DNA of 61,625 bases, filler included. It is 14 parts of 14 records of this genome, joined end to end, with 100 filler letters (N's around TTAATTAATTAA, not from the genome) between each part and the next. Parts side by side here need not be neighbours in the genome. Positions count along the whole stretch, not along the records: positions 54,195 to 58,310 come from SRR15195285_7760; positions 58,411 to 61,625 come from SRR15195285_7766; 12 more parts are not named here. One strand, given 5' to 3'. The first letter of the stretch is position 1; each line of letters starts with the position of its first letter. Both the position numbers and the translations under genes were made by a program. Of the stretch, positions 1 to 61,625 are shown in pieces. The notes beneath the pieces were generated by a model. It made no database searches. It saw only the letters and a list, made by a program, of their open reading frames with translations, and was not told the origin of the DNA.

Positions 1-3
1 CTG

Positions 4-70
4 TTGACTGGGGCGAAAAAGCGGACTTTCTCCCATACTATTGACTGGGGCGACACAGCGGACTTTCTCC
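4..70 (+). repeat. Direct repeat, 2 x 30 bp (TTGACTGGGGCGAmAmAGCGGACTTTCTCC), 37-bp period
   Basis: Copies at 4-33 and 41-70 differ at 2 positions. The junction motif CCATACwATTGACTGGGG recurs at 40983-41000 on another contig. Confidence 0.85.
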
Positions 71-145
71 TGGGTGGGGTACAGGAAGGAAGGAAGGGCA
101 GGGGGTGTTGGATAGGCTGTGGGGCCGAGGGCTTTTGGGTGGGAG

Positions 146-381
146 ATGCCGTATGATCCGGAGGAGGCGGTGATGGAGGGCTGGACCATTGAGTTGGACA
201 AGAAGCGAAACGAGCACTATTTTTGGCACGAGGAAACCGAGACTAGCTCGTGGACGCATCCAGTGACGGGCAAGTTTCCAGACGGGAGTGAGCCTGGACA
301 GCCAGAGGACACTGATGATGCTGAGAGCAGTACCGAGGAGGTGGTGATGAGCAGCGACGACACAGAGGGGGCAGTCCTTCC
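146..381 (+). CDS. WW-domain exon, probably the 5' exon of the chromo-SET gene
   Basis: Translates GWTIELDKKRNEHYFWHEETETSSWTHP (W...YFWH...WxxP) followed by an acidic tail. A GTGAGT donor lies at 382. The splice path to 899 was not resolved. Confidence 0.7.
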
Positions 382-898
382 GTGAGTACACCTTTCAGCT
401 AGATCTATGGCGTCCCATTTAGTCTGTGCTGTTGCCGCCGCCTTTCCAGTCTCTGTGGCCTCGAATCGCTGCAGTCAAAAGCTGCCTTTCGTTTTGGAGT
501 GGCTGGGGGATTGGCAGCAGCGAGCCGACGCCACACAGAGCTGAAGACGGATCTGGAGCTCTGTGTAGCCTCAATCCGCTGCCGGCAAGCTCCCAGTCGT
601 TTCGAAACGAAAGGTGGCCGTAGCTTCTTTTTGCGCACACCGTCTCACTCACTGCGATTTGACGCCGTGGCGATGACAGGGAGGGTGGCTCTCAGGCGGT
701 CAGCAGGACGGGATCTGAGAAGCGTGTGAGTCTGGCACTTGTCACCAGCCTTGCGTTCGCTCTTCCTGGCTGTGCTGTGTTACGTTACACTACGCTATTC
801 TGCCCAGTCTTCGACTCCACCTCTTCAGATAAGCATCGTGCAGCCAATGCTGTTCGATTGTGCTGTTGATTCTGTTGCCCCCCTGTCTCGTGAGGTAG

Positions 899-3800
899 TC
901 CACGGAGGAGGACTCTGAGGAGGAGGATTTCGAGGTCGAACGTATTGTTGGAAAGCGAAAGCGGTCATCGCGAGTGGAGTACCGCGTGCGCTGGTACGAA
1001 AAGTCCACTTCCCCTTGCCAGTGTCTGGACAGTAATCCGCTCTGATCACTTTTGGGTCATCTTGCAGGAAGGGCTACGATGAGAGCGATGACACGTGGGA
1101 ACCGCTGCTGCATCTGGCCAACGCGAAGGCAAAGATCAAAGCATTCGAGCAGGCACAGGCGCACGCGAGCTCTCGTGTTGGCGAGCGAGGCGGGCGAGGC
1201 GGGCGAGGCGGGCGAGGCGGGCGTGGTGGGCGTGGTCACGGTCGCAATGGACGCGCAGCGACGGCACAGGCACCGGTCGCTACCGTCGTCACGGACTCTA
1301 ACGGTGGCAGCGCATTGACCAAGATGCATTACGCTGACGGGCCTGGTGCCGCGGCGGCGCGCTGGGCACTCCTGGAGGCCTCACAGAGCGTCACCGAAGC
1401 TTGGCGTGTAGCTTCCTTGCAAACGGGCGGTAGCTCTGTTGAACCAGCGGCTTACCACGCAAGCCACCAGGCGCCCGGCAGCCTGGGTTTGAGTGGACGT
1501 CAACGCAAATTTACGTGTAAGAAGTGCGGGACACCGAAGAAAGGTCCAGCATCGAAATGTCCATGCCAAAACACATCTCAGTCTGAACACGAGATGCCAG
1601 ACACACCAGCTCACGCGGCCAAAAGCCCAGACCGAGAGCTAGCACTGCATGCTGGCGATGAACATATTAATGGGAACGCTGCCAAGAGTGACACAGCGCC
1701 CGCGCCTGACGAGCCTGACAAGATCAAAGCTGGCTTCGCTGAGCTTGCATATCGTCCCACCTTCCACCACCACGAACAGCAGAACGGCAGGGCCACTATT
1801 CGCGTCGCTGTTACGGAAGACGGCGTAACATACGTGTCCATCGCGGATTTCTTGGAGTTCATCAAGGTCCACAACCGACTAAATGCTCAGAGCATGGCTT
1901 CGAATCTCATTATGGATGCGAACAAGAAACGGAAATACAAGCTCCTGCACGGTGCGATCAATGGTAGCAAACGGCGCACACCGATGATCCGGGTGGCAGA
2001 TCAGTTTCCTAAGTATGTATGCTCCATTGGGAAGCTGAAGGCCCTGAATTCAACGCTTCTAGAGCGTGATGCAGCTACACTGTGGAAGAATTTCTGCAAC
2101 TCAAGCCTTCGGGAGTGGTTTGAGCAGGAGCTAGAGAAGTCGAGGAGGGTAGACGGCGTGCTTGCGGAGTGGACGGATGAGCAGTGGCTGCACCGCACGA
2201 TGCAGTTGAACAACGCAGCTGCTACTGTCAAACGCCGTCAGCCCACGCGCAAACGGAAGATCTCAAGGCAGGAAGACACCCGCAGAAACAAGTGGGTGTA
2301 CCGTGAGCTCTCTAAATTGCTCGTCACTCTCCCCCTAGACATGAATCCTGGCGACACCTTCACTCTACGGGTTCCTGGCGTAGATGCGCTGGTGGATGTG
2401 GAATTTCCTGAAGGTGGCGTGCCAGGGAAAGCGATTGAGCTAAAGTTGGTCGTTCCGATCATGCAGAAGGTTCTTGCCAGCGACGTAGAGCCTGGTAGTA
2501 GGTGCATGCCATGCTACGATGAGCTCGACGAAGGGCAAATGCTGACAAATCTCCCTGCAAAGGAGCGACCGAAGAACCGGGTGCCATCGCTTCTGGAGAT
2601 ATCAGCGATGCGCGCAGAGATGCAGTGTCAACCAGGCTTGCAGCACGCTGACGTGTCTGCGGGCAAAGAATCTGTGGCAATACCTGTGGTGAACACCGTT
2701 GACGACGAAGTTTTTGACCTCAACGCGTTTCGATATGTGTCGACGCCTGAGTACCCGGAGAAAATTCAAGCTCTGATCGATGCAGCACCACCTGTGCCAT
2801 GCAACTGTACGGGAACTTGTGGTGGCGTAGGTGCAGATCTCTGCGGGTGTGTCGACAGGTACGGTGACGTGTACGATCTCGTTGTAAAGGTGGAGCTGAA
2901 GGCTCTGCCACCTAACCAGTGTTCTGTTCCTGCAAGTGCCGGTTCTGGTAGCCACGAGGGTGTAACACCGGGAGCTCGTCGCCGTCCCGCTCCGGGTGTC
3001 GCACGGCGTGTCCGCGCACGAAAAGTAGGGGAATCAGAGTGGACGACTTATCCGTCTGTTAATCAGGCGCACAAAGGAACAGGCGTAGATTACAGCGATG
3101 TTTTCAAATGCTGCAAGACGTTGCTTCCCGAAAGCGGCGGATACGTGTTTGAGTACGACACCAGTGCTGCAGATGAAACAGAAAAAACGTCGACCATGAG
3201 CGTGCAGAAGGGTAAGGCCTTGTCACATAAGGCCCCATCATCACCGACTGCACTATCATCTGGCAAGCAGCCGAGACTGTGGAGCTGTAAGACTTGTGGA
3301 ACCAAGAAGACGGCACCTAACGAAAAGTGTAAACAGTGCCATCCGGGAAGCTTTACAACGCAAACCCAGGCTCTGGAAAGCCCTAAGGTTCTGGAAAGTC
3401 TTGCGAAGCAGACCCCGGGATCCTGCGCTTTGCACAATCCAGCTAAAGCCTCGTCGGGATCTTACAGATATGACTGTGGTGCGCTGCTAGCAAAGGCTGT
3501 CGCCGACGCTCTTGGAGGGCTCGACGTGAGCTCCATTCACAGCGATGAGGATAATCATAAGACCGGCGGTGGCCTTGATGGTAAGGCGTCTGTGCAGTAC
3601 AAAACTCAAGTGGACAACGAGACGATGAGCGGCGTCGCGTCGCTGTTCGGCACGTCTGTCGGTGCCGTCCTAGCCAGTAGCAAACACTGGTATCCAGACT
3701 TGTCGGCCAACTCGAGAATGTTTCCTGGTACGTATGTGAGGCTGCCCGCACAAATCGGACGATTGGCAGCTGGATGTTTCGGTTTGATGAACATCGCAGG

Positions 3801-4763
3801 CACTAGCCTCGGGCCGCAAGAAGTCAACAGACGGCTTGCAAACCTGCAAGCTGCAGACGCATTATGGGAAGCGATCGAGGTGAAGGTCACTCGCTACGGG
3901 GCTTACCACAAGGGCCGGCTTGGGCCAGCCATTAGCTTCAGTGTGATACACGAGTGCACCAATGCGTGTAGCTGCCTGAAACCGCAGCAGGGACACGGTA
4001 GAACAACTGAAGGCTGTGGAAACCGCCACTTGCAACGAGGAATCCGGCCCGACGTGTTGCTAGAGGTGTTCCGCGCTGGGACTGAAAAGGGCTGGGGATT
4101 GCGCTCGCGGACGTTCATCCCGGCTGGAACCTTTGTCTGCGAGTACGTTGGTGAGATCATGACCGATACCGAAGCGAACGAGCGCGGAAGATTGAAGGGT
4201 CCAGAGTACTTGTTTGACCTGGATGTCGCAGTACAGCGACACCATGACGAGCAGCGGCAGAAAAAGAACAGTTTCAGGAAACAACAGAAGGACAATGACG
4301 AGCAGCGTGAAGATCATGTGGACGAGGAAGAAGGCGCCCAAGAGTTCGTGCGTTTGCTTGCATCTAGTCGCATACACCATGAATGAATGGCTGCTGGATG
4401 CGTGACAACATGTCATCGATACGATTTGCTGTCGCGCGCAGGTGATCGATGCCAAGCATGTCGGAGGCGTTGCACGGTTCATCAATCATTGCTGTGATCC
4501 GAATCTGGTGGTTCAGAACGTGCTTGCTGGGCATTCTGATGAACGTCTCACACGAGTTGGCTTCGTACGTTCGCCACATCCTGCTTTATCGCTCAGTTTA
4601 AGCGGACGCGATTTGATCAGACCTTTGACTGCTGCACGCACAGTTTGCGCTGCGAGATATCGAAGCTATGCAGGAGCTGTCGTTCGACTATGGAGAAACA
4701 ACCAGTGGAAAACACGGCGTGTGTCGATGTGGTTCAGAGAACTGCCGCGGAAAGTTTCAATAG
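899..4763 (+). CDS. Suv39/Clr4-like histone lysine methyltransferase (chromo - RGG - pre-SET - SET - post-SET), multi-exon
   Basis: Chromodomain FEVERIVGKRKRSSRVEYRVRW|KGYDESDDTWEP is split by intron 994-1067 and continues in frame into ORF 1315-4386. SET motifs KGWGLRS and FVCEYVGE are present. Intron 4348-4441 is followed by IDAKHVGGVARFINHCCDPN, and intron 4565-4643 by FALRDIEAMQELSFDY and post-SET CRCGSENCRG. Stop at 4761-4763. Confidence 0.9.
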
Positions 4764-4801
4764 ATAAAAATAGCGGGGCACATTATTGTTTTTATAGATG
4801 G

Positions 4802-5689
4802 TCACAAGTCATCGTCAGTGTGCATAGTTTCGATGTCACCGTGCGGAATATTGCCCATTGCGTTGACGAGCTGAACACGCAGAACAAGTGTAAATAAAGA
4901 CAAGTGAGAAAGCAAAGTGATGCCTCCAGCAAAACACTTGCGACACTGTGATTGCTCTGCGACGAGCACTCACGTTCTCGAGTTGATCGATATCCATGTC
5001 TGTCGCGCCACTCACTTGCATACCAGTCTTCTTCAGTTTTTCGAGCGCTCGCCGCCGCCGCTTGTCCTTGACGTGCGAGAAATCTCCTCTCATTTCGGCC
5101 ATCATGCGATCCATTGCTTCCTTGTCCATGCCTGCAATTGACGACAATCGTACCACACGAAAACACGGCTCATGGACGGGCATGAAATTGAGCACGACAA
5201 ATGCAGCACCTATGAGCGTGGCTTACCAGGGATGTTGACATTCGATAGATCTGGTATGTCGTTAAGAGGTTTCTCTGGCGGCGGTGGAGGCGGGGGCAGC
5301 ACAGGTAGATGGATTGTCTCCTGCACACGTTGGACGAGGTGTGACTTCTCACCGCAGCCCTTGCACTGCACTCCACGCTCTCGCAGCAACTTCTTCAGCT
5401 CTTTCACTCTTAGTTTTGAGTAGTCTCGGTCGAAGCTCATGCTGGCAGCGTGCAGCGTGCCTGCCTTGGTGTGCTTCACCTGCGTCTCGCCCGGAACTTT
5501 CCCTTCCTGGACCCAGCCAGAAAGCAGGTCGTGCGCAAAAGGCCCCTGCTCTTTGTCTTCGCTGTCAAGATAGTACCACGCGTCCGCGTCGTCAGTCGGC
5601 GGCTCGTGATGCGAAATTGTCGCCGATGCCAGGGGCTCGTCCGACAACCCTGAGGGAGCCAGCAGCACGAGTGAACTAGCCAGCAACAT
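4802..5689 (-). CDS. Secretory-pathway protein with GYF_2-like and ARMET/MANF-type SAP (CxxC) domains, C-terminal DDDL
   Basis: Hydrophobic N-terminus MLLASSLVLLA; WYYLDSEDKEQGPF..L..W (GYF-like); SKLRVKELKKLLRERGVQCKGCGEK (SAP/ARMET_C-like). GT-AG introns 5132-5226 and 4871-4973 give an open frame ending HTDDDL*. Confidence 0.75.
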
Positions 5690-5847
5690 CCGCGTGCAGG
5701 TCGTCCGCCGGCACATGATAGCCCGGCGCCACAAGCAACAACAACGACGCCGCACAGATAGCAGACCCAGAGGCCCAGCAGGGAGGCGGGGCTCCCCAGC
5801 AGCGGGATCCGCGGTCTTCGAATGCATGTTCCACCTGGTCGATTCCA

Positions 5848-5947
5848 NNNNNNNNNNNNNNNNNNNNNNNNNNNNNNNNNNNNNNNNNNNNTTAATTAAT
5901 TAANNNNNNNNNNNNNNNNNNNNNNNNNNNNNNNNNNNNNNNNNNNN
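5848..5947. other. Artificial contig-joining spacer (N44-TTAATTAATTAA-N44), first of 13
   Basis: Identical 100-bp spacers with stops in all six frames start at 5848, 9393, 12665, 18214, 23567, 29006, 33678, 37341, 40779, 46537, 50470, 54095 and 58311. Adjacency across them has no biological meaning. Confidence 0.99.
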
Positions 5948-6225
5948 AGAATTACAATTTGATTACGCGGGTTCATATCACACGGACTTGGGCAATGCGT
6001 GCGCGCTCCTGATGCGCAGGCGCATCGCGCAGAGGGACGCGTACGCGTACGTAGCACGGCGCCTCGGCGGGCCGTGACCTGTGGGACACTGCGAGAACGA
6101 TGTGCTAGGAACAGCACACTGGGACACTGGGGGCGAAGCGCTCCCGCAGTCTAGGCTCGCTCGCTTGTCTGACCATCTGAACAGGCTGGGCCGGTCGTGG
6201 TCGAGCTCCGTCGAGCGTGCATCAG

Positions 6226-9003
6226 ATGTACGAGGCGCATGGTCGAAGCGACGATGAGAGGAGGTGTTACGGAGGATTGACGCAGAGATTGATCGTTCTG
6301 GTTGCGTTTGGTAGCAGCTTCCCATCGCAGTCAGACGCTTGCCCCGCGGGTCAGTGTAGCACCGGCAGTACTTGCTGCGCCCTCTTGTGTGGTGATTGCG
6401 ACAACTGTGTCGATTGCGCCGCCGGGTCGTACTGCGCCAACTCTTGGCCAGCCGACGACGAGCGTGCCAAATGCAGCCCAAGTGGGGTATCCAGGGGTCA
6501 CGCTGCAGAGCTGTGCCCCGCGGGGAAGTTCGCGCTCGCTGGGTCCAGTGCTTGCACGGAGTGTCCTGTCGGCAAATACAGTGGGCACGCAGCTGGCTCG
6601 TGTATCCACTGCGCCACGGGGAAATTCGCTGCTGCGGTCGGCACGGAGACTTGCACAGACTGTGCAGTAGGCTACTCTCAGGCCAACCAGGGTCAGTCAG
6701 GCTGCACCGCATGCGCTGCAGGGAAGTATAGTAGCACTCGGAGCATGGTAGCATGCATCGACTGCGAACCAGGGAAGTACATGCCGATGGAAATGGCAAC
6801 TAGCTGCATTGACTGCGACCGCGGAACTCACCAGCCTGGAACAGGCCAGTCTTTGGAAACATCGTGCCAAGATTGCGCCATCGGGCGATATCATGACATC
6901 TCCAACGAGCAGCACCACTTTGTTGATACCCCGTGTACCCTGTGCCCGGCTGGGCGGACAACAGAGCGCGTGCGCAGTATCGAAGAGGATGATATCGACG
7001 CCTGCAACGCCTGTCTACCAGGAACGTACGGTACATCTGACAGACAGTGCTTGCAGTGCGTAGAGGGCCAGTACAGTAGCCGCTCAGAGAGCACGATGTG
7101 CATAGGCTGCAGAATGTGCACCGAGGGTGTCACCTACGAGAGCGCTACGTGCTTGGTGGGCTCCAATCACGATCGTACCTGCTTCCCATGTTCTACTTGT
7201 TCTCCAGGAGTCACTTTTGCACGGCAGAGTTGTACTGTGTTAAGCGACACGATATGCGACAGTTGTACGCAGTGCAGCGCGGGCGTATCGTTCGAAGCCT
7301 CGGTATGCACTGCCGAGCACAACCGCGAGTGTGTAGCCTGCTCAACTTGTGGTCCGAACGAGTTTGAGAGCCAACCTTGTGCACCGACTAGCAATTCCGT
7401 CGACGACAGAGTGTGTACAGCCTGTGTGGAGTGCGGAGAGGGCCAATTTGAGACGCGTGCTTGCGATGCTAGAGGTGATCGCCAGTGTTCCAACTGCTTG
7501 CAGTGTAGTGATGGACAGTACGAGACCGTGGCTTGTTCTCCACGCACAGACCGACAGTGCGTGGCATGTGATCGCTGTACTGCTGGTGCCTCGTTTCAAA
7601 ACGCCCCATGCACACCTGTCCGAAACACACAGTGTACCGTCTGCCAGACGTGTAGTCCTGGCAAGTATATGACAACCGACTGCGCGGACCAAGATAGACA
7701 GTGTGCGATGTGTCCAGCCGGCAAATATCAGTCAGCTGTGAACTCCAACGACTGCATAGACTGCAGAATTGGCCGGACATCACCAGAAGCAGCCATCTCT
7801 GAAGCTGAATGTGAAGATGTGGTCTGTGACGCTGGCCAATTCTTCTCGTTGTCTGAATTACTGTGTCGAGAGTGTCAGACGTGTGCCGCCGGCACTGAAA
7901 TACTTTCACAGTGCTCACCCACAGCGGACGCTGTTTGTGCGGCGTGCCCAATGGGTAAATACGGGCTGGGTGGAGAGTCCATGTGTATCGGATGCGATCG
8001 TGGTACTGCTCGGAGCAGCACTGGAGGCACAACCAAACGGGATTGTTTGCTGTGCGATAGTGGGACGTTTCCCGCGATAGACATCGACAGCATCCACACA
8101 CATGGCATTACTAGTGGCGCTGTGTACTGCGTCGCCTGCCCACCTGGCCAGTATGGAATTTCACAGACTGATCCAAATGATGCAGCAGGGAGCAGTCATG
8201 GTACCGATGGGACAGGAGCCTCTAGTAGACGCGTTGATGGCCCACTTGGCTGTGCTGTGTGCCCTATCGGTCAATTCCAGGCGCGGTTCAGACAAACACG
8301 TTGCCAGGCGTGTCGGCAAGGGCAGCACGTGGCAAGCACTGGCGCGATGGAATGTCAGACATGTCCTGAGGGTCGCTCCAGTCAGGCCGGTAGTGAGCTC
8401 TGCACGAATTGCTCGCCGGGAATGTACGCTGACCGGGGAGCACGCAGCTGCCTTGAGTGTCCACTGGGTCAGTACCAGCTTGGTCACGGAGCGGCATCGT
8501 GCATACGGTGTGGCTCATGGTGTCACGAGCACGGGACTTGCTCTGCTACGGGGGATTGCGACTGTAACACTGGTTTCACTGGTGCTCGCTGTGAGTCCAC
8601 AGATCCAACTGCAGTCTCCTTCAGTGGCATGGGTGCCGAGGGCTCTGCGACATCGCACCAACAGCAGTCACAAGGTCGGCCATGGGCGATGGTTTCTGCG
8701 GTTTTAGCGGCGGTTCTTGTCCTAGGTGGGGTTGCACTAGGCTGCATGCGCAAGAAAGACCCTCTCGGTATCCAAACTTCTGGGTTCAACCAAGACACAG
8801 CGACGATTGCCTCGGCAGCGACGGCGGACCTACCAAAGGCAAGTGTGGTTCCTTCCGAGACCGTCACAGATGCCAGCATTGTCACGGACATCCAGGCCAA
8901 CCCTTTGGAGCGGTCAGCCTCGAAAGTGCTGGCGACGGCGGTGCAGCGTGAGCGACAGCGGCAGGAGGACGAGCACGGGGCTGGCCAACCTTCGCCATTG
9001 TGA
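6226..9003 (+). CDS. Cysteine-rich type I membrane protein (ephrin-receptor-like GCC2/GCC3 repeats, TNFR-like repeats, EGF, TM)
   Basis: Repeated CxxCxxGxY/F and CxxCxxC...C.....D..C units. An EGF module CHEHGTCSATGDCDCNTGFTGARCE is followed by TM segment WAMVSAVLAAVLVLGGVALGCM and RKK. Confidence 0.85.
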   Translation: MYEAHGRSDDERRCYGGLTQRLIVLVAFGSSFPSQSDACPAGQCSTGSTCCALLCGDCDNCVDCAAGSYCANSWPADDERAKCSPSGVSRGHAAELCPAGKFALAGSSACTECPVGKYSGHAAGSCIHCATGKFAAAVGTETCTDCAVGYSQANQGQSGCTACAAGKYSSTRSMVACIDCEPGKYMPMEMATSCIDCDRGTHQPGTGQSLETSCQDCAIGRYHDISNEQHHFVDTPCTLCPAGRTTERVRSIEEDDIDACNACLPGTYGTSDRQCLQCVEGQYSSRSESTMCIGCRMCTEGVTYESATCLVGSNHDRTCFPCSTCSPGVTFARQSCTVLSDTICDSCTQCSAGVSFEASVCTAEHNRECVACSTCGPNEFESQPCAPTSNSVDDRVCTACVECGEGQFETRACDARGDRQCSNCLQCSDGQYETVACSPRTDRQCVACDRCTAGASFQNAPCTPVRNTQCTVCQTCSPGKYMTTDCADQDRQCAMCPAGKYQSAVNSNDCIDCRIGRTSPEAAISEAECEDVVCDAGQFFSLSELLCRECQTCAAGTEILSQCSPTADAVCAACPMGKYGLGGESMCIGCDRGTARSSTGGTTKRDCLLCDSGTFPAIDIDSIHTHGITSGAVYCVACPPGQYGISQTDPNDAAGSSHGTDGTGASSRRVDGPLGCAVCPIGQFQARFRQTRCQACRQGQHVASTGAMECQTCPEGRSSQAGSELCTNCSPGMYADRGARSCLECPLGQYQLGHGAASCIRCGSWCHEHGTCSATGDCDCNTGFTGARCESTDPTAVSFSGMGAEGSATSHQQQSQGRPWAMVSAVLAAVLVLGGVALGCMRKKDPLGIQTSGFNQDTATIASAATADLPKASVVPSETVTDASIVTDIQANPLERSASKVLATAVQRERQRQEDEHGAGQPSPL

Positions 9004-9612
9004 GCAAATCTGAACCCGGCAAACGGCGCCCCTGCGCCCCCTGCATTGAGCTTTGATGGCCTCCCACCGCCAGAGTCAGACACTGCTGTTCCCCAAGATG
9101 ATGAACAGTTCTTTCATGGAGATGGTAGGGCCCCATGCCCAGTGTCAATCAGTGAAAATTTGCTAGCATCGACCCACTACACGCGCATTAACTCGACCCA
9201 TTAATTTTACGCTTGCCGTCGGCGCTCTTCGCTGCAAGGTGATAGTCGCGTCCAGGTGTACTTCGAACCCACGCATTGCACACCAACGCCGCCTTTAGTA
9301 AGACGACGACGACGACGAAAGATCCTCGGTTGTGTAGCACCACGGATCGACATTGTTAAACGCACTGCTGGTGGCCAAGATCGTTGTGCGCANNNNNNNN
9401 NNNNNNNNNNNNNNNNNNNNNNNNNNNNNNNNNNNNTTAATTAATTAANNNNNNNNNNNNNNNNNNNNNNNNNNNNNNNNNNNNNNNNNNNNAAGATGGA
9501 GACCACAGTCGCATCGTACCGCGTAGAAATCCCACCCGATGTTGTACGAGTAGCACCGTACCATCCGAAATGCCTGGAAGCGGACGCACTGCTTGTGCGG
9601 GTTTGTAGAAGG

Positions 9613-12600
9613 CTATTCATTCCCGCCGCCGAATAGTAGCCCGGACCACAAAAGCAACGCATTGTTGTTTGGTAGTGGGCCGGGGACCTCCATCAGACGG
9701 AGGCGAGACGGCAGCTGCACCTCCCAGCTCAGATATGCGCCTTCGGTGAAATTCGATACGTACCTGCGCTCCAGCGAATAAAACTTGAGCGGAACAACGG
9801 TAAAAAAGGATGCAGGATTCCAATACAAAACCGTCAGCGATCAAGAAAATCATTCGTCGGAGTAAATACTGTGTGGGCGCTGCGAGCTGCAAGTTGTCGT
9901 ACCTGCTCCAGTGAGTATAAACCTTGGGATTAGTTTAAATATTGCAGGATTCCAACACAAAGCTGACCATCCTGTGGCCAAGAGAATCAAGTCGTCGGAG
10001 TAGGTACTCGCGCAGCTCGACAGCCATCCTACGCCCCTGGCGGTCGAAGTCAACCACATATAGGCTAATGTTGTGCTTGCCACTGCCGCCAATATCAATT
10101 GTTGCCACAGTGCCTCCGACGACTCCGCCAAGCGCGCGGCAACTGGCAGCGGCTCCGCCAGTGGGCGGCTGCAGCGCACGGCGGTCGGAAGAGCAGTTCG
10201 CAAAGTTTGGTCTGCCCGCCTTGCCACGTACACCCGTGTATGGCGTGTTGATGTGAACGCCTGTGACATATGCCGGTAGCTGCTGGTTGTCCACGGAGGC
10301 AGCCTGCCAGCTCCAAAACAAGTGACCGTCTACTCCAAAGTTTTTGCGCCAATCACCACCACTGGTGTAGTCCGCCCCGACGAAGCGATCGCGGTATGAC
10401 GGCTCGACCGCCATTACAGCTCCTGCAGCGGTACCGCCACCAGTACTCGTCGCACTGTCCGCCAGCGTAGACGCCGTAGCAAACGCGATCGTGAAACTAT
10501 GGCTACCAGACCTCAGGTTGCGCACCAGAAGTGCATCGTCTCCCCATTCCAGGTGCGCAACCGGCGTCTCGTCCACTTGTAGCGACACTGCCTTCGCACC
10601 ACACAGCGGTAGCGCAACAAGCTGCGCCATGGTGCCTGGTGGCACATCGAGACTGCTCGTCCCATTGCAAGCAAAAAATGCGCAAATTTTTGTGTCGTCC
10701 TTCAAAGTCTGAACCCCATGGATCGAGCTCAGCAGGTTGGGTGTGACAGGATCTAAGAAGGGCGTAACACTGAAGTTCTTCCATCCTGGTGACTCCGGTT
10801 TTAGACCAACCACGTGGTGCGTAAGCCATGGCGCAACCCCGGATGCCCACGGATGGCAGTGAGACATGTAGCCAGTCTGTGAATTTGGTGTTGCCTCGCC
10901 GAACGAGAATAAAGCGTTCCACTCAGCTGAGTAGGTTTCCCAGTAGGTCGTCGCACCGAGTCGATTCATGCCGTGAAAACATCGCCGAACCAATGCCAAC
11001 GCGGCACGCATTGATGCCTTCCGCCCGCCGTCCAGCCGTAGGCGCGATATTGACTCCAAAATGAAGTAGGTGTTAAAGGGACTGAAACTACATATGTGCG
11101 CCGGATTGCTGAGCAAGCTATCGTATATCTGCTGCTCTTCGGCAGGAGTCGTCAGGCCAGTCAACACAGCATTCGTCGCGGCGTGCATTCCGTAGCACTC
11201 TGTATAAGAGTCGTTGCAGGCAGTTGATATCAATCCTCGCTCTCGTTCGAAATAGCCTGTCAGCGTTTCATTAAGAGCACTCGCACCAGAACGCATCGAA
11301 GCGCTGCATGCGGTACCACAAAGGGCTACAGCCCGGGCGTATTCTCGGGCTGTTTGAATCGAGAGCATTTTGTAGTATCTTTCTTTCTCGGCTTCGGAAG
11401 GCGGCGAGTGCTCAAAGTCAGCACCGATCCGTGAGTCGCTGCCACAGAAGTTCTGTACCTTGGGCTTCGCCCAAAATGCCACCGAGGTGGCAAATTTTTT
11501 CTCAATCAACGGAGCCCAAGAGGTTAGCGATGCGACGTCATTGCTGTGCAGAAAGTAGTCTACTGCTGAGAGCACGAAGTACATGTCGTAGGAGATGATC
11601 CCATTATCCGTGGTCTTTGTGCGATCGGTATTCCTCTGCACGATTTGGGTTCCAAAAGACCCACCAAACGCAGCCAGCGAAGCTTTCTGTGCCAGGTGTG
11701 CATCGCCAGTCCAGCTGATGCGATCTCCCCGGTCCATCAAGATGCTGCCAAACCCCGCAGTGCCAGCGTACCGGATGGTAGCGACACGGGTGGTGTAAAT
11801 GGCAGAATACCATACTTCCTCTAGAGCCTGGGCTCCACTGCCAGGTTCGGCGTCCGTCGCAGGTGGCGAGCCACGCGCTTCAAACGCGTGATCTGCGTAG
11901 TTCATCGGTATCGCTTGACACACCGCCGTGAAATTTGACACGGTGAACTTGAACGCCTTGCTTCCAAGACTTTGGACGTGGAGCCAGCCGTACCGCAGGC
12001 CCTCGTAAAGCTCGTTGTTTAGGGCAAGTTGGTACCGTCCAGGAGTACCCGAAACAGCTCGCACATCTTTCGTGCAATTGCCATCGTTGTTCTCGCCAGT
12101 AGGTGTCGTGTACTGAGGCAACGTATACTCCGACGATGAGAGCGCAATTGAGACGGTGCTTCCAAGCTGCGCTCCTAGATCAGCTGAGTCGAACTCTAGC
12201 CAACCGGCACACTCCGTTCCGTAATCAAACGCAATCGATCCGGCTCCTGTCACGACCATTGCTCCGACCACAGAGCTGCCGTGGAGCAGCGAACTGGCAC
12301 CATTGATTGTCGGCGGTATCTGTTTGCTGAGAATTCGCCGTGGCTGGCGTCGGTACTGCTGAAAAGATTGGTTGGCGATGGCAGCGGCATTCCAGCGGTA
12401 GGTCACAAGTGGATCTGGTGAGGCTGGCGCCGCAGCTCCAATGAAGGCCCCACCAGAAAGCTCCGGATAGTTGAGAAAGGGCGGTTGCTTTCCAGGAGGC
12501 GCCGGCGGCGGGGCATCGGTGCAGCCTTTGCTCCCAACTTTACACCATGTGTTCCCCGCTGCCTTGTCGGGCCGGTCTGTCCAGATGATGGCGTCACAGG

Positions 12601-12664
12601 CAGTAGAAACGATGCCCGTGGCGGTGTTGGTAGGGCTATAGACGAGAGAGATGCTCCCGTTCTT
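9613..12664 (-). CDS. Alpha-L-rhamnosidase-like glycoside hydrolase (GH78), 5'-partial, two 3' introns
   Basis: Motifs DRGDRISWTGDAH, GATTYWE and SHCHPWASG. The frame is open to the contig edge at 12664. Removing introns 9903-10007 and 9764-9869 completes the C-terminus ELRE-YDNLQLAAPTQ-YVSNFTEGAYLSWEV...GGGNE*. Confidence 0.9.
9764..9869 (-). mobile_element. Introner-like element / intron copy 2 (106 bp)
   Basis: Minus strand reads CA|GTAT-TTACTCCGACGA...TGGAGCGCAG|GTAC. It shares TACTCCGACGA, TGATTyTCTTG, TTTGTrTTGGAATCCTGCA and CTGGAGC with copy 1. Confidence 0.72.
9903..10007 (-). mobile_element. Introner-like element / intron copy 1 (105 bp)
   Basis: Minus strand reads GA|GTAC-CTACTCCG...TGGAGCAG|GTAC. 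It has a 4-bp direct repeat GTAC, imperfect terminal inverted repeats, and homology to the neighbouring intron. Confidence 0.75.
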
Positions 12665-12764
12665 NNNNNNNNNNNNNNNNNNNNNNNNNNNNNNNNNNNN
12701 NNNNNNNNTTAATTAATTAANNNNNNNNNNNNNNNNNNNNNNNNNNNNNNNNNNNNNNNNNNNN

Positions 12765-13132
12765 TGTCACACGAAGAAGGTGGCGATGGCAGCACGTGTG
12801 TCGTGGGGTGCATTGGCCTGCGAATGAGTAATGACTGCGCTACGTTAGACCGTCTTGCAGTTGTTGAGACCTGGCGCCGCCGCGGGGTTGCCCGAGCATT
12901 GGTGGAGGCTGCGCAAGCGCAAGCTGTGCAGCAACACAGGATGCATGCCGAGACGTTCGTCACGCCTGCACCTCTGCGTATGTTTGCGACAACCGTTGAC
13001 GCTGACGCGCGGGCTGCAGCCGTGGCCTTGTGGGGGCACATGGGCTATAGTGAAAGCGATCCTCGGCGGCAAATTGGCAAGAAAGGCGCGCCCCTTGCGC
13101 TAGTTAGCTTCGAGAAGCAGCTCAGCTCCTGA
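12765..13132 (+). CDS. GNAT-family N-acetyltransferase, 5'-partial
   Basis: VVGCIGL...LDRLAVVETWRRRGVARALV (motif A) and AAVALWGHMGY (motif B-like). Confidence 0.8.
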
Positions 13133-13581
13133 GGCAGTGTGGACAAACGGACCTTCAACGCTCTGATCCTGCAGCCGCAAATGCAGGCGCATTCCCATGT
13201 GCAGTTGCCAACATACAAAACGTTTGCCAAGCCAGCAAGCGCCGAGCGCCCACTGCGTGTGTGCCAGGGCAGCTTGCTTGCGGCCTTATGCCCGGTGTCA
13301 GTTCCAAAGGTTGGTTCCATTCAGTGGGCACACGATGCCCGACTCGTAAACAACTTGACATTCCTGCCACTATGAGCAAAGGTGGCTTTCCACAGAGCCC
13401 CGATTATAATTATTGGATATCGGCTCGAAAACGCAGCCGGGTGCGTCCACCACTCGCAAAGCCGCAGACGGCTACAACGGGAGAATTCGGTGGGCTTTGC
13501 CGCTTATCATTGGTGCCCCCATCAAATTGTGCCTGGAATTGTTGAGATCGTGGCGACGCGTACGCTAGGGCATTGGCACCC

Positions 13582-14024
13582 TTAATGCATGCCTCGAATG
13601 GCACTTCGTTCTTCCTCTTGCTGCGCCGCAAAGCTGTTGAATACTTGCTCGAGCGTCGTTTGAGTTACTGAGTACTCTTGGACCATTAACGCATCTCGTT
13701 TGGCCTCCAATCGCTCGAAGATCTGCGAGAGGTGCCAACTCGCTCGCTCTTGATCTGTTGATCACACTCTCCAACAGCGGGTTGAGTTCGACAGCGCGGG
13801 ATAGCAAAACATAAATTCTGCTCATGCTGTTCGGTTAGTGTGCCCTCGAACTCCTCCTCCATGAACTTCTTCAGCGCCAACGCAGCATTCTGCAAGATGA
13901 ACCAGCCGATCAGGAACTCACCTGAAACGAAACCATTGGCCTGCATCGCGTGGTACAGTGTGGCGCCACCAGCATCGCTATCGTGGACAGTCTCCGCGTG
14001 CGCAGGGTTGCCGAGCCGGCGGCA
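13582..14024 (-). pseudogene. C-terminal remnant of an ABCA-type transporter
   Basis: Ends HLSQIFERLEAKRDALMVQEYSVTQTTLEQVFNSFAAQQEEE, the typical ABCA tail. Preceded by KKFMEEEFEGTLTEQH in another frame and by an in-frame TAA. There is no room upstream for an NBD or TM domains. Confidence 0.6.
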
Positions 14025-14615
14025 TTAATTAGACGATTTTTTCAGGCCTGTTTTTCCTGTCTCTCACCCTCAAAGCTGCCATAGTTGCATCGCTTCAGCT
14101 CCTACCACTCGCGTACCTGATGAGTGGCAGCGTTGAGAACGATGACTCTCTTCGAACGGCTCGCTGAGAATTGCGTCGATAAATCGATAGACTAGCTTTC
14201 CACCCCAGCCACCACCCTCGGTCTCGGCCCCCAAGAACTTCAGTTCCCACGCGTGTGGGTTCAGCTGCTTAGCCACGAGTGCTGCGACCGGGGTTTGGAA
14301 GCCACAAACATACTGATTACTGTACACTGTAGTATCAAAAATTGTAAATTGCCGTACCGGGAACCAATTTGCTGTACCGCGCCAGTCCGGCCAGCCGAGG
14401 TAGACTACCGGTAAGTATGTACGCACGCGAATGTGTGGCCGACGCGTGACGGATCGCGACCGCGGCGGCACCGCGCCGGGCCTGCTGGCACGCGCACCGG
14501 CCGGCCCGACACGTGCGCGGTGACTCTCTGCTGGGCCACGCGCGAGGCGCCCGACGACAGCAGCGCGGAGAAGCGGGCACCTACCAGCAGGCGTGAGATT
14601 CTCAGATCTAAGCAC

Positions 14616-16374
14616 ATGCTCCGTATGGTGCGGCACGGCGCCCTCCTGGTGCTGCTGCTTGCGTTGATGGTCGCGGATCCGAGCAGCGCTGCCGACCGCG
14701 AGACGATTCGGCAGCACATCGCGACGGCGCTGGCGCTGAAAGACTCCAAGAGCTGGGACGACTCGATTGGGGAGTTCCGCAAGGTGTTGACAATGAGGAG
14801 TGCTGCCGATGATTCCACTTGGGCCGAAGCTACAGATGGAATGAACGCTCTCTGTCACGGTCAGTACACGTGTTTGCCACCTGATGATTGTCTGGGCAGC
14901 TGCCCACGATCGGGCATATTAGCCAGCATACTCACGACTCCGCTTGTGCTGTCGGTGCTGCGCAGCGCTGCGAGCCTCTGGCTTCACACCACCGAGGGAT
15001 ATTGACCAGTTTTACAAGTGGGACGAGCCCCCTAAACCGCCTCCACCCCCACCTCCACCTCCGCCCATCAACGAAGCTTTTGCAGGCCTCAAGGGGACTA
15101 CTTGGTTTTGGAACAACTGGAGAGACGTCACCTTCGCCTGTGACGGGTCGTTTGATGCCCCCACGCCAGACTGTCGTGCTGCTGGGCGATGCTACTGGTG
15201 GGCTGACGCCGATAATCTGTACATTCAGTGGGGTGACGCTGGACGCCACACAGCATCCAGGCCACAAGGGCAAACTGCTCACGCCAAGGACTGGCGCCAC
15301 CTCAGCGGTCGTCGAGATCGCGACAGTGACCCCTTCAGCGCAAGCTGGCGAAGCGCAGATGAATGCCCCGAGGACTGGTATGCTGTTCTCGGGGTAGATC
15401 CCACAGCAACGGCGACACAGATCAAAAAAGCGTTCCGATCACTCTCGGTTTCATTGCATCCAGACAAGCCAGGTGGCGATGCATCAGCATTTGCACGAGC
15501 TGGTACCGCATATGAAATCTTAAGCGATCCAGATAAGCGATCTGTGTATGACAAGCAGGCTGGCTACAGACAAGATGCAAAGCTATACTCGGAAGAAGCG
15601 TCGGTTGTGAACTCCATGGATGCAAAGCAATTCAAAGTGAAGGACCCACGCGCAATTCACATCGTCGACTTTTATGCGCCCTGGTGTGGCCACTGCCAAG
15701 AGCTAGCGCCACACTTCCGGCGTGCCGCCCTCGCGTTCGAGAACCAAGAATCTACACAGGCAGAAGGTGGCAACAGAATGGTGCAGTTCCATGCCGTCGA
15801 TTGTGACGAGCAGAAGTCACTTTGCCAGCACGTTGGGGTAAGTGGGTATCCATCGGTTCGTCTATATCGACCGTCAGATGACTACGAAGAAATTTACAAC
15901 GGTGAACACAATCCAGAGGCCATGGAGCAATGGGTGCATTCCGTCCAAAACAGCAAGGTTGCACGCCTAAGCAGTAGTGAGTTTACCACCAAGGTACAGG
16001 GTGGCAACAAAGAACTCAGGACCGTGTGGGTGGTGGATTTCTCCGCTGGCTCGTGGTGTGGGCCGTGCACGATGTTGCAGCCAGCCCTGCGCCAGGTCGC
16101 AGAAGAACTAGACGGAGCCGCAAGCGTTGCTGTCGTAGACTGTGATCGCTACAGGGCGCTCTGCGAAGCGCAAGGAGTGACTGCGTATCCAGCATTGAAA
16201 TATTATACTTCACACGGACCAAGAAACGGAGAGTCGATCGGCAGCAAATCGGGTGGAAGAGTAGACCACAGCACTGTGCTGACGTTGTGGGCACAAGGAC
16301 TAGCGGTTGGGCTGAAGGCGTGTGGTGCAGAATTGCTGCCGAGTGGCTCTTACAAGTCTAAGGCAGACCTTTAG
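14616..16374 (+). CDS. ERdj5/DNAJC10-like protein: signal peptide, J-domain, two thioredoxin domains, KADL end
   Basis: Signal GALLVLLLALMVA; intron 14860-14965; J-domain DWYAVLGV...LHPDK...AYEILSDPDKR; active sites WCGHC and WCGPC; C-terminal KADL. Confidence 0.88.
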
Positions 16375-16518
16375 CGTCGCGATGCATGGTTGCGTGCATG
16401 GACCACTTGCAATCAATTTGACTGCCGGACGGTATAACTATGAAATGGATTCCATTATTTTGGAAGAACGTTACATTGGTTCCCGACTAGCCGCACTATC
16501 GGCCTGTTCGTTTTTGAG

Positions 16519-18213
16519 TCAAAGCAGTACATCGTAACTGCTCCCCTCTGCGAGCTCCGCCGCAGGCACTGAATCCTGCTCAGCTTCTTGTTTGCCGAAT
16601 GCTCGGCGCTGCGCGACATCCTTCCGTACCATCTCGAGTGCATCGCCAAGACACGCCTTGCAGACACCATACATGTTTGCATCCAACGTTAATACGAGCA
16701 TCACGGGGGCAATGAGCAACTTGCGCAGCAGGGAGCCAAATATCACGGCCAATTAGATCATGCTTACCGTTTTGACTGCAAGATCGACAGGGCATGGCCG
16801 GTGCATATGCACACGTGGATGCGCTGCACACTTGCATTTGCGCCCAGCGGCCTTCAGACGAAAAGCCGCTGTTGGAGAGACGCCACCGCTCCTCTCCTCA
16901 TCAACACCGTCGCCACTGCAAGGAACCACTGAATCGTACCCCATGGCCGGTTTGTCATTAATCTCCAGCAAATGTGGCGTGGCATCTTTGTCCACGAGTA
17001 CATCAAATCCAAACAGCTGGAAGCAATCACGATGGGTCGCGACACGTTGTGCCTCTGTAACTGTCTCTGCCTTGTCTCTGAGGTTGGTTGCCAGCGCCCC
17101 AACCGCTTGTTTCAGCATAGCGCAGATTTCGTTCCATAGCGCCTTGGTGTTAACGTTGTGTTCACTCTCGAGTTGCGCAAAAACATTGCTGAGAGTGCGC
17201 TTGCTGCCCACTGTGTCTTCTGGCACCAGGGCTTCCTCTTGCGCGTGTGTCTCAGGCTTGACCTCATCGTGGGCGTTGGTTCCATGCTGATAGCCAGGAT
17301 CGAACTTGTTTACTGCGTAGTTGGTTAAGTGCATCCCGAGCGATGCTGAGTTGGATGAGCTCACAGGTTCATAGTCAACTGTGCAGCAGCGTACCAGTGC
17401 TTCTCTGCAGACAAAGACACGTAGTGGTTGTAAGCTGAGAATGAGTACGTAGAGGCGCAGGTCAAACTTCTTGCCCCCGAGCAGCATCGGCTCGTTGATG
17501 TATCGCTGCACGATTGCACTTCTCTCGCCATGGGGTTGCTGCAATGTTGACCTGCGCCGTTCCAGACTCTCGGGAGATGTGATAAGATATATCCCGTCGC
17601 CCTGATGGCCACCGTCTGGTTTCAAAATCAACGGGCCTGATTTGAGCGCCTTCTGAAACTCGGTGTCTTGTTCTTCTTTAGGAAAAACCCAGCTCGGAGG
17701 GTACCAGCTGCTGCTGTTGTGTCGGTCTACTTTGTCGCAGCTTTGTGTGCGCAGTAATTCAGTGAATGCGACTTTCTTGCACATATCAACCGCACCAGGG
17801 ATCCGATTCACTCGCTGATTGGGCTTTTTCAGCTCAAGTATCCGTGCTGCGTCCTCTGCAGTCACTACCCAGAACGCTGAGCCCCGCATCTGCGCACCAG
17901 CCTTGCCAGGGGCTGACTTGCCATCGTGGAGAGTCCATCCCGCTCGTGTGTCACCCAAAGTGTTGAGCATCGCGAGAGTCCCACCCTTCGCTGCGCTAGT
18001 GTTGATTACAAATGTACCAGTGGCAGTCTTTCCCTGTTTGTCAAGTGCTGCAGTCTGTGCGCGTCCGGGCTTCTTTTGTGCTGGGTCGGGATTTTGATCC
18101 AGATGGGCTGTTTCTACTGCACTTGCGTCAGGTGACACAGGCTCAGCACTAGTAGCTGCAGTAGCGCCAGCAAACGTCTTGACACCGAGCCATTTCCCAG
18201 GTGTCGGTGCCCC
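16519..18213 (-). CDS. Tubulin-tyrosine-ligase-like (TTLL) enzyme, probable polyglutamylase, 5'-partial
   Basis: ILKPDGGHQGDGIYL, VQRYINEPMLL, KFDLRLYVLI, HLTNYAVNK, FQLFGFDVL and LLEIN. Probable intron 16657-16767. Confidence 0.9.
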
Positions 18214-18313
18214 NNNNNNNNNNNNNNNNNNNNNNNNNNNNNNNNNNNNNNNNNNNNTTAATTAATTAANNNNNNNNNNNNNNNNNNNNNNNNNNNNNNN
18301 NNNNNNNNNNNNN

Positions 18314-18342
18314 CACCGGGCATAAGGCCCTTATGCCCGGTG
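18314..18342. repeat. Dispersed palindrome CACCGGGCATAAGG(C)CCTTATGCCCGGTG
   Basis: Related copies lie at 23543-23566, 37441-37464 and, as a half-site, 13282-13300. Confidence 0.85.
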
Positions 18343-18625
18343 TGAGTGGGATACCTGTACAAAATATTATGTGGGCGAACAATCACTTGTGAAGTGTTAG
18401 CGGTTGCGTCAAGGGCAACCACCATTTGATACCCCGGGCGGGCAACCGCACTTCGCCGTTGCACATCATCAGAACATCGCACCCCGTCGCACCAGGAATG
18501 AGGCCTCCGTGCTTGATCTGACGTCGTAGCTCAGCTTCAGCGGTCGCCATAACGAGTCGTTGTCGTTGCTCGGCTTCAACACACGTCCCTCTGATGGGCA
18601 GCTGAGGCCGGCAGCTGAGGTGCCG

Positions 18626-20212
18626 ATGGCTGACGCTGCTGCCGCCGAGCGGTCAGCGAAGCAGCGCGAGGCCGCGGCGACGGAGGAGGCGAAGAATGCG
18701 AAGAAAGAGGCGAAGCGCGAGGCTGCGCTGGCCGAGGAGGAGCGGCAGCGAGAGATTCAGGCGCAGTTGAGGCAGCTCGCAGAGGAGGAGGCTGCTGCGG
18801 CGGCGGCAGAGACGGCAGCGAAAGCAGAGGCCCTCCGACAGAAGACGCTCGACGCGCAGCCATTCAACTTGAGCATCGCAAAGCGGAAACGACTCGGTGG
18901 CGAACAGCGCCCATGCATCGGCATCGCGTCGCAGATTGTTGTGCGATCGCGTCCGCAGGACGGGAAGGAGTACGACGACCCTTCTGGGTGCCGCTTAGTG
19001 CCCTTCGACGTGTCAGCGGTGGCCGAATACCTTGGATTTCCGCTGGACCAGTGGCCTGGCCTTGCCGCGGTGGCAAAACTGGCGCTGCTTGAGAAGCTTC
19101 CGGAGGGCGACACGACCGTCAGGCTGAGCGGCGACGGCGAGCTCGGTGTGGTGCTCGACAAGTCCAGCGCACCGCCGTGCAAGATTAGCGCCGTGAAGGC
19201 CGGCAGCCTGGCAGAACAGGCTGGCCTACAGCCGGGCTGGCCAGTGGTTGCGGTCAACGGAAGAGGGGTGGAGTCTAAGGAGCACCCGGAAGTCAGCGCT
19301 GCACTGGAGGGTGTGGGTGTTGTTCGGCCGCTAACGGTGACCGTTCGACGCGGTGGTTGGAAAGAAGTCGACCCCCAAAGCCAGGCGAAGCTTCCCGGGT
19401 GGCAATCTGATGCTGATGGGGCCGCGGTAGCGGCATCAGGCGCGTTCGGCTCCAAGCTGGTGTACTGGCACCAGCACACTGGCAAGGTTCTGCTGCAGCA
19501 CCCACGTGATGCGTTCTACAGATACCTGTTGAAGGTCCTGCTGGAGAAGAATGAGTGCCCATTCGAGCCATCAATCATGCAGTTCAACGTAACTGACTCG
19601 GTGGAAATTGAGTCGAGCTTCTTCTTCGAGTTCGCCACCAACAAGACGATGGTGCTTGTGGACGTGCTCGCCGAGGCCGACGCCTCGACGCTCACCACAA
19701 AGGACGGCGTGGTCAAGGCAAACAACGTCATTAACGACGCTTGGACGCAAGCGCTGGTTGAGCAGCTGACACCAGAGGTGCAGCGTGCAGCTGGTCAAGT
19801 GATCTGGAGAGGATACGCTTACTGGCGATCACGTCAAAAGTGGGTGTTCCTTGCTCCACTAACGCGAATTCGCCGGAACATCCTAATCCGTAGGCTCCAG
19901 CTAGCTGTGCGACGTCGCTGGTTGCGTCTGGACCTGAGGGCGTGGGAAGATAGGCGGCTGCGGAAGCACTATTACCGGATCTGGTGGCAGCAAGCGATAA
20001 AGAGTGAGACATTTGCGCACTCGCTGCACAAGGTTCTTGCAACCAAGTACGTGGCCAAAACGGCAGCAAAAGCACGGAGCCCGGTCGAGATAGGCGACCT
20101 CCGGCTGGACAAAGAGGGGCAGCGGCTGATGGACACTATGCGCGCCACCCTAATGCGAATGGAGCAACTCCTGGTGTTAGAGGAGGACACATCAATCGGT
20201 TCCGTCGGCTAG
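18626..20212 (+). CDS. Coiled-coil protein with CEP164-like WW region, PDZ domain and IQ-like motifs
   Basis: EK/EA-rich N-terminus; AEYLG..L...PGL..VAKLALLEKLPEG; PDZ GELGVVL...ISAVKAGSLAEQAGLQPGWPVVAVNG; GWKE...YWHQHTGKVLLQHPRDAFYR; IQ-like RLQLAVRR. Confidence 0.7.
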   Translation: MADAAAAERSAKQREAAATEEAKNAKKEAKREAALAEEERQREIQAQLRQLAEEEAAAAAAETAAKAEALRQKTLDAQPFNLSIAKRKRLGGEQRPCIGIASQIVVRSRPQDGKEYDDPSGCRLVPFDVSAVAEYLGFPLDQWPGLAAVAKLALLEKLPEGDTTVRLSGDGELGVVLDKSSAPPCKISAVKAGSLAEQAGLQPGWPVVAVNGRGVESKEHPEVSAALEGVGVVRPLTVTVRRGGWKEVDPQSQAKLPGWQSDADGAAVAASGAFGSKLVYWHQHTGKVLLQHPRDAFYRYLLKVLLEKNECPFEPSIMQFNVTDSVEIESSFFFEFATNKTMVLVDVLAEADASTLTTKDGVVKANNVINDAWTQALVEQLTPEVQRAAGQVIWRGYAYWRSRQKWVFLAPLTRIRRNILIRRLQLAVRRRWLRLDLRAWEDRRLRKHYYRIWWQQAIKSETFAHSLHKVLATKYVAKTAAKARSPVEIGDLRLDKEGQRLMDTMRATLMRMEQLLVLEEDTSIGSVG

Positions 20213-21169
20213 GATGGTGGTGCCACACACGCTTATGCCTTGCGCATAATTATGACAACTAAGTATATGAGCAAGCGCCTTCCTTGTGGACCCCCGATAT
20301 ATCGGGATTCCGACACACAGGGTACCGCGACTACAAGGTTTGAATTCTCAGCGAATCGCTGGCGCTCCTATACAACAGGGCATCAGATAAGGCCTTGCAG
20401 AGGCGCTGAAAGCAATTGCGTTGCTCGTACTTTGCTGAATAAACAGCCACGAGAAATTGATGATGAACAAACACTCTCTGAGAAGAGAGAGATATACGGA
20501 GTTTCAATATAGTCACCGTTGTTAATCTCTCCCCGCCGAGAGAGTACGCATCCGTCGTGGATCCGGTGCTGTCCTGTGGCCGCCCCAGGTGCAAATACCT
20601 AGACGTAGAAGCTTCTGATGGACTTCTAGTGCCCTATATTTCTCTTTGTCCGAGGAGCGAGGAGTTTCGTCTCCGTACACGGTGACTTTGGTAAGCGAAT
20701 CCAACCCGGAACCACAACCAGGCTACTGGCAAGGGTCAGGCTGCTATGGTACTCAGTTAGTATGTAAATTTGTATGGTGGGGAGGTGCAAAACCGATCTC
20801 ACGAACCAGAGGCAGAGCTCCGTTTGGAGATCGGAAAACTGGAATTTCCATGGGCGCGGGATTTCCATCCAGCAAGCACACCAACGCTGCTATGGTACAC
20901 AATACAATGTAAATTTGAGTGGGTATAATACGCCCAGAAATTAGGTACCGGTACCCCGGGAAGTGCATGAAAAATACTGCTAGCTTCGGATTCTGCAGGG
21001 GATATACTATTATATGCATGATAGCTGTGCGCGCGCGCGCGGGCGGGCGGCGCGTGCGTGCGCGCCCATGGCATGCCTGCATGCCGGCCGGCGCGCCGCG
21101 GGGTGGCGGGATTGCTGCACCTGCGTGGTGTTCGTCGTGCGTGAGATACGTATAGCTTGACGCCCACCG

Positions 21170-23437
21170 ATGCTCTTGCTGGCGCTGCTCGTGGCTGTGG
21201 GTTCTACATGTGGCACTGCGTCGACTTCGAGCAGTGCGGGTGGACATGGGGTGTTTCAGCACAGGCAGCTGGCTAGCGACAGTGCTGTCCCACCGGTCTG
21301 GCCTGCTGCGCCGCAGCCGACCCCTTGGTACGACTACCCACTACCGCCTGGTTTCCCGGCCGACGTGGAGGCGTTTGCCACGACGTTGCCCACGGCGAGA
21401 CCTCGCCTGTGGGTGCTAGCGAGTGAGGGCGAGACACTCGGCGATGTCAGGCGCAGGCTGAATGTCACAATCCAACGAACGCCGAAGCTGGCTGCAATGG
21501 TCGACGACCTAAGGCTTTCTGCACAGCGGCTTGCCTGGTGCCACCTCCACGCCGCCGCGCACAACTGCACCAAGCTGCTGCCGACGCTTCACGATACACG
21601 CGGCGTCAATCAGGGCTCGATCACGCAAGACCGTATCGGCGCCCTGGCATGGACCGCTGTACTCGACCCTGGCGCGTCGTTCACAGCGGATCTACCACGG
21701 AGTGTCTACGTCGCCCGGGCCTTTGCCGACCTCCAAGCTGCCTGTAGCTTGAAGGGCTGGGTGGACGTGATGATCCCACACCCGACAAGTCAGTGCATTG
21801 ACAGCGGTGGCATCATGTCTGGTGTTGCCTTGGGCTACGACCTCTTCTACGGAGACTTCACCCCTGCACAGCGCCAGCTGATCCGGGACTCGATCCTGCG
21901 CCTCGGTGTGAAACTCTACGCTGAATTTTTTGACTCGACGCGGGGTGCAGCCAATCTGACGCGGCAGTGTGGCACAAACTATACCTTTGCCGTTGGACAG
22001 GGCTTGCAGAACGCCAGCGATGGCAGCTTCAACTGTTTCGCCAATATCGTGGATCACAACTTCAATCCCAACTGCAACGCTGGACCGATTCTCGCAGCCC
22101 TCGCAGTGGGTACCGATGGCAACCAAAGCTACACTGCGGCAATCTACCAGATGCTTCAGGACGCAACCAGGAGTATCGCGAAGGGGCTGCTGTCGTACGG
22201 GCCAGACGGTGCGTGGGAAGAGGGGCCAGGCTACTGGCAGTACGCGACAAGCAACGTAGCTCAGTCGCTAGACGGGCTGCGTGCGGCGTTGGGCGTGTGG
22301 CCTCGAGTGGTTGGCCTCAACGAGACCGGCCTGTGGTCACTGTACAACGCGGGCCCAACCCTACGGCCATTCGGATTCGGCGACGCAGAGGACAGCCAGC
22401 TGATGAGTCGGATGCCTTATGGGTGGCTAGCAAATGGCTTGCACAAACCGGACCAGACTGTGGAATGGTGGGACACAGCGCTAGCCGATCGTGGCGTGGG
22501 CGGTGGCCTGTCAAACCACAACGTGCTTGGTATCGTTCGACATAACTCGAGTAAGGGCAACGACGTCTCACCCGGACAGGCAGGCCTGGCACTGGCGAGA
22601 CATTTCCGGCGAAATGAACACATTTCGATGCGCAGCTCTTGGAGCGATCCACACGCTACTTGGTTCGCGATGAAAGGACGCGTGCCGTGGAGTACAGCTT
22701 CCGACCCAGGACATCCACACGACGATCTTGGTGAATTCGTGTTCGAGATGTGTGAGGAACGATGGGCTACTGATCTCGGGGCGGAGGGCTACAGCGTGGC
22801 AGAGTACTTCGATCTGCAGCTGCAGCGCTGGGCGATCTATCGCGCTTCTTGGGCGGGGCACAACGTGCTTACACTGCGCCAGCAGTCTGCTTCGGCAGCT
22901 CAACCACTTCCTTCTGCAGCTCTAATGAAGAATCTCACGGCTTCAGCAGCTTTTTTCGATCTGAGGCTAACAGAAGGCACCGCTGATAGGGACGGTGTCG
23001 GTGGCAGTCTAAATCTGACGGATGTCTACAACGGGCACGCAGAGGTCACGCGCAAGGTTCGCCTGCTCGGTCGAGGACTAACACTCACCGACACAGTAGC
23101 ACCGCGGCTGAGTGCTGAGGCGCGCTGGACGATGCATGTATGTGTTGCATCTTGTGGCAGCCACAGCCACGGACGGTTTCCAGTGACCAACCGCACGATC
23201 ACCATTCTCGGCTCGACTGCGACTATCCGGAGTACCGGTGGGGCAAGCGTCGTTCTGCATCTCAACGTCAGCGGATGCGCTGCATCTTGGGCCGTGGAAT
23301 CCGCTACTCCACCACTGATCCCAGCAGGGCAAAAGCTAAACGAACAATACAAGAAGTTAGTAGCCAGCTGCCACGTACAAGCGGGGCAGCAATTGAACAT
23401 GAGGATACCAATCACGGGTAGCTGTCCCGCAAATTGA
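21170..23437 (+). CDS. Heparinase II/III-like polysaccharide lyase, secreted
   Basis: Signal peptide MLLLALLVAVG; HNFNPNCNAG, YGPDGAWEEGPGYWQY, SMRSSW, HPHDDLGEFVF, RWATDLG and GHNVLT. Intronless. Confidence 0.82.
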   Translation: MLLLALLVAVGSTCGTASTSSSAGGHGVFQHRQLASDSAVPPVWPAAPQPTPWYDYPLPPGFPADVEAFATTLPTARPRLWVLASEGETLGDVRRRLNVTIQRTPKLAAMVDDLRLSAQRLAWCHLHAAAHNCTKLLPTLHDTRGVNQGSITQDRIGALAWTAVLDPGASFTADLPRSVYVARAFADLQAACSLKGWVDVMIPHPTSQCIDSGGIMSGVALGYDLFYGDFTPAQRQLIRDSILRLGVKLYAEFFDSTRGAANLTRQCGTNYTFAVGQGLQNASDGSFNCFANIVDHNFNPNCNAGPILAALAVGTDGNQSYTAAIYQMLQDATRSIAKGLLSYGPDGAWEEGPGYWQYATSNVAQSLDGLRAALGVWPRVVGLNETGLWSLYNAGPTLRPFGFGDAEDSQLMSRMPYGWLANGLHKPDQTVEWWDTALADRGVGGGLSNHNVLGIVRHNSSKGNDVSPGQAGLALARHFRRNEHISMRSSWSDPHATWFAMKGRVPWSTASDPGHPHDDLGEFVFEMCEERWATDLGAEGYSVAEYFDLQLQRWAIYRASWAGHNVLTLRQQSASAAQPLPSAALMKNLTASAAFFDLRLTEGTADRDGVGGSLNLTDVYNGHAEVTRKVRLLGRGLTLTDTVAPRLSAEARWTMHVCVASCGSHSHGRFPVTNRTITILGSTATIRSTGGASVVLHLNVSGCAASWAVESATPPLIPAGQKLNEQYKKLVASCHVQAGQQLNMRIPITGSCPAN

Positions 23438-23542
23438 TCCTCGTGCATGCACCGTTTAACATTTCTAGAGTTCTACCCACGTACGGACTACGCCAAGGTG
23501 TTTGCGTATCAGCCGTATCTTGTGTGATTGCTAGGACGATGA

Positions 23543-23566
23543 CACCGGGCATAAGGCCTTATGCCC
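23543..23566. repeat. Palindrome copy at contig end
   Basis: CACCGGGCATAAGGCCTTATGCCC, truncated by the spacer. Confidence 0.85.
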
Positions 23567-23883
23567 NNNNNNNNNNNNNNNNNNNNNNNNNNNNNNNNNN
23601 NNNNNNNNNNTTAATTAATTAANNNNNNNNNNNNNNNNNNNNNNNNNNNNNNNNNNNNNNNNNNNNAGCCTGAGCCTTCTATCGCCGTATCACGTATTTG
23701 AGATGCTGCTGCCCGTACATCATTTTTAAGATGGAATTTGTTCCCTTTTTGAAAAGTAGGTATCACCTGCAAGCAGTCGTCAATGCATCTGTAGTACTAC
23801 TACGTAGCAGTTCTTGATGTAGCAGCGGTCGACTTGGACCTGTAGACAGTTCTCCAACCACTTGACTTCTGGATGGTCGTTCT

Positions 23884-23950
23884 GGTACTGGTCGTGGCAT
23901 TGCTGCGACGTGGTACTAGTCGCGGTACTGGTCGTGGCATTGCTGCGACG
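23884..23950 (+). repeat. Direct repeat, 2 x 27 bp (GGTACTGGTCGTGGCATTGCTGCGACG) with a partial copy between
   Basis: Exact copies at 23884-23910 and 23924-23950. Confidence 0.85.
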
Positions 23951-24033
23951 CGGGCACGGCTCGCTGCCAGGCGCTTCGCACACTGCTCCTCCTCGCGGCG
24001 GATCGCGTCGCTGCGCTGCTGCTCCGCCGCTGA

Positions 24034-24597
24034 CCTGGGGTCTGCCCCGCCTTCTGGGCTTGGCGAGGCACTGACGAACATCCGAACCTCGGGCACTGGA
24101 CTGAGCTTCACTTTGTGGAGATGCAGGAGGACACAGGCTCTATCCGCGAGATCGACTTCACCTCGCACGTGATGCCACCGACCCCAGGCGTCAAGACCAG
24201 CGACCTAACTAACAGCACGACGAAGCTGTTCGACTTTGATCCACGCGATGACTTCCACGTGTACGCGATAGAGTGGAACGCCACGATGCTCACCTGGTGG
24301 GTGGACGATGTGGTTGTCAAGCAGCAGCCAGCTGCGCCGTACTTCAGCAACGGCTGGGCGATGGACGTGGCGCTGTCCTTCGGGCTGCGGTCGCCACTCA
24401 GAGGCGGGGCGCCGAACGCGACTGGATTTCCAACGACCTTTTATGTGGACTGGGTGCGCACCTGGCAGCGCGTGAGGACCGGATCTGCAGCACGGGTGCT
24501 GTCAAGGCGCAAGGCGCCTCATGCCCGGTGCCATGCCCTGATACAAATTCTAACTACAACGGTCGAGACACAAACATCCAAGAAGCGCTTTGTATGA
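24034..24597 (+). pseudogene. 5'-truncated GH16 (kappa-carrageenase/porphyranase-like) glycoside hydrolase
   Basis: After TGA at 24031 the frame reads PGVCPAFW...WTELHFVEMQE...FDPRDDFHVYAIEW...WWVD...GFPTTFYVDWVRTWQ. The N-terminal half is missing. Confidence 0.65.
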
Positions 24598-24616
24598 CAT
24601 CTGCATAGCTACTGGC

Positions 24617-26959
24617 TTAGCTTGCTCTCTCATTCTCGCTGTCTTTGTCCGACGGTGGCAGAGTCACCAGCGCAACGCCCCATCCCTGCAAGGTATAGCT
24701 GTCGCTGCCAAGCTTCGTATCGGAGTAAGGGGTTGTTTCGTAGCCCGCATTGAGGTCCACCGCGCGCACAAAGCCGCCGCTCGAACCAGCCACCGTCACA
24801 ACCGCTGAGCAGTTCTTAGTGTTGACGAGCAGCACCACTCTCGCCTTGCCTTTCGAAGTGAGCTCGAAAGAGGCAGCGTAGAGCGGTGCCACGTGCGCAT
24901 CATTTATAACCTTGGCATTTGGCGGAGAGTGGATGCACACCCAATCATCAGGATAGAGGGCTGTGATCGTAGCATTCGCCGGCTGGCCGTTGACATCAGT
25001 ATGAATCACCTCTTTCTTGCCAGAGCCGAGTGTATCGATGAACATTTTGACGACCCAGTACCATGCATTGCCGCTGCCATTCGTCCAATCAAGCATTGAG
25101 ATGGAGACTGCATTGCCTGGGTAGCCAGTCAGCTGGCTCGCTGCCATCCCATCCACCCCCAGTGCTGCTAGCTCACCATAGACATAGCCATACTGCGCCG
25201 CCTCGAGGTTCCACCACCAGCGGTCCTGCCCAAAAGGTTCGAGCTGCGTGCCGGTGCACTTGTCGTCATTGCTGTAGCAGTAGCGGTCCGGTGCCAGATC
25301 GGGAGCCAGCACTCCAATCTCGTTGCAGTAGACGCGCGTACCCGGGGCGAGCTCGTCAACGAGAGCTTTAATCCGTCGCGCGGACACGAGGAACTGAGCC
25401 GACTGTACAAACACGTCCCCAGGGTTGGCGCCAACCGTGCGCCACGAAGCCGGCAGTTTCGCACCGTTCTCTGAGTACCAGTGATAGGAGACCTCATGCA
25501 CATACGTTGAGAAGTTCTCTCGCACGGGCGAGCGATGATTGGAAGCATTTAAAAAGTACGAAAACCAAGCCTCCGATCCCGCACAGTCAGGCCAGGCTGT
25601 TACCAGCCCTGTGAACTGTAGCTGCGGGTGATCACGGTGCAAGACGGTGACGATTCCGTCGTATATTTCTGTGTACTTGCGTGCGCACTCCGGCGCGGCA
25701 GCTGAACTGTTCAGTGAGCTGCAGTGCGTCCCTGATTCCCCTGCATCCACTTCATTCAGCACCTCCCAATACTTCCAGTCGTAAAAGTGGTTAGAGACGT
25801 GCTTGAAGCCAAGCTCATCGACAAACCCACCCTTCGTGTACCAAGAGATGATACGCGAGAAGTATTCCCCTGCCGTTACCCCTGTTGGGTCCAGGTAGCC
25901 TGTTGAATTCGTGAGGAACGCCCCTACCGGTGCGAAATTAATCACTGAGTCGTGGCCAACCGTGTTTGCCATAAAGTCTTCCACATATGGGTCGATGTTA
26001 GTAAAATCCCAGGATGTTTTGCCATCCTTGGGCGGCAATTTTTCTGGGTAGCTCATCGGCATTGGATCCCAGTGCAAGTACCTGATATGGTCTGCCCCTA
26101 GGTCTTTGATGCGCTTGAAGACGGCGTCGTGGAGTTTTGAGCTACGTTCCATCGTGACTGTATTCACTTGGTCCAGGTATGTGGGTATCGCCGTTACGCC
26201 ACTCGCCACTGAAACGTCCCAATGAGGTGAAACTGTGGCCGGCGGCGGGGGTGGTGGCGGCGGCGGGGGTTGCGGGTACGGCTGTACCGGCGGTGGCGGC
26301 GGACCTGGGGGCGGACCAGGCTTCTCGCTGAAGAAGGCACAGGTCGAAGCATCGGTCGAGCCAGCCTTGCACTTGACGCTTCCAACTGTCTGGACGGTTT
26401 GAGTCAGCGCATTGCTGATGCTGTTGTAGAGCACGCATGGGGTGATGGGACGCTTGCTGAACGTGCTCTGCACGCAGTCAGCCTGAGCGAGACATGCCGC
26501 GACGCACGCTGCCGCCGTGGTCGCCACCTTGCCAGCGCCCTGCGGTCCGGTGAACGTGCCGCGGTAGTAGCTGCCGGGTGGACCTGCGACAGTCACCATG
26601 CTACAGTTGCGCGTGCACAGCACAGGCGGCTTCCACGGCGCGGCGTGCCAGTCGCAGTCTGGCGATGGCGCGAGCGCGCCACTCCCAACGTCCGAGTACA
26701 TCCAGCAGCCAATCGGGCCGGTGGAGCATGCAGTAAAGCCCAGGCAGCTGCGATCCGCCCGGTGTGGTGCAGTACATGCAGTGAAGCACGGACCGAGCGA
26801 GTTGTTGGAGAACTCGCCGGGCAGCCTCTTCGGACCGTGGCTGCCGTAGTGTCGTGGGTACTGGTTGTGCTTCGTGGTCCAGCCAGCAGGCTGCTGCTGC
26901 GACAGCTTGGCGGCGGCGGCAGCGGACGATATGGCGAGGAGCAGCAGAAGTACTGCCAT
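24617..26959 (-). CDS. Secreted GH39-like (clan GH-A) glycoside hydrolase with PAN/apple-like modules and Pro linker
   Basis: Signal MAVLLLLLAISSAAAA; Cys-rich modules; poly-Pro linker; acid/base YWEVLNEVD; SYHWY; nucleophile YCNEIG. Confidence 0.75.
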   Translation of the reverse strand: MAVLLLLLAISSAAAAAKLSQQQPAGWTTKHNQYPRHYGSHGPKRLPGEFSNNSLGPCFTACTAPHRADRSCLGFTACSTGPIGCWMYSDVGSGALAPSPDCDWHAAPWKPPVLCTRNCSMVTVAGPPGSYYRGTFTGPQGAGKVATTAAACVAACLAQADCVQSTFSKRPITPCVLYNSISNALTQTVQTVGSVKCKAGSTDASTCAFFSEKPGPPPGPPPPPVQPYPQPPPPPPPPPPATVSPHWDVSVASGVTAIPTYLDQVNTVTMERSSKLHDAVFKRIKDLGADHIRYLHWDPMPMSYPEKLPPKDGKTSWDFTNIDPYVEDFMANTVGHDSVINFAPVGAFLTNSTGYLDPTGVTAGEYFSRIISWYTKGGFVDELGFKHVSNHFYDWKYWEVLNEVDAGESGTHCSSLNSSAAAPECARKYTEIYDGIVTVLHRDHPQLQFTGLVTAWPDCAGSEAWFSYFLNASNHRSPVRENFSTYVHEVSYHWYSENGAKLPASWRTVGANPGDVFVQSAQFLVSARRIKALVDELAPGTRVYCNEIGVLAPDLAPDRYCYSNDDKCTGTQLEPFGQDRWWWNLEAAQYGYVYGELAALGVDGMAASQLTGYPGNAVSISMLDWTNGSGNAWYWVVKMFIDTLGSGKKEVIHTDVNGQPANATITALYPDDWVCIHSPPNAKVINDAHVAPLYAASFELTSKGKARVVLLVNTKNCSAVVTVAGSSGGFVRAVDLNAGYETTPYSDTKLGSDSYTLQGWGVALVTLPPSDKDSENERAS

Positions 26960-27472
26960 GCTCGACCTCGCGCGGCGGAAGAACGTGCCCTGAGGCGTGG
27001 CGACCGTGCACAGCTGCTGCGTGCGACCGCGGTGCACTGCACGCACTGCTACGTACTGCTAAGGCAGCAGTGCACCTGGCGCACAGCTATACAGTATACA
27101 CTACAGCCAGGTGCGTGAGCAGTACCTTGGATCCGTCGTGTGGCTTGTGCGTGCTGCGCGTCGATGCCCAGATCGCATCGCCGTCGGTACGCCTATGCAT
27201 CGCACGTCGACGCGAGCGAGCGAGGCATGCTGCACTGAGCACTCGCACAGCGACCTGCATGCCCGCGCGCGCCGGTGCATGCGTGCCCCGCGGTCGTGCG
27301 TCGCGGAGGGACGCGTGGGACGAGGCGGCCTCGTGCCGATCGGCCACTTGCTAGAAAGCGCCTCTGCATGCGCGCGGGCCGGCGCGGCATTCGCGTTGTT
27401 TCGTTCGGCGTTCGCAGATCGATCGCGCGACGACGGACGCGCACCCGTGCGTGATCGACATTTTCACATAAG

Positions 27473-28914
27473 ATGCTCGTCGTGCTGCTCTCAGCTTTGC
27501 TGCCACGGCTGGCGGACGCTACTGCTGCTACGTACGAGAAGCACCCGCAGTCATTCTGCCATCCAGGAGTGAGCGACCAAAGGCTACTGCACAAGAACTC
27601 CACACTCTCGAAGTGCCAGGCCATCTGCGACGCCGACCCACGCTGCGCGTCGTTCGCCTTCACGAATGAAAAGGTCCCCACGTTGCAGTGGTGCTTTGCG
27701 CCCGAAGATGACTGCCCGAACCCGAGTGGCAACTGTTCAGACGGCTGCCAGAATTGGGACACGTACGTCAAGGTACCACGGCCGGTCCCAATGCCGTTCA
27801 ACCTATCGGAGACTCTGACGTCTCATATGGTTCTCCAGCAGGCGCCAGCGCGCGCTGCGCTGTGGGGCTGGGGGGAGCCGGGTACAAAACTCACCGGAGG
27901 CGTCGGAGGCGTCGGTGACGCTCTGTTCAGCTCAGTCGTCGACGGAGACGGTCGCTGGTCCACATCCTTGCCCCCGATGAAAGCCTCGGCAGTACCACGC
28001 AACCTGACCGTCTCCGTGCTTGGTCAACTCGGCCTGTCGGTGGTGCTGACGGACGTGCTTGTAGGAGAAGTTTGGCTCTGCACAGGGCAGTCCAACATGG
28101 GTGTGACGCTGGATGGTGTCGGAAAAGGGGTTCACAACCCGTTCGTCGGCCAAGGCAACCACAGCCTGACGTCGTGGTCGGGCGACGTATCAGATGGTCA
28201 AGCTGAGATCCAGAATGCCTCCGCTTATCCACTGATACGCGTGGTCCAGCAGGCGATGGTATCGCGCCCACCCTCGCTAGGACCGACAGAGCATGCTACA
28301 ACGCCAGGCTGGTTTCGGCCAGACGCCACCAACATGGCAAAATTCTCTGCTGTCTGCTGGTTCTTCGGCAGGCGGCTGCAGGCTCATCTCAGCATTCCGC
28401 TTGGGCTGATCGAGAACCAGGTCGGAGGCACCGCGGTAGAGCGCTGGTCCTCCACCAAAGCGCTCAGCCAGTGTGATCAGGAACGCAGTTCCCGTATGGC
28501 TCCGTGTAAGACCGCGTCTGCAGAGGACGAACTGTCGTGGTACAGTGCGATGGATTCCAGAGGCTTTGACCGCAGCAAGATCTCTTTCACGGGCGAAAAT
28601 TCCACTCTGTTTAACGGAATGATTGCACCTTGGGCCGCTTCGGCCACCGGTGGTAACGTCTCGACAGCTGTCCGAGGCGCAATCTGGTATCAAGGGGAGT
28701 CGAATGTGGCGTGTTCCGATGTCTGGGGCTACTCGCAGGGAGGCAACTGCGCGATGAGTCCCACGGACTGTGCGGATTACTACAGCTGCCAGTTTCCAGC
28801 GATGATCGCTGACTGGAGGAAACACTTCCAAACGCAGTGGGCTGACACTGGTGTCGAACTGACCTTCTTATTCGTTGGGCTCCCGGCATACGTGCAGGAT
28901 CTACCTTCCACTTC
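27473..28914 (+). CDS. Sialate O-acetylesterase-like (SASA/SGNH) carbohydrate esterase, 3'-partial
   Basis: Signal peptide; PAN-like module; SHMVLQQ, GEVWLCTGQSNM, FSAVCWFFG, GGTAVERW and AIWYQGESN. Probable intron donor at 28915. Confidence 0.88.
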
Positions 28915-29276
28915 GTGTGCGTCGTGGGTCTGCCTCCCCATGCATCTGTTCTAACCGTGCGCTCTTGCCGACTGACCTCCTCCTGCTGCTGCTGCTGCTG
29001 CTGCTNNNNNNNNNNNNNNNNNNNNNNNNNNNNNNNNNNNNNNNNNNNNTTAATTAATTAANNNNNNNNNNNNNNNNNNNNNNNNNNNNNNNNNNNNNNN
29101 NNNNNTGAGGACTGATCGACGCACCGCGGGCGCACAGTGGTAGTCCTGAGCGCTCCGCCGGACTGCCTCTGCCTCTGCTGGGGCAGCGCTGCCGAGTGGT
29201 CATCGAAGAGCACAGTCTGAGTTCACAGACCATCCACTTTCCACTAAGTCAATAGGAAGCGATCGTAAGTTACCAG

Positions 29277-31916
29277 ATGGAAGATCTCCACGGTGGTCCG
29301 CATGGCGGGCCTTCCACAAAAGACCCTGGGGAGCCTGCACAGCCAACGCCCCCCGCCCAGGCAAACGTGAGGAGGGCTTCGGGGGTGGAAGAGGGCACAC
29401 CTCCTTTGGCTCGAGCTGAGGCAGCTGGCGTTGTGCTGGAGCGTAGTCTTGCCGATGCAGACGATGTGGTTACCCAGTTGCGCGCGCAGGTGGAGCAACT
29501 GCAAGCAGAAAACCAAGACATGGCGAGGAGGCTGCAGGCAGGACCTTTGCCGCGGCGCCAAGATCACGGCTACAACAGCGGACTTGCCGAACTGGGCCTT
29601 GCGACGCTGGTTCTTCGCGTGCTCTCTCTAGGCGTAACGCCGAGCGTCATCGATGAAGCCCTCGATGGGCGCGACTATGAGGCCAAGGCGATCCTGCTCG
29701 CCCTGATCGATGGCCCCGCGTCGGCGTCCCCTGCTCAATCGGGCTCGCCTGTTTTGTCCATCTCCCCCAAGCGGAGAATACACGCCTCCGTTATGTTCAA
29801 GGTGTGCCATCCAGACTCACAAATCCTAGAGGACGGTGCGCTTGTTAGGAACTCCGCTGACATTGAGCGACCGAGCACGGCCATATGCAAAGATGCAATC
29901 ATGGCTATCGATCGGCAAGAACTCGCTTATGCAGACTTCAAGATGGTTGAGTGCAGTAGTAATATTGTCGTGGGCGTGGTACGCCCAGATTTTGAGTACA
30001 CAATTTGTGGCAACGCGGCTGAGACGAAAGATGGGTGGGGGCTGTGCGTACGGAGTGGGTGTCTACTACACAACGGTCACCGAACCAGAAATCATTTGCA
30101 CCGGGTTTCCGCAGATGCGGGCGAAAGTATTGGGTTATTGCTAGATATGCAACAGGGTCGCTTGACTGCCTTCAAACACGACAAACGCGTTTGCACGGTC
30201 GCGTCTAATCTTGACGGTGCTTTGTGCTGGATGGCTACCTTGTTCTCGAAGGACGACACTGTGCGGATCACGGCTGCGAGCCCACAGCGTCTCGAGGAAA
30301 TTGTAGCCATCGACACGGCTGGTCGAGAGGCCGAACGCGTCTTGCTCGAAGAGGCACTTGTGGATCTTTCGCCTCAAGGGCGTCACACAGTGGTTCAACA
30401 CGTCTCCTCGCTGGGTGACTTGCAGGCCATGACAACACAGGTTTTGCCACAGGTATCTTGGCCCACACTGATCGATGATGATGTACGCAAGTTGCGATCG
30501 GTCGTCGATATGACTAACTTGACGACAGATTTTGCCCGTCATTTCGACGCGAGATCTGGTTCAAGCTGTCTACCCACTTCTAGTAAGATCGGCCCAGGAA
30601 GCTTGTTCATCATGGATGGGCGCGTTGGTGAGCTGATGAGTGTTTCCGAAGTGGATCGTGAAGTTACAGGCCGCCAGATTAGCGGCGAAAGGTGCTGGAA
30701 ACTTGCTGTAGTCACGGCTATTGCAAATCCGGTGCAGCTTACAGTCCGGTTCGAAGTAGGTGGGGACAGTGACCAGGCGATTGGCCTGTTGCGCACTGCA
30801 GCGGGTGGTGAGGTGCGCGACTACAGAGAGTTGAAGAACAATGGGTGGGGAATCAAGCAAGGTCTGCGAGGCCCCGTCCACCAAGCCGGCGCCCAGATAG
30901 CGGTACAGTCCGACAGCGACTGGCAGTTAAAGGGTCGCACAATCACGATGTACTACGAACCACACAAGCGCAAGGTGTCGTTCTGGTCTGGCGACTCAAT
31001 GTCTGGCGACCCGAGGACTGTTATAACAGGACTTCCAGATGAATCCTTGAGCCCCACAGTAGGACTGTACTGCAATCGTGCCACTGTGGTATCGTACTCA
31101 AGCTCGGAAACGCGCGTTGAGTGGCAGGACGACGGGACGACATCGGTTGGGGTAGATTTATCGGATGTCCACGTACTAGAGCGCTGGGACGGCGAGCTCA
31201 GTGCTGAGGGTATCGCCACCCTCGCAGACGCAGGATGCTCAAGCGTCGAGGCTGTGCGATCGCTCGATGCTGATGTCACCTACGCGCTGCGCCTCTCGCC
31301 AGAAGATGCCATTGAGCTGGCGAAACTCAACTCACACTTCGCTGCTATCGAAGTGGTCCGTGCTTCTGCACGTGCACAAGGGGAGAAGGGCCGATCGCTG
31401 ACTGCTGCATGTGACTTCGATGGTGCGCGAGAGGAGTTTGATGGGGCTTTGCAGATGGAGACATATGACGTTGATCTGACATCGATACTTCAGGCGGGGC
31501 AGCAGGCCAACGACGCAGCGATGAACCAGTGGCTATCTGAGCAGATGGCTGAAATGAGCGATGCTGGACGCGAGCTTGTGTTGAGTCGCATCCGTTCTCT
31601 GTCAGATTTTCGCTCATTTTCGACGCGGTTTCGCTCTGAGTGGCTTGATCTGGATCCAAGTGGCGCTGAGCCTGACACTGAAGTGGTCGATCCGGAGCGT
31701 GCCATGCACGGGGGTCTGTGTCAGAAAGACCGCGTGGCACTGAATGTGAGCCTCCTGACAGCGAGTCTTGAGGCTGCGAGATCACGCCCGATAACCTCTT
31801 CAACGCAGGAGGACAGCAGCGAGCAAAACCCTACTAGTATGAACGGAACCTATAGCGAAGACTTTGAGCAGCGCGTAGCTTCACAACAAATGAGGCAGGG
31901 AACCAGCCAACACTAG
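29277..31916 (+). CDS. SPRY/B30.2-domain protein with coiled-coil
   Basis: 879-aa ORF with IVVGVVRPDF...GWGL..RSG.L.H...IGLLLDMQQGRLTAFK...LCWMATL and a second SPRY-like block. Confidence 0.7.
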   Translation: MEDLHGGPHGGPSTKDPGEPAQPTPPAQANVRRASGVEEGTPPLARAEAAGVVLERSLADADDVVTQLRAQVEQLQAENQDMARRLQAGPLPRRQDHGYNSGLAELGLATLVLRVLSLGVTPSVIDEALDGRDYEAKAILLALIDGPASASPAQSGSPVLSISPKRRIHASVMFKVCHPDSQILEDGALVRNSADIERPSTAICKDAIMAIDRQELAYADFKMVECSSNIVVGVVRPDFEYTICGNAAETKDGWGLCVRSGCLLHNGHRTRNHLHRVSADAGESIGLLLDMQQGRLTAFKHDKRVCTVASNLDGALCWMATLFSKDDTVRITAASPQRLEEIVAIDTAGREAERVLLEEALVDLSPQGRHTVVQHVSSLGDLQAMTTQVLPQVSWPTLIDDDVRKLRSVVDMTNLTTDFARHFDARSGSSCLPTSSKIGPGSLFIMDGRVGELMSVSEVDREVTGRQISGERCWKLAVVTAIANPVQLTVRFEVGGDSDQAIGLLRTAAGGEVRDYRELKNNGWGIKQGLRGPVHQAGAQIAVQSDSDWQLKGRTITMYYEPHKRKVSFWSGDSMSGDPRTVITGLPDESLSPTVGLYCNRATVVSYSSSETRVEWQDDGTTSVGVDLSDVHVLERWDGELSAEGIATLADAGCSSVEAVRSLDADVTYALRLSPEDAIELAKLNSHFAAIEVVRASARAQGEKGRSLTAACDFDGAREEFDGALQMETYDVDLTSILQAGQQANDAAMNQWLSEQMAEMSDAGRELVLSRIRSLSDFRSFSTRFRSEWLDLDPSGAEPDTEVVDPERAMHGGLCQKDRVALNVSLLTASLEAARSRPITSSTQEDSSEQNPTSMNGTYSEDFEQRVASQQMRQGTSQH

Positions 31917-33677
31917 CAGGGGTGCTTTCCACGTAACCCTCCCACCAGTCCACGTCGGACGTGTCGGTCAGTACTACGACGTCGCCAACAGAGATGGAAA
32001 TGCAAGTCTCGTCCTCAGCATCATAGCCGTAGGTCACCATTGCACGTTGAGTAGCCGCAGCTTGCGTCTTGCCGCCGTCGTTCGATGATGCTTCAGACAG
32101 GTCTGCCGAGTTGTCTACACGTAGCCATGTGTTGGACAAATGTTCGACGCTGACGCGACATGATGCCGCTGATCTCACAGCGGCATCAGTGCAAGGCGGC
32201 TGCGCAATCTGCTCTGCAGTAAATTCAGCCCCGTCAATCAGTTCTACGAAGGTTTTTGGGAAGTAGCCAAAGTTAACTTCGTCCGACACTCCTTCAATTT
32301 GCCCTTCCCACCAATCGCCGTCAGTGGTGTTGGTCACTTGTACGACATCACCGACGGCAATGCTAATTTCTCCCTCTCCTTTGGCCTTGTAATCTTGCAT
32401 AACCTTCACCTTAGCAGAACGGCGTGGTGTTGTCGCTTCGCGCTTGCCTCCGCGCTCTGGGGTACGACTGCGTGTAGATGGAGACGCCTCTTCTGCCGTG
32501 TGGCCTTCATCCTCTAATCTCGTGGCAGCATTCTTGCAAGGTGCTTCTTTGAGGATAGTGCCCGCAGGAACACCTTCCTCTACGTTGCTGGCAGCATGAC
32601 TTCCAGAAGCGCAGTCGGCACCCGCAGCAATGGAGCCCGAAGACGTCGCAACTTCGTTCGCTTTGACTGTAGCCTTGATTTCCTGTACCAAAGCGTGCAC
32701 ATCCAGCCCTTGTTCGGTCAACGTGCTAGCAATTCTTTCCAGCTCTTCAGCCGACTCTCCTCCATCTTCGGTACTGTTCTCACGGACCAGCTGCGCATAC
32801 AGCAAGCGGAACCGAGCCTCTGGGCCAAGTGTCAAAAACTCTGCGTTCGGCTTCGGCTCTGGCACAGGTGCTGGCACAGCCTCCGGCACAGCCTCCGGCT
32901 CGGGCTCGAGCACAGGCTCTGCGCACTGCGTGGAGGTTTCCTGTTGCAGCACACCTTGCCACTTGAATGCCACTTCACCCTCGTTGCATGCCGCTGTACC
33001 ACGCAGCGATTTTGATGCTTCGTCCCAATGCAGCTGCATGGGAAACGCGCCGTTCTTGTTCACAGCCATCATGTTGACGTTACCGTTGAGAGTCCGTTCT
33101 CCGTATAGAGTAAAGCGCCCATGCTTGTTGCGCCCATACCCACACACGATGCTTTCTGGACGTGCCAGGGCTGACTCGCTGGTTCCGCTCTGCTGGGACC
33201 TGCTTTCTGACTGGTCTACGACAATCAGTTCGTCTGGCATGCCATACCACCCAATCTGTTCGGGAAAATCGACTACACAACCGTTGGAGTGAATGTGTCG
33301 AACAGTGCCAACAGCGTGCTCGGCAGCACCCCAACCAAACTGAGGGACACTGATTGCATCACCGACCTTCACCTGGGCGCCCAGTTCAATTTTTCTTATC
33401 AGCCCACCGATTACAGATAGACCGCCAATTTTCGTGTTTCCCGACGCTAAGATAGCAACCCGCAGCGCAACGACTGGCTTTGAGCTTGGTGCGGCACTAA
33501 ATAGCTCGATCGTTTCAAACTGCCGTAGAGGCACTTCAATCGAAACACGCTCAGTCCAGGATGTCTGGCCAACGATTTTGGTTTGGACTTCAACCCGGCG
33601 CGGATCATAGCCACGGCCATAACCCCCTGTCTGCAATTTGACGCTGACAATTGCAGTGTCGGTTGGTGCTTGCAGCT
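31834..33677 (-). CDS. Protein with Mib-HERC2/KEG-like repeat and two SH3 domains, 5'-partial
   Basis: PQFGWG...VGTVR...VVDFPEQIGWYG; VMQDYKAKGEGEISIAVGDVV...DWWEG...GYFPKTFVE; YGYDAEDETCISISVGD...DWWEG...GWFPASFV. Confidence 0.85.
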
Positions 33678-34080
33678 NNNNNNNNNNNNNNNNNNNNNNN
33701 NNNNNNNNNNNNNNNNNNNNNTTAATTAATTAANNNNNNNNNNNNNNNNNNNNNNNNNNNNNNNNNNNNNNNNNNNNTCATCTCAGAAACACGGAATTTC
33801 CGTACATACTAGTAACCCATGGGCGCCCCTACTAGTAGGACTGATTCTGACCGCGGAGTTCAAGAATGAACTCAGCACTCCCTCGTGACTCGGCTGACTG
33901 CGTGCGCAGCGCGCCGGCCGGCGCAAGAACTGGGCTGGGTAGTGAGTGTACCACGAGTATCGTATCGTAGCATGCAGAGAGCAGATTGCACGGATGGCGC
34001 CGGGATGCACGCACTGAGTGTGAGTCTCTCCCTCTGGACGTTGTCCGTCCGACTCCGTGCTGCTACACACCGGGGCGAGA

Positions 34081-34845
34081 ATGGGGTGGGAGTGGCGTTG
34101 TTTTGTACCCTTGCCCACGGCGGTCGAGCTGTCGGATGCGACGACTGCTGGCGGGACTGTTGAGACGCGGACTGACCACTACCTGCTCGTTGCATCTACT
34201 GCACTCGGGATAAAACTGCGAGGAGGTTGCGGACTGGAGGTGAAGACGCTCAAGCAGGAGAAGCAGCGAGGCGCTCAGAAATGGAAAAAGGAGCAGGTTG
34301 GCGAGCAGGATGACCCAGATGAAGGCGCGCTGGCGCAGGCGGATTCGTACTTTGCCTCAGGAACGGCCGAAGCCCATTTGCAAGGTGGAGCAGCGACTGC
34401 AAACCCAGCCCGAGCACACCGTACCTCTGGCTGCTATTGGGTGTCTGTGCAGAAGCAGCGGCAGCAAGGTTGGCTGGGGTTAAGCGGAGTCTGCGCTGAG
34501 CAGACAACAATCGCGTTGCAGCTGCACCAATCGTTTAGATCCGGTGGAGATCCAGTGGGCGAGCCACTCCACTACCGCACATTCGCGTTCGAGCGTGCGG
34601 CACCGACAGACCTGTATGGCGCTGCTGAACGATGGCTTGGGGTGCGAGGCGACATCGACAAATCTGCATGGCAAGATGCAGTACGCGACAAGCTTGGAAC
34701 AGGCGCGGTGATTGGAGGGTATCCCGAGATGATCTACACTGCGTTTGGTCACATATTACAGCAAACCGAAGACCGGGAGATCGCAAGTACAGAGAAGGGA
34801 GCAGCAGCCGAAGCCACGGCCGGTGGCTCTGGTGGAAAAGAATGA
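34081..34845 (+). CDS. CYTH-like domain protein
   Basis: N-terminal WEWRCF, RTDHYL, LGIKLRGG.GLEVK and a C-terminal GYP resemble bacterial CYTH-like proteins. Confidence 0.55.
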   Translation: MGWEWRCFVPLPTAVELSDATTAGGTVETRTDHYLLVASTALGIKLRGGCGLEVKTLKQEKQRGAQKWKKEQVGEQDDPDEGALAQADSYFASGTAEAHLQGGAATANPARAHRTSGCYWVSVQKQRQQGWLGLSGVCAEQTTIALQLHQSFRSGGDPVGEPLHYRTFAFERAAPTDLYGAAERWLGVRGDIDKSAWQDAVRDKLGTGAVIGGYPEMIYTAFGHILQQTEDREIASTEKGAAAEATAGGSGGKE

Positions 34846-35251
34846 AGCTGCGCCACCGCACCACACTCACCCTGACTCACCTTGGCCAATCTACCGGTCG
34901 GGGTGTTTAACACAGGTGTCACGGCCACCGGTAATGTGGGGGCCAATGTTGCAACCGAATGAAGGATTTCGTAGCCAGCAACGGCGAGAAACTGACCATG
35001 GACTGGGCTAGGCTAGAATACACGAGGATTGTCGGTGTGAGTCCGGTCTTTTTGGCGTACTACAATATACTCTCAAACACTTGCCTGCACAAGGGCCTAG
35101 CTCAACCTGGCAAGAGCTACCACCATAATCTATAGTAGAATAGTACAACAGGCCTAGAACGGCTGTATAAACCTGATGAGGATTTAGTGTAAATCAGGTA
35201 CGGCGCCAACTGCCTGATCACAGGGTTACACACCCTGTGATCACCGCGCCC

Positions 35252-37260
35252 TTACATTGATTGCGGCGTCAGCACGACAAATATAGAGTCGTGCCCTGGG
35301 ACCGCGTCAAACATGACCTTCCCGCCCTTCGGAATTGGCGCAGCATCAGTCCTGTCCCAAATATTACGTACCCCCACGGCCGTGCTAGTCTGGTTCAACT
35401 TCAACCCCACGTCTTGCAGTGTGAACGAGTGGCTAAGCTCCGCCTGCCCCAGGTTCACAAAGAGCAACGCAACCGAGCCATCCCGCAGCCGCTTGGCCCA
35501 TAGTTGTCCCTCCCCATCAAACTCCAGAGTCTCCCCTGCTGGCGCCTTGGCCGAGCAGCATGGCGCAATCGAAAAGCAGGCCATATGGCAGGGCGGTGTG
35601 TTTGGCGGGCAGACGGTTCCAGCACATGGATTTTTGCGCCAATAGCCCGGGGGCGCATGCGCCACCTTAATCTGGGAGAGCCAACCAGACTGCACCTGAC
35701 CCCCCGCAGCCCCCGCATGCCAATTGGAGTCCATGAAGAAGAGCGACCCGGAATCCTTGAAGTAGACCGTCTTCGCCACCACAGCTGCTGCTGCTGCTAC
35801 TATACTCGAGTTGTCACCGTCGCCACGATAGCTGAAGGCTACGCAGACGGGGTTGGCGGAACACCAGTCTTGCGCGTCTGCGATGGTAACGTTCGCCACC
35901 CGTAGCAGATTGCAGACCGGTGTGACGCCTGGCAGCTGATCCACATCGTGTGGGCAGCCCAGATCGGGGTGGAGGTGCCCCGAGTGGAATCCCCAGCCTG
36001 AGACCTGCCCAAGCTGCCCTTTTCGCAGCACATACTCCCCTTCCTGCGCGTCTGCCCCTTCCGTCCGACCACTGCTGGGTGGCCTCACGGTGGCCACCAG
36101 ACGGCCAGGTGTCCCTGCCCATTGGCGGTTGACAGCAAGCGCCTCATCATTCGCGATGATGGGCCAGAGCAGCTGAACTAGCGTGTCGTTGGTGACATTG
36201 AACGAGAGGATGAGCGGGCTGGAGGTGATGCAGTGCATGCCAAAATGGCTGCGATCTTCCACCAGTGGCAGTGGTAGCCAGCCGCCTGGGTTGGGTGTGT
36301 ACCCGCTCCAGCTCAGCACGCCCAGCATCCCTGTCTGTAAAGCATCTGGGTAGGCCCAGGCACCAGGTCGCGAGCGGGGAGGCGCGTCACCCAGGAGCTC
36401 ATCCCCGAGGAATGGCACCAGCGAATTGACGTTGTTGAGCACGTGAGCCCAAGTCGGTTGGATGTCGTCAGACGTGCGATAGCTAGTGTAAGGGCAGTCA
36501 CTGATGGCCGTGGTACCAGAACAGTGCTGCCCCGGCACCTTGTTTTCCCCCGGCGTCATTCCACCCTGGTGGCAGTTCTCGATCGCTATAGCCACGCCTG
36601 TGGCGTTAAGCTCCTCCGCCCACAGCGTCATATTGTTGAATTGTCCGCAAGAATCAAGCTTCAGCGACTTGAAGCCAAGCCTCGCCACCGCATCTGCCGA
36701 GCGGCGCACGATCATCGCAATCTGAGCTGGGTCGGTGAATTGGTTCTCCGAACATAAGCAGTTGTTCATATCTGCGCACCACACACGAGAAGTGGGTCAG
36801 CCGGCGGGCTCGAGCTGGGCGACGGCACAGGGTCCGGTTCGCACAGCTTACACCAGCCGGGCTCGATACCCAATGACGCGCCCAGAGCATTCATGGCGCT
36901 GACGTTAGGGAACGTCTTCGGGTCGATGAGCGGATTGCCGGCCGAGTCGTGGAAGGAGCCGTTCACGCCCGCGCGACAGTCCTGCCATGCATCATCGACA
37001 TTGGCCTGCACGTAGCCCAGCTGGACCAGCGACTTATACGGCCCGGCGGTTGCGCCGATACCCACCCGCCTACCGAGCTGGTCGCGCGGCTGCGCCAGCG
37101 CGCGCATGCTGGCCTCGACCAACTCCTGCGTCGGGTAGAAAGAGTACGTGTTCCAGGCGCTCCATCCAGCCACGGGAAGCAGGGCGCGGCCGTTGTCCAG
37201 CGACGAGGCCCAGCGGGGGCCTGCGAGCGCGAGAGCTCCCGCCACTAACAGCCGGCCCAT
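35252..37260 (-). CDS. Alpha-galactosidase (GH27), one intron
   Basis: Signal peptide then LDNGRALLPVAGWSAWN and NVDDAWQ; intron 36772-36851 gives GW|YMNNC; LKLDSC, RTSDDI, WAYPDAL and SSPLILS; C-terminal VRNIW beta domain. Confidence 0.92.
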
Positions 37261-37440
37261 ACCTCTCTAGTCGTCTCTAGAGCTGTTGCACGCGCGCGGC
37301 ATTATTGTGCAGCGTGCGCCAAACGAGTCGATCAGACTGCNNNNNNNNNNNNNNNNNNNNNNNNNNNNNNNNNNNNNNNNNNNNTTAATTAATTAANNNN
37401 NNNNNNNNNNNNNNNNNNNNNNNNNNNNNNNNNNNNNNNN

Positions 37441-37523
37441 CAGGGCATACGGCCGTATGCCCTGTGTGTGTATTACGCAAGAGGCGTTACGGTATTACGC
37501 AAGAGGCGTTGCAGTATTACGCA
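37441..37523. repeat. Palindrome variant CAGGGCATACGGCCGTATGCCCTG followed by a 22-bp-period tandem repeat
   Basis: Perfect 24-bp palindrome at 37441-37464, then GTATTACGCAAGAGGCGTT in about 2.5 copies. Confidence 0.85.
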
Positions 37524-38106
37524 TGGACCAACACCAGCACCGACGAGCGCGAGCCGCCGTTCAAGGTCGGCGACAAAAATAGTCACTCGGCCGAGTGACC
37601 ATTTTGTTACCGTACTACCAGGTAGTATGCAACAAACAGTTCCGAGTTCCCGACCCGCAGCGGTACTAGTACAAAACACTGGACTGCCCTGATTAGTGTC
37701 CTACCAAAGGGACATTGGCCAGAATAGCTCCTCGCTTGCTCGCTTTTGTTACCTTTCCTCTGTCGTTTAATCGGTACTCTTCGGCGCTTGATTGTACAAA
37801 GATATGCGGGAAAGCTCGAGCGGGCAGCCCTTGCTTCCGACTGTCCGAACTCGTACTCAACAACGAGCATTTTATCGTAATATGATTTGCTCAGTCATAA
37901 ACTAGTACGAGTTCTTAGCCAGTCATGCGGAGCGACGACCGCGCGCCCGCCACCGCGGCGATACCGGTATCTTATTCGAATACATGCAGTCCTACTATCA
38001 TAGTACAGCTGTACGCGTTGCGTACTAGGCGGCGCGCCGGCGCGTTGTACAGCGGGGCGCATACGGACGCTCGGGAGAGATCGCTTACGCAGAGGTCAGC
38101 ACGACG

Positions 38107-39207
38107 ATGCGTGCTGCTGCGCTTGCAGTCTCGGCGCTCGTCGCCTGCGCGAATGCTCAGAGCGCTTGGGAGGCCCCGAACTCAAAGCACTGGAAGTACG
38201 CCACGGACATCCGAGATGCGTCCACGTACGTCCGAATCCCCATGCAGTTCCTGACGATTCGTATACGATACCCCCAGTTGTTGCGCAGGTCTCTGCGGAG
38301 TATAGCCGCTGCAGTTCATCCCGCAGTCACTCCACAATCACAGTGCGAGCGCCCCTGCCTACCGCGCGTGCCCACTCAACTAACGCCATTTGCCCTGCGA
38401 ACGCCTCCCAGGCTCGACAAGATGATCGACGAGGCGGTTCAGAGCGACAAGACGTTGTTCGTTCGGTTTATTGCGTCGGATGGCTGAGGCTGATGAGTCA
38501 AGCAGTCCCCGGGATGGAATGAGGTGGTGCAGAAGTTTGGAGAAAACCCCGATGTGTTTTTTGGAGACATCAACCTGAGCAAGGGCGGCCCAGGACAGTC
38601 ATCGTATGGAAATCACCAGCCAGGCGCAGGTGGGTGGCCCTCCGTAAAGTATTTCAACAAAAAGACCGGCACGAGTGGTAGTCACTACGCCTCGGATGAC
38701 AAGAAAACAGAGCAGCCGATGTGTGATGAACTTGGTCCAAACTGTGCGGGAGATGGCTGCAAGGGGCAGAGCGGGTTGCTGCAAACCTACATCGAGGAGA
38801 AGGGAGACACCACGCTCTGCTCGGCGAAGCCACCGTTCAAAGGTTGTTCGAAAGAAGATAAGGAGAAGCTCAAGGGCGTGTTGAGCAAGTAAGCAGGCCA
38901 CGTAGGCTCCTTGCCCAAGGACGCCTGGCATCGCAGTTGCTGTGCGCCATTGCACGCTGGGAGACAGCTCTCAACGACAGTACTGGTCGCCTCGCTATGC
39001 AGGTATACAAAAAAGAAAGTGTCGTCTATGGACGCGAAACTGGACAAGCTCTACGGTGCGGAGAAAAGCAAGAACTACCATCGTTTCCCAGAAGAGGATA
39101 GAATTTGGATCCGCCAACAAATCGAAATTATCGAGATGGTCCGTGAGGCCAAGATCGAGAAGGAAAAGGCGGAGACAGAGGGGGGCGAGAAGAAGGACGA
39201 CCTGTAG
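38107..39207 (+). CDS. ER thioredoxin/PDI-like selenoprotein with three in-frame UGA codons (GUGUU motif)
   Basis: Signal peptide MRAAALAVSALVACANA; intron 38226-38411; LFVRFIASDG-TGA-G-TGA-TGA-VKQSPGWNEV at the thioredoxin active-site position; GDINL, GGWPSVKYF and MCDELG; intron 38889-39002; ends KDDL*. Confidence 0.88.
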
Positions 39208-39424
39208 AACAAGTTCCACAATAATCAAGTGGGCATGCGAGTAAGTGGCGAGAGGGCGCGGTGGGCGCTGAGTAGTACTACAGTGGATGTTCTGCCTGGA
39301 TGATCACGTCCAGTCGGAACATAGTGACGACCACACGAGCTTACACTAACGAGGACGCGCAACGGTCGCTTGCTGGTTCGTTGCGGACACGACCAGCTGA
39401 GACGTTCCTGCTTTGTCTGCAATT

Positions 39425-39500
39425 ATCTCTGAGGAATGACGCACAGCTCTCTCAGCGTGAGGTACCACGCCGAGAGTTGTACTGAGAAATCGATTCGGGC
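39425..39500 (+). promoter_or_regulatory. Candidate SECIS element (type II-like)
   Basis: ATGA-C (39436) / T-GA-G (39483) core; helix GCACAGCTCTC/GAGAGTTGTAC; mini-stem GCGTG/CACGC. It lies about 230 nt after the stop. The apical AAA is absent. Confidence 0.6.
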
Positions 39501-39776
39501 GTGCACCTTGCCACCACCTAGTATCCATCCATCCATCCCGGGCAGGTGGGAAGCAAGGTGCACACAGCAGAGCCTATGGTGGAAAAGGCCCGATCAGCAC
39601 TCAAATGGAGTGTTGTGTCGGGAATTTTGCTGCCATAGGTCTGCTGCCGAGTCGCCAGAGACGATGTAGACAGAGAAGGCAGGCGACCATTGTGGGTGTG
39701 ACGCGAAAAGTGGTGTGTTGCAACTGCTGCTAGAGTATGAATGCATTAAACGAGTTGATACTCTCCGGTGAATTGT

Positions 39777-40631
39777 TCACAACTCTTCCCTTGCTTTCTT
39801 CTTTGTTTCCTGCTTCTTTTTGACATTCTTCTGCGGCCACAACTTCTCAAGTGAATGAAAATGTTTCTCGACTTTCAACGGGACACCCATGGCTACTGTC
39901 ACCCTTTGTGCGTCCGACAAGTCCTCTGGACGCGGCTCATGCTCAGTGTACTGTTTGTCCGCTGCCATCATGAGCGGTGTCATCCCCTCGTGGTCAGCAG
40001 CATTGGGGTCGGCGCCGGAATCGAGAAGCAGTCCAACAAGGCTGTCACTGCCTGTGCATCAACCAGAGCCGGCGTCAAACAGCAAGGGTTAAAAGTGATG
40101 GTGTACGCACTGTACTTGTGCTTTGTGGGTGCGTTGCCGGTCGGGCGCAACTCGCACCGCGAGGGTGCACAGCATAGTGCAGTGCAGTTCTGCCTTTGCG
40201 ATCTGAAGCAGATAGGTCTGCACCGTGCTTGATTAGTGTCCGCGCAACTGCAGCCGCCTTGTCCTCCAGCCGACCCGCGGCCTCGCTCCCGACAACTGCC
40301 ATGAGAGCAGTGCAGCCTGCGACAGCTGCAGTCTCATTGGTGTCGTGCCCGATCCAATCTGCAAGAGCATCCACCGCCTGCAGTGCCACGCAACCAGCCA
40401 GAGGAGGGCAGAGTCAGCGTCTTGAAGTGAAACACAAATCCTTACTAGGGGATACTAGTACAGTTGAGAAACTGAAGACTAGCGAGACTTCTGACTGAAG
40501 ACGGCATTGCTGCACACCGGATAGTTGACGTCCATCTTCGGTCCAGCAGTATGGTTGACAAGAAACCCAATGGCCTGCACAGGGTTGCCCTGCAGTCTGG
40601 TTGACCGGGCTGCTAGGTGCAGCGTGGCTAC
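39777..40631 (-). CDS. Ankyrin-repeat protein, multi-exon, 5'-partial
   Basis: TLHLAA, GCTALMA, LIKHGADLSASDRKGRTALHYA and LLLDSGADPNAADHEGMTPLMMA across GT-AG introns. Ends REEL*. Confidence 0.8.
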
Positions 40632-41003
40632 AGCGTGGCGGTGGCGCCGGCAGAAGTGGTCAGCGTCCAGAGAGAATAATCTACGGGCGTAAGCCCGAGG
40701 ACCAAGAGAACAGGAAGGCTTCGTGGTGTGTGCCCACAGTCGGCACATTGTGTGTGCGTGCGTGCGTGCGTGCGTGCGNNNNNNNNNNNNNNNNNNNNNN
40801 NNNNNNNNNNNNNNNNNNNNNNTTAATTAATTAANNNNNNNNNNNNNNNNNNNNNNNNNNNNNNNNNNNNNNNNNNNNCAACGGAGTGAACGGTATTTCT
40901 CAGTGAGTTCTCCATACAATATATATATATGATTTTATATAATAGACCAAGCGATTCCAACCCAGCCACGTCAAGGGCCCCTCCATACAATTGACTGGGG
41001 AGA

Positions 41004-41057
41004 GCCGTTACTGGGCCGTTACTGGACCGTTACTACTGGGACGTTACTGGGCCGTTA
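41004..41057 (+). repeat. 11-bp tandem repeat (CCGTTACTGGr) x about 4.5
   Basis: Visible directly; bracketed by a 7-bp inverted pair CTGGGGA (40995) / TCCCCAG (41058). Confidence 0.75.
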
Positions 41058-41423
41058 TCCCCAGCAGCCCCGGCAGGTCCGTCTCCACAGACCTTAGGAG
41101 CGTCGAGGAGGGCCCAGACTGCTCACGTACGCCATACAGACAAGCTCACGTTGGGCGGGATCCTGCGCTGCGCCTGCGGGCGGGTCATATCCACTCGCGT
41201 GTGGTGGGCTGTATTGATACAGTAGTCGTGAGCAGCAGGCGGCTGTGCTGGAGGACACGTACACAGTGCTGGTGTTCACTAGCGTGGCGATACCACAGAC
41301 GAAGACGAAGAGAGAGAGACACGCAGACGGGTGGCGATTCGCTCTCCTCCGTCGCAGATTTTTCGAGTCGATTGACGGAAGGGTGAGATGGTGAGGGAGT
41401 GGCATCCTTGATCTGGCTTGCAC

Positions 41424-44400
41424 ATGTCGGGAGAGGACGGGGACGGGGCCAGTCGGCTCGAGGAGTTGCCGGAAGAGGAGCAGCCGGACACTGGCGAGGT
41501 GGCGGCAGAGAAGGCGACAGCAGAGGAGGAGGAGGAGCAGGGTGTGGGATGGGAGATCGATGGGAATGCGCTCGGCTGCCTCGCGGCGGAGAGTGGGTTT
41601 CGGCGGCAGTGCTACGCCCTGTTCCGCAACAACGTGTTCCAGGGGGTCGTGTTGGTGCTGATTGTGGCCAACACGGTGCTGCTTGCGCTGCAAGGGCCAC
41701 GGCACTCCCTCGGCGCGGGCTTCGACGACTTCGTGGCGTGGTTCGACATCGCCATCACGGGTGTATTCACCGTAGAATTGTGCGCTGGGATCTGCGCATT
41801 GGGGTTCGTCAAGGGTGAAAATGCGTATCTGCGCAACATGTGGAATGTGCTGGATTTCGTCGTAGTCATGGGCATCTACGTGTCGGCGCTCGCGATGCTG
41901 CTTTTTGGAGCGGATCTGGAGGCTGGGGCCGTGCGAGCGTTCCGCGCGCTGCGGCCGCTGCGCTCGCTGCGCTTGTTCAAGGGCCTGCAGGGCATTCTCG
42001 ATGCCTTATGGTTGACGCTGCCGTACGTGTCAACCGTCGTGGGGATGCTGTCCTTTTTCCTAATCATCTTCAGCACGATGGGTGTTGCACTTTTCGGTGG
42101 GACACTGTCACGCGCGTGCAGGCAGAGCACCGAGCTGTTCAGCACGCAGCCGTACCTGGCAGCAGCAGCGGGTAACATCAGCATGGTACCCACGGGCTGC
42201 CCGCCCACGATGGCCTGCGCGGCGATGGCCACCGACCCCCAGAACACATCGAAGATGGTCGCTTGGTCAGTTGACGGAGACGACATGTGCGCAGCAATTC
42301 CGTACGACCTGGACCCCACCCACTTAGACCGGACTTTCGAGACCAAGTATATAAGCTACGACAACGTGCTCTACTCGTTTCTGACGCTCATGGTAGTAAC
42401 CACGATGGACGAGTGGCCGCTAATCGCCCACCGAATGTGGCAGTCGGACGGCAACGTCGGATACGGCGCCTGGTGGTTCGTTGTCGTCGTGGTTCTGTTG
42501 GTGTCGCTACTCACGGTGAATCTATTCACTGCAGTCGTGAGCTATGGGTTCGGCAAGATGAGGAAAGAGCTGCACAAGAGCGCTTTTACCGGAGAGGAGG
42601 TATTCGGCAAAGGTCCTGTTGAAGAGCGGATCGGTCCAGGTGACGACAAAGAAACGTTTATGTCAGAGCGTCCGTTCCCTTTCGTTCCCGCGATCTCACC
42701 GGGTGCCTACGACCTGGTGCACTCGAATGCTTTTGAATATGCAATTCTGGGAGCGATCGTGGGCAACGCGATATGCATGGCATCAGAGTACCACGGCATG
42801 CCGCAGGGGCACAAGGATGCGCTGTTCTTCCTTGAGGTGGGCTTTTTGGTCATCTTTACGATCGAGATGCTGCTCAAATGGACAGGAATGGGCATGAACG
42901 CGTACTTTGCGGACAGGTTCAACTGCTTTGACTGCAGTCTGGTTGTGGTCGGGATAATGGGGTTCGTCGCAGACTTAGCCCTTGGAGGCTCCTCAAGCGG
43001 ACGGGTGGTGCGGATTCTGTTCCGGATGTTCCGTGTGGCCAGGCTGCTTCGCTTGGCGGGCAAGGAAAGCACTGTGGGCATTCTCCTGAAGACGATCTTT
43101 TCCAGCTGGTCAGCGATTGCGAATCTGCTCGTGTTCACTTCGTTCACATTGGTTGTCTTCGCCATCATCGGTATGCATACATTCGGCTACACCTGCCATG
43201 GTGGCGAGCTGTCGGATGCAGAGACGCCACGCACTAGCTTCGCTTCATTTTCCGACGCGATACTGGCGTGCTTTCAAGTCATGTCAGGGGAAGACTGGGC
43301 GCCTATTATGTACTACTACATGCACTGCTCCAGCCCAGTCGGCGCCTCGATATTTTTCATTAGCTTGACGGTGTCCACCGGGTTTGTACTTGTGTCCATG
43401 TTTGTCGCCGTCATCTTGGAGAACTTTGCATTAGCAGAAGAACAGAAAGCACGAGCGCAAGCTGAGAACCTCAAGTCAAAAGTAACCAAGAAAGTAGAAG
43501 ACGATAGCATGGAGGAGTTGCCACAGTGGCGGTGGAACTGTCGCGCTATTTCAGAGAGGAAGTGGTTCGAACGCATTGTATTGCTTATCATCATGGCAAG
43601 CAGTGTCGTCATGGCGCTCGAGTACCCAACCCAGCAGCAACTAACAACCGACCAGCAGGAGTGGCAGGCTACACTCGAGAACATTGGACTGTGCTTCTTC
43701 GCTGGGTTCTGCCTTGAAGCTGCCATAAAGTTGGCTGGTTACGGAATTGTGAAGTACTGGAGAGACCCGTGGAACCGTCTCGACTTTTTGGTAGTACTGA
43801 TGGGAGCAATTGACCTAGTGGTCTACGCTGTTAGCGGATCAAAGAGCAATGTTACGAACATCCTGCGCATGTTCAGAGTGCTGCGACCGCTGAGGCTTAT
43901 AAAACGCAATGAGGGCATGGTTGTGATCGTCAACGCACTGATCGGTTGCATCCCGATGGTCATCGGCGTCGTCGGCCTAGTAGCGTTGCTCTACATCGTG
44001 TTCGCCATCATTGGCATGCATATGTACATGGGCATGATGTTTGGTTGTGCTGGGCAGTCGGATACGAACGCAACTGGCGATCTCTCAATGGACTCATTGA
44101 GCAATTCAAGTGGTGACTTCGATATGAGCTCATTGAATGAAGTAGACTGTCTTCAGCGTGGTGGTGCTTGGGAGCACGTCGCATACTTCTCGTTCGATGA
44201 CATATTTAAGAGCTTTAAGACTCTGTTCATTGTTTCAACCACGGAGGGATGGGTTACTGTCATGGAGGCCGCCATGGACACCCCATCTGTGATGGGTGAT
44301 GCCCCGTCCAAGAACAACTCACAGCTAGGAGCCGCCATCTATTGCTGCACGTTCATTATCTTCGGGGCGTTCTTCTCAGCCAACCTGTTTGTTGGAATAC

Positions 44401-46109
44401 TTGTCTCCTTCTTCGGCCAGAGCAGTGGGAATGCATTATTGACCGAGGGGCAAAAGCAGTGGGTGCAGCTCAACATGCTGGCAATGCAGCTTGCTCCTGA
44501 CCCGATCATCCCGCCTGAGCACCCAGCCCGACGAGCATGCTACAACATAAGTGTATCTCACAAAACCGAGCTCTTCATAGGCGGCGCGATCATTGTGAAC
44601 ACCTTGATGCTTATGCTTGAAGCCTACCCCATGGACCAAGGCTTTGCGGACCTGATGGAAGTGTGTAATTTTGTCTTCCTGCTGATCTTCACGATCGAGA
44701 GTGCGATCAAGATGACTGGACTAGGTGTGAGGTCTTACTTTTCGGTATCGCCGTGGAATCGCCTGGATTTCACCATTGTGGCAATTTCATGGATCTCCAT
44801 GGCAGCTGAAGGGCTTTCTGTGTTTTCCGGCGGCCGTGCGCTGCGCGTCTTCCGGTTGCTGCTGCTACTCAAGAACACGGAGTCTTTACGAACACTCCTC
44901 CGGACACTAGTGCTCTCGCTTCCGCCGGCCATGAATATCACCCTCTTGCTGACGCTTGTGCTCTTCGTGTTTGGCATCATCGGCATGCAGCTCTTTGGTG
45001 GACTACCGCTTGGTAATCCGTTGGAAGACGCAATCAACACCTACGATAATTTTGACACACTTCCCGCCGCTATTCGCGTGCTCTTCCAGATCGCGACAGG
45101 TCAAGACTGGGTTTCCAAGGCGGAAGAGCTCGAGCAGAAGATGCTGGCGGCGGACTACGTGGGTCAATCGCTGGCTTTGCCTTACATGGTGGTATTCTAC
45201 ATCTCATCCGTATTCATTTTCATCAATCTCTTCATCGCGGTTTTGCTCGAGAACTTTGAGCTCAACTTCGACCCGGATGCTCTGGAGATTAAAACCGCAG
45301 ACATGGCCAAGTTTAAGGCCGCTTGGGAAGAGACCGTGGCCCCAGGCGAGATGCAGATGCCAATCAGATCTGTCAAGCGTATGATAGAGAAGTCTGATTT
45401 AGGTGTCCTCTCACAGGTGATGGACGACTCACAGTGGTGGCCGCACCTGCTTGCAAACATTGGCTGGGACACGGCGAAAGATCCTACCGACGAGGATGTA
45501 GTTGGCTTTCGTAAGCTGCTGCTCTCCCTGGCTTTGATGTTCGTTTCAATCGATGCTCTGCCGCTAGAGGAGCGGATTGCTGAGGCGCGACGGCTGACAG
45601 ATCGTGCAGAACGGACGGCCAGCCGCCTCATTCACGCCTGCATTGTGGCTAAGTTACATTTGAAACGCCCCGAGCAGTACTGTGATCCCGAGTTGCGTGC
45701 GAGGCACGCGAGCGACCCAGACTTCTTCAAGAAGTACCGGCACGCGGCGATATTCTGCAGGAACATGATGGTTGTACAGATAGTGGCTGTCAACAAAATC
45801 AGTGCAGAGCATGTAAGAAACAATGACGAGCATTTGTTGGAGCTCATGGCCCTTCAGGCAGAAGTGGTGCGTCCCTGTGTCCAGCAACTCACACCAGCCG
45901 CGTTTATCCTGCAACTAGAGTCCATCTGCGTGCTTCGCAGCGACTCACCACCAGCGCTGTCTATTAATTGATCGCAGGGGGCTGATGGTGGCGAGTCCAA
46001 CAGCAAATTGCCACCCGGCTCGACGGAGTCGGACGACGGAAGTTCCACCCGCTTCATGAATCCAATGGCAGACCCGGACTTGGACAACGAGGACATTGAA
46101 GCGGAGTGA
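41424..46109 (+). CDS. Four-domain voltage-gated cation (Cav/Nav-type) channel alpha subunit
   Basis: Four 6-TM repeats with WNxLDF motifs and S4 helices (e.g. RAFRALRPLRSLR). Pore loops TMDEW, SGEDW, TTEGW and TGQDW. Probable last intron 45867-45977, stop at 46107-46109. Confidence 0.95.
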
Positions 46110-46380
46110 TTGACAGTTGGCATGGACTCTGCGTGTGTAGCACCAGCTCTGCATCCGAATGACGTGGCATCACTTGTCGTGCTCCCTAAGTTACTACCAT
46201 CATCTAGCAGAAATCACGGGCTTTATGGATGCGCAGATTGACAACTGAGTAACCGGTGGCGGCGAGTGGGCGGCGAGTGGGCGGACGGAGGCGACATCTT
46301 GCACAAAATCGAGACTTGTGCATTTGCCGCTGTACCCAATCTTCAGCCATGTTGGTAGTGTAACGGCCGAGGATTCGCCA

Positions 46381-46536
46381 TTATCGCCGAGCTGGCGTGC
46401 CAAATACAAACAGCTCGTCGTCTTCATCACTCGCCAGTTCTACTCCACTCTTAGTTGCTGCTGCTGGCGCCGACCCTCCATCATCATCGCCGAAGGACTG
46501 GTGGTGGTGGTCGTCGTCGTCGTCGTCGTCGTCGTC
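46381..46536 (-). CDS. Possible acidic 3' end of an unknown gene
   Basis: Open frame from the contig edge: D9-HHHQSFGDDDGG...SDEDDELFVFGTPARR*. Confidence 0.35.
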   Translation of the reverse strand, partial: DDDDDDDDDHHHQSFGDDDGGSAPAAATKSGVELASDEDDELFVFGTPARR

Positions 46537-46636
46537 NNNNNNNNNNNNNNNNNNNNNNNNNNNNNNNNNNNNNNNNNNNNTTAATTAATTAANNNNNNNN
46601 NNNNNNNNNNNNNNNNNNNNNNNNNNNNNNNNNNNN

Positions 46637-49600
46637 CGCAACAGTGACCGTAGCAGCTGGACCAGCGGGAGAGCTTGTGGCTGAAATGGATACTGCATCC
46701 AACGTGGGCGTAACAGTGTCTACAGCATCGGTTGCTCTAGACCAATGACCAGTGTTGCGAGGGACTACCGAAGACTCTGGTTCGCCTTCGTTGCCAACAA
46801 TGTCCGAGAACTCGACCTGAAACTCAAGTGGGCCACTTGGATCACCTGCCTCTACCGAATAGGTAGCCGCGCAACTGTTTCCAGACACCTGACAAATGAC
46901 AGAGTTGCCAAAGAAATATACAGCAACACCATCCACTCCGTCTGTACCGTCACTGAGATTCTCATTTGCAACCATCGTCAGCGTGATGCTGCTTCCGATC
47001 ACAGCTGGAGTATCACTACTTTCCAACGTCAGCCCTTCCACAATAGGACGTTGCGTGTCAACGGCAACGCTGGTGTCGTCCGTCACTTCACTTATTGAGA
47101 CACTGTTGCCAACAAGATCAGTGGCCTCAATCGAGAAATCCACTGGTCCAGATTGGTCCGTCGATTGCATTTCGCGGCTTGCTTCGCAGCTACTGTACGC
47201 TGGGTCACCCGAGTTTTCACACGAGACGGCTGCTGGTAGGCCATGTATGATGACATCCACAGGCTGCCGTAGCTGCTCATCTGCAATGAATGACACAGTA
47301 ATTACACTCCCCGGTCCCCATTGTTCATGAGTGCACCGAGCTGCAGGCAATATCGTACCATCGTAGCAGGAAGGTCGAATATCAGCGCGAATCGACACAG
47401 TGGTCATCTGTGGGGGGTCGTTGTCAATTACAGGCAGTGTTGCCTCATCAGATACTGCCGACACCGGTGCACCGTCGTTGCCTGCTATATCGGCATAATT
47501 GATCTCAAACGTAGCTGCGCCAGAATCAAAGTCGTCACCGACAGCAAACGTCACGCTACAATCCATCCTGTTGTCTTCGCATTCCACAGGAGGCTCTGGA
47601 TACACCTCATCATTTACCGTCACAGTAACGCCAGGTGCGAGCGGCTCGGAAGCGGTGAAGCTGAGTGTAAGCTCGCTGCCGGGTCCGGCAAGTGCTGATG
47701 CAGCAGGACTTGCCTGTAGACGTCTCAACACGCCGCTACTTTGCGCGTGCCAACGTGCAACGATACCACCGAGCGCCACCTGTGTCTGCTGCTGAGTACC
47801 AACAAAATCTGCAGGCAGCGCGGTGTTTGACGCTCTCGCAGCAGACTCCGACTGTGTGCGTCTACGGCCGGATATCGTCGGTGTAGGGCAGTGACCTCGA
47901 AAGTGTGTATCAGAGCAGCAGTCAATACCGGCCTGCTTCAGAAACCCTCTCTCGTACGGCGCTGGGCGCAATCCAGGTGTTCCAGCGACAAAGTTTCGGC
48001 GACTATACGAACAGTATCCTGCTGTACAGGCGTCTCCTTCGTTCTCGATTTCGATCCGGTAAACGTTCCAATTGTTGTTTGCGTTGCCAGCAGCTGGCAT
48101 CTCACCCGGACCCTCAGCGCAGCAACGACAGCCCCAATAAGGATGGTTGTCTGAATGCATAAAACTGCCACAGCCATTAGCTTCCGCTGCTGCGCTGCAC
48201 TCCGAGATCGTGAGGTCCCCAAGATTGTCTCCTTGCTCAAAACACGCGTTTCCATCATATACCAGGACTGGTGTCGACGTGGTGCAATCCCTGTCCGAAG
48301 AGCAAGACGTCAGACCGACGTGCTTAACCCACGATGACTCTCCAGATGAACTGCGTTGAGGTTCTGTACTGCGTCGAGTTACCCAGCTGTCAGGATTCTG
48401 CAGTGTGATGCCACCGCACTCACTTCCTAATGCTAGGCATGCGAGCTGCGCTGACGCACGATCACCATGGTCAGTGCAGCTATCGCGTGTACAGCTTCGC
48501 AAATATGCGTCCGAATACTGGTCACTCCAGCTGTGTTCCGCAGCAGTGTAAAGTGTGCATGCTTCGTTGCCTACCAGTTTTGCTCCGAACGAGACGCAGT
48601 CTGGTTGCGATGCGCACAAGGCAGAGCAGATATTCGCATTGCTACGCGAGCAACCTCGCAGACTGTAGTGACTATCACGGATCATCTCTGTCAACTGTCG
48701 GCAGCCTTCGTACAGGGGTTGCGACAGGTCGGGAGTCGGCAGCCCAGTCAAATTCAGTGCGATACCATTTCGCCAGTCGCTATCCGACACCGTTGTTCGC
48801 CCCACTGCGTCGCGCGGATCAAGGCTTTCTCGAATCTCCCACAAGTTGTTGCTTTCGACTATTCCAACACACCGACGGCCTGCCACATTGCATGCACTCT
48901 CGGCATCTATGCGGCTGGGCCACTGTTCTGCAGACTCAGCACGACACGAAATCAAGGGCAAGGTCTCCCCGTCCATGTCAGCAAAGGATGTCCGCGAGCA
49001 CGTCTTGGGTATACCGTATAATGGCTGTTCGGCTAGGCTGTATTCGTATGTGTCGCAGTCAAAAGCATCACATAGTGTCTCATTCGTCGCTCGGCACTCC
49101 CAACAGTGCTGCGTGTTGTCACAGTAGTGACCGTGTCCACAGTCTGAGTGCGTTGAACAAGCAGCTGGGGCCACAACATCAGGAGATCCTTGACCAGATC
49201 CAAACACTACACCATCGATATACCGCAGGTTCCACGTTTCATCATCATCGCTGACGCACTCGATAGCATCAGCGTCGGCGCAGCAGCGCACTGCAATAGC
49301 GAGCTCGCTTCGGTCGTCGCGGCAGACTGGAGCTTCACACGAGCACTGGAAGTCGAGGACGTTGTCAAGTTCACGGCCGTTAGCATTGTAGTCCCGGCAG
49401 ACTCGACTGCACGATGTGACAGAGCTCGGGTCAATGCGTCGCCTGTTGTTGAATATACTTGCTCTGACATTTGAGTTTCCTACTGTCGTCAGGTGTCCGC
49501 CAGAACACGCGTCTGAAGACCAAGTTTCTTGAAAATCAAACTGGCACCCAGTGCCTATTGTCTCATCGTTTTGCAGCTCTACCACAGTGCATAGTCTTGC

Positions 49601-50469
49601 ACCGACGGACTCACATGTAGATCGAGCGTGCATGTAGTTTCCTGTTTCGCACCCACTTGGCATGTCGGACTCTCCACACACATCCGGTGAGCCGTTCGGC
49701 GACAGCGGCCAGCCGCCATGTTCTTGTCTCAGAGATGCACAAGTTTCACTGGAGCACCTACCTCCTACTGTCACAGCACGCTTGCCTATACGCAGCCTGT
49801 TGCAGGTAGCCTCAGCAGCATTCTGTAGCCACTGCCCGTGGAAGCACTCTACCTGGGCTAACGGTCCGTTGATGTAACCGCTGCCGCAGATGAATGCGCA
49901 CACCGAGCCATGGAAGAATCCGTCTGAGCACGACATCGAAGCTTGGTCAGGAGGGGAGATTTCTGGACATTGCACTGCCATCATCACGTCGTTCAACTGG
50001 GGTGATATAGTGTCAAGAAAAGTCTGTGTCCCGTCCGTGCCAATCGTAGCCAATGCGACCGCAGGTCCTGTATTTCCAGCTAGATCCGCGTACGCTGTAA
50101 TGGCAAACGCAGCGTAACCGTCCGGCTGAGCGCCAGCCTCAACAACAAGGGTTGCAGTGCAATCAGCACCCACACATACGACAGCTCGAGTGTGGCCAGC
50201 GATTGACACAGATGTGTCTGCCTGTTGCAATGCTTCCGACGCAGTGAAACTCAATGTCACAACGTCTGCTGCAATAGCCACTGCACAGTCGTCTCCGCAC
50301 AAAACTTCCTCCTCGCCTGAAGCCTTGACGCTGATCGCGATCGACGTGCTGATGATTGATGGTTTAGTGGCGTCAGTCACGAATCCGGTATACTCAGTGC
50401 CATCTGCAATGGTGTCGCTATCGGTGTCATCTGCCCGAAGCCACGAGTATTCGCCCGCTGGGGAAACCA
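46637..50469 (-). CDS. Large extracellular repeat protein (bacterial Ig-like repeats, sushi, Cys-rich and PAN-like modules), partial at both ends
   Basis: Repeated TLSFTASE.L...D.AGN.G...VD..P units; CSDGFFHGSVCAFICGSGY (CCP); GARLCTVVEL...GTGC...WS...VRCCAD module. Open across the whole contig. Confidence 0.8.
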
Positions 50470-50569
50470 NNNNNNNNNNNNNNNNNNNNNNNNNNNNNNN
50501 NNNNNNNNNNNNNTTAATTAATTAANNNNNNNNNNNNNNNNNNNNNNNNNNNNNNNNNNNNNNNNNNNN

Positions 50570-50992
50570 GCGCAGTGTTTCCACCTCGTGCAATTGACCG
50601 AGCCCACACTGCTCCTCTGCAGCAATCCATGTCCGCTCCTTCAAGGTGCACGCCGCCAGCATACGTTTGCCGGCCTCCTTTGCGTGCTCTGCCAGCCGCC
50701 GTGACACACAAGCCAGCCTAGCAAGGTCGCATGCCGGTAGCCATGTGCAAACCCTTGCCATGATCTCGTGTGGTATGTCTGCAAGCGAGCCTTTCGCCTT
50801 CGGAATCCCCTCGTGCACCGCCTGTTGATCGCTCCTGCTCTCAGGCAGCACCTGCTCAGCTGGCTCAGGCTCAGGCTCAGGCTCAGATCTCGTTGGGGAT
50901 TCCGACGAGTTATGGAACTGATGCTGGGCGGAGTCTTCACGTGCTTCGTCATCGAGCGGATGGGGTCGCAGCTTTGGTGCTCTCAGCAACAT
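50570..50992 (-). CDS. F-box protein, 3'-partial
   Basis: LADIPHEIMARVCTWLPACDLARLACVSRRL matches the F-box pattern. Confidence 0.7.
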
Positions 50993-51303
50993 ATCGCAAG
51001 CGACGGCGTGCAAGAGACTGATGCGCACACCTGGATGCGATGTACGGTACCATGCAACCGGCGCGCGCGTGGCGTTGACAAGCTAAGCTGCATAGACGGT
51101 AATAGATCTATGATATTTATTCATCACATATTACACATAGTATATATACGTTTATACGTAGGATAGATATACGCGCGCGCGCGCGCGCGATGCGAGGCCG
51201 GCCGCCGCCGTGGCCGCAGCGCAGGCAGCGCAACGAAGCGCAAGGCCGCAAGCGCCGGGTCGCCGGGGTCGCCGGGGTCGCTATACGCAATACAGGGCAC
51301 CGT

Positions 51304-52389
51304 ATGACGGCTGTACTGCTGTCGTGTGCTGCTGCCCTGGCGCTATATTCCGCCCCGAAGGCTCTAAACTACCACATCCGAATCATCGACTATCCGGCGC
51401 TGCCGCTACTGGACTACGAAGAAGGCAGCTCGGCGTGGCAGTTTGCGTACAACCCTGCGTTTCTGCCTGGCCAGAGCGCAGAGGGGTTGTTTGTTCGCGT
51501 ACAGAATGGTTCTAGCAGCCCACCGGGCTCTTGTGGCAAGCCGGGAACGTCGTCTTTCGTCTCTTTCGTGCCGATTGACGGTGGCAGCGCAAAAAGGCTT
51601 GGCGCACAAAAGATATTCTCGCCGGCCATGACAGACTTCGAGCAAACTGCAGAAGACCCCCGGATTATATATGACGCGCCGAACAAAACCTGGTATATGA
51701 CCTACACTGCAAATGGCATCATATCTGAAGGCTCCGTGCCGCCGATGAATCGTCACCAGGGCATTGCAACGTCTACAGACCCACTCGCACCGGGCAGCTG
51801 GAAGCGGCGGTGCACTGGCGCAGCCCCGTGTCTTCCACCTGGACTGAAGTCTGGGGCGATGCTGCAGCGCCTCGACCCACCGCATTACATGTTTGTGTAC
51901 GATCTAACCAAGACTTGCCCGACTAATCCTGGGAGTGTCTGCCGTCACACCGTTGTTGCCGAGTCGAACGACCTGCTCTCGTGGAGTCTCGCTAACGGGG
52001 ACAACGTATTGTTGCCACGGCGCCCGGGAATGTGGGACGCTGGGCTGATCGAACCAGGCCCACCGCCATTGCGCCTGAACACTGGCGACTATGTCTTCTT
52101 TTACAACGGAGCCACGCTTCCAAACGACCGGCAGTATCACGTCGGGTGGGCGATTTTGTCGCACGACAACCCGAGAACAGTGCTGCAACGCAGCGCAGAA
52201 CCTGTTTTATCTTGGACGGACAGGCCGTGGATGGTCGGCAACTCGTCGAAGTACCTGTGCTATACACCGAGTGTGGTATTTTGCAATGGTGCACGTGAGG
52301 TGAAGGGGCAAGAGAATACCTATCAGCTGTATTTTGGAGCAGCAGACGCGGTGGTGGGCAGCGCGACTGTGCAGTTGATGTGGGCCTAG
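51304..52389 (+). CDS. GH130-like five-bladed beta-propeller glycosidase, secreted
   Basis: Signal-like N-terminus; YNPA, EDPRI, YMTYTA, KSGAM, WDAGLIEPGPPPL, VVFCNG and YFGAAD. Confidence 0.82.
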   Translation: MTAVLLSCAAALALYSAPKALNYHIRIIDYPALPLLDYEEGSSAWQFAYNPAFLPGQSAEGLFVRVQNGSSSPPGSCGKPGTSSFVSFVPIDGGSAKRLGAQKIFSPAMTDFEQTAEDPRIIYDAPNKTWYMTYTANGIISEGSVPPMNRHQGIATSTDPLAPGSWKRRCTGAAPCLPPGLKSGAMLQRLDPPHYMFVYDLTKTCPTNPGSVCRHTVVAESNDLLSWSLANGDNVLLPRRPGMWDAGLIEPGPPPLRLNTGDYVFFYNGATLPNDRQYHVGWAILSHDNPRTVLQRSAEPVLSWTDRPWMVGNSSKYLCYTPSVVFCNGAREVKGQENTYQLYFGAADAVVGSATVQLMWA

Positions 52390-52492
52390 CAATGCAAAAT
52401 GCAATCTTGCATTGTGACAGAGTTACATCCGTAAAGAAATCGCACCTGTAAACTCTAGAACACACACGCAATATACAGTCATTCGGCATCAG

Positions 52493-53864
52493 TCAGGACC
52501 ATACATATATATCTCGATCATGCTCCGAATATCCAATGAACGTGGCTAGCACAATGCGAGGAGTCCCGCCGTCCTTTATTACTGGCACCTCGTGGAGCAG
52601 TCCCGCATTGAAGATGTAAAAATCGCCTTGCTGAACATCCAACGTCGCGGACTCTATGTTGTGCTCCGCAAGGTACTCCCCAAACACACCACTGGCGAGA
52701 GACCTAGCTGTCCCTAAATTTGGGCGCACACGGTGCACTATGGCTTGTGGAGTGGATGTCGTGGTCGTTCCTGCTCCGCCAAACGTGGCAGTTGAGCCAA
52801 GAGGCTCACGGATGCATCGTGCCAAACGTCCAATCTACCAATAGTTGTTCAAATTGTGAAATGAATGATATGCTACTCTAACGAGTGAATGGTTGGCACT
52901 CACCACTAACGGTCTTGCTGTGCCCTCGTGAGACGCCTAACGTGGTGTGCTGCACACAGATCAGCGCAGCAAGCTGATGATCGAAACGAAACACCTCATA
53001 GTGGGGTACGTCAGGAGCCTTCGGAGCGAGGTTGTGCAGTCGTCGGGCACGTACGGTCTGCCCGACGTGATTGATATGGGGTTGATAGTCGTGGCCAGGG
53101 TAGTGTACGCGAAAAATGGCGGGTCCATAGCTCCGCCCATCAGGCTCGTGCGCCACCATCACACGCTGCTCTGTGTTGGCCAGTGCAGAGCAGCAGCTGT
53201 AGAGAGCTTCCACTGGATCCGCGAGGCCATCGAACAGAGTCGAGAACAGTTCCGTCGTCCCTGCTGAGTGGGCTAGGAACGCTTCCTTGTCTGGCCAACC
53301 ACCACCTCCGAACGACGTCCCGATATCAATACGACTTGGGGTCCATCCGCCCATCCCGGGACGCGAACCCCTGCCATTGGCTCCCGGACGCAAATATTTT
53401 GAGCCCTTGTAGACGCGGCCATGCTCATCGCGCAACACGTCTGATAAAGTACCGTCACATGTGAGTTCGACAGGGTCATTGGGCCCACGCATGAAACGCC
53501 GGTCAATCAGACGCTGCACCAGCCTCGGGATGTCAGCGCATGGATACGCTCCCCGAATGATCACTCCCGGTGTCCTCATTTCAGCCATCGCGCGGAATGG
53601 ATCGGGCACACGATCAAGGAGCCTCGCGATGTCGTTTGCTGGGGCTTCAAGCGCCTGCCACTCAACAGACGATGCAGCAGCGCCCGCAGCCTGCGGATGG
53701 CTACCGGCGGGCTGCAGGCGACTTTTCACGATGGACGACCTTCGTTCCACGTTGAGATGTTTTGCGATGTGGAGCAGTCTGGTTCGTGATGATCTGCTGG
53801 AGTCAGACTGATGCTGAGTCTCGCTCGCGGTATGATTATGCGCTAGGAGCGTCATCGACGGCAT
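52493..53864 (-). CDS. 2OG-Fe(II) dioxygenase-like protein with PTS2 signal, one intron
   Basis: RLLHIAKHL (RLx5HL); FRVH....YQPHIN; intron 52835-52910; GDFYIFNAGLLHEV...RIVLATF. Confidence 0.7.
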
Positions 53865-54194
53865 GGCTCCTCGATGTAAGAGCGAGCTCTATAGGGATTG
53901 AGCACAGCCCGCGCCGTCGGCTCCCACGCACGCGTCGGTGCGCGAGAGCCGCCGCGGCGCCGCGCGGATCTGACGCACGCCCCGCGCGCGCGCCCGCGCG
54001 CCCACCATGTACGCGCGCGCGCCTCGGAAAGACTGCATTTACATTAAGACTCACTGAACTCAGTACAGACCCCGACCTGGGCACTGTCTAGACTNNNNNN
54101 NNNNNNNNNNNNNNNNNNNNNNNNNNNNNNNNNNNNNNTTAATTAATTAANNNNNNNNNNNNNNNNNNNNNNNNNNNNNNNNNNNNNNNNNNNN

Positions 54195-56566
54195 AGCAGC
54201 AGCAGCAGCAGCAGCAGCAGCCGAACCATGGCCACGAACCAGGGCCAGCCGTGCTGTGGTTGGATCTGGCGTCCGCGAGCCTTGCTGAGGGCGTAGGGGG
54301 CGAGATCGACACAACGCATGCTGGGTTGCGGCGATCTGGCGTAGATGTTGCGTCCTTCGTTGATCCTGACAGCGCGCTGACATGGAGCGTGCAGAACATT
54401 CTGCAGCTCGTGTGCGTGTGCGTTCAGCTAGAGTCGAAGCACCTGCTGCGGAAGTCAGAGCTGGTGGTACAGCTGCTGCGCCAGTTCAAGGGGCTGGGAA
54501 TACCCGTGCTTGCGATACACATTACGAAACGAACTGATGCGCTGCGGGAAAGTGAGCAGATATGCCAGGCCGAAGACGTCCCTGTGCTTCGCGACGCAGC
54601 TGTGAGCATGCACAGAGTCATGGAGTTAGTGGCCAGCTCGTATGCATTCGTGGACGGGCATCTGCAGCGTATTGGTACTGGAACGGACGATGACACGGTC
54701 AGGCCCGTGGAGAGTGTATCGGTCCCAGAGCCACAGCTACCTCCAGGCGCAATGCCGTTCGACAGCGTGGTGTACGAAGGTCCTGTCTATCCTACTGCTC
54801 CGCCGTTCAATCCCACGGCTGGAGCACTCAGAAAGGTTGTGCCGCCAGCTTTCGAGAGGCTGGCAAAAGGTCGTGCCTCAATCGATGACGCTCCCGCTAA
54901 GCGCGGCAAGCTTCCGACACGGCTGGTTGTAGACCCAGCACAGGCGGACCGCGTAGCAGAGTGCCAGCGGTGCAAGAAGCTTTCGGACCGACTGCGTGCA
55001 GCCCAGTGTGAGGTTGACGCACACAAAATGCGCCTCAAACATGTAGTTTTGGCGTCGAACCGACCTCTGGAGGAAGCACCCGCAGGGTCAGTAGCATCTT
55101 GGGATCAGTTGCGAGGTAAAAAAAGTGGCGGCGTAACATCCAGTTGGTTGCGCAAAGGGGAGCGGGAGCGTGCAGACGACAGGATGAAAGATAAAGAAGC
55201 GGAAATCCGGGCACTGAAAGCGAAGCTTCAGTTGCTTGCTGCTGCAGCACAGGCAAAAGCTAATTCGACCCAGGAACGAGATTGGCTGTCCGAACAGATG
55301 AGCCAGGAGGCAATTGGCGTATCTGTGATGGAGGCCAAGCAGCTCGAGAAAGCAAAAAAGGAAAGCACAGCGCTTCTTGTCCAAGTTCAACAGCAAACAG
55401 AAGAGCTCGAAGCAGCGGCAAAGCGACTTGAGAAAGAGCAGCACACAGCAAGAAAAGCGAAGCTACTCGTCAAGAAACAGGAAAACCAAATTGCTGGGTT
55501 ACAATCTGCATCTACCGCCAATGCACGGAAACTCGAGTCCCTTTCAAAACACATCGATGAAAATGTGAGCCTCGCAAATAGAGTTGCCGACGCAGACGAG
55601 CGGGCCGAGGCGATGGACGCAACTGTGCTCGAACTGCGGAAGGCGTTGCAGGTCGAGTCTGCGACCATCACCAAGTTACATGAACTCTTGCTAGCTGTGT
55701 GTGCGGTGGACAGTGCTTCTGCAGTCGCCCAGAGGGCATACGTTGAGGATCTCGCCCAAATGGGCGGGGCGGCATTGCGTACAGCCGGTGAGCAGTGGGG
55801 AGCGTTTCGGCCAAGCAAGAGTGAGGGACAGGGGACTACGTACCCTGGCATGAACCTTGAGGTGCTTCGGTCTCAGATTAAGCAGCGTTATCTAGCAAAA
55901 CACGCACAGGAAGCTCTCGACAAGGCTCAGTCCACACCATCAGCGACTGTTGAGCCACAGCTTGAGCTGGACGCGTCCCGTTTAGAGGAACAGTCTGACG
56001 AGGAGCAGTACATCAAGATTGATGGAAAGTGGGTGCAACGTGAGGCGCAGAGTTTAGCAGGTATCTCGGGGGCGAACGACACTGACGATTTAGAACCACA
56101 GACCCAAATCGCTAACGGCACTGATGGCACAGAGATGCCGGAGAATGCTGGTCATGCCAGTGGAGACGAGACCGACTCAAGCGATGAAGCACGTTCGAGT
56201 TCGGAAGACAAACGCACTGTCAATCTAGGCGCGGCTTTGCGAGCACGCTCTAGTGCTGCTGCATGGGTCGCCGAGGCTCGTGAAAAGAAGGCGGGAAAGC
56301 TAGCGGAGGCGCTACTGCTAGACTCGAAGCAAACGGAAGCGAGTGTTGAGCTGAGGGAGCGGTATCGAAATGCTCTTCGCGTCCGCATGCAACGAGCCAC
56401 AGAGATGTTTGTGCCATCGGAACCAGCACAGCAGATATCCGCAGCGGTGCAGCAAGCAAAGGATAGTGATAGTGAAGAAGAAGGTGAGGCAACCAGCACT
56501 TGGTTGCAGAATTCTGCTTCGCAGGCAGCCGAGCTTGCGGTGCATTTGGCTTCCAAAGAGGACTAG
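54195..56566 (+). CDS. Coiled-coil protein of unknown function, 5'-partial
   Basis: More than 770 codons open from the contig edge, with long E/K/Q/A-rich heptads. Confidence 0.7.
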
Positions 56567-56569
56567 CAA

Positions 56570-57899
56570 ACACATGGCTAGTGCTACCAGCTTGTTGTCC
56601 AGCATTGTCCAGATCTGAGACGTGGCAGCATGGGATGCAGTTCGCACGTACTTCTTGCACAGCATGGTTGAAAAAATGCAGCCACTTGTAGTTCGGGCCT
56701 CTTAGTGGTGCTTGCTGCACAGACCGCACATCACTTTTCGTTGAAATGCAGCCGTGGCATTTTTGCAGACTGCACAAGCAGCTGCGTTTGCTGCTGCTTC
56801 CCCAGGCTATCGAGGTCGGCCTTCTCGGGGCCGGAGTCTGCTGCAACACAGTAGCATCTTTCCAGCTCGCGTGTGAACTTGCGGTCGTTGGCGATTCACA
56901 ATCAGCTTGTGTATCGAGAGGTCGCGCGAATCGAGCTCCTACACAGCAGGTGCACATTTGCTCAGCCAAGGCTTTGTGCTGCTTCGGTAACATCGCGTCG
57001 CACCTTAACAGCAGTCGTGTAGAACCCACTTGCGACCCAGAGCATCGAAAATTACGCTATCACATGTGTGCACGGGTCAATCGAGGGACACGGTGTAGAA
57101 CTGTACGAAGATTGCGCTGCGAAAAGCATGGGGGTCTTATTAGTCTTCGTGCAGCACCAGCGACGGAAAAAGATGGACAGCCAGTGGCACTTGCGGACCG
57201 CTCCAGAACTGATAGCACAGCCACAGCGCACAGCCACAGCGAAAGTAAGTCGAAGCAACGACATAAAAATGCTGTGGGATACGCAATACGATGTATATAC
57301 TCACCTGTGAGGGCAGTCCAGCAGGTCAGCGCCTTGAAAAACACTGCCTCGGCTGACCACAGCTGTCGCAGTGAGGGCGCTGGCATAGCAGTGAAACAGA
57401 ACCGCGTGTTAGCCTCTGCAATCTGGTATCAGGTTGATGCCATGCATCATTACCCGCACCTGGGAGAATTGTTGGCTCAATGGCGATGAGAACGGCGGCT
57501 TCTGCCAGCGACAAACCACTCACGATGACCACGTGGTGGGCGCGCAGGTCGCGCGCGATTGCATCCAGCAGAGCGGTCGCGATTCCAGCCACAATCCACA
57601 GCGGGTGCCTTCCCGTGGGCCGGAGCTACAAAACGGGCCGGATTTAGACTGCTCAGTCAAAGCTGGCCACGTTGGTCGCTAGGTTGCTGGACGCAGAGGA
57701 GTCATACCGGGCGGCCACGCGCCGCTGCACGCTGCCGCTTGCGCTCTGGCCGCACTCGTGGTTTGCGGACGCGCACCACCACTGGCCGCGCGGTGGCAGC
57801 CAACAATCTACGGCGTCGGTCTTGGTCAGCAGCGATGCGCAGGGCTCTCGCAGCCGCCACGTGGCTACACGCTGCCTCAAGCTTGACGCCTGCGGCCAT
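56570..57899 (-). CDS. Probable multi-exon gene of unknown function
   Basis: ATG at 57899 follows a GC-rich promoter-like tract. Donors GTATGA, GTGCGG and GTGAGT and YAG acceptors join basic and hydrophobic exons. The 3' end is uncertain. Confidence 0.35.
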
Positions 57900-58439
57900 C
57901 GTCCGTCGTCAGCAGCGCCGCCCAGCACGCGTGCGTGACGATCGGTCGCCGATCGCGTGCCGTCGTCACATGCACGCGTGCGTCGAATAGATGCTTTTCC
58001 GGGTCTTGCGGATTCACAGTGAAATTGGTGTCGTTTTCACTCCGCGGAGTCTTGAATTGAGAATTCTGAGCCAGCAGCCTGTGAGAGTGACGCTGTCCGT
58101 GACTGGAGCAGCCTGTTCACGGGAGTGTGAGCTGTGTGACTCTGACTGCATGGAGCTCAGCCGGTGAGGGTGACGGCCGTTGGAATGCGTCTGGCGAAAA
58201 CGCGGGACGGCTCCGGTGTCTCGCACTAGTCGGCCATGGCGGACGATGGCATGCGGATGGCGGCGCAGCGAAGGGGCCGGCGCACCTCCGTGTCCGCCGA
58301 GGTCTTCAACNNNNNNNNNNNNNNNNNNNNNNNNNNNNNNNNNNNNNNNNNNNNTTAATTAATTAANNNNNNNNNNNNNNNNNNNNNNNNNNNNNNNNNN
58401 NNNNNNNNNNGCAAGAGCAAGAGCAAGAGCAAGAGCAAG

Positions 58440-60503
58440 ATGACCCTCGTGAGGCAGAACGCTGTCACCGGCGACATCGCCGAGACCACCGAGACCACCC
58501 AGGGCACCGAGCCGATGGCATCGTCGTGGCCGAGCGCAGAGGCTATGCTCGACGATGTGCTGAAACTCGCCGACAAGCTGGAGGCCTGCGAGAAGACCAA
58601 GAACGAGCGGAGGCAGCAGTTCAGGCGAGTGGCCGAGCACGTCGGCGACGACCTGGACGAGATCACCACACTGACGGTGCTCTCCGCCGAGAGTGTCAAT
58701 GACTATTGTGAATCATGCGCACCGCAGAGCGTCGACACCTACTGCAAGATGGCCCTCGCTTTCCACCGGCTCGCCGCCTCCGCGCAAGGCCACACCGACC
58801 TGCCCGTGCCCGTCTGCCGCGAGATGGCCGCGTTGGAGTCGATGATGGCCGACTTCGAGCACGAGAGGCGCAACAAGCAGAAGCCGCCGCCGCCGCTGAT
58901 GTCCTTCCTCAAGCCCGCACATGCCATGTTTGAGAAGCTGAGCACCAAGCACACCGACGACATCGCCTACGTCGACCTTGCGCTGGCCGTCTGGTTCATG
59001 TTTACCGTGTTTGGCATTGCCACTCGAACCCGCACCCTGCTCACTGCACGCTGGGGCGACAACTTTCGCCGCGAGGAGAACGGCGACTGGCACATCCAGC
59101 TCGGCGACCCGAACGGAGGCACCAAGCACAAGTTCCCACTGTCCGTGAAGCTAAGCGAGCTTAGCAACCTCTGCAACGCCGGCCTCCTCTACCCAGACCT
59201 CGCCACGACGGCCCTGGACTGGCTCTACAGCCGCACCAAGGGCGACAAGGACGGTCGCCTTGTTTTCAGCAGGAGCGAGACGAAAGACTCTCCTTTCGGC
59301 AAGGCGGTCTTTGGCACCTACATGCGCGAGCAGTACAAGAGTGCCAAGGATATGGACTGCGGAGCTCTCAGGAAGCGCATCGAGATCATGGCTAATCAGC
59401 TGCTCAAGGCGGAGAAGATTACCGCCGCCGACCGTGCCCTCGCTTCGACTCTTCTGCAGCATAAAGCCGAGACTGCAGCACTGGACTACCTGCCCGCTGG
59501 CGACACTGAGCTCGCCGAGTCTGAGCCCGAGCCAACGCCCGAATTGGAGCAAATTTCGGAGCCAGAGCCAACTGAGAGCACTGAGACCAGCCCTCCGCAG
59601 AGCATCGTTGTGCACAACGGCGATGTACTCGAGATCGCGCACGAATACGAAGGGCTCTCCACCATGTGCGTAACGCTGAAGGGAGAGCATCTGCTGCTGA
59701 TTCTCGTGCCGAAGCCACACAATTCAAAGTATGACTGGACGTTCGCTCCGCACCGAGCGGGATTCAAGTCAAATATCGCCGAGATGAGCGAGTATGGCAC
59801 ATTCGATCTCTGCATTTCGCCGTCTCCCGACCTGTCATCTCCCGATCCGATGCAGCTCCTGGTCGGCGTTCACGAAGGTGGCTTTGCCACGCTGCTGCCA
59901 CGCGATGCAGACGCGTACCAGCTGCGCAAAGTCGGGAACATCGGCCCAACGCCGGAAGGATCGCCACTGGGCAGTCCTGAGGCACGGGTGGCGGCAGTCG
60001 AAGCCCGACTGGAGGCCATTATCACCGCACTGCAGCACATGAACAAGGCGGGATTGCACACGAACGAAGTCCTGGATTACATCCGCCAGAAGGTTGACAG
60101 CCAGCCGGCGCCACTGCAGCCGACCACTCAGTCCTCTGACTGGCTGAAGGAGGTGATCGAGGCCGCGGAGGACTTCAAGTACGACAATTGCCGCACCACG
60201 GGTGACGTCGTTCGCTTCAAACTGGTGCTTGCCCGGGCCGCACTCAACCAGCCACGGGTCATGTCTATCGGTGAGAATGCGGCGTGGGCAAAGTACAATG
60301 ATCTGATCCACTACATCCAGACGGCCGAAGACAGCCACGACGCCGAGACCATTTCGGAGAGTGAGAGTGAGAGCGAGGACGAAGACGAGGAGACAGTGCG
60401 TGCCGCCATCGGCGCTGTTCTGAAGGCCATCTCTAAGCCCCGCGCTCGCAAGAACCAGGCACCGCAGGACCGCGCTCACAAGAAGGGACGCCACTCGCAG
60501 TAG
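58440..60503 (+). CDS. Tyrosine-recombinase-domain protein (PLV/virophage- or Crypton-like), possibly 5'-partial
   Basis: Ordered catalytic-type residues: FGIATR (R, 59025), GTKHK (K), CGALRK (R), LASTLLQHKAETAALDY (H...Y, 59460-59489). Intronless with high GC3. The frame stays open upstream through (GCAAGA)5. Confidence 0.65.
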   Translation: MTLVRQNAVTGDIAETTETTQGTEPMASSWPSAEAMLDDVLKLADKLEACEKTKNERRQQFRRVAEHVGDDLDEITTLTVLSAESVNDYCESCAPQSVDTYCKMALAFHRLAASAQGHTDLPVPVCREMAALESMMADFEHERRNKQKPPPPLMSFLKPAHAMFEKLSTKHTDDIAYVDLALAVWFMFTVFGIATRTRTLLTARWGDNFRREENGDWHIQLGDPNGGTKHKFPLSVKLSELSNLCNAGLLYPDLATTALDWLYSRTKGDKDGRLVFSRSETKDSPFGKAVFGTYMREQYKSAKDMDCGALRKRIEIMANQLLKAEKITAADRALASTLLQHKAETAALDYLPAGDTELAESEPEPTPELEQISEPEPTESTETSPPQSIVVHNGDVLEIAHEYEGLSTMCVTLKGEHLLLILVPKPHNSKYDWTFAPHRAGFKSNIAEMSEYGTFDLCISPSPDLSSPDPMQLLVGVHEGGFATLLPRDADAYQLRKVGNIGPTPEGSPLGSPEARVAAVEARLEAIITALQHMNKAGLHTNEVLDYIRQKVDSQPAPLQPTTQSSDWLKEVIEAAEDFKYDNCRTTGDVVRFKLVLARAALNQPRVMSIGENAAWAKYNDLIHYIQTAEDSHDAETISESESESEDEDEETVRAAIGAVLKAISKPRARKNQAPQDRAHKKGRHSQ

Positions 60504-60762
60504 AGCAGTCTATGTACCGTCGGCCACGGCGCCTGAATAAATACAACCCACGTGATAACAAAGTGCAATGCCCGGGCTCTCCTGCAACTGCGAGACTATG
60601 CAGGCCACATGCGAATTGGGCAGCGGTAGCAGCGAGACGCTGGCAATGCTAGTTCTGTGTGCACTGAGCGTAGTGGCGGTGGGCAAGCTGTTCGCAGCGT
60701 ATGAGCTGGATGAGTACTCAGATGACGAGGACGCTCCACCAAGCGGTATGTTTACGTAAACA

Positions 60763-61524
60763 TTACAGGTCAGTGTCACACGTCGGCTTGTCGCCACGGC
60801 ACCGAAAGCAGCCGGACTGGCCGCCTCGGTTGATCTTGACAAAGTTCTGGTCCATCATCTTGTGCACGATGCCACTCTTACACTCGGGGACAAAGTGCAG
60901 CACGTGCTGCGACGCGCTGTTGATGCGCGGCAGGTCGTCAAAGTGCTTGCACTGCTGGCTCGTGATCGGGCGAGCCTGGCCTTCGGGCACGCAGTAGACA
61001 CAGCGATAGAGCCCGTCGCACCAGATCACCTGGATGTCCTTGTGCCTCGTACGCGCTTGGCGAACCTCGAGCTCCGCCACGACTTGCGGCGGCGGGTCCT
61101 TGGCCGTGCGGGCGTGGATGCGCAGGAAGCCGGAGACGCCAGAGTGTGGCGCCACGCGATTCGGGTTGCGGCCGTCCTTGTAGATCTGGACGTACTCGCC
61201 GTCGCGCCGGACGCAGTCGCACGTCCAGCACCAGCCCGTTCCACCCGCCTTGATCTGGTTGTCCGTCTTGTAGTCCAGGTTCCGAGCCTCCATCGTGTCC
61301 CAGTGGAAGAACCCCGGCTCGAACGTGTCAGAAACGCGCTTCGGCACGAGGTGAAGGTCGGGGTTCTTGCAAGGCACATTGCGTGCCCTAGAGTAGCCGC
61401 GACCATCCTTGCCCAGCGCGTCGGGGCAGATGGGGCACCGATAGAAGCCGTCACACCAGGGCTGGTGCGTCGGCTTCTGCTTCTTGCACGGGGGGCACAC
61501 CACGTCGCCCTCCAGCGCCGCCAT
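60763..61524 (-). CDS. Cys-rich, probably Zn-binding protein with duplicated WCDGxYRCxxC motif
   Basis: ATG at 61524; CPPC, WCDGFYRCPIC, WCWTCDC, WCDGLYRCVYC and CFRC. Strong GC3 bias supports coding. Confidence 0.7.
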   Translation of the reverse strand: MAALEGDVVCPPCKKQKPTHQPWCDGFYRCPICPDALGKDGRGYSRARNVPCKNPDLHLVPKRVSDTFEPGFFHWDTMEARNLDYKTDNQIKAGGTGWCWTCDCVRRDGEYVQIYKDGRNPNRVAPHSGVSGFLRIHARTAKDPPPQVVAELEVRQARTRHKDIQVIWCDGLYRCVYCVPEGQARPITSQQCKHFDDLPRINSASQHVLHFVPECKSGIVHKMMDQNFVKINRGGQSGCFRCRGDKPTCDTDL

Positions 61525-61600
61525 GGTGAGCTTGTGGGCGCAGACTCGGGTGAGAGTGAATATCCGTGAATGTCCCATTGAATGACATACAATTGTATGT

Positions 61601-61623
61601 GAATAACTGAATAACTGAATAAC
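61601..61623 (+). repeat. 8-bp tandem repeat (GAATAACT) x about 3 in an AT-rich upstream region
   Basis: GAATAACTGAATAACTGAATAAC at the window end. Confidence 0.7.
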
Positions 61624-61625
61624 CA

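Follow-up and report, generated by a model that had tools for sequence, protein, structure and literature searches.

Two short segments, 33 nt apart in a rhamnosidase-like gene, resemble each other from end to end, and the question raised by this locus is whether they are genuine introns and, if so, what process placed two such similar introns side by side. The window, i.e. the whole stretch of 61,625 bases analysed here, is composed of 14 short contigs joined by linkers of the form N44-TTAATTAATTAA-N44, and therefore only positions 9493..12664 constitute true context for the two segments, referred to below as introns A and B. The gene lies on the minus strand. Exon 1 (10008..12664, GH78-like) is an unbroken frame of 885 codons whose 5' end is cut by the contig end. 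It is followed by intron A (10007..9903, 105 nt, GT..AG, phase 2, beginning with GTAC and ending with CAG), by exon 2 (9902..9870, 33 nt), which encodes the stretch (Y)DNLQLAAPT(Q) conserved in all homologues, and by intron B (9869..9764, 106 nt, GT..AG, phase 2, beginning with GTAT and ending with CAG). Exon 3 (9613..9763) contributes 49 codons and a stop at 9615..9613, and encodes the conserved C-terminus YVSNFTEG...LLFGGGNE. The assignment of the host gene to GH78 (alpha-L-rhamnosidase) made in the preliminary description finds support at the profile level, where the profile of the host protein family (10 homologues) matches PDB entries 2okx (rhamnosidase B, E=6.2e-12) and 3cih (E=1.7e-9), but not at the level of Pfam, as Bac_rhamnosid6H is found on the host protein with E=0.0022 and 17.8 bits, under the 24.5-bit cut-off.

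The reading frame and the homologues were used to delimit the insertions. Intron A carries an in-frame TAA at 9937..9935, and an ORF of the same species, P0153, extends into this intron and terminates there; intron B, if kept in the transcript, shifts the frame. The homologues P0003, P0004, P0005, P0007, P0009 and P0011 are continuous across ELRE/Y DNLQLAAPTQ/Y VSNFTEG, the slashes marking the two sites. In tblastn comparisons with five homologues, both insertions have to be removed in every case for the conserved C-terminus to be read; all five show a switch of frame at B, which is -2 as far as 9863 and -3 from 9765 onward. The identity over exon 3 ranges from 70 to 87% in four of them, while the alignment of P0005 continued into intron B. 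Ten homologue clusters (P0003, P0004, P0005, P0007, P0009, P0011, P0157, P0158, P0159 and P0160) span both sites. Several of these are plain ORF calls from genomic contigs, and the EukProt picozoan proteins, as seen in P0125, are ORF calls in which intron-derived residues are included. The presence/absence check in relatives proposed in the preliminary description finds both sites empty and uninterrupted in 10/10 of these clusters. Because all ten clusters from other lineages read across both sites, A and B are, by this comparison, lineage-specific gains. Frame and homologue evidence agree on precise intron-like insertions in this gene, as had been proposed.

The mutual likeness of the two introns is far above that expected by chance. 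Their global alignment, end to end, displays 79 identical columns out of 114 and a score of 36, against a mean of -13.3 (sd 4.7, maximum 3, n=1000) for shuffled sequences (z ~10) and a maximum of 4 for 1000 random 105-mers taken from the window. All the colinear blocks named in the preliminary description were found in both copies. On the minus strand, the 5'-terminal block TACTCCGACGA occupies 9992..10002 in A and 9864..9854 in B, and a central block of 19 nt, with one R position, occupies 9811..9829 in B and 9943..9961 in A. Two occurrences of the 13-mer TTGGAATCCTGCA are present in the window, whereas 0.08 are expected and none of 100 shuffles gave two. The likeness ends at the intron borders: the upstream exon flanks are unrelated and the downstream flanks have only GTACG in common. 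Each intron directly precedes a Tyr codon in phase 2, as previously stated, and GTAC opens the exon directly after A and likewise after B.

A pattern scan of metagenome contigs retrieved a full-length third copy of 102 nt on contig L008, which a picozoan single-cell assembly also contains. The match of this contig to the profile of the copies has E=4e-12 and extends across positions 2-108 of the profile; the block TACTCCGACGA is invariant in the L008 copy. The third copy is bounded by GT..AG, lies in phase 0 and contains an internal stop. Its flanks bear no relation to the window contig, the only stretch found in common by blastn being of 50 nt and located inside the intron. The host gene encodes a zinc-dehydrogenase (MDR) unrelated to the rhamnosidase-like gene; relative to its homologues, the copy corresponds to an exact gap of 34 codons and is missing from 4/4 of them, and the exon that follows begins at position 26 of ADH_zinc_N_2 (E=4.9e-15). 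PDB look-ups with the two exons of this gene returned nothing usable. The three copies are about equally distant in a star-like manner (79/114 between A and B, 74/108 between A and L008, 76/110 between B and L008), and conservation peaks at the intron extremities and not in the core. Since the copies are equally distant and one of them resides in an unrelated gene, they are, judged from their sequences, members of a dispersed family and not the outcome of a local duplication. A tandem duplication confined to this locus, named in the preliminary description as what would refute its proposal, is set aside by the copy in the dehydrogenase gene.

The size of the family was assessed by several searches. 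A profile search of the entire window retrieved only A and B, the next best matches having E=1 to 3; the other ~58 kb of this genome that were searched contain zero further copies. The intron translated and used as a protein query (57 candidates) matched solely its own locus, P0153. Pattern matches in viral contigs (3 and 4) were confined to the seeded motif and those in prokaryote genome contigs (0 and 26) to the seeded 19-mer. A match on metagenome contig L009 does not extend beyond the 24-nt pattern and lies in an AT-rich stretch flanked by two prokaryote-looking genes; it was taken as chance. The same was concluded for an occurrence of TACTCCGACGA at 12126 (+), which lies antisense to the rhamnosidase-like gene within its conserved coding motif SSSEYT, because an element this long should produce ~3 fortuitous 11-mer matches. 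Neither a read-through intron in P0013 (CSAR/NIDYC) nor the interruptions of the P0154 and P0155 ORFs after NISLY were supported as family copies: upon degenerate back-translation against the three copies, shuffles reached scores as high in 52, 47 and 80 of 300 cases. An ORF-joining search of the window for additional introns produced 19,132 candidates and was uninformative, and three ORF ends inspected by eye are gene ends rather than introns. Separately, an RNA-run contig carries the 5' half of B followed by a different 3' end, ...GAGCAG before GTTA, and a second DNA contig, from run X1, covers the 5' block of A; both are regarded as hints of further copies. Where many copies had been expected, the searches yield three full copies at two loci and two to three partial hints.

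The ends of the element were then compared among the three full copies. The left and right 4-mers are GTAC/GTAC for A, GTAT/GTAC for B and GTGC/GTAG for L008, so that the GTAC target site duplication (TSD) originally proposed is perfect in one copy out of three. At L008, the only locus with a different target, the left copy does not follow the right one. The TA register (TA/TA, TA/TA and TG/TA, respectively) fits as well as GTAC or better. According to the discussion of TSDs in PMC9860276, a duplication is ambiguous where the match holds only across introns, which is the situation here, as the duplication finds no support specific to a locus. The downstream exon starts with GTA in all three cases, while the upstream exons end with GA, CA and AT, the AG of a proto-splice site being absent. 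The inverted repeat of the preliminary description matches at 7 of 9 terminal positions in A and in L008 (chance of at least 7/9 in a fixed register, 0.0013), but it is short, with a longest perfect run of 5 against the 6 nt or more looked for in a MITE-type introner, and falls to 3/9 ungapped in B, which has a 2-nt insertion. No pair of termini enclosing more than an intron and no transposase-bearing partner were found in the window. The idea that the element could be spliced in either orientation was dropped, as only A ends with AG when reversed and B and L008 do not. Folding energies gave z values of -0.4 for A, -3.2 for B, the only copy where the ends pair, and -1.5 for L008; the consensus fold (-7.4 kcal/mol, 2 covarying pairs) indicates no conserved stable structure, and Rfam returned no match for the copies at E up to 1.

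With moderate confidence, we favor the explanation that A and B are real spliceosomal introns, specific to this lineage and made by insertions of a short introner in a probable picozoan. The element would be ~100 nt long, non-autonomous and intron-forming, and would bring its own 3' end, ...GGAGCAG. Upon insertion in front of a host GTA(C), the host G together with the duplicated target would create the GT donor, and splicing from this target-derived GT to the AG of the element would restore the original coding sequence exactly. The transposition would take place at the DNA level, duplicating a short target (TA or GTAC) and involving putative short inverted ends CYTACTCCG / CGGAGCAGG. The two copies located 33 nt apart could represent independent insertions or local hops into neighboring target sites. 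The best reading is a low-copy introner of known type, with the donor originating from the target and the acceptor from the element, an architecture anticipated in the preliminary description and described for published introners in PMC9860276.

Transposition at the RNA level is unlikely but accounts for part of these data. An excised intron would be reverse-spliced into transcripts, its own pre-mRNA 33 nt away being among the targets, and then fixed by reverse transcription and recombination; no target would be duplicated and the downstream GTA would reflect a site preference. Such a process agrees with the genic location of the copies found, since all three full copies are sense-oriented, exact GT..AG introns within genes and none was found outside genes or antisense. 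It also agrees with the presence of two copies 33 nt apart in one transcript, with an apparently low copy number, with the absence of co-variation of the 4-mer flanks at L008 and with the lack of a transposase partner in the window. Against it, the upstream exons do not end with the AG expected of sites resembling ligated exons, the downstream GTA mirrors the first bases of the intron in 3/3 copies, two copies display inverted ends at 7/9, A and B resemble each other no more than either resembles L008, and the copies do not share a conserved stable fold such as that described for the fungal elements. The further proposal that the family spreads in this manner, by reverse splicing before G/UA, own pre-mRNA included, and is copied back to the genome, is quite improbable. 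If true, the sister introns, the sense-only copies, the low copy number and the flanks that do not co-vary would be the footprint of reverse splicing, in an intron-poor and uncultured lineage (Picozoa). To our knowledge, intron transposition by reverse splicing has long been proposed and has never been caught in nature.

The evidence on the splicing of both segments was drawn from contigs only (likeness 80), parts of the gene being without RNA cover. In the contigs of two RNA-library and two DNA runs, neither A nor B is bridged by a spliced joint. Contigs of the two RNA libraries continue without a break across the 3' border of A and the two borders of B (9717..9929, depth 11) and across the 5' border of A (9970..10159, depth 3.5), at depths similar to those of exon contigs. 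DNA carry-over and intron retention cannot be told apart in these contigs. The seamless splicing stated in the preliminary description has its basis in homology only, the RNA-library contigs being unspliced and the contigs searched displaying no spliced joint. A relative's RNA-run contig of 151 nt joins exon 2 directly to exon 3 and shows non-coding sequence ending with GAGCAG before exon 2, a hint that the insertion at site A could predate the one at site B.

These unspliced contigs of exon-like depth, together with gene calls terminating within A (P0153), could mean that the segments are never spliced and that the gene of this lineage is truncated or a pseudogene ending at the TAA. This is very improbable. 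Taking out both segments leaves exons 2 and 3 intact and in frame, with neither stop nor frameshift in exon 3. Exon 3 is identical to P0003 at 40 of 46 residues, a conservation equal to that of the rest of the protein; since it is so conserved though the intron copies have diverged by ~30%, exon 3 is presumably still translated. A second strain (run X3) differs at 5 of 211 intron nt against 17 of 2838 coding nt (Fisher p=0.015) and 0 of 181 nt in exons 2 and 3, and has in addition a 2-nt deletion in B; the introns behave as non-coding in this respect. GT..AG is kept in both segments, and the L008 copy behaves alike in another gene. Splicing of A and B is inferred from exon conservation only. 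Hardly credible, finally, is the derivation of B from A (or the reverse) by local duplication or gene conversion, with the likeness to L008 due to a conserved intron-hosted small RNA: the adjacency of A and B and the hint from the 151-nt contig would fit, but no duplication of the intervening exon is seen, the likeness halts at the intron borders, A-B identity does not exceed that of either with L008, both introns are absent from 10/10 other lineages, and the Rfam and structure results, like the conservation that is strongest at the intron ends, speak against a small RNA.

The introner explanation can be compared with known systems. Similar introns occur here in non-paralogous genes (rhamnosidase-like and MDR dehydrogenase), their similarity is bounded by the intron-exon borders (alignment of 10-nt flanks, blastn against L008), and the gains are recent, with empty sites in 10/10 homologue clusters at A and B and in 4/4 homologues at L008. 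The two copies in the ~60 kb of genome analysed are below the operational threshold of at least four introns per genome given by Gozashti et al. 2022 (PMC9860276). One close description is that of family 1 of Symbiodinium microadriaticum in the legend of Fig. 2B of PMC9860276, likewise a short non-autonomous element turned into an intron by its insertion, whose splicing leaves the mRNA length unchanged, as proposed here. The likeness is one of description; the present host is a probable picozoan and not a dinoflagellate, and the present family has a candidate duplication of TA or GTAC, ends matching at 7/9 and three full copies. IE1 of Micromonas pusilla, as presented in PMC11282704, is also a MITE-like introner from a marine picoeukaryote and has short TSDs and terminal inverted repeats (TIRs), one splice site being carried by the element and the other co-opted from the TSD. 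The roles are reversed, as the IE1 element supplies the 5' GY and its 3-nt TSD the 3' AG, and Micromonas harbors thousands of copies whereas very few were found in the searchable sequence here. The introner-like elements of ascomycete fungi outlined in PMC9860276 similarly have low to moderate copy numbers and are genic, in sense orientation and in unrelated genes; unlike them, the present family has a downstream GTA that mirrors the intron start, partly inverted ends and no conserved fold.

The host is a marine protist, probably a picozoan. Contig L008 is at least 90% identical to the picozoan assembly COSAG03, the window protein is only ~78% identical to the COSAG02 protein, and the third copy may for this reason belong to another species. 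For an ion-channel protein, the nearest clusters of the protein atlas were labelled 'commonest Haptophyta'; this signal is weak and was set aside. Unbroken reading frames of 700-1500 codons are present in the window and the genome looks intron-poor. Picozoa are an uncultured lineage, sister to the red algae.

For burst-like intron gain in eukaryotes, introners are the route with the best support, and they are known mostly from marine protists. The main text of either large introner survey, supplementary tables aside, does not name Picozoa, and a literature search returned no paper pairing 'Picozoa' with 'introner'. As the mechanism is already known and the family looks small, the case is of incremental value unless activity emerges from a census of the whole genome. 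The case adds a lineage, probably Picozoa, to the introner hosts, and it displays intron gain in a genome otherwise intron-poor in appearance, with gains that are datable against close relatives abundant in seawater metagenomes.

The 14 contigs of the window, of about 3-6 kb (3.2-5.8 kb) each, are merely joined by linkers of the form N44-TTAATTAATTAA-N44 (5848-5947, 9393-9492, 12665-12764 and 10 further places), so the genes on either side of a linker are not real neighbours. Both introns and their rhamnosidase-like host gene lie on the minus strand of contig 9493..12664. Exon 1 is an open frame of 885 codons (12664..10008) whose 5' part is cut by the contig end. It is followed by intron A (10007..9903, 105 nt), which starts with GTAC and ends with CAG, then GTAC; by exon 2 (9902..9870, 33 nt); by intron B (9869..9764, 106 nt), which starts with GTAT and ends with CAG, then GTAC; and by a last exon of 49 codons (exon 3), starting at 9763 with its stop at 9615..9613. 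Each intron interrupts a codon after base 2, immediately ahead of a Tyr codon. Intron A contains an in-frame TAA and intron B, if kept, shifts the frame. The two introns, short exon, shared blocks and GTAC and GTAT starts of the preliminary description are all present. The rhamnosidase-like family is rare: a search of 5.8 billion proteins gave 9 near-length and 8 shorter matches, every one originating from a marine metagenome or from a single-cell assembly of a picozoan. The C-terminal module NLQLAAPTQ...LPNNN is conserved in all of them and has no Pfam model.

Six full-length homologues (P0003, P0004, P0005, P0007, P0009 and P0011) are uninterrupted over both sites, reading ...ELREY(D/N)NLQLAAPTQYV(S/D/A)N.... 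Using tblastn, 5/5 homologues matched frame -2 as far as 9863 and frame -3 from 9765. Identity over exon 3 was 70-87% in four of the five, with 40/46 residues for P0003, and the alignment of P0005 continued into intron B. Given these frames and the exon 3 match, the conserved C-terminus requires that A and B be excised exactly at the GT and AG proposed for each. In run X3, where a single contig covers the whole stretch, a second strain differs at 5/211 intron versus 17/2838 coding positions (Fisher p = 0.015) and carries a 2-nt deletion in intron B, which is the pattern expected for non-coding DNA within a constrained gene.

When presence was checked in relatives, as the preliminary description had envisaged, A and B were missing from all 10 homologue clusters spanning both sites (P0157, P0158, P0159 and P0160 in addition to the six named), shorter ORF fragments included. 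Since many of the proteins come from simple ORF calling on genomic contigs, an intron would have broken them. The own-species ORF P0153 alone enters A, and stops inside it. In the closer relatives P0154 (70% identical) and P0155 (83%), the ORF departs from conserved sequence at the end of NISLY, a site 20 codons upstream of A (~10068, minus strand) and again ahead of a Tyr codon. This break is probably another lineage-specific intron; a degenerate back-translation test, in which as high a score was reached by 47 and by 80 of 300 shuffles, gave no link between this insertion and the family.

The full-length alignment of A and B contains 79 identical positions in 114 columns and scores 36, against a mean of -13.3 (sd 4.7) and a maximum of 3 among 1000 shuffles, and a maximum of 4 among 1000 random 105-mers of the window. 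A 13-mer common to both occurs twice in the window versus 0.08 expected. The likeness ends at the intron borders: upstream, the exons end in unrelated sequence, and downstream GTACG alone is common to both. The observation is confirmed. A profile search with the family copies found none in the window beyond A and B (next best E = 1 to 3). At 12126-12136 (+), the 11-nt terminal block recurs exactly but antisense, within SSSEYT, a conserved coding motif of the host gene; this was judged a chance match.

Motif scans of viral and prokaryote collections returned chance matches only. The metagenome scan retrieved contig L008 (1012 bp), in which a third copy is present at full length (606..505, 102 nt, GT..AG; profile E = 4e-12 over positions 2-108), with flanks unrelated to the window contig. 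This copy interrupts a gene for a zinc-type dehydrogenase, with ...NSVD on one side and VVYDCIGEAG on the other. Exon 2 of L008 matches Pfam ADH_zinc_N_2 from position 26 onward (E = 4.9e-15), and 4/4 dehydrogenase homologues (P0013, P0016, P0018 and P0019) align over the copy with an exact, stop-containing gap of 34 codons. The same gene, much more intron-rich than the window genes, has two more short introns unrelated to the family (~705-826 and ~911-999, minus strand), recognised by visual reading and by frame changes in tblastn, at sites between CSAR and NIEYC and between LILG and GSSG; at the former, the relative P0013 has a 99-nt insertion that is read through. Three contigs hint at more copies, and two of them, which match parts of the introns only, are likely family copies. 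One, from RNA run X14 (window 9813-9852), shares sequence with B over the 5' half and then diverges into a different and shorter 3' end, GAGCAG, that precedes GTTA. The other is an additional DNA contig from run X1 (depth 7.2, ~9991), lying over the 5' block of A and lacking 1 nt there.

The downstream exon starts with GTA in all three full copies, while the upstream exon ends in GA, CA or AT. The Tyr after A and after B is conserved in intron-less homologues, so the downstream GTAC is host sequence; the intron's initial GTA(C) could have arisen as a duplicate of it or could belong to the element. These borders fit two symmetric duplication readings. A 4-nt duplication gives, left and right, GTAC/GTAC (A), GTAT/GTAC (B) and GTGC/GTAG (L008). 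A TA duplication, with an element C(C/T)TACTCCG...CGGAGCAGG, gives TA/TA, TA/TA and TG/TA and requires one change versus three. Under the TA reading the ends match as inverted repeats at 7/9, 3/9 and 7/9 positions, the chance of at least 7/9 at fixed register being 0.0013. Under either reading, the donor would be formed by a host G and duplicated bases and the acceptor supplied by the element, an architecture published for Symbiodinium microadriaticum introners in PMC9860276. That paper treats a target site duplication as ambiguous when matches are seen only across introns, as is the case for the flanks of A, B and the L008 copy. A transposase-bearing element with CTACTCC termini had been anticipated; the window contains no longer element having the family ends. 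Neither a conserved RNA fold among the copies nor an Rfam family match was found. Intron transposition at the RNA level would suit copies that are strictly sense, genic and low in number, two of them within one transcript, but is rather unlikely, as it leaves unexplained the mirrored GTA, the missing AG ahead of the sites and the inverted ends.

The host contig was found in 19 marine or seawater metagenome runs from 16 studies. Splicing was checked on assembled contigs (not reads) from two RNA-library and two DNA runs, and no joint spanning A or B was present among them. One RNA-library contig (depth 11) is continuous over 9717..9929, which takes in exon 2, the whole of B and 27 nt of A, and another (depth 3.5) over 9970..10159, across the 5' border of A; exon contigs have similar depths. 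The seamless splicing initially claimed is thus not seen in these runs, and the unspliced contigs may represent DNA carry-over or retained introns, which contigs cannot separate. We infer that A and B are spliced because exon 3 is as conserved as the remaining protein, while the inserted copies are ~30% diverged. A broken host gene with A and B unspliced would agree with the RNA-library contigs, but this is very improbable, as exons 2 and 3 are conserved. The third contig hinting at another copy, a 151-nt RNA-library contig of a relative in run X15 (window 9867-9908; 5 differences in 42 nt), has exon 2 directly joined to an exon-3-like QYVSNCTEGVYL and, ahead of exon 2, non-coding sequence with a stop, ending GAGCAG; it may have, at site A, an intron that is older or partly spliced, and lack intron B.

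The three copies stand at equal distances from one another, with pairwise identities of 79/114 (A-B), 74/108 (A-L008) and 76/110 (B-L008). A and B are no closer to each other than either is to the L008 copy, which argues against a recent A-to-B duplication. A purely local tandem duplication, the outcome set against the introner proposal in the preliminary description, or an intron-hosted RNA, is scarcely credible, being contradicted by these star-like distances and by the L008 copy in an unrelated gene.

Among named relatives, EukProt 'COSAG02' is the closest to the host protein (about 78% identical) and is tabulated as Picozoa sp. COSAG02 in PMC10268365; a preprint traces the co-assembled single-cell genomes including COSAG02 to Schon et al. 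2021. P0012, an ORF starting within the L008 intron, clusters with P0125 of EukProt EP01044 'Picomonas judraskeda', COSAG03, so that copy 3 occurs in a single-cell assembly from a picozoan. The organism of the window is probably another picozoan. Its genome looks intron-poor and compact, with ten uninterrupted frames of 696-1519 codons in the window. Among these very long eukaryotic frames, one of 1519 codons encodes a four-repeat voltage-gated cation channel (41412-45968, +; Ion_trans E = 2.9e-187), and others encode a SET/Pre-SET protein (1036-4383, +) and a TNFR/ephrin-receptor-like cysteine-rich protein (6181-9000, +).

Introners are intron-creating elements, with Micromonas and Aureococcus as examples, for which Huff et al. 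2016 is reportedly a relevant study. In two surveys, 548 families are given for 175/3,325 genomes (PMC9860276) and introners descend from many transposon types (PMC12130899). Picozoa are not mentioned in the main text of either survey, whose supplements may list such genomes, and no paper naming both Picozoa and introners turned up in the literature searched. The published working definition is at least 4 similar introns per genome, against 2 copies seen in this 61.6-kb window. The introner reading of A and B is partly supported: the many copies, GTAC duplication, clear inverted repeats and splicing first proposed go beyond what these sequences show, whereas the three copies, in two unrelated genes, form a dispersed family of lineage-specific introns.

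Follow-up and report, generated by a model that had tools for sequence, protein, structure and literature searches.

A compact three-gene unit encoding a highly divergent tyrosine recombinase, probably a Crypton-like selfish element of Picozoa

We analyzed a stretch of 61,625 nucleotides (the window) consisting of 14 contigs joined by N44-TTAATTAATTAA-N44 spacers. The last contig (58411-61625; 3215 bp, GC 0.607) carries three genes: ORF1, the small ORF3 and, convergent to ORF1, ORF2 (Table 1). Host proteins encoded in the window are at least 90% identical to proteins of Picozoa COSAG02 and SAG11. The contig terminates in microsatellites, (GCAAGA)5 at one end and (GAATAACT)3 at the other; since several other contigs of the window end in the same manner, these termini mark where the assembly broke off and do not delimit the element. 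The two ends share no overlap. In L002, a related locus, a CA-rich microsatellite lies immediately 5′ of its own ORF1 ATG.

Table 1 Features of the terminal contig, in window coordinates
Feature	Coordinates	Strand	Description
ORF1 5′ leader	58411..58439	+	(GCAAGA)5 microsatellite up to ATG; contig broken at this point
ORF1, 687 aa	58440..60503	+	Tyrosine recombinase, then variable C-terminal half
ORF1 residues ~30-170, helical N-terminal core-binding-type domain	58527..58949	+	pLDDT 87-95
ORF1 residues ~175-355, catalytic domain	58962..59504	+	Fold and conserved residues
ORF1 R196 (ATR)	59025-59027	+	Catalytic domain
ORF1 K229 (GTKH)	59124-59126	+	Catalytic domain
ORF1 G308 (GALR, G308-x-x-R311; place of His)	59361-59363	+	Catalytic domain
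ORF1 R311 (GALR)	59370-59372	+	Catalytic domain
ORF1 H341 (LLQH)	59460-59462	+	Catalytic domain
ORF1 Y350 (LDY)	59487-59489	+	Catalytic domain
ORF1 residues 389-500, beta-rich middle domain	59604..59939	+	Strands E389-E500, pLDDT 62-80
ORF1 residues 513-687	59976..60500	+	Helical region, acidic SE/DE run, basic C-terminal tail (KPRARK...KKGR)
ORF3, 63 aa	60568..60759	+	CxC..C motif; single hydrophobic helix; acidic tail with PPSGMFT at its end
Perfect 16-bp palindrome ATGTTTACGTAAACAT	60748..60763	.	Spans ORF3 stop, touches ORF2 stop
ORF2, 253 aa from conserved ATG	60763..61524	-	Cys/His-rich; internally duplicated WCDG[FL][YF]RC-x2-C module
Non-coding region 5′ of ORF2	61557..61625	.	GC 0.43; contig broken at this point
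Perfect 16-bp palindrome ACATACAATTGTATGT	61585-61600	.	Inside non-coding region 5′ of ORF2

The original prediction for this contig had described intronless, high-GC3 ORFs with no recognisable host domain. GC3 was indeed high, at 0.78 in ORF1 and 0.85 in ORF2 compared with 0.51–0.71 in 20 host ORFs of at least 250 aa on the 13 other contigs, and the element genes of L001, an independent metagenome contig, likewise lay above the host ORFs of the window. The ORFs are uninterrupted, but this does not set them apart: other contigs of the window carry uninterrupted ORFs of 750–1515 aa encoding ordinary eukaryotic proteins. Tetranucleotide usage, part of a suggested comparison of k-mers and coverage with the host, did not make the contig an outlier in the window (mean r 0.75 versus 0.70–0.82).

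The predicted 687-aa ORF was found with its R...K...LR...H...Y residues where claimed, and it proved to be an orphan at the sequence level. ORF1 had no match in Pfam, NCBIfam, PHROG or PDB sequences; in Pfam, nothing appeared at E ≤ 1 for ORF1 or any of 18 aligned homologues, none of which matched PF00589, PF16795, PF01028, PF12012 or PF12835, the models of the DNA_BRE_C superfamily (PMC8371274). Profile comparisons with Cre (E 0.53) and lambda Int (E 0.31) were not significant, and hhalign pieces covering the Cre K201 region and lambda Int H333/Y342 were short and not significant by themselves. Searching 1.84 billion representatives with ORF1 returned 45 matches in total.

The AlphaFold (AF2) model of ORF1 has pLDDT 87–97 across residues 30–350, and Foldseek matched it to 30 PDB chains at E ≤ 0.001 (3e-5 to 1e-3), with XerA, Cre/Tre and lambda Int at the head of the list (330–366 columns). 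In VIA-align, the best 41 of the 50 matches listed were all tyrosine-recombinase or topoisomerase IB folds (Z 14.2–10.1; model residues 23–363), including XerA (Z 14.2), XerH (Z 14.1; 292 residues, rmsd 4.8), Cre (Z 12.8–13.7) and the integrases of lambda and Tn1549 (Z 11–11.6). Both recombinase domains superpose on these five, and the N-terminal domain aligns with those of Cre, XerH and lambda Int, the model ranges beginning at residues 23–50. The two-domain tyrosine-recombinase fold, whose absence would have refuted the prediction, was thus recovered by both comparisons.

We then counted residue conservation in an 86-sequence MAFFT alignment of ORF1 homologues. R196 (45/47), K229 (40/44), R311 (44/45), H341 (38/40) and Y350 (38/40) were conserved, so the prediction passed the second refutation test set for it as well, and the glycine noted in place of the HxxR histidine is G308, a position occupied in 44 sequences by G (22), S (14), E (5), D, V or A (1 each) and never by histidine (0/44). 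Together with the fold, this conservation makes the motif more than chance. Without the HxxR histidine, and with T199 occupying the acidic site at position +3 from the first arginine, the active site reads as a five-residue and not a seven-residue set. Type IB topoisomerases have R-K-R-H-Y and no HxxR histidine in their active site (see Cheng et al. 1998, cited in PMC8371274); the predicted site R196-K229-R311-H341-Y350 corresponds to this set rather than to the seven residues of Cre. T199 stands in place of Cre E176. G308 replaces Cre H289 and, since the model ranges end at Cre 325–327, Y350 lies opposite Cre Y324 (H289 and Y324 numbered as in PMC13465315).

Set against the superfamily, ORF1 has the two-domain fold and the nucleophilic tyrosine with Arg-I, Lys, Arg-II and His/Trp-II, and lacks the HxxR histidine and any match to the Pfam models. 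It shares with Cre of phage P1, XerH, XerA, lambda Int and Tn1549 Int the two-domain C-shaped architecture (Z 11–14, 250–290 residues) and the order Arg, Lys, Arg, His, Tyr, but differs in sequence (9–17% identity, no significant profile match) and in its ~330 extra C-terminal residues. Because the hallmark R-H-R-Y histidine is missing across the family, recombinase activity is not assured; we regard ORF1 as a very divergent tyrosine recombinase that is apparently active, its catalysis being inferred.

The same residues could mean that ORF1 works not as a recombinase but as a topoisomerase IB-like relaxase, or as a hairpin-forming resolvase acting on palindromes of the element, of which there are two perfect 16-bp examples. 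The catalytic domain matches human and Leishmania topoisomerase I at Z 11.7–11.8 over 160–180 residues, with the lowest rmsd (3.1 Å). Yet ORF1 has an N-terminal domain of the core-binding type found in recombinases, full-length recombinases score higher (Z 13–14 over 250–290 residues), and no telomere resolvase was among the 50 VIA-align matches listed. ORF1 also lies in a compact three-gene unit instead of a housekeeping context, and a relaxase alone would leave the conservation of that unit unexplained. We therefore consider this function very improbable.

Beyond the recombinase domains, residues 389–500 of ORF1 belong to no recognised family and form a variable cassette, replaced by another domain in L001 and in the homologue P0063 and missing in P0091. 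The basic C-terminal tail is conserved and may serve as a nuclear localisation signal. ORF3, a third conserved ORF absent from the original prediction, has a counterpart at 1766–1966 of L001, where 36/63 residues are identical, differences at codon positions 1/2/3 number 17/14/37 and the other frames are closed; it matched no family and is a small membrane-type protein, a conserved partner of ORF1. Started at the more upstream ATG at 61578, ORF2 would have 271 aa; the N-terminal extension gained in this way is not conserved in 25 aligned sequences. No significant Pfam family was found for it either, and its AF2 model (pLDDT 31) was unusable; this second conserved partner, rich in cysteine, probably binds zinc.

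At least two palindromes with 8-nt arms occurred in only 7 of 2000 shuffles of the contig; ATGTTTACGTAAACAT is imperfect in L001. Six direct TGAAT repeats surround ACATACAATTGTATGT, a density of 6 in 65 bp compared with 0.81 per kb in the window; outside this cluster, no 75-bp stretch holds more than 2. We consider the TGAAT-palindrome region a candidate cis site, whether recombination site, origin or promoter. No long inverted repeat was found on the contig.

The unit recurs outside the window. L001 carries ORF1, ORF3 and ORF2 arranged and oriented as in the window, with ~57%, ~57% and ~65% identity, and a 1109-nt contig in run X2 bridges 60470-61342. COSAG06 has near-identical ORF1 pieces on two contigs, and variant element contigs coexist within single metagenome runs, observations that bear on whether one genome holds several dispersed copies, as is typical of Cryptons. 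Twelve studies contributed 13 metagenome runs (seawater, aquatic or estuary) that contain near-identical DNA, the possible source run left out. Among the 40 variant sites listed of 177, ORF1 accounts for 18 synonymous and 13 non-synonymous changes, of which 8 and 3 lie within residues 30–355, and all three indels listed were 3 nt long. The three-gene unit is under purifying selection. Relatives were found only in Picozoa single-cell assemblies and seawater metagenomes.

Such conservation would also suit a lineage-specific host gene cluster, in which Picozoa have domesticated a recombinase for some cellular task, for example programmed rearrangement or DNA topology, and two host genes are its neighbours. 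Homologues in three different Picozoa assemblies, the NLS-like tail, the unexceptional tetranucleotide usage and contigs from a metatranscriptome run covering parts of ORF1 are all compatible with this. So are the coverage labels in the assembly names, which are not above those of the host (1.8, 2.4 and 2.5 for element contigs versus 6.0 and 7.6 for two host contigs). Several observations argue otherwise. The COSAG02 homologue of ORF1 is only 42% identical in a host whose ordinary proteins are at least 90% identical, which means that divergent lineages coexist in close hosts; frameshifted, truncated or cassette-swapped relatives occur (P0052, P0003, P0004, P0091); and GC3 exceeds that of all 20 host ORFs examined. 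According to Kojima and Jurka (PMC3212892), domesticated Crypton recombinases have lost their catalytic residues, whereas ORF1 keeps five. With the junction described next, which is unlike a plain host locus, these points make a host gene cluster doubtful.

In L001, a 105-bp stretch past the ORF2 start aligns, in the same orientation, with the 75 bp that precede the ORF1 ATG of L002 (Smith-Waterman score 44, reached in 0/300 shuffles, whose maximum was 29). The ORF2-upstream DNA of L001 thereby runs into the ORF1 leader, ending 4 nt before the expected ATG, for a unit of ~3.14 kb. Such a direct-orientation match implies that the unit is circular, copied in tandem or bounded by terminal direct repeats. 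The window contig has the same geometry, with 29 bp ahead of the ORF1 ATG at one end and 101 bp ahead of the ORF2 ATG at the other; closure of the unit on itself appears to occur at about 3.1–3.3 kb. No joint between the two ends of the window contig was seen in four runs.

This geometry raises the possibility of an autonomous small nuclear episome, or a head-to-tail tandem array, of ~3.1–4 kb, resembling the yeast 2-micron plasmid. The host would replicate it, ORF1 would resolve multimers or control copy number, and ORF2 and ORF3 would serve maintenance. The longest contigs of close clusters are all ≤4.3 kb, and the same 597-aa homologue lies on two separate contigs of 3992 and 3993 bp, whereas same-lineage host genes occupy contigs up to 11.9 kb; the iteron-like TGAAT array flanking a palindrome and the un-host-like GC3 also fit. 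Like the 2-micron plasmid with Flp and its partition genes, the unit would be a selfish DNA of the nucleus, small in size, that combines one tyrosine recombinase with a few small partners; in a relative it may close on itself (the L001/L002 wrap-around similarity). Against this, one COSAG06 copy is the sixth gene of a 6378-bp contig, starting at its end after five other predicted genes, so that copy lies inside longer DNA, and the contig contributes just one full ORF1 to the cluster. Upstream of the shared leader, L002 has 733 bp of other DNA lacking ORF2, a poor fit to a simple circle for some copies. There is no overlap between the ends of the window contig, no gene for replication was recognised, the long inverted repeats of the 2-micron plasmid were not found, and ORF1 matches Flp weakly in structure (Z 5.5). 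The coverage labels leave high copy number unsupported, though amplification bias makes them weak evidence, and 90% protein-cluster sizes (31 for ORF2 and 1 for ORF1 versus 1–16 for host genes) are only loosely larger for the element. A free, self-maintaining nuclear circle of ~3.1–4 kb in Picozoa, whether 2-micron-like plasmid or minimal virus-like replicon, is rather unlikely; it would combine a topoisomerase IB-type recombinase, two partner proteins and the TGAAT-palindrome region as origin or recombination site, and be widespread at sea.

The original prediction had left open a mobile element or an endogenous virus fragment. For the latter, ORF1 would be the integrase of a larger polinton-like virus, virophage or giant-virus insert. 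The best structural matches in a viral library do include uncharacterised giant algal virus proteins, from Pyramimonas orientalis virus (E 3e-6), Aureococcus anophagefferens virus, Heterosigma akashiwo virus and Tetraselmis virus, and more distant homologues lie on 8.9- and 17.7-kb contigs. However, scans of IMG/VR gave no relatives of ORF1, ORF2 or three distant homologues, no viral protein is among the 45 sequence matches of ORF1, and the unit in L001 appears to close on itself at ~3.1 kb. In agreement with the prediction, no RT, capsid, packaging ATPase or polB was present in the unit, on the 3.2-kb contig or on L001. The viral half of the proposal is therefore unsupported and quite improbable, while a divergent tyrosine-recombinase element is the best reading.

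Among eukaryotic elements using tyrosine recombinases, polinton-like viruses and virophages differ from the unit in their capsid and packaging ATPase, and DIRS/Ngaro/VIPER retroelements in their RT/RNase H, which neither the contig nor L001 has. Crypton DNA transposons (CryptonF/S/A/I) are reportedly the subject of Goodwin et al. in 2003. Cryptons are eukaryotic tyrosine-recombinase elements of a few kb without RT, with a proposed cycle of excision to a circle and reintegration; Kojima and Jurka 2011 (PMC3212892) give them short (4–6 bp) terminal direct repeats and no TIRs. The unit resembles them in its size and lack of RT, in having no long terminal inverted repeats, in a conserved non-catalytic C-terminal region and, as in some CryptonS elements, in carrying a second protein gene. 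None of its three ORFs has an RT, DDE or HUH domain, leaving the tyrosine recombinase as sole mobility enzyme. It departs from them in its Picozoa host phylum and in its Cys-rich and small membrane-type partners, where Cryptons have a GCR1_C domain or C48 peptidase. Membership of the Cryptons proper failed on sequence, ORF1 resembling no recombinase family in Pfam, and on the R-H-R-Y catalytic tetrad (PMC3212892), whose histidine is present in 0/44 family members.

On balance, we favour the view that the contig is a nearly complete copy of an RT-less, Crypton-like selfish DNA element of ~3.1–4 kb with three genes, resident in Picozoa. Its mobility, the identity of its recombination site and a circular intermediate are inferred. 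By analogy with Cryptons and prokaryotic integrases, ORF1 would enter the nucleus and bind sites, either repeated or palindromic, within the short stretch that separates the starts of ORF2 and ORF1, where Y350 would cleave the DNA; the element would leave as a circle and insert again at another place.

Picozoa are abundant uncultured marine protists. Our full-text literature search on Picozoa with recombinases or mobile elements found no paper describing such an element, and neither 'transpos' nor 'recombinase' occurs in the text of the main Picozoa single-cell genomics paper. For this group, the element most likely represents selfish mobile DNA of a new kind. The family would add a sequence-orphan lineage to the eukaryotic tyrosine-recombinase elements (Crypton, DIRS/Ngaro, Starship), it shows that the 'hallmark' HxxR histidine can be missing from a whole conserved family, and it supplies two conserved partner proteins of unknown fold. 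Should the unit prove to be a free circle, it could provide a group that lacks a genetic system with a naturally occurring vector backbone and a means of site-specific recombination.

The window comprises 14 short contigs of 3.2-5.8 kb each, with N44-TTAATTAATTAA-N44 spacers between them; the last of these, the studied contig, is 3215 bp long with a GC content of 0.607. It encodes a tyrosine recombinase (ORF1), a Cys-rich convergent partner (ORF2) and, additional to these two, a short membrane-type protein (ORF3), whose stop codon lies 3 nt away from that of ORF2. Alignment of 25 ORF2 relatives showed that the stretch ahead of the conserved ORF2 start codon is an unconserved leader. The contig opens with (GCAAGA)5, immediately 5′ of the ORF1 start codon, and has (GAATAACT)3 at its other end. 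Because several other window contigs also end in microsatellites, we regard these termini as assembly breaks and rejected a telomere reading. Neither tRNA genes nor Rfam families were found on the studied contig or on two related metagenome loci, L001 and L002. Elsewhere, near-identical perfect palindromes, GGGCATAAGGCCTTATGCCC (20 bp) and CAGGGCATACGGCCGTATGCCCTG (24 bp), occur at the start or end of two contigs, one of which (18314-23566) carries the motif at both ends; they may represent an assembly-breaking palindromic repeat family or amplification chimeras.

Features of the studied contig, of other window contigs and of locus L002, with the conservation of the ORF1 catalytic residues
Feature	Position	Strand	Details
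ORF1	58440-60503	+	687 aa
ORF1 conserved N-terminus	58440-58475	+	T-L-x-R-Q-N-x-V
ORF1 R196			conserved in 45/47
ORF1 K229			conserved in 40/44
ORF1 R311			conserved in 44/45
ORF1 H341			conserved in 38/40
ORF1 Y350			conserved in 38/40
ORF3	60568-60759	+	63 aa, between ORF1 and ORF2
ORF2	60763-61578	-	271 aa, convergent to ORF1; conserved start ATG at 61524 (MAALEGD...)
Non-coding end	61557-61625		GC 0.43, TGAAT repeats
Terminal palindromes	18314-18346, 23541-23566, 37441-37464		other window contigs
Channel ORF	41424-45968		1515 aa, uninterrupted
GH43/DUF377-named ORF	51190-52386		399 aa
L002 upstream segment	1-733		upstream of ORF1 leader
L002 upstream ORF	309-611	-	100 aa
L002 tandem duplication	251-292		21 bp

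At the sequence level, ORF1 is an orphan. Searches of Pfam, PHROGs and NCBIfam with ORF1, ORF2 and ORF3 returned chance-level rows only, and neither ORF1 by itself nor an ORF1-family profile found anything relevant among PDB sequences. HMMER recovered only 45 ORF1 relatives from 1.84 billion representative proteins, none of them annotated, and a profile search of a 5.8-billion-protein collection added no annotated relative or named family. The AlphaFold2 model, built on a 49-sequence alignment, reached pLDDT 87-97 over residues 30-350. Foldseek matched it to 30 PDB chains at E<=0.001, with XerA, Cre/Tre and lambda Int on top over 330-366 columns, and in VIA-align rows 1-41 of the best 50 listed were recombinase or topoisomerase IB folds throughout. 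The highest Z scores were those of XerA (14.2), XerH (14.1; 292 residues, rmsd 4.8) and Cre (12.8-13.7), followed by lambda Int and Tn1549 Int (11-11.6); Flp was a weak match (Z 5.5). These matches span model residues 23-363 and so cover both the helical core-binding and the catalytic domains, bearing out the catalytic fold expected from the sequence. Since the Cre alignments stop at Cre 325-327 opposite model residues 351-353, Y350 is placed on Cre Y324. Profile-profile comparison by hhalign was not significant against Cre (E 0.53) or lambda Int (E 0.31); its short aligned pieces fell at the expected places, immediately ahead of Cre K201 and at the LLGH...Y box of lambda Int, and serve as a positional cross-check only. 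As judged from the predicted fold, ORF1 genuinely belongs to the tyrosine recombinase superfamily, is conserved, and can be recognised by structure only.

We then counted catalytic residues across 86 aligned family sequences, including at each site only those sequences that cover it. The sequences departing from R196, K229, R311, H341 or Y350 were short or visibly misaligned fragments. At the position of the HxxR histidine the family carries G (22), S (14), E (5), D (1), V (1) or A (1), and His in 0 of 44. The original prediction had read R...K...R...H...Y with G in place of the HxxR histidine, and it was right in every particular, the pattern being conserved in homologues. This R-K-R-H-Y set is the active-site set of type IB topoisomerases. 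In Cre the residue three positions after the first Arg is acidic; the equivalent T199 is never acidic across the aligned block. VIA-align matched only the catalytic domain to topoisomerase I (Z 11.7-11.8, rmsd 3.1). A purely topoisomerase- or resolvase-type role of ORF1 appears very improbable. PMC3212892 and PMC13465315 treat the classical R-H-R-Y tetrad as the hallmark, and from this tetrad the ORF1 family departs by lacking the HxxR histidine. ORF1 is probably enzymatically active.

Past the recombinase, ORF1 continues through an acidic linker, a beta-rich domain (residues 389-500, pLDDT 62-80), helices, an acidic SE/DE run and a basic tail. The tail, KPRARK...KKGR, is kept as K/R clusters even in distant relatives and would fit a nuclear localisation signal. 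L001 and the relative P0063 have a different domain in place of the beta-rich one; this replacement module (~870-1130 in L001, and the C-terminal half of P0063) shows a conserved …TVTPYEW…DGRDWC…F.L FAAHF pattern. Another relative, P0091, lacks residues ~389-515, and P0008 and P0010 lack the helices that follow the beta-rich domain. From these comparisons, the C-terminal half appears to be built from exchangeable cassettes. Neither family searches, Pfam included, nor the ESM Atlas (residues 385-687) assigned it a family or fold, and weak helical matches in VIA-align (Z 4.6-5.9) were discounted as meaningless. At the opposite end of ORF1, the extreme N-terminus is conserved even at 25-35% identity, and a T/E-rich repeat of variable sequence comes after it. 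The conserved stretch could act as a peptide for targeting or regulation.

Among the partners, ORF2 is Cys/His-rich, and a WCDG[FL][YF]RC-x2-C...C...H module occurs in it twice, with most of the module residues invariant among the 25 aligned sequences. It belongs to a 90% cluster of 31 members, with a second cluster of 52 at 66% identity. Family searches (Pfam, PHROGs and NCBIfam) and the ESM Atlas gave no match, and its AF2 model was unusable (mean pLDDT 31); our guess from the motif is that ORF2 binds zinc and possibly DNA. ORF3 combines a CxC..C motif, a single hydrophobic helix and an acidic tail. It shares 36 of 63 residues with its L001 counterpart, the differences falling 17/14/37 at codon positions 1/2/3, and in L001 the other frames are closed over this region.

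A metagenome scan recovered the two related loci. L001 (2892 bp) encodes ORF1 (from residue 83), ORF3 and ORF2 in the same order and orientation as the window, with protein identities of ~57%, ~57% and ~65%, respectively, and ~70% identity in DNA. L002 (1192 bp) contains the first 130 codons of an ORF1 of the same kind and 800 bp upstream. The part of this upstream DNA that precedes the ORF1 leader has no ORF2 and no recognisable family, carries a minus-strand ORF and a tandem duplication, and may represent either host flank or additional sequence belonging to a larger variant. DNA near-identical to the studied contig turned up in 13 metagenome runs (seawater, aquatic or estuary) belonging to 12 studies, the possible source run excluded, and in small shares in five metatranscriptome runs. 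We compared four runs, whose contigs are short, along the studied contig in 30 bins. Contigs of runs X2 and X3 covered 26 and 25 bins, mostly at 95-99% identity, and one run contig of 1109 nt bridges the ORF1 end, ORF3 and ORF2. The very deep first bin was set aside as microsatellite noise, and bins without cover were given no weight. Each of the three listed indels spans 3 nt. Among the 40 of 177 variant sites listed, ORF1 had 18 synonymous and 13 non-synonymous changes (8 and 3 in the recombinase domain), and ORF2 had 3 and 5. Contigs from an RNA library fell on ORF1 only; this is no proof of transcription, and the lack of RNA contigs over ORF2 was given no weight. By homology, ORF1, ORF3 and ORF2 constitute a compact conserved unit of Picozoa assemblies and seawater.

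Long ORFs on the remaining window contigs encode ordinary eukaryotic proteins, including SET/Pre-SET, TNFR-type repeat, four-domain ion channel, PDZ and SPRY proteins. Seven of ten checked host ORFs were present in the protein collection, in 90% clusters that include proteins of the Picozoa single-cell assemblies SAG11 and COSAG02, and relatives of ORF1 are named Picozoa COSAG06 and COSAG02; on these names we read the host as picozoan. The 399-aa host ORF belongs to the largest 90% cluster among those tested (16 members), of which some carry the name "predicted GH43/DUF377 family glycosyl hydrolase" and one sits on an 11.9-kb contig; the gene may be of bacterial type, or its contig a contaminant. 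The studied contig had been singled out as intronless with high GC3. The latter held, at 0.78 for ORF1 and 0.85 for ORF2 versus 0.51-0.71 for 20 ORFs of at least 250 aa on other window contigs, and L001 is likewise high (0.78 and 0.83). The former is no distinguishing mark, since uninterrupted long ORFs are common to all window contigs. One of them codes for a voltage-gated-type cation channel with four repeats (Ion_trans in four stretches, E 3e-187). Intron-poor genes or long exons seem usual in this genome.

The ends of the related loci bear on topology. In L001, the 105 bp past the ORF2 start are similar to the 75 bp directly ahead of the L002 ORF1 ATG, in the same orientation (local score 44; shuffle mean 18.2, maximum 29; reached by 0 of 300 shuffles). 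Common to both are two short palindromes, CGCACGTGCG and AATCGCGATT, and, after them, a CA-rich run. L001 ends 4 nt short of the expected ATG position. DNA upstream of ORF2 in L001 thus enters the ORF1 leader, implying a circle or head-to-tail array of ~3.14 kb, or terminal direct repeats of at least 65 bp. The studied contig has the same geometry, with 29 bp ahead of the ORF1 ATG and 101 bp ahead of the ORF2 ATG. Within its non-coding end, a perfect 16-bp palindrome is surrounded by six direct TGAAT repeats, a TGAAT density unmatched in the rest of the 61-kb window. Another perfect 16-bp palindrome runs across the stop codons of ORF3 and ORF2; two palindromes of this kind arose by chance in 7 of 2000 shuffles. 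The TGAAT array and both palindromes are candidate cis sites. An element boundary past 61540, based on differing continuations in runs X3 and X12, was dropped because close ORF2 relatives resemble one another to graded degrees in their N-terminal extensions, ahead of the ATG. That the unit is a free, 2-micron-like episome is a minority reading, which we consider unlikely. Three findings speak against a simple free circle: in L002 the shared leader is preceded by 733 bp that lack ORF2, a COSAG06 copy is the sixth predicted gene of a 6378-bp contig, starting at its end, and no joint of the studied contig's two ends was seen in the short contigs of four runs.

Relatives were absent from IMG/VR, GTDB species genomes and a plasmid collection (the last by tblastn). 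That the contig is a piece of a larger virus is accordingly hard to credit: among the structural neighbours of ORF1 in a viral library are uncharacterised proteins of giant algal viruses, which share the fold only, but viral hallmark genes and IMG/VR relatives are both missing. Of the original prediction of a mobile element or endogenous virus fragment, the mobile part stands as the best reading and the viral part falls away. We found no published account of such an element in Picozoa, either pairing Picozoa with tyrosine recombinase or, among the matches listed, in the broader mobile-element literature; the text of PMC8599508 contains neither "transpos" nor "recombinase".

Compared with host contigs, the studied contig is ordinary in tetranucleotide usage, being no outlier in the window, and coverage labels in assembly names are lower for element contigs (1.8, 2.4 and 2.5) than for two host contigs (6.0 and 7.6). 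Cluster sizes at 90% are loosely larger for the element (31 for ORF2 versus 1-16 for host genes). With labels below the host and clusters only loosely larger, a high copy number is unsupported. Host proteins of the window are at least 90% identical to COSAG02 and SAG11 proteins, whereas the COSAG02 homologue of ORF1 is only 42% identical, and COSAG06 carries pieces of one ORF1 subfamily on two contigs. Several relatives are broken or rearranged: P0052 is a doubly frameshifted fragment, P0003 a truncated form continuing into unrelated sequence, P0004 a 5′-truncated form with another C-terminus, and P0091 an internal deletion form; misassembly could account for some of them. In close clusters, contigs never exceed 4.3 kb (one homologue occurs on two, of 3992 and 3993 bp), and host genes of the lineage lie on contigs of up to 11.9 kb. 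Contigs with relatives also include COSAG06 ones of 6378 and 3711 bp and a COSAG02 one of 4278 bp, and distant homologues lie on contigs of 8.9 and 17.7 kb. A domesticated host gene cluster is an improbable account, and the identity gap, the two COSAG06 contigs, the broken relatives and the short contigs favour what would be a selfish, multi-copy family. On the R-H-R-Y tetrad and on sequence the ORF1 family falls outside the Cryptons, but it would resemble them in its way of working, and a Crypton-like, RT-less mobile element cycling through a circular form is, at slightly better than even chances, the best reading of this picozoan unit.
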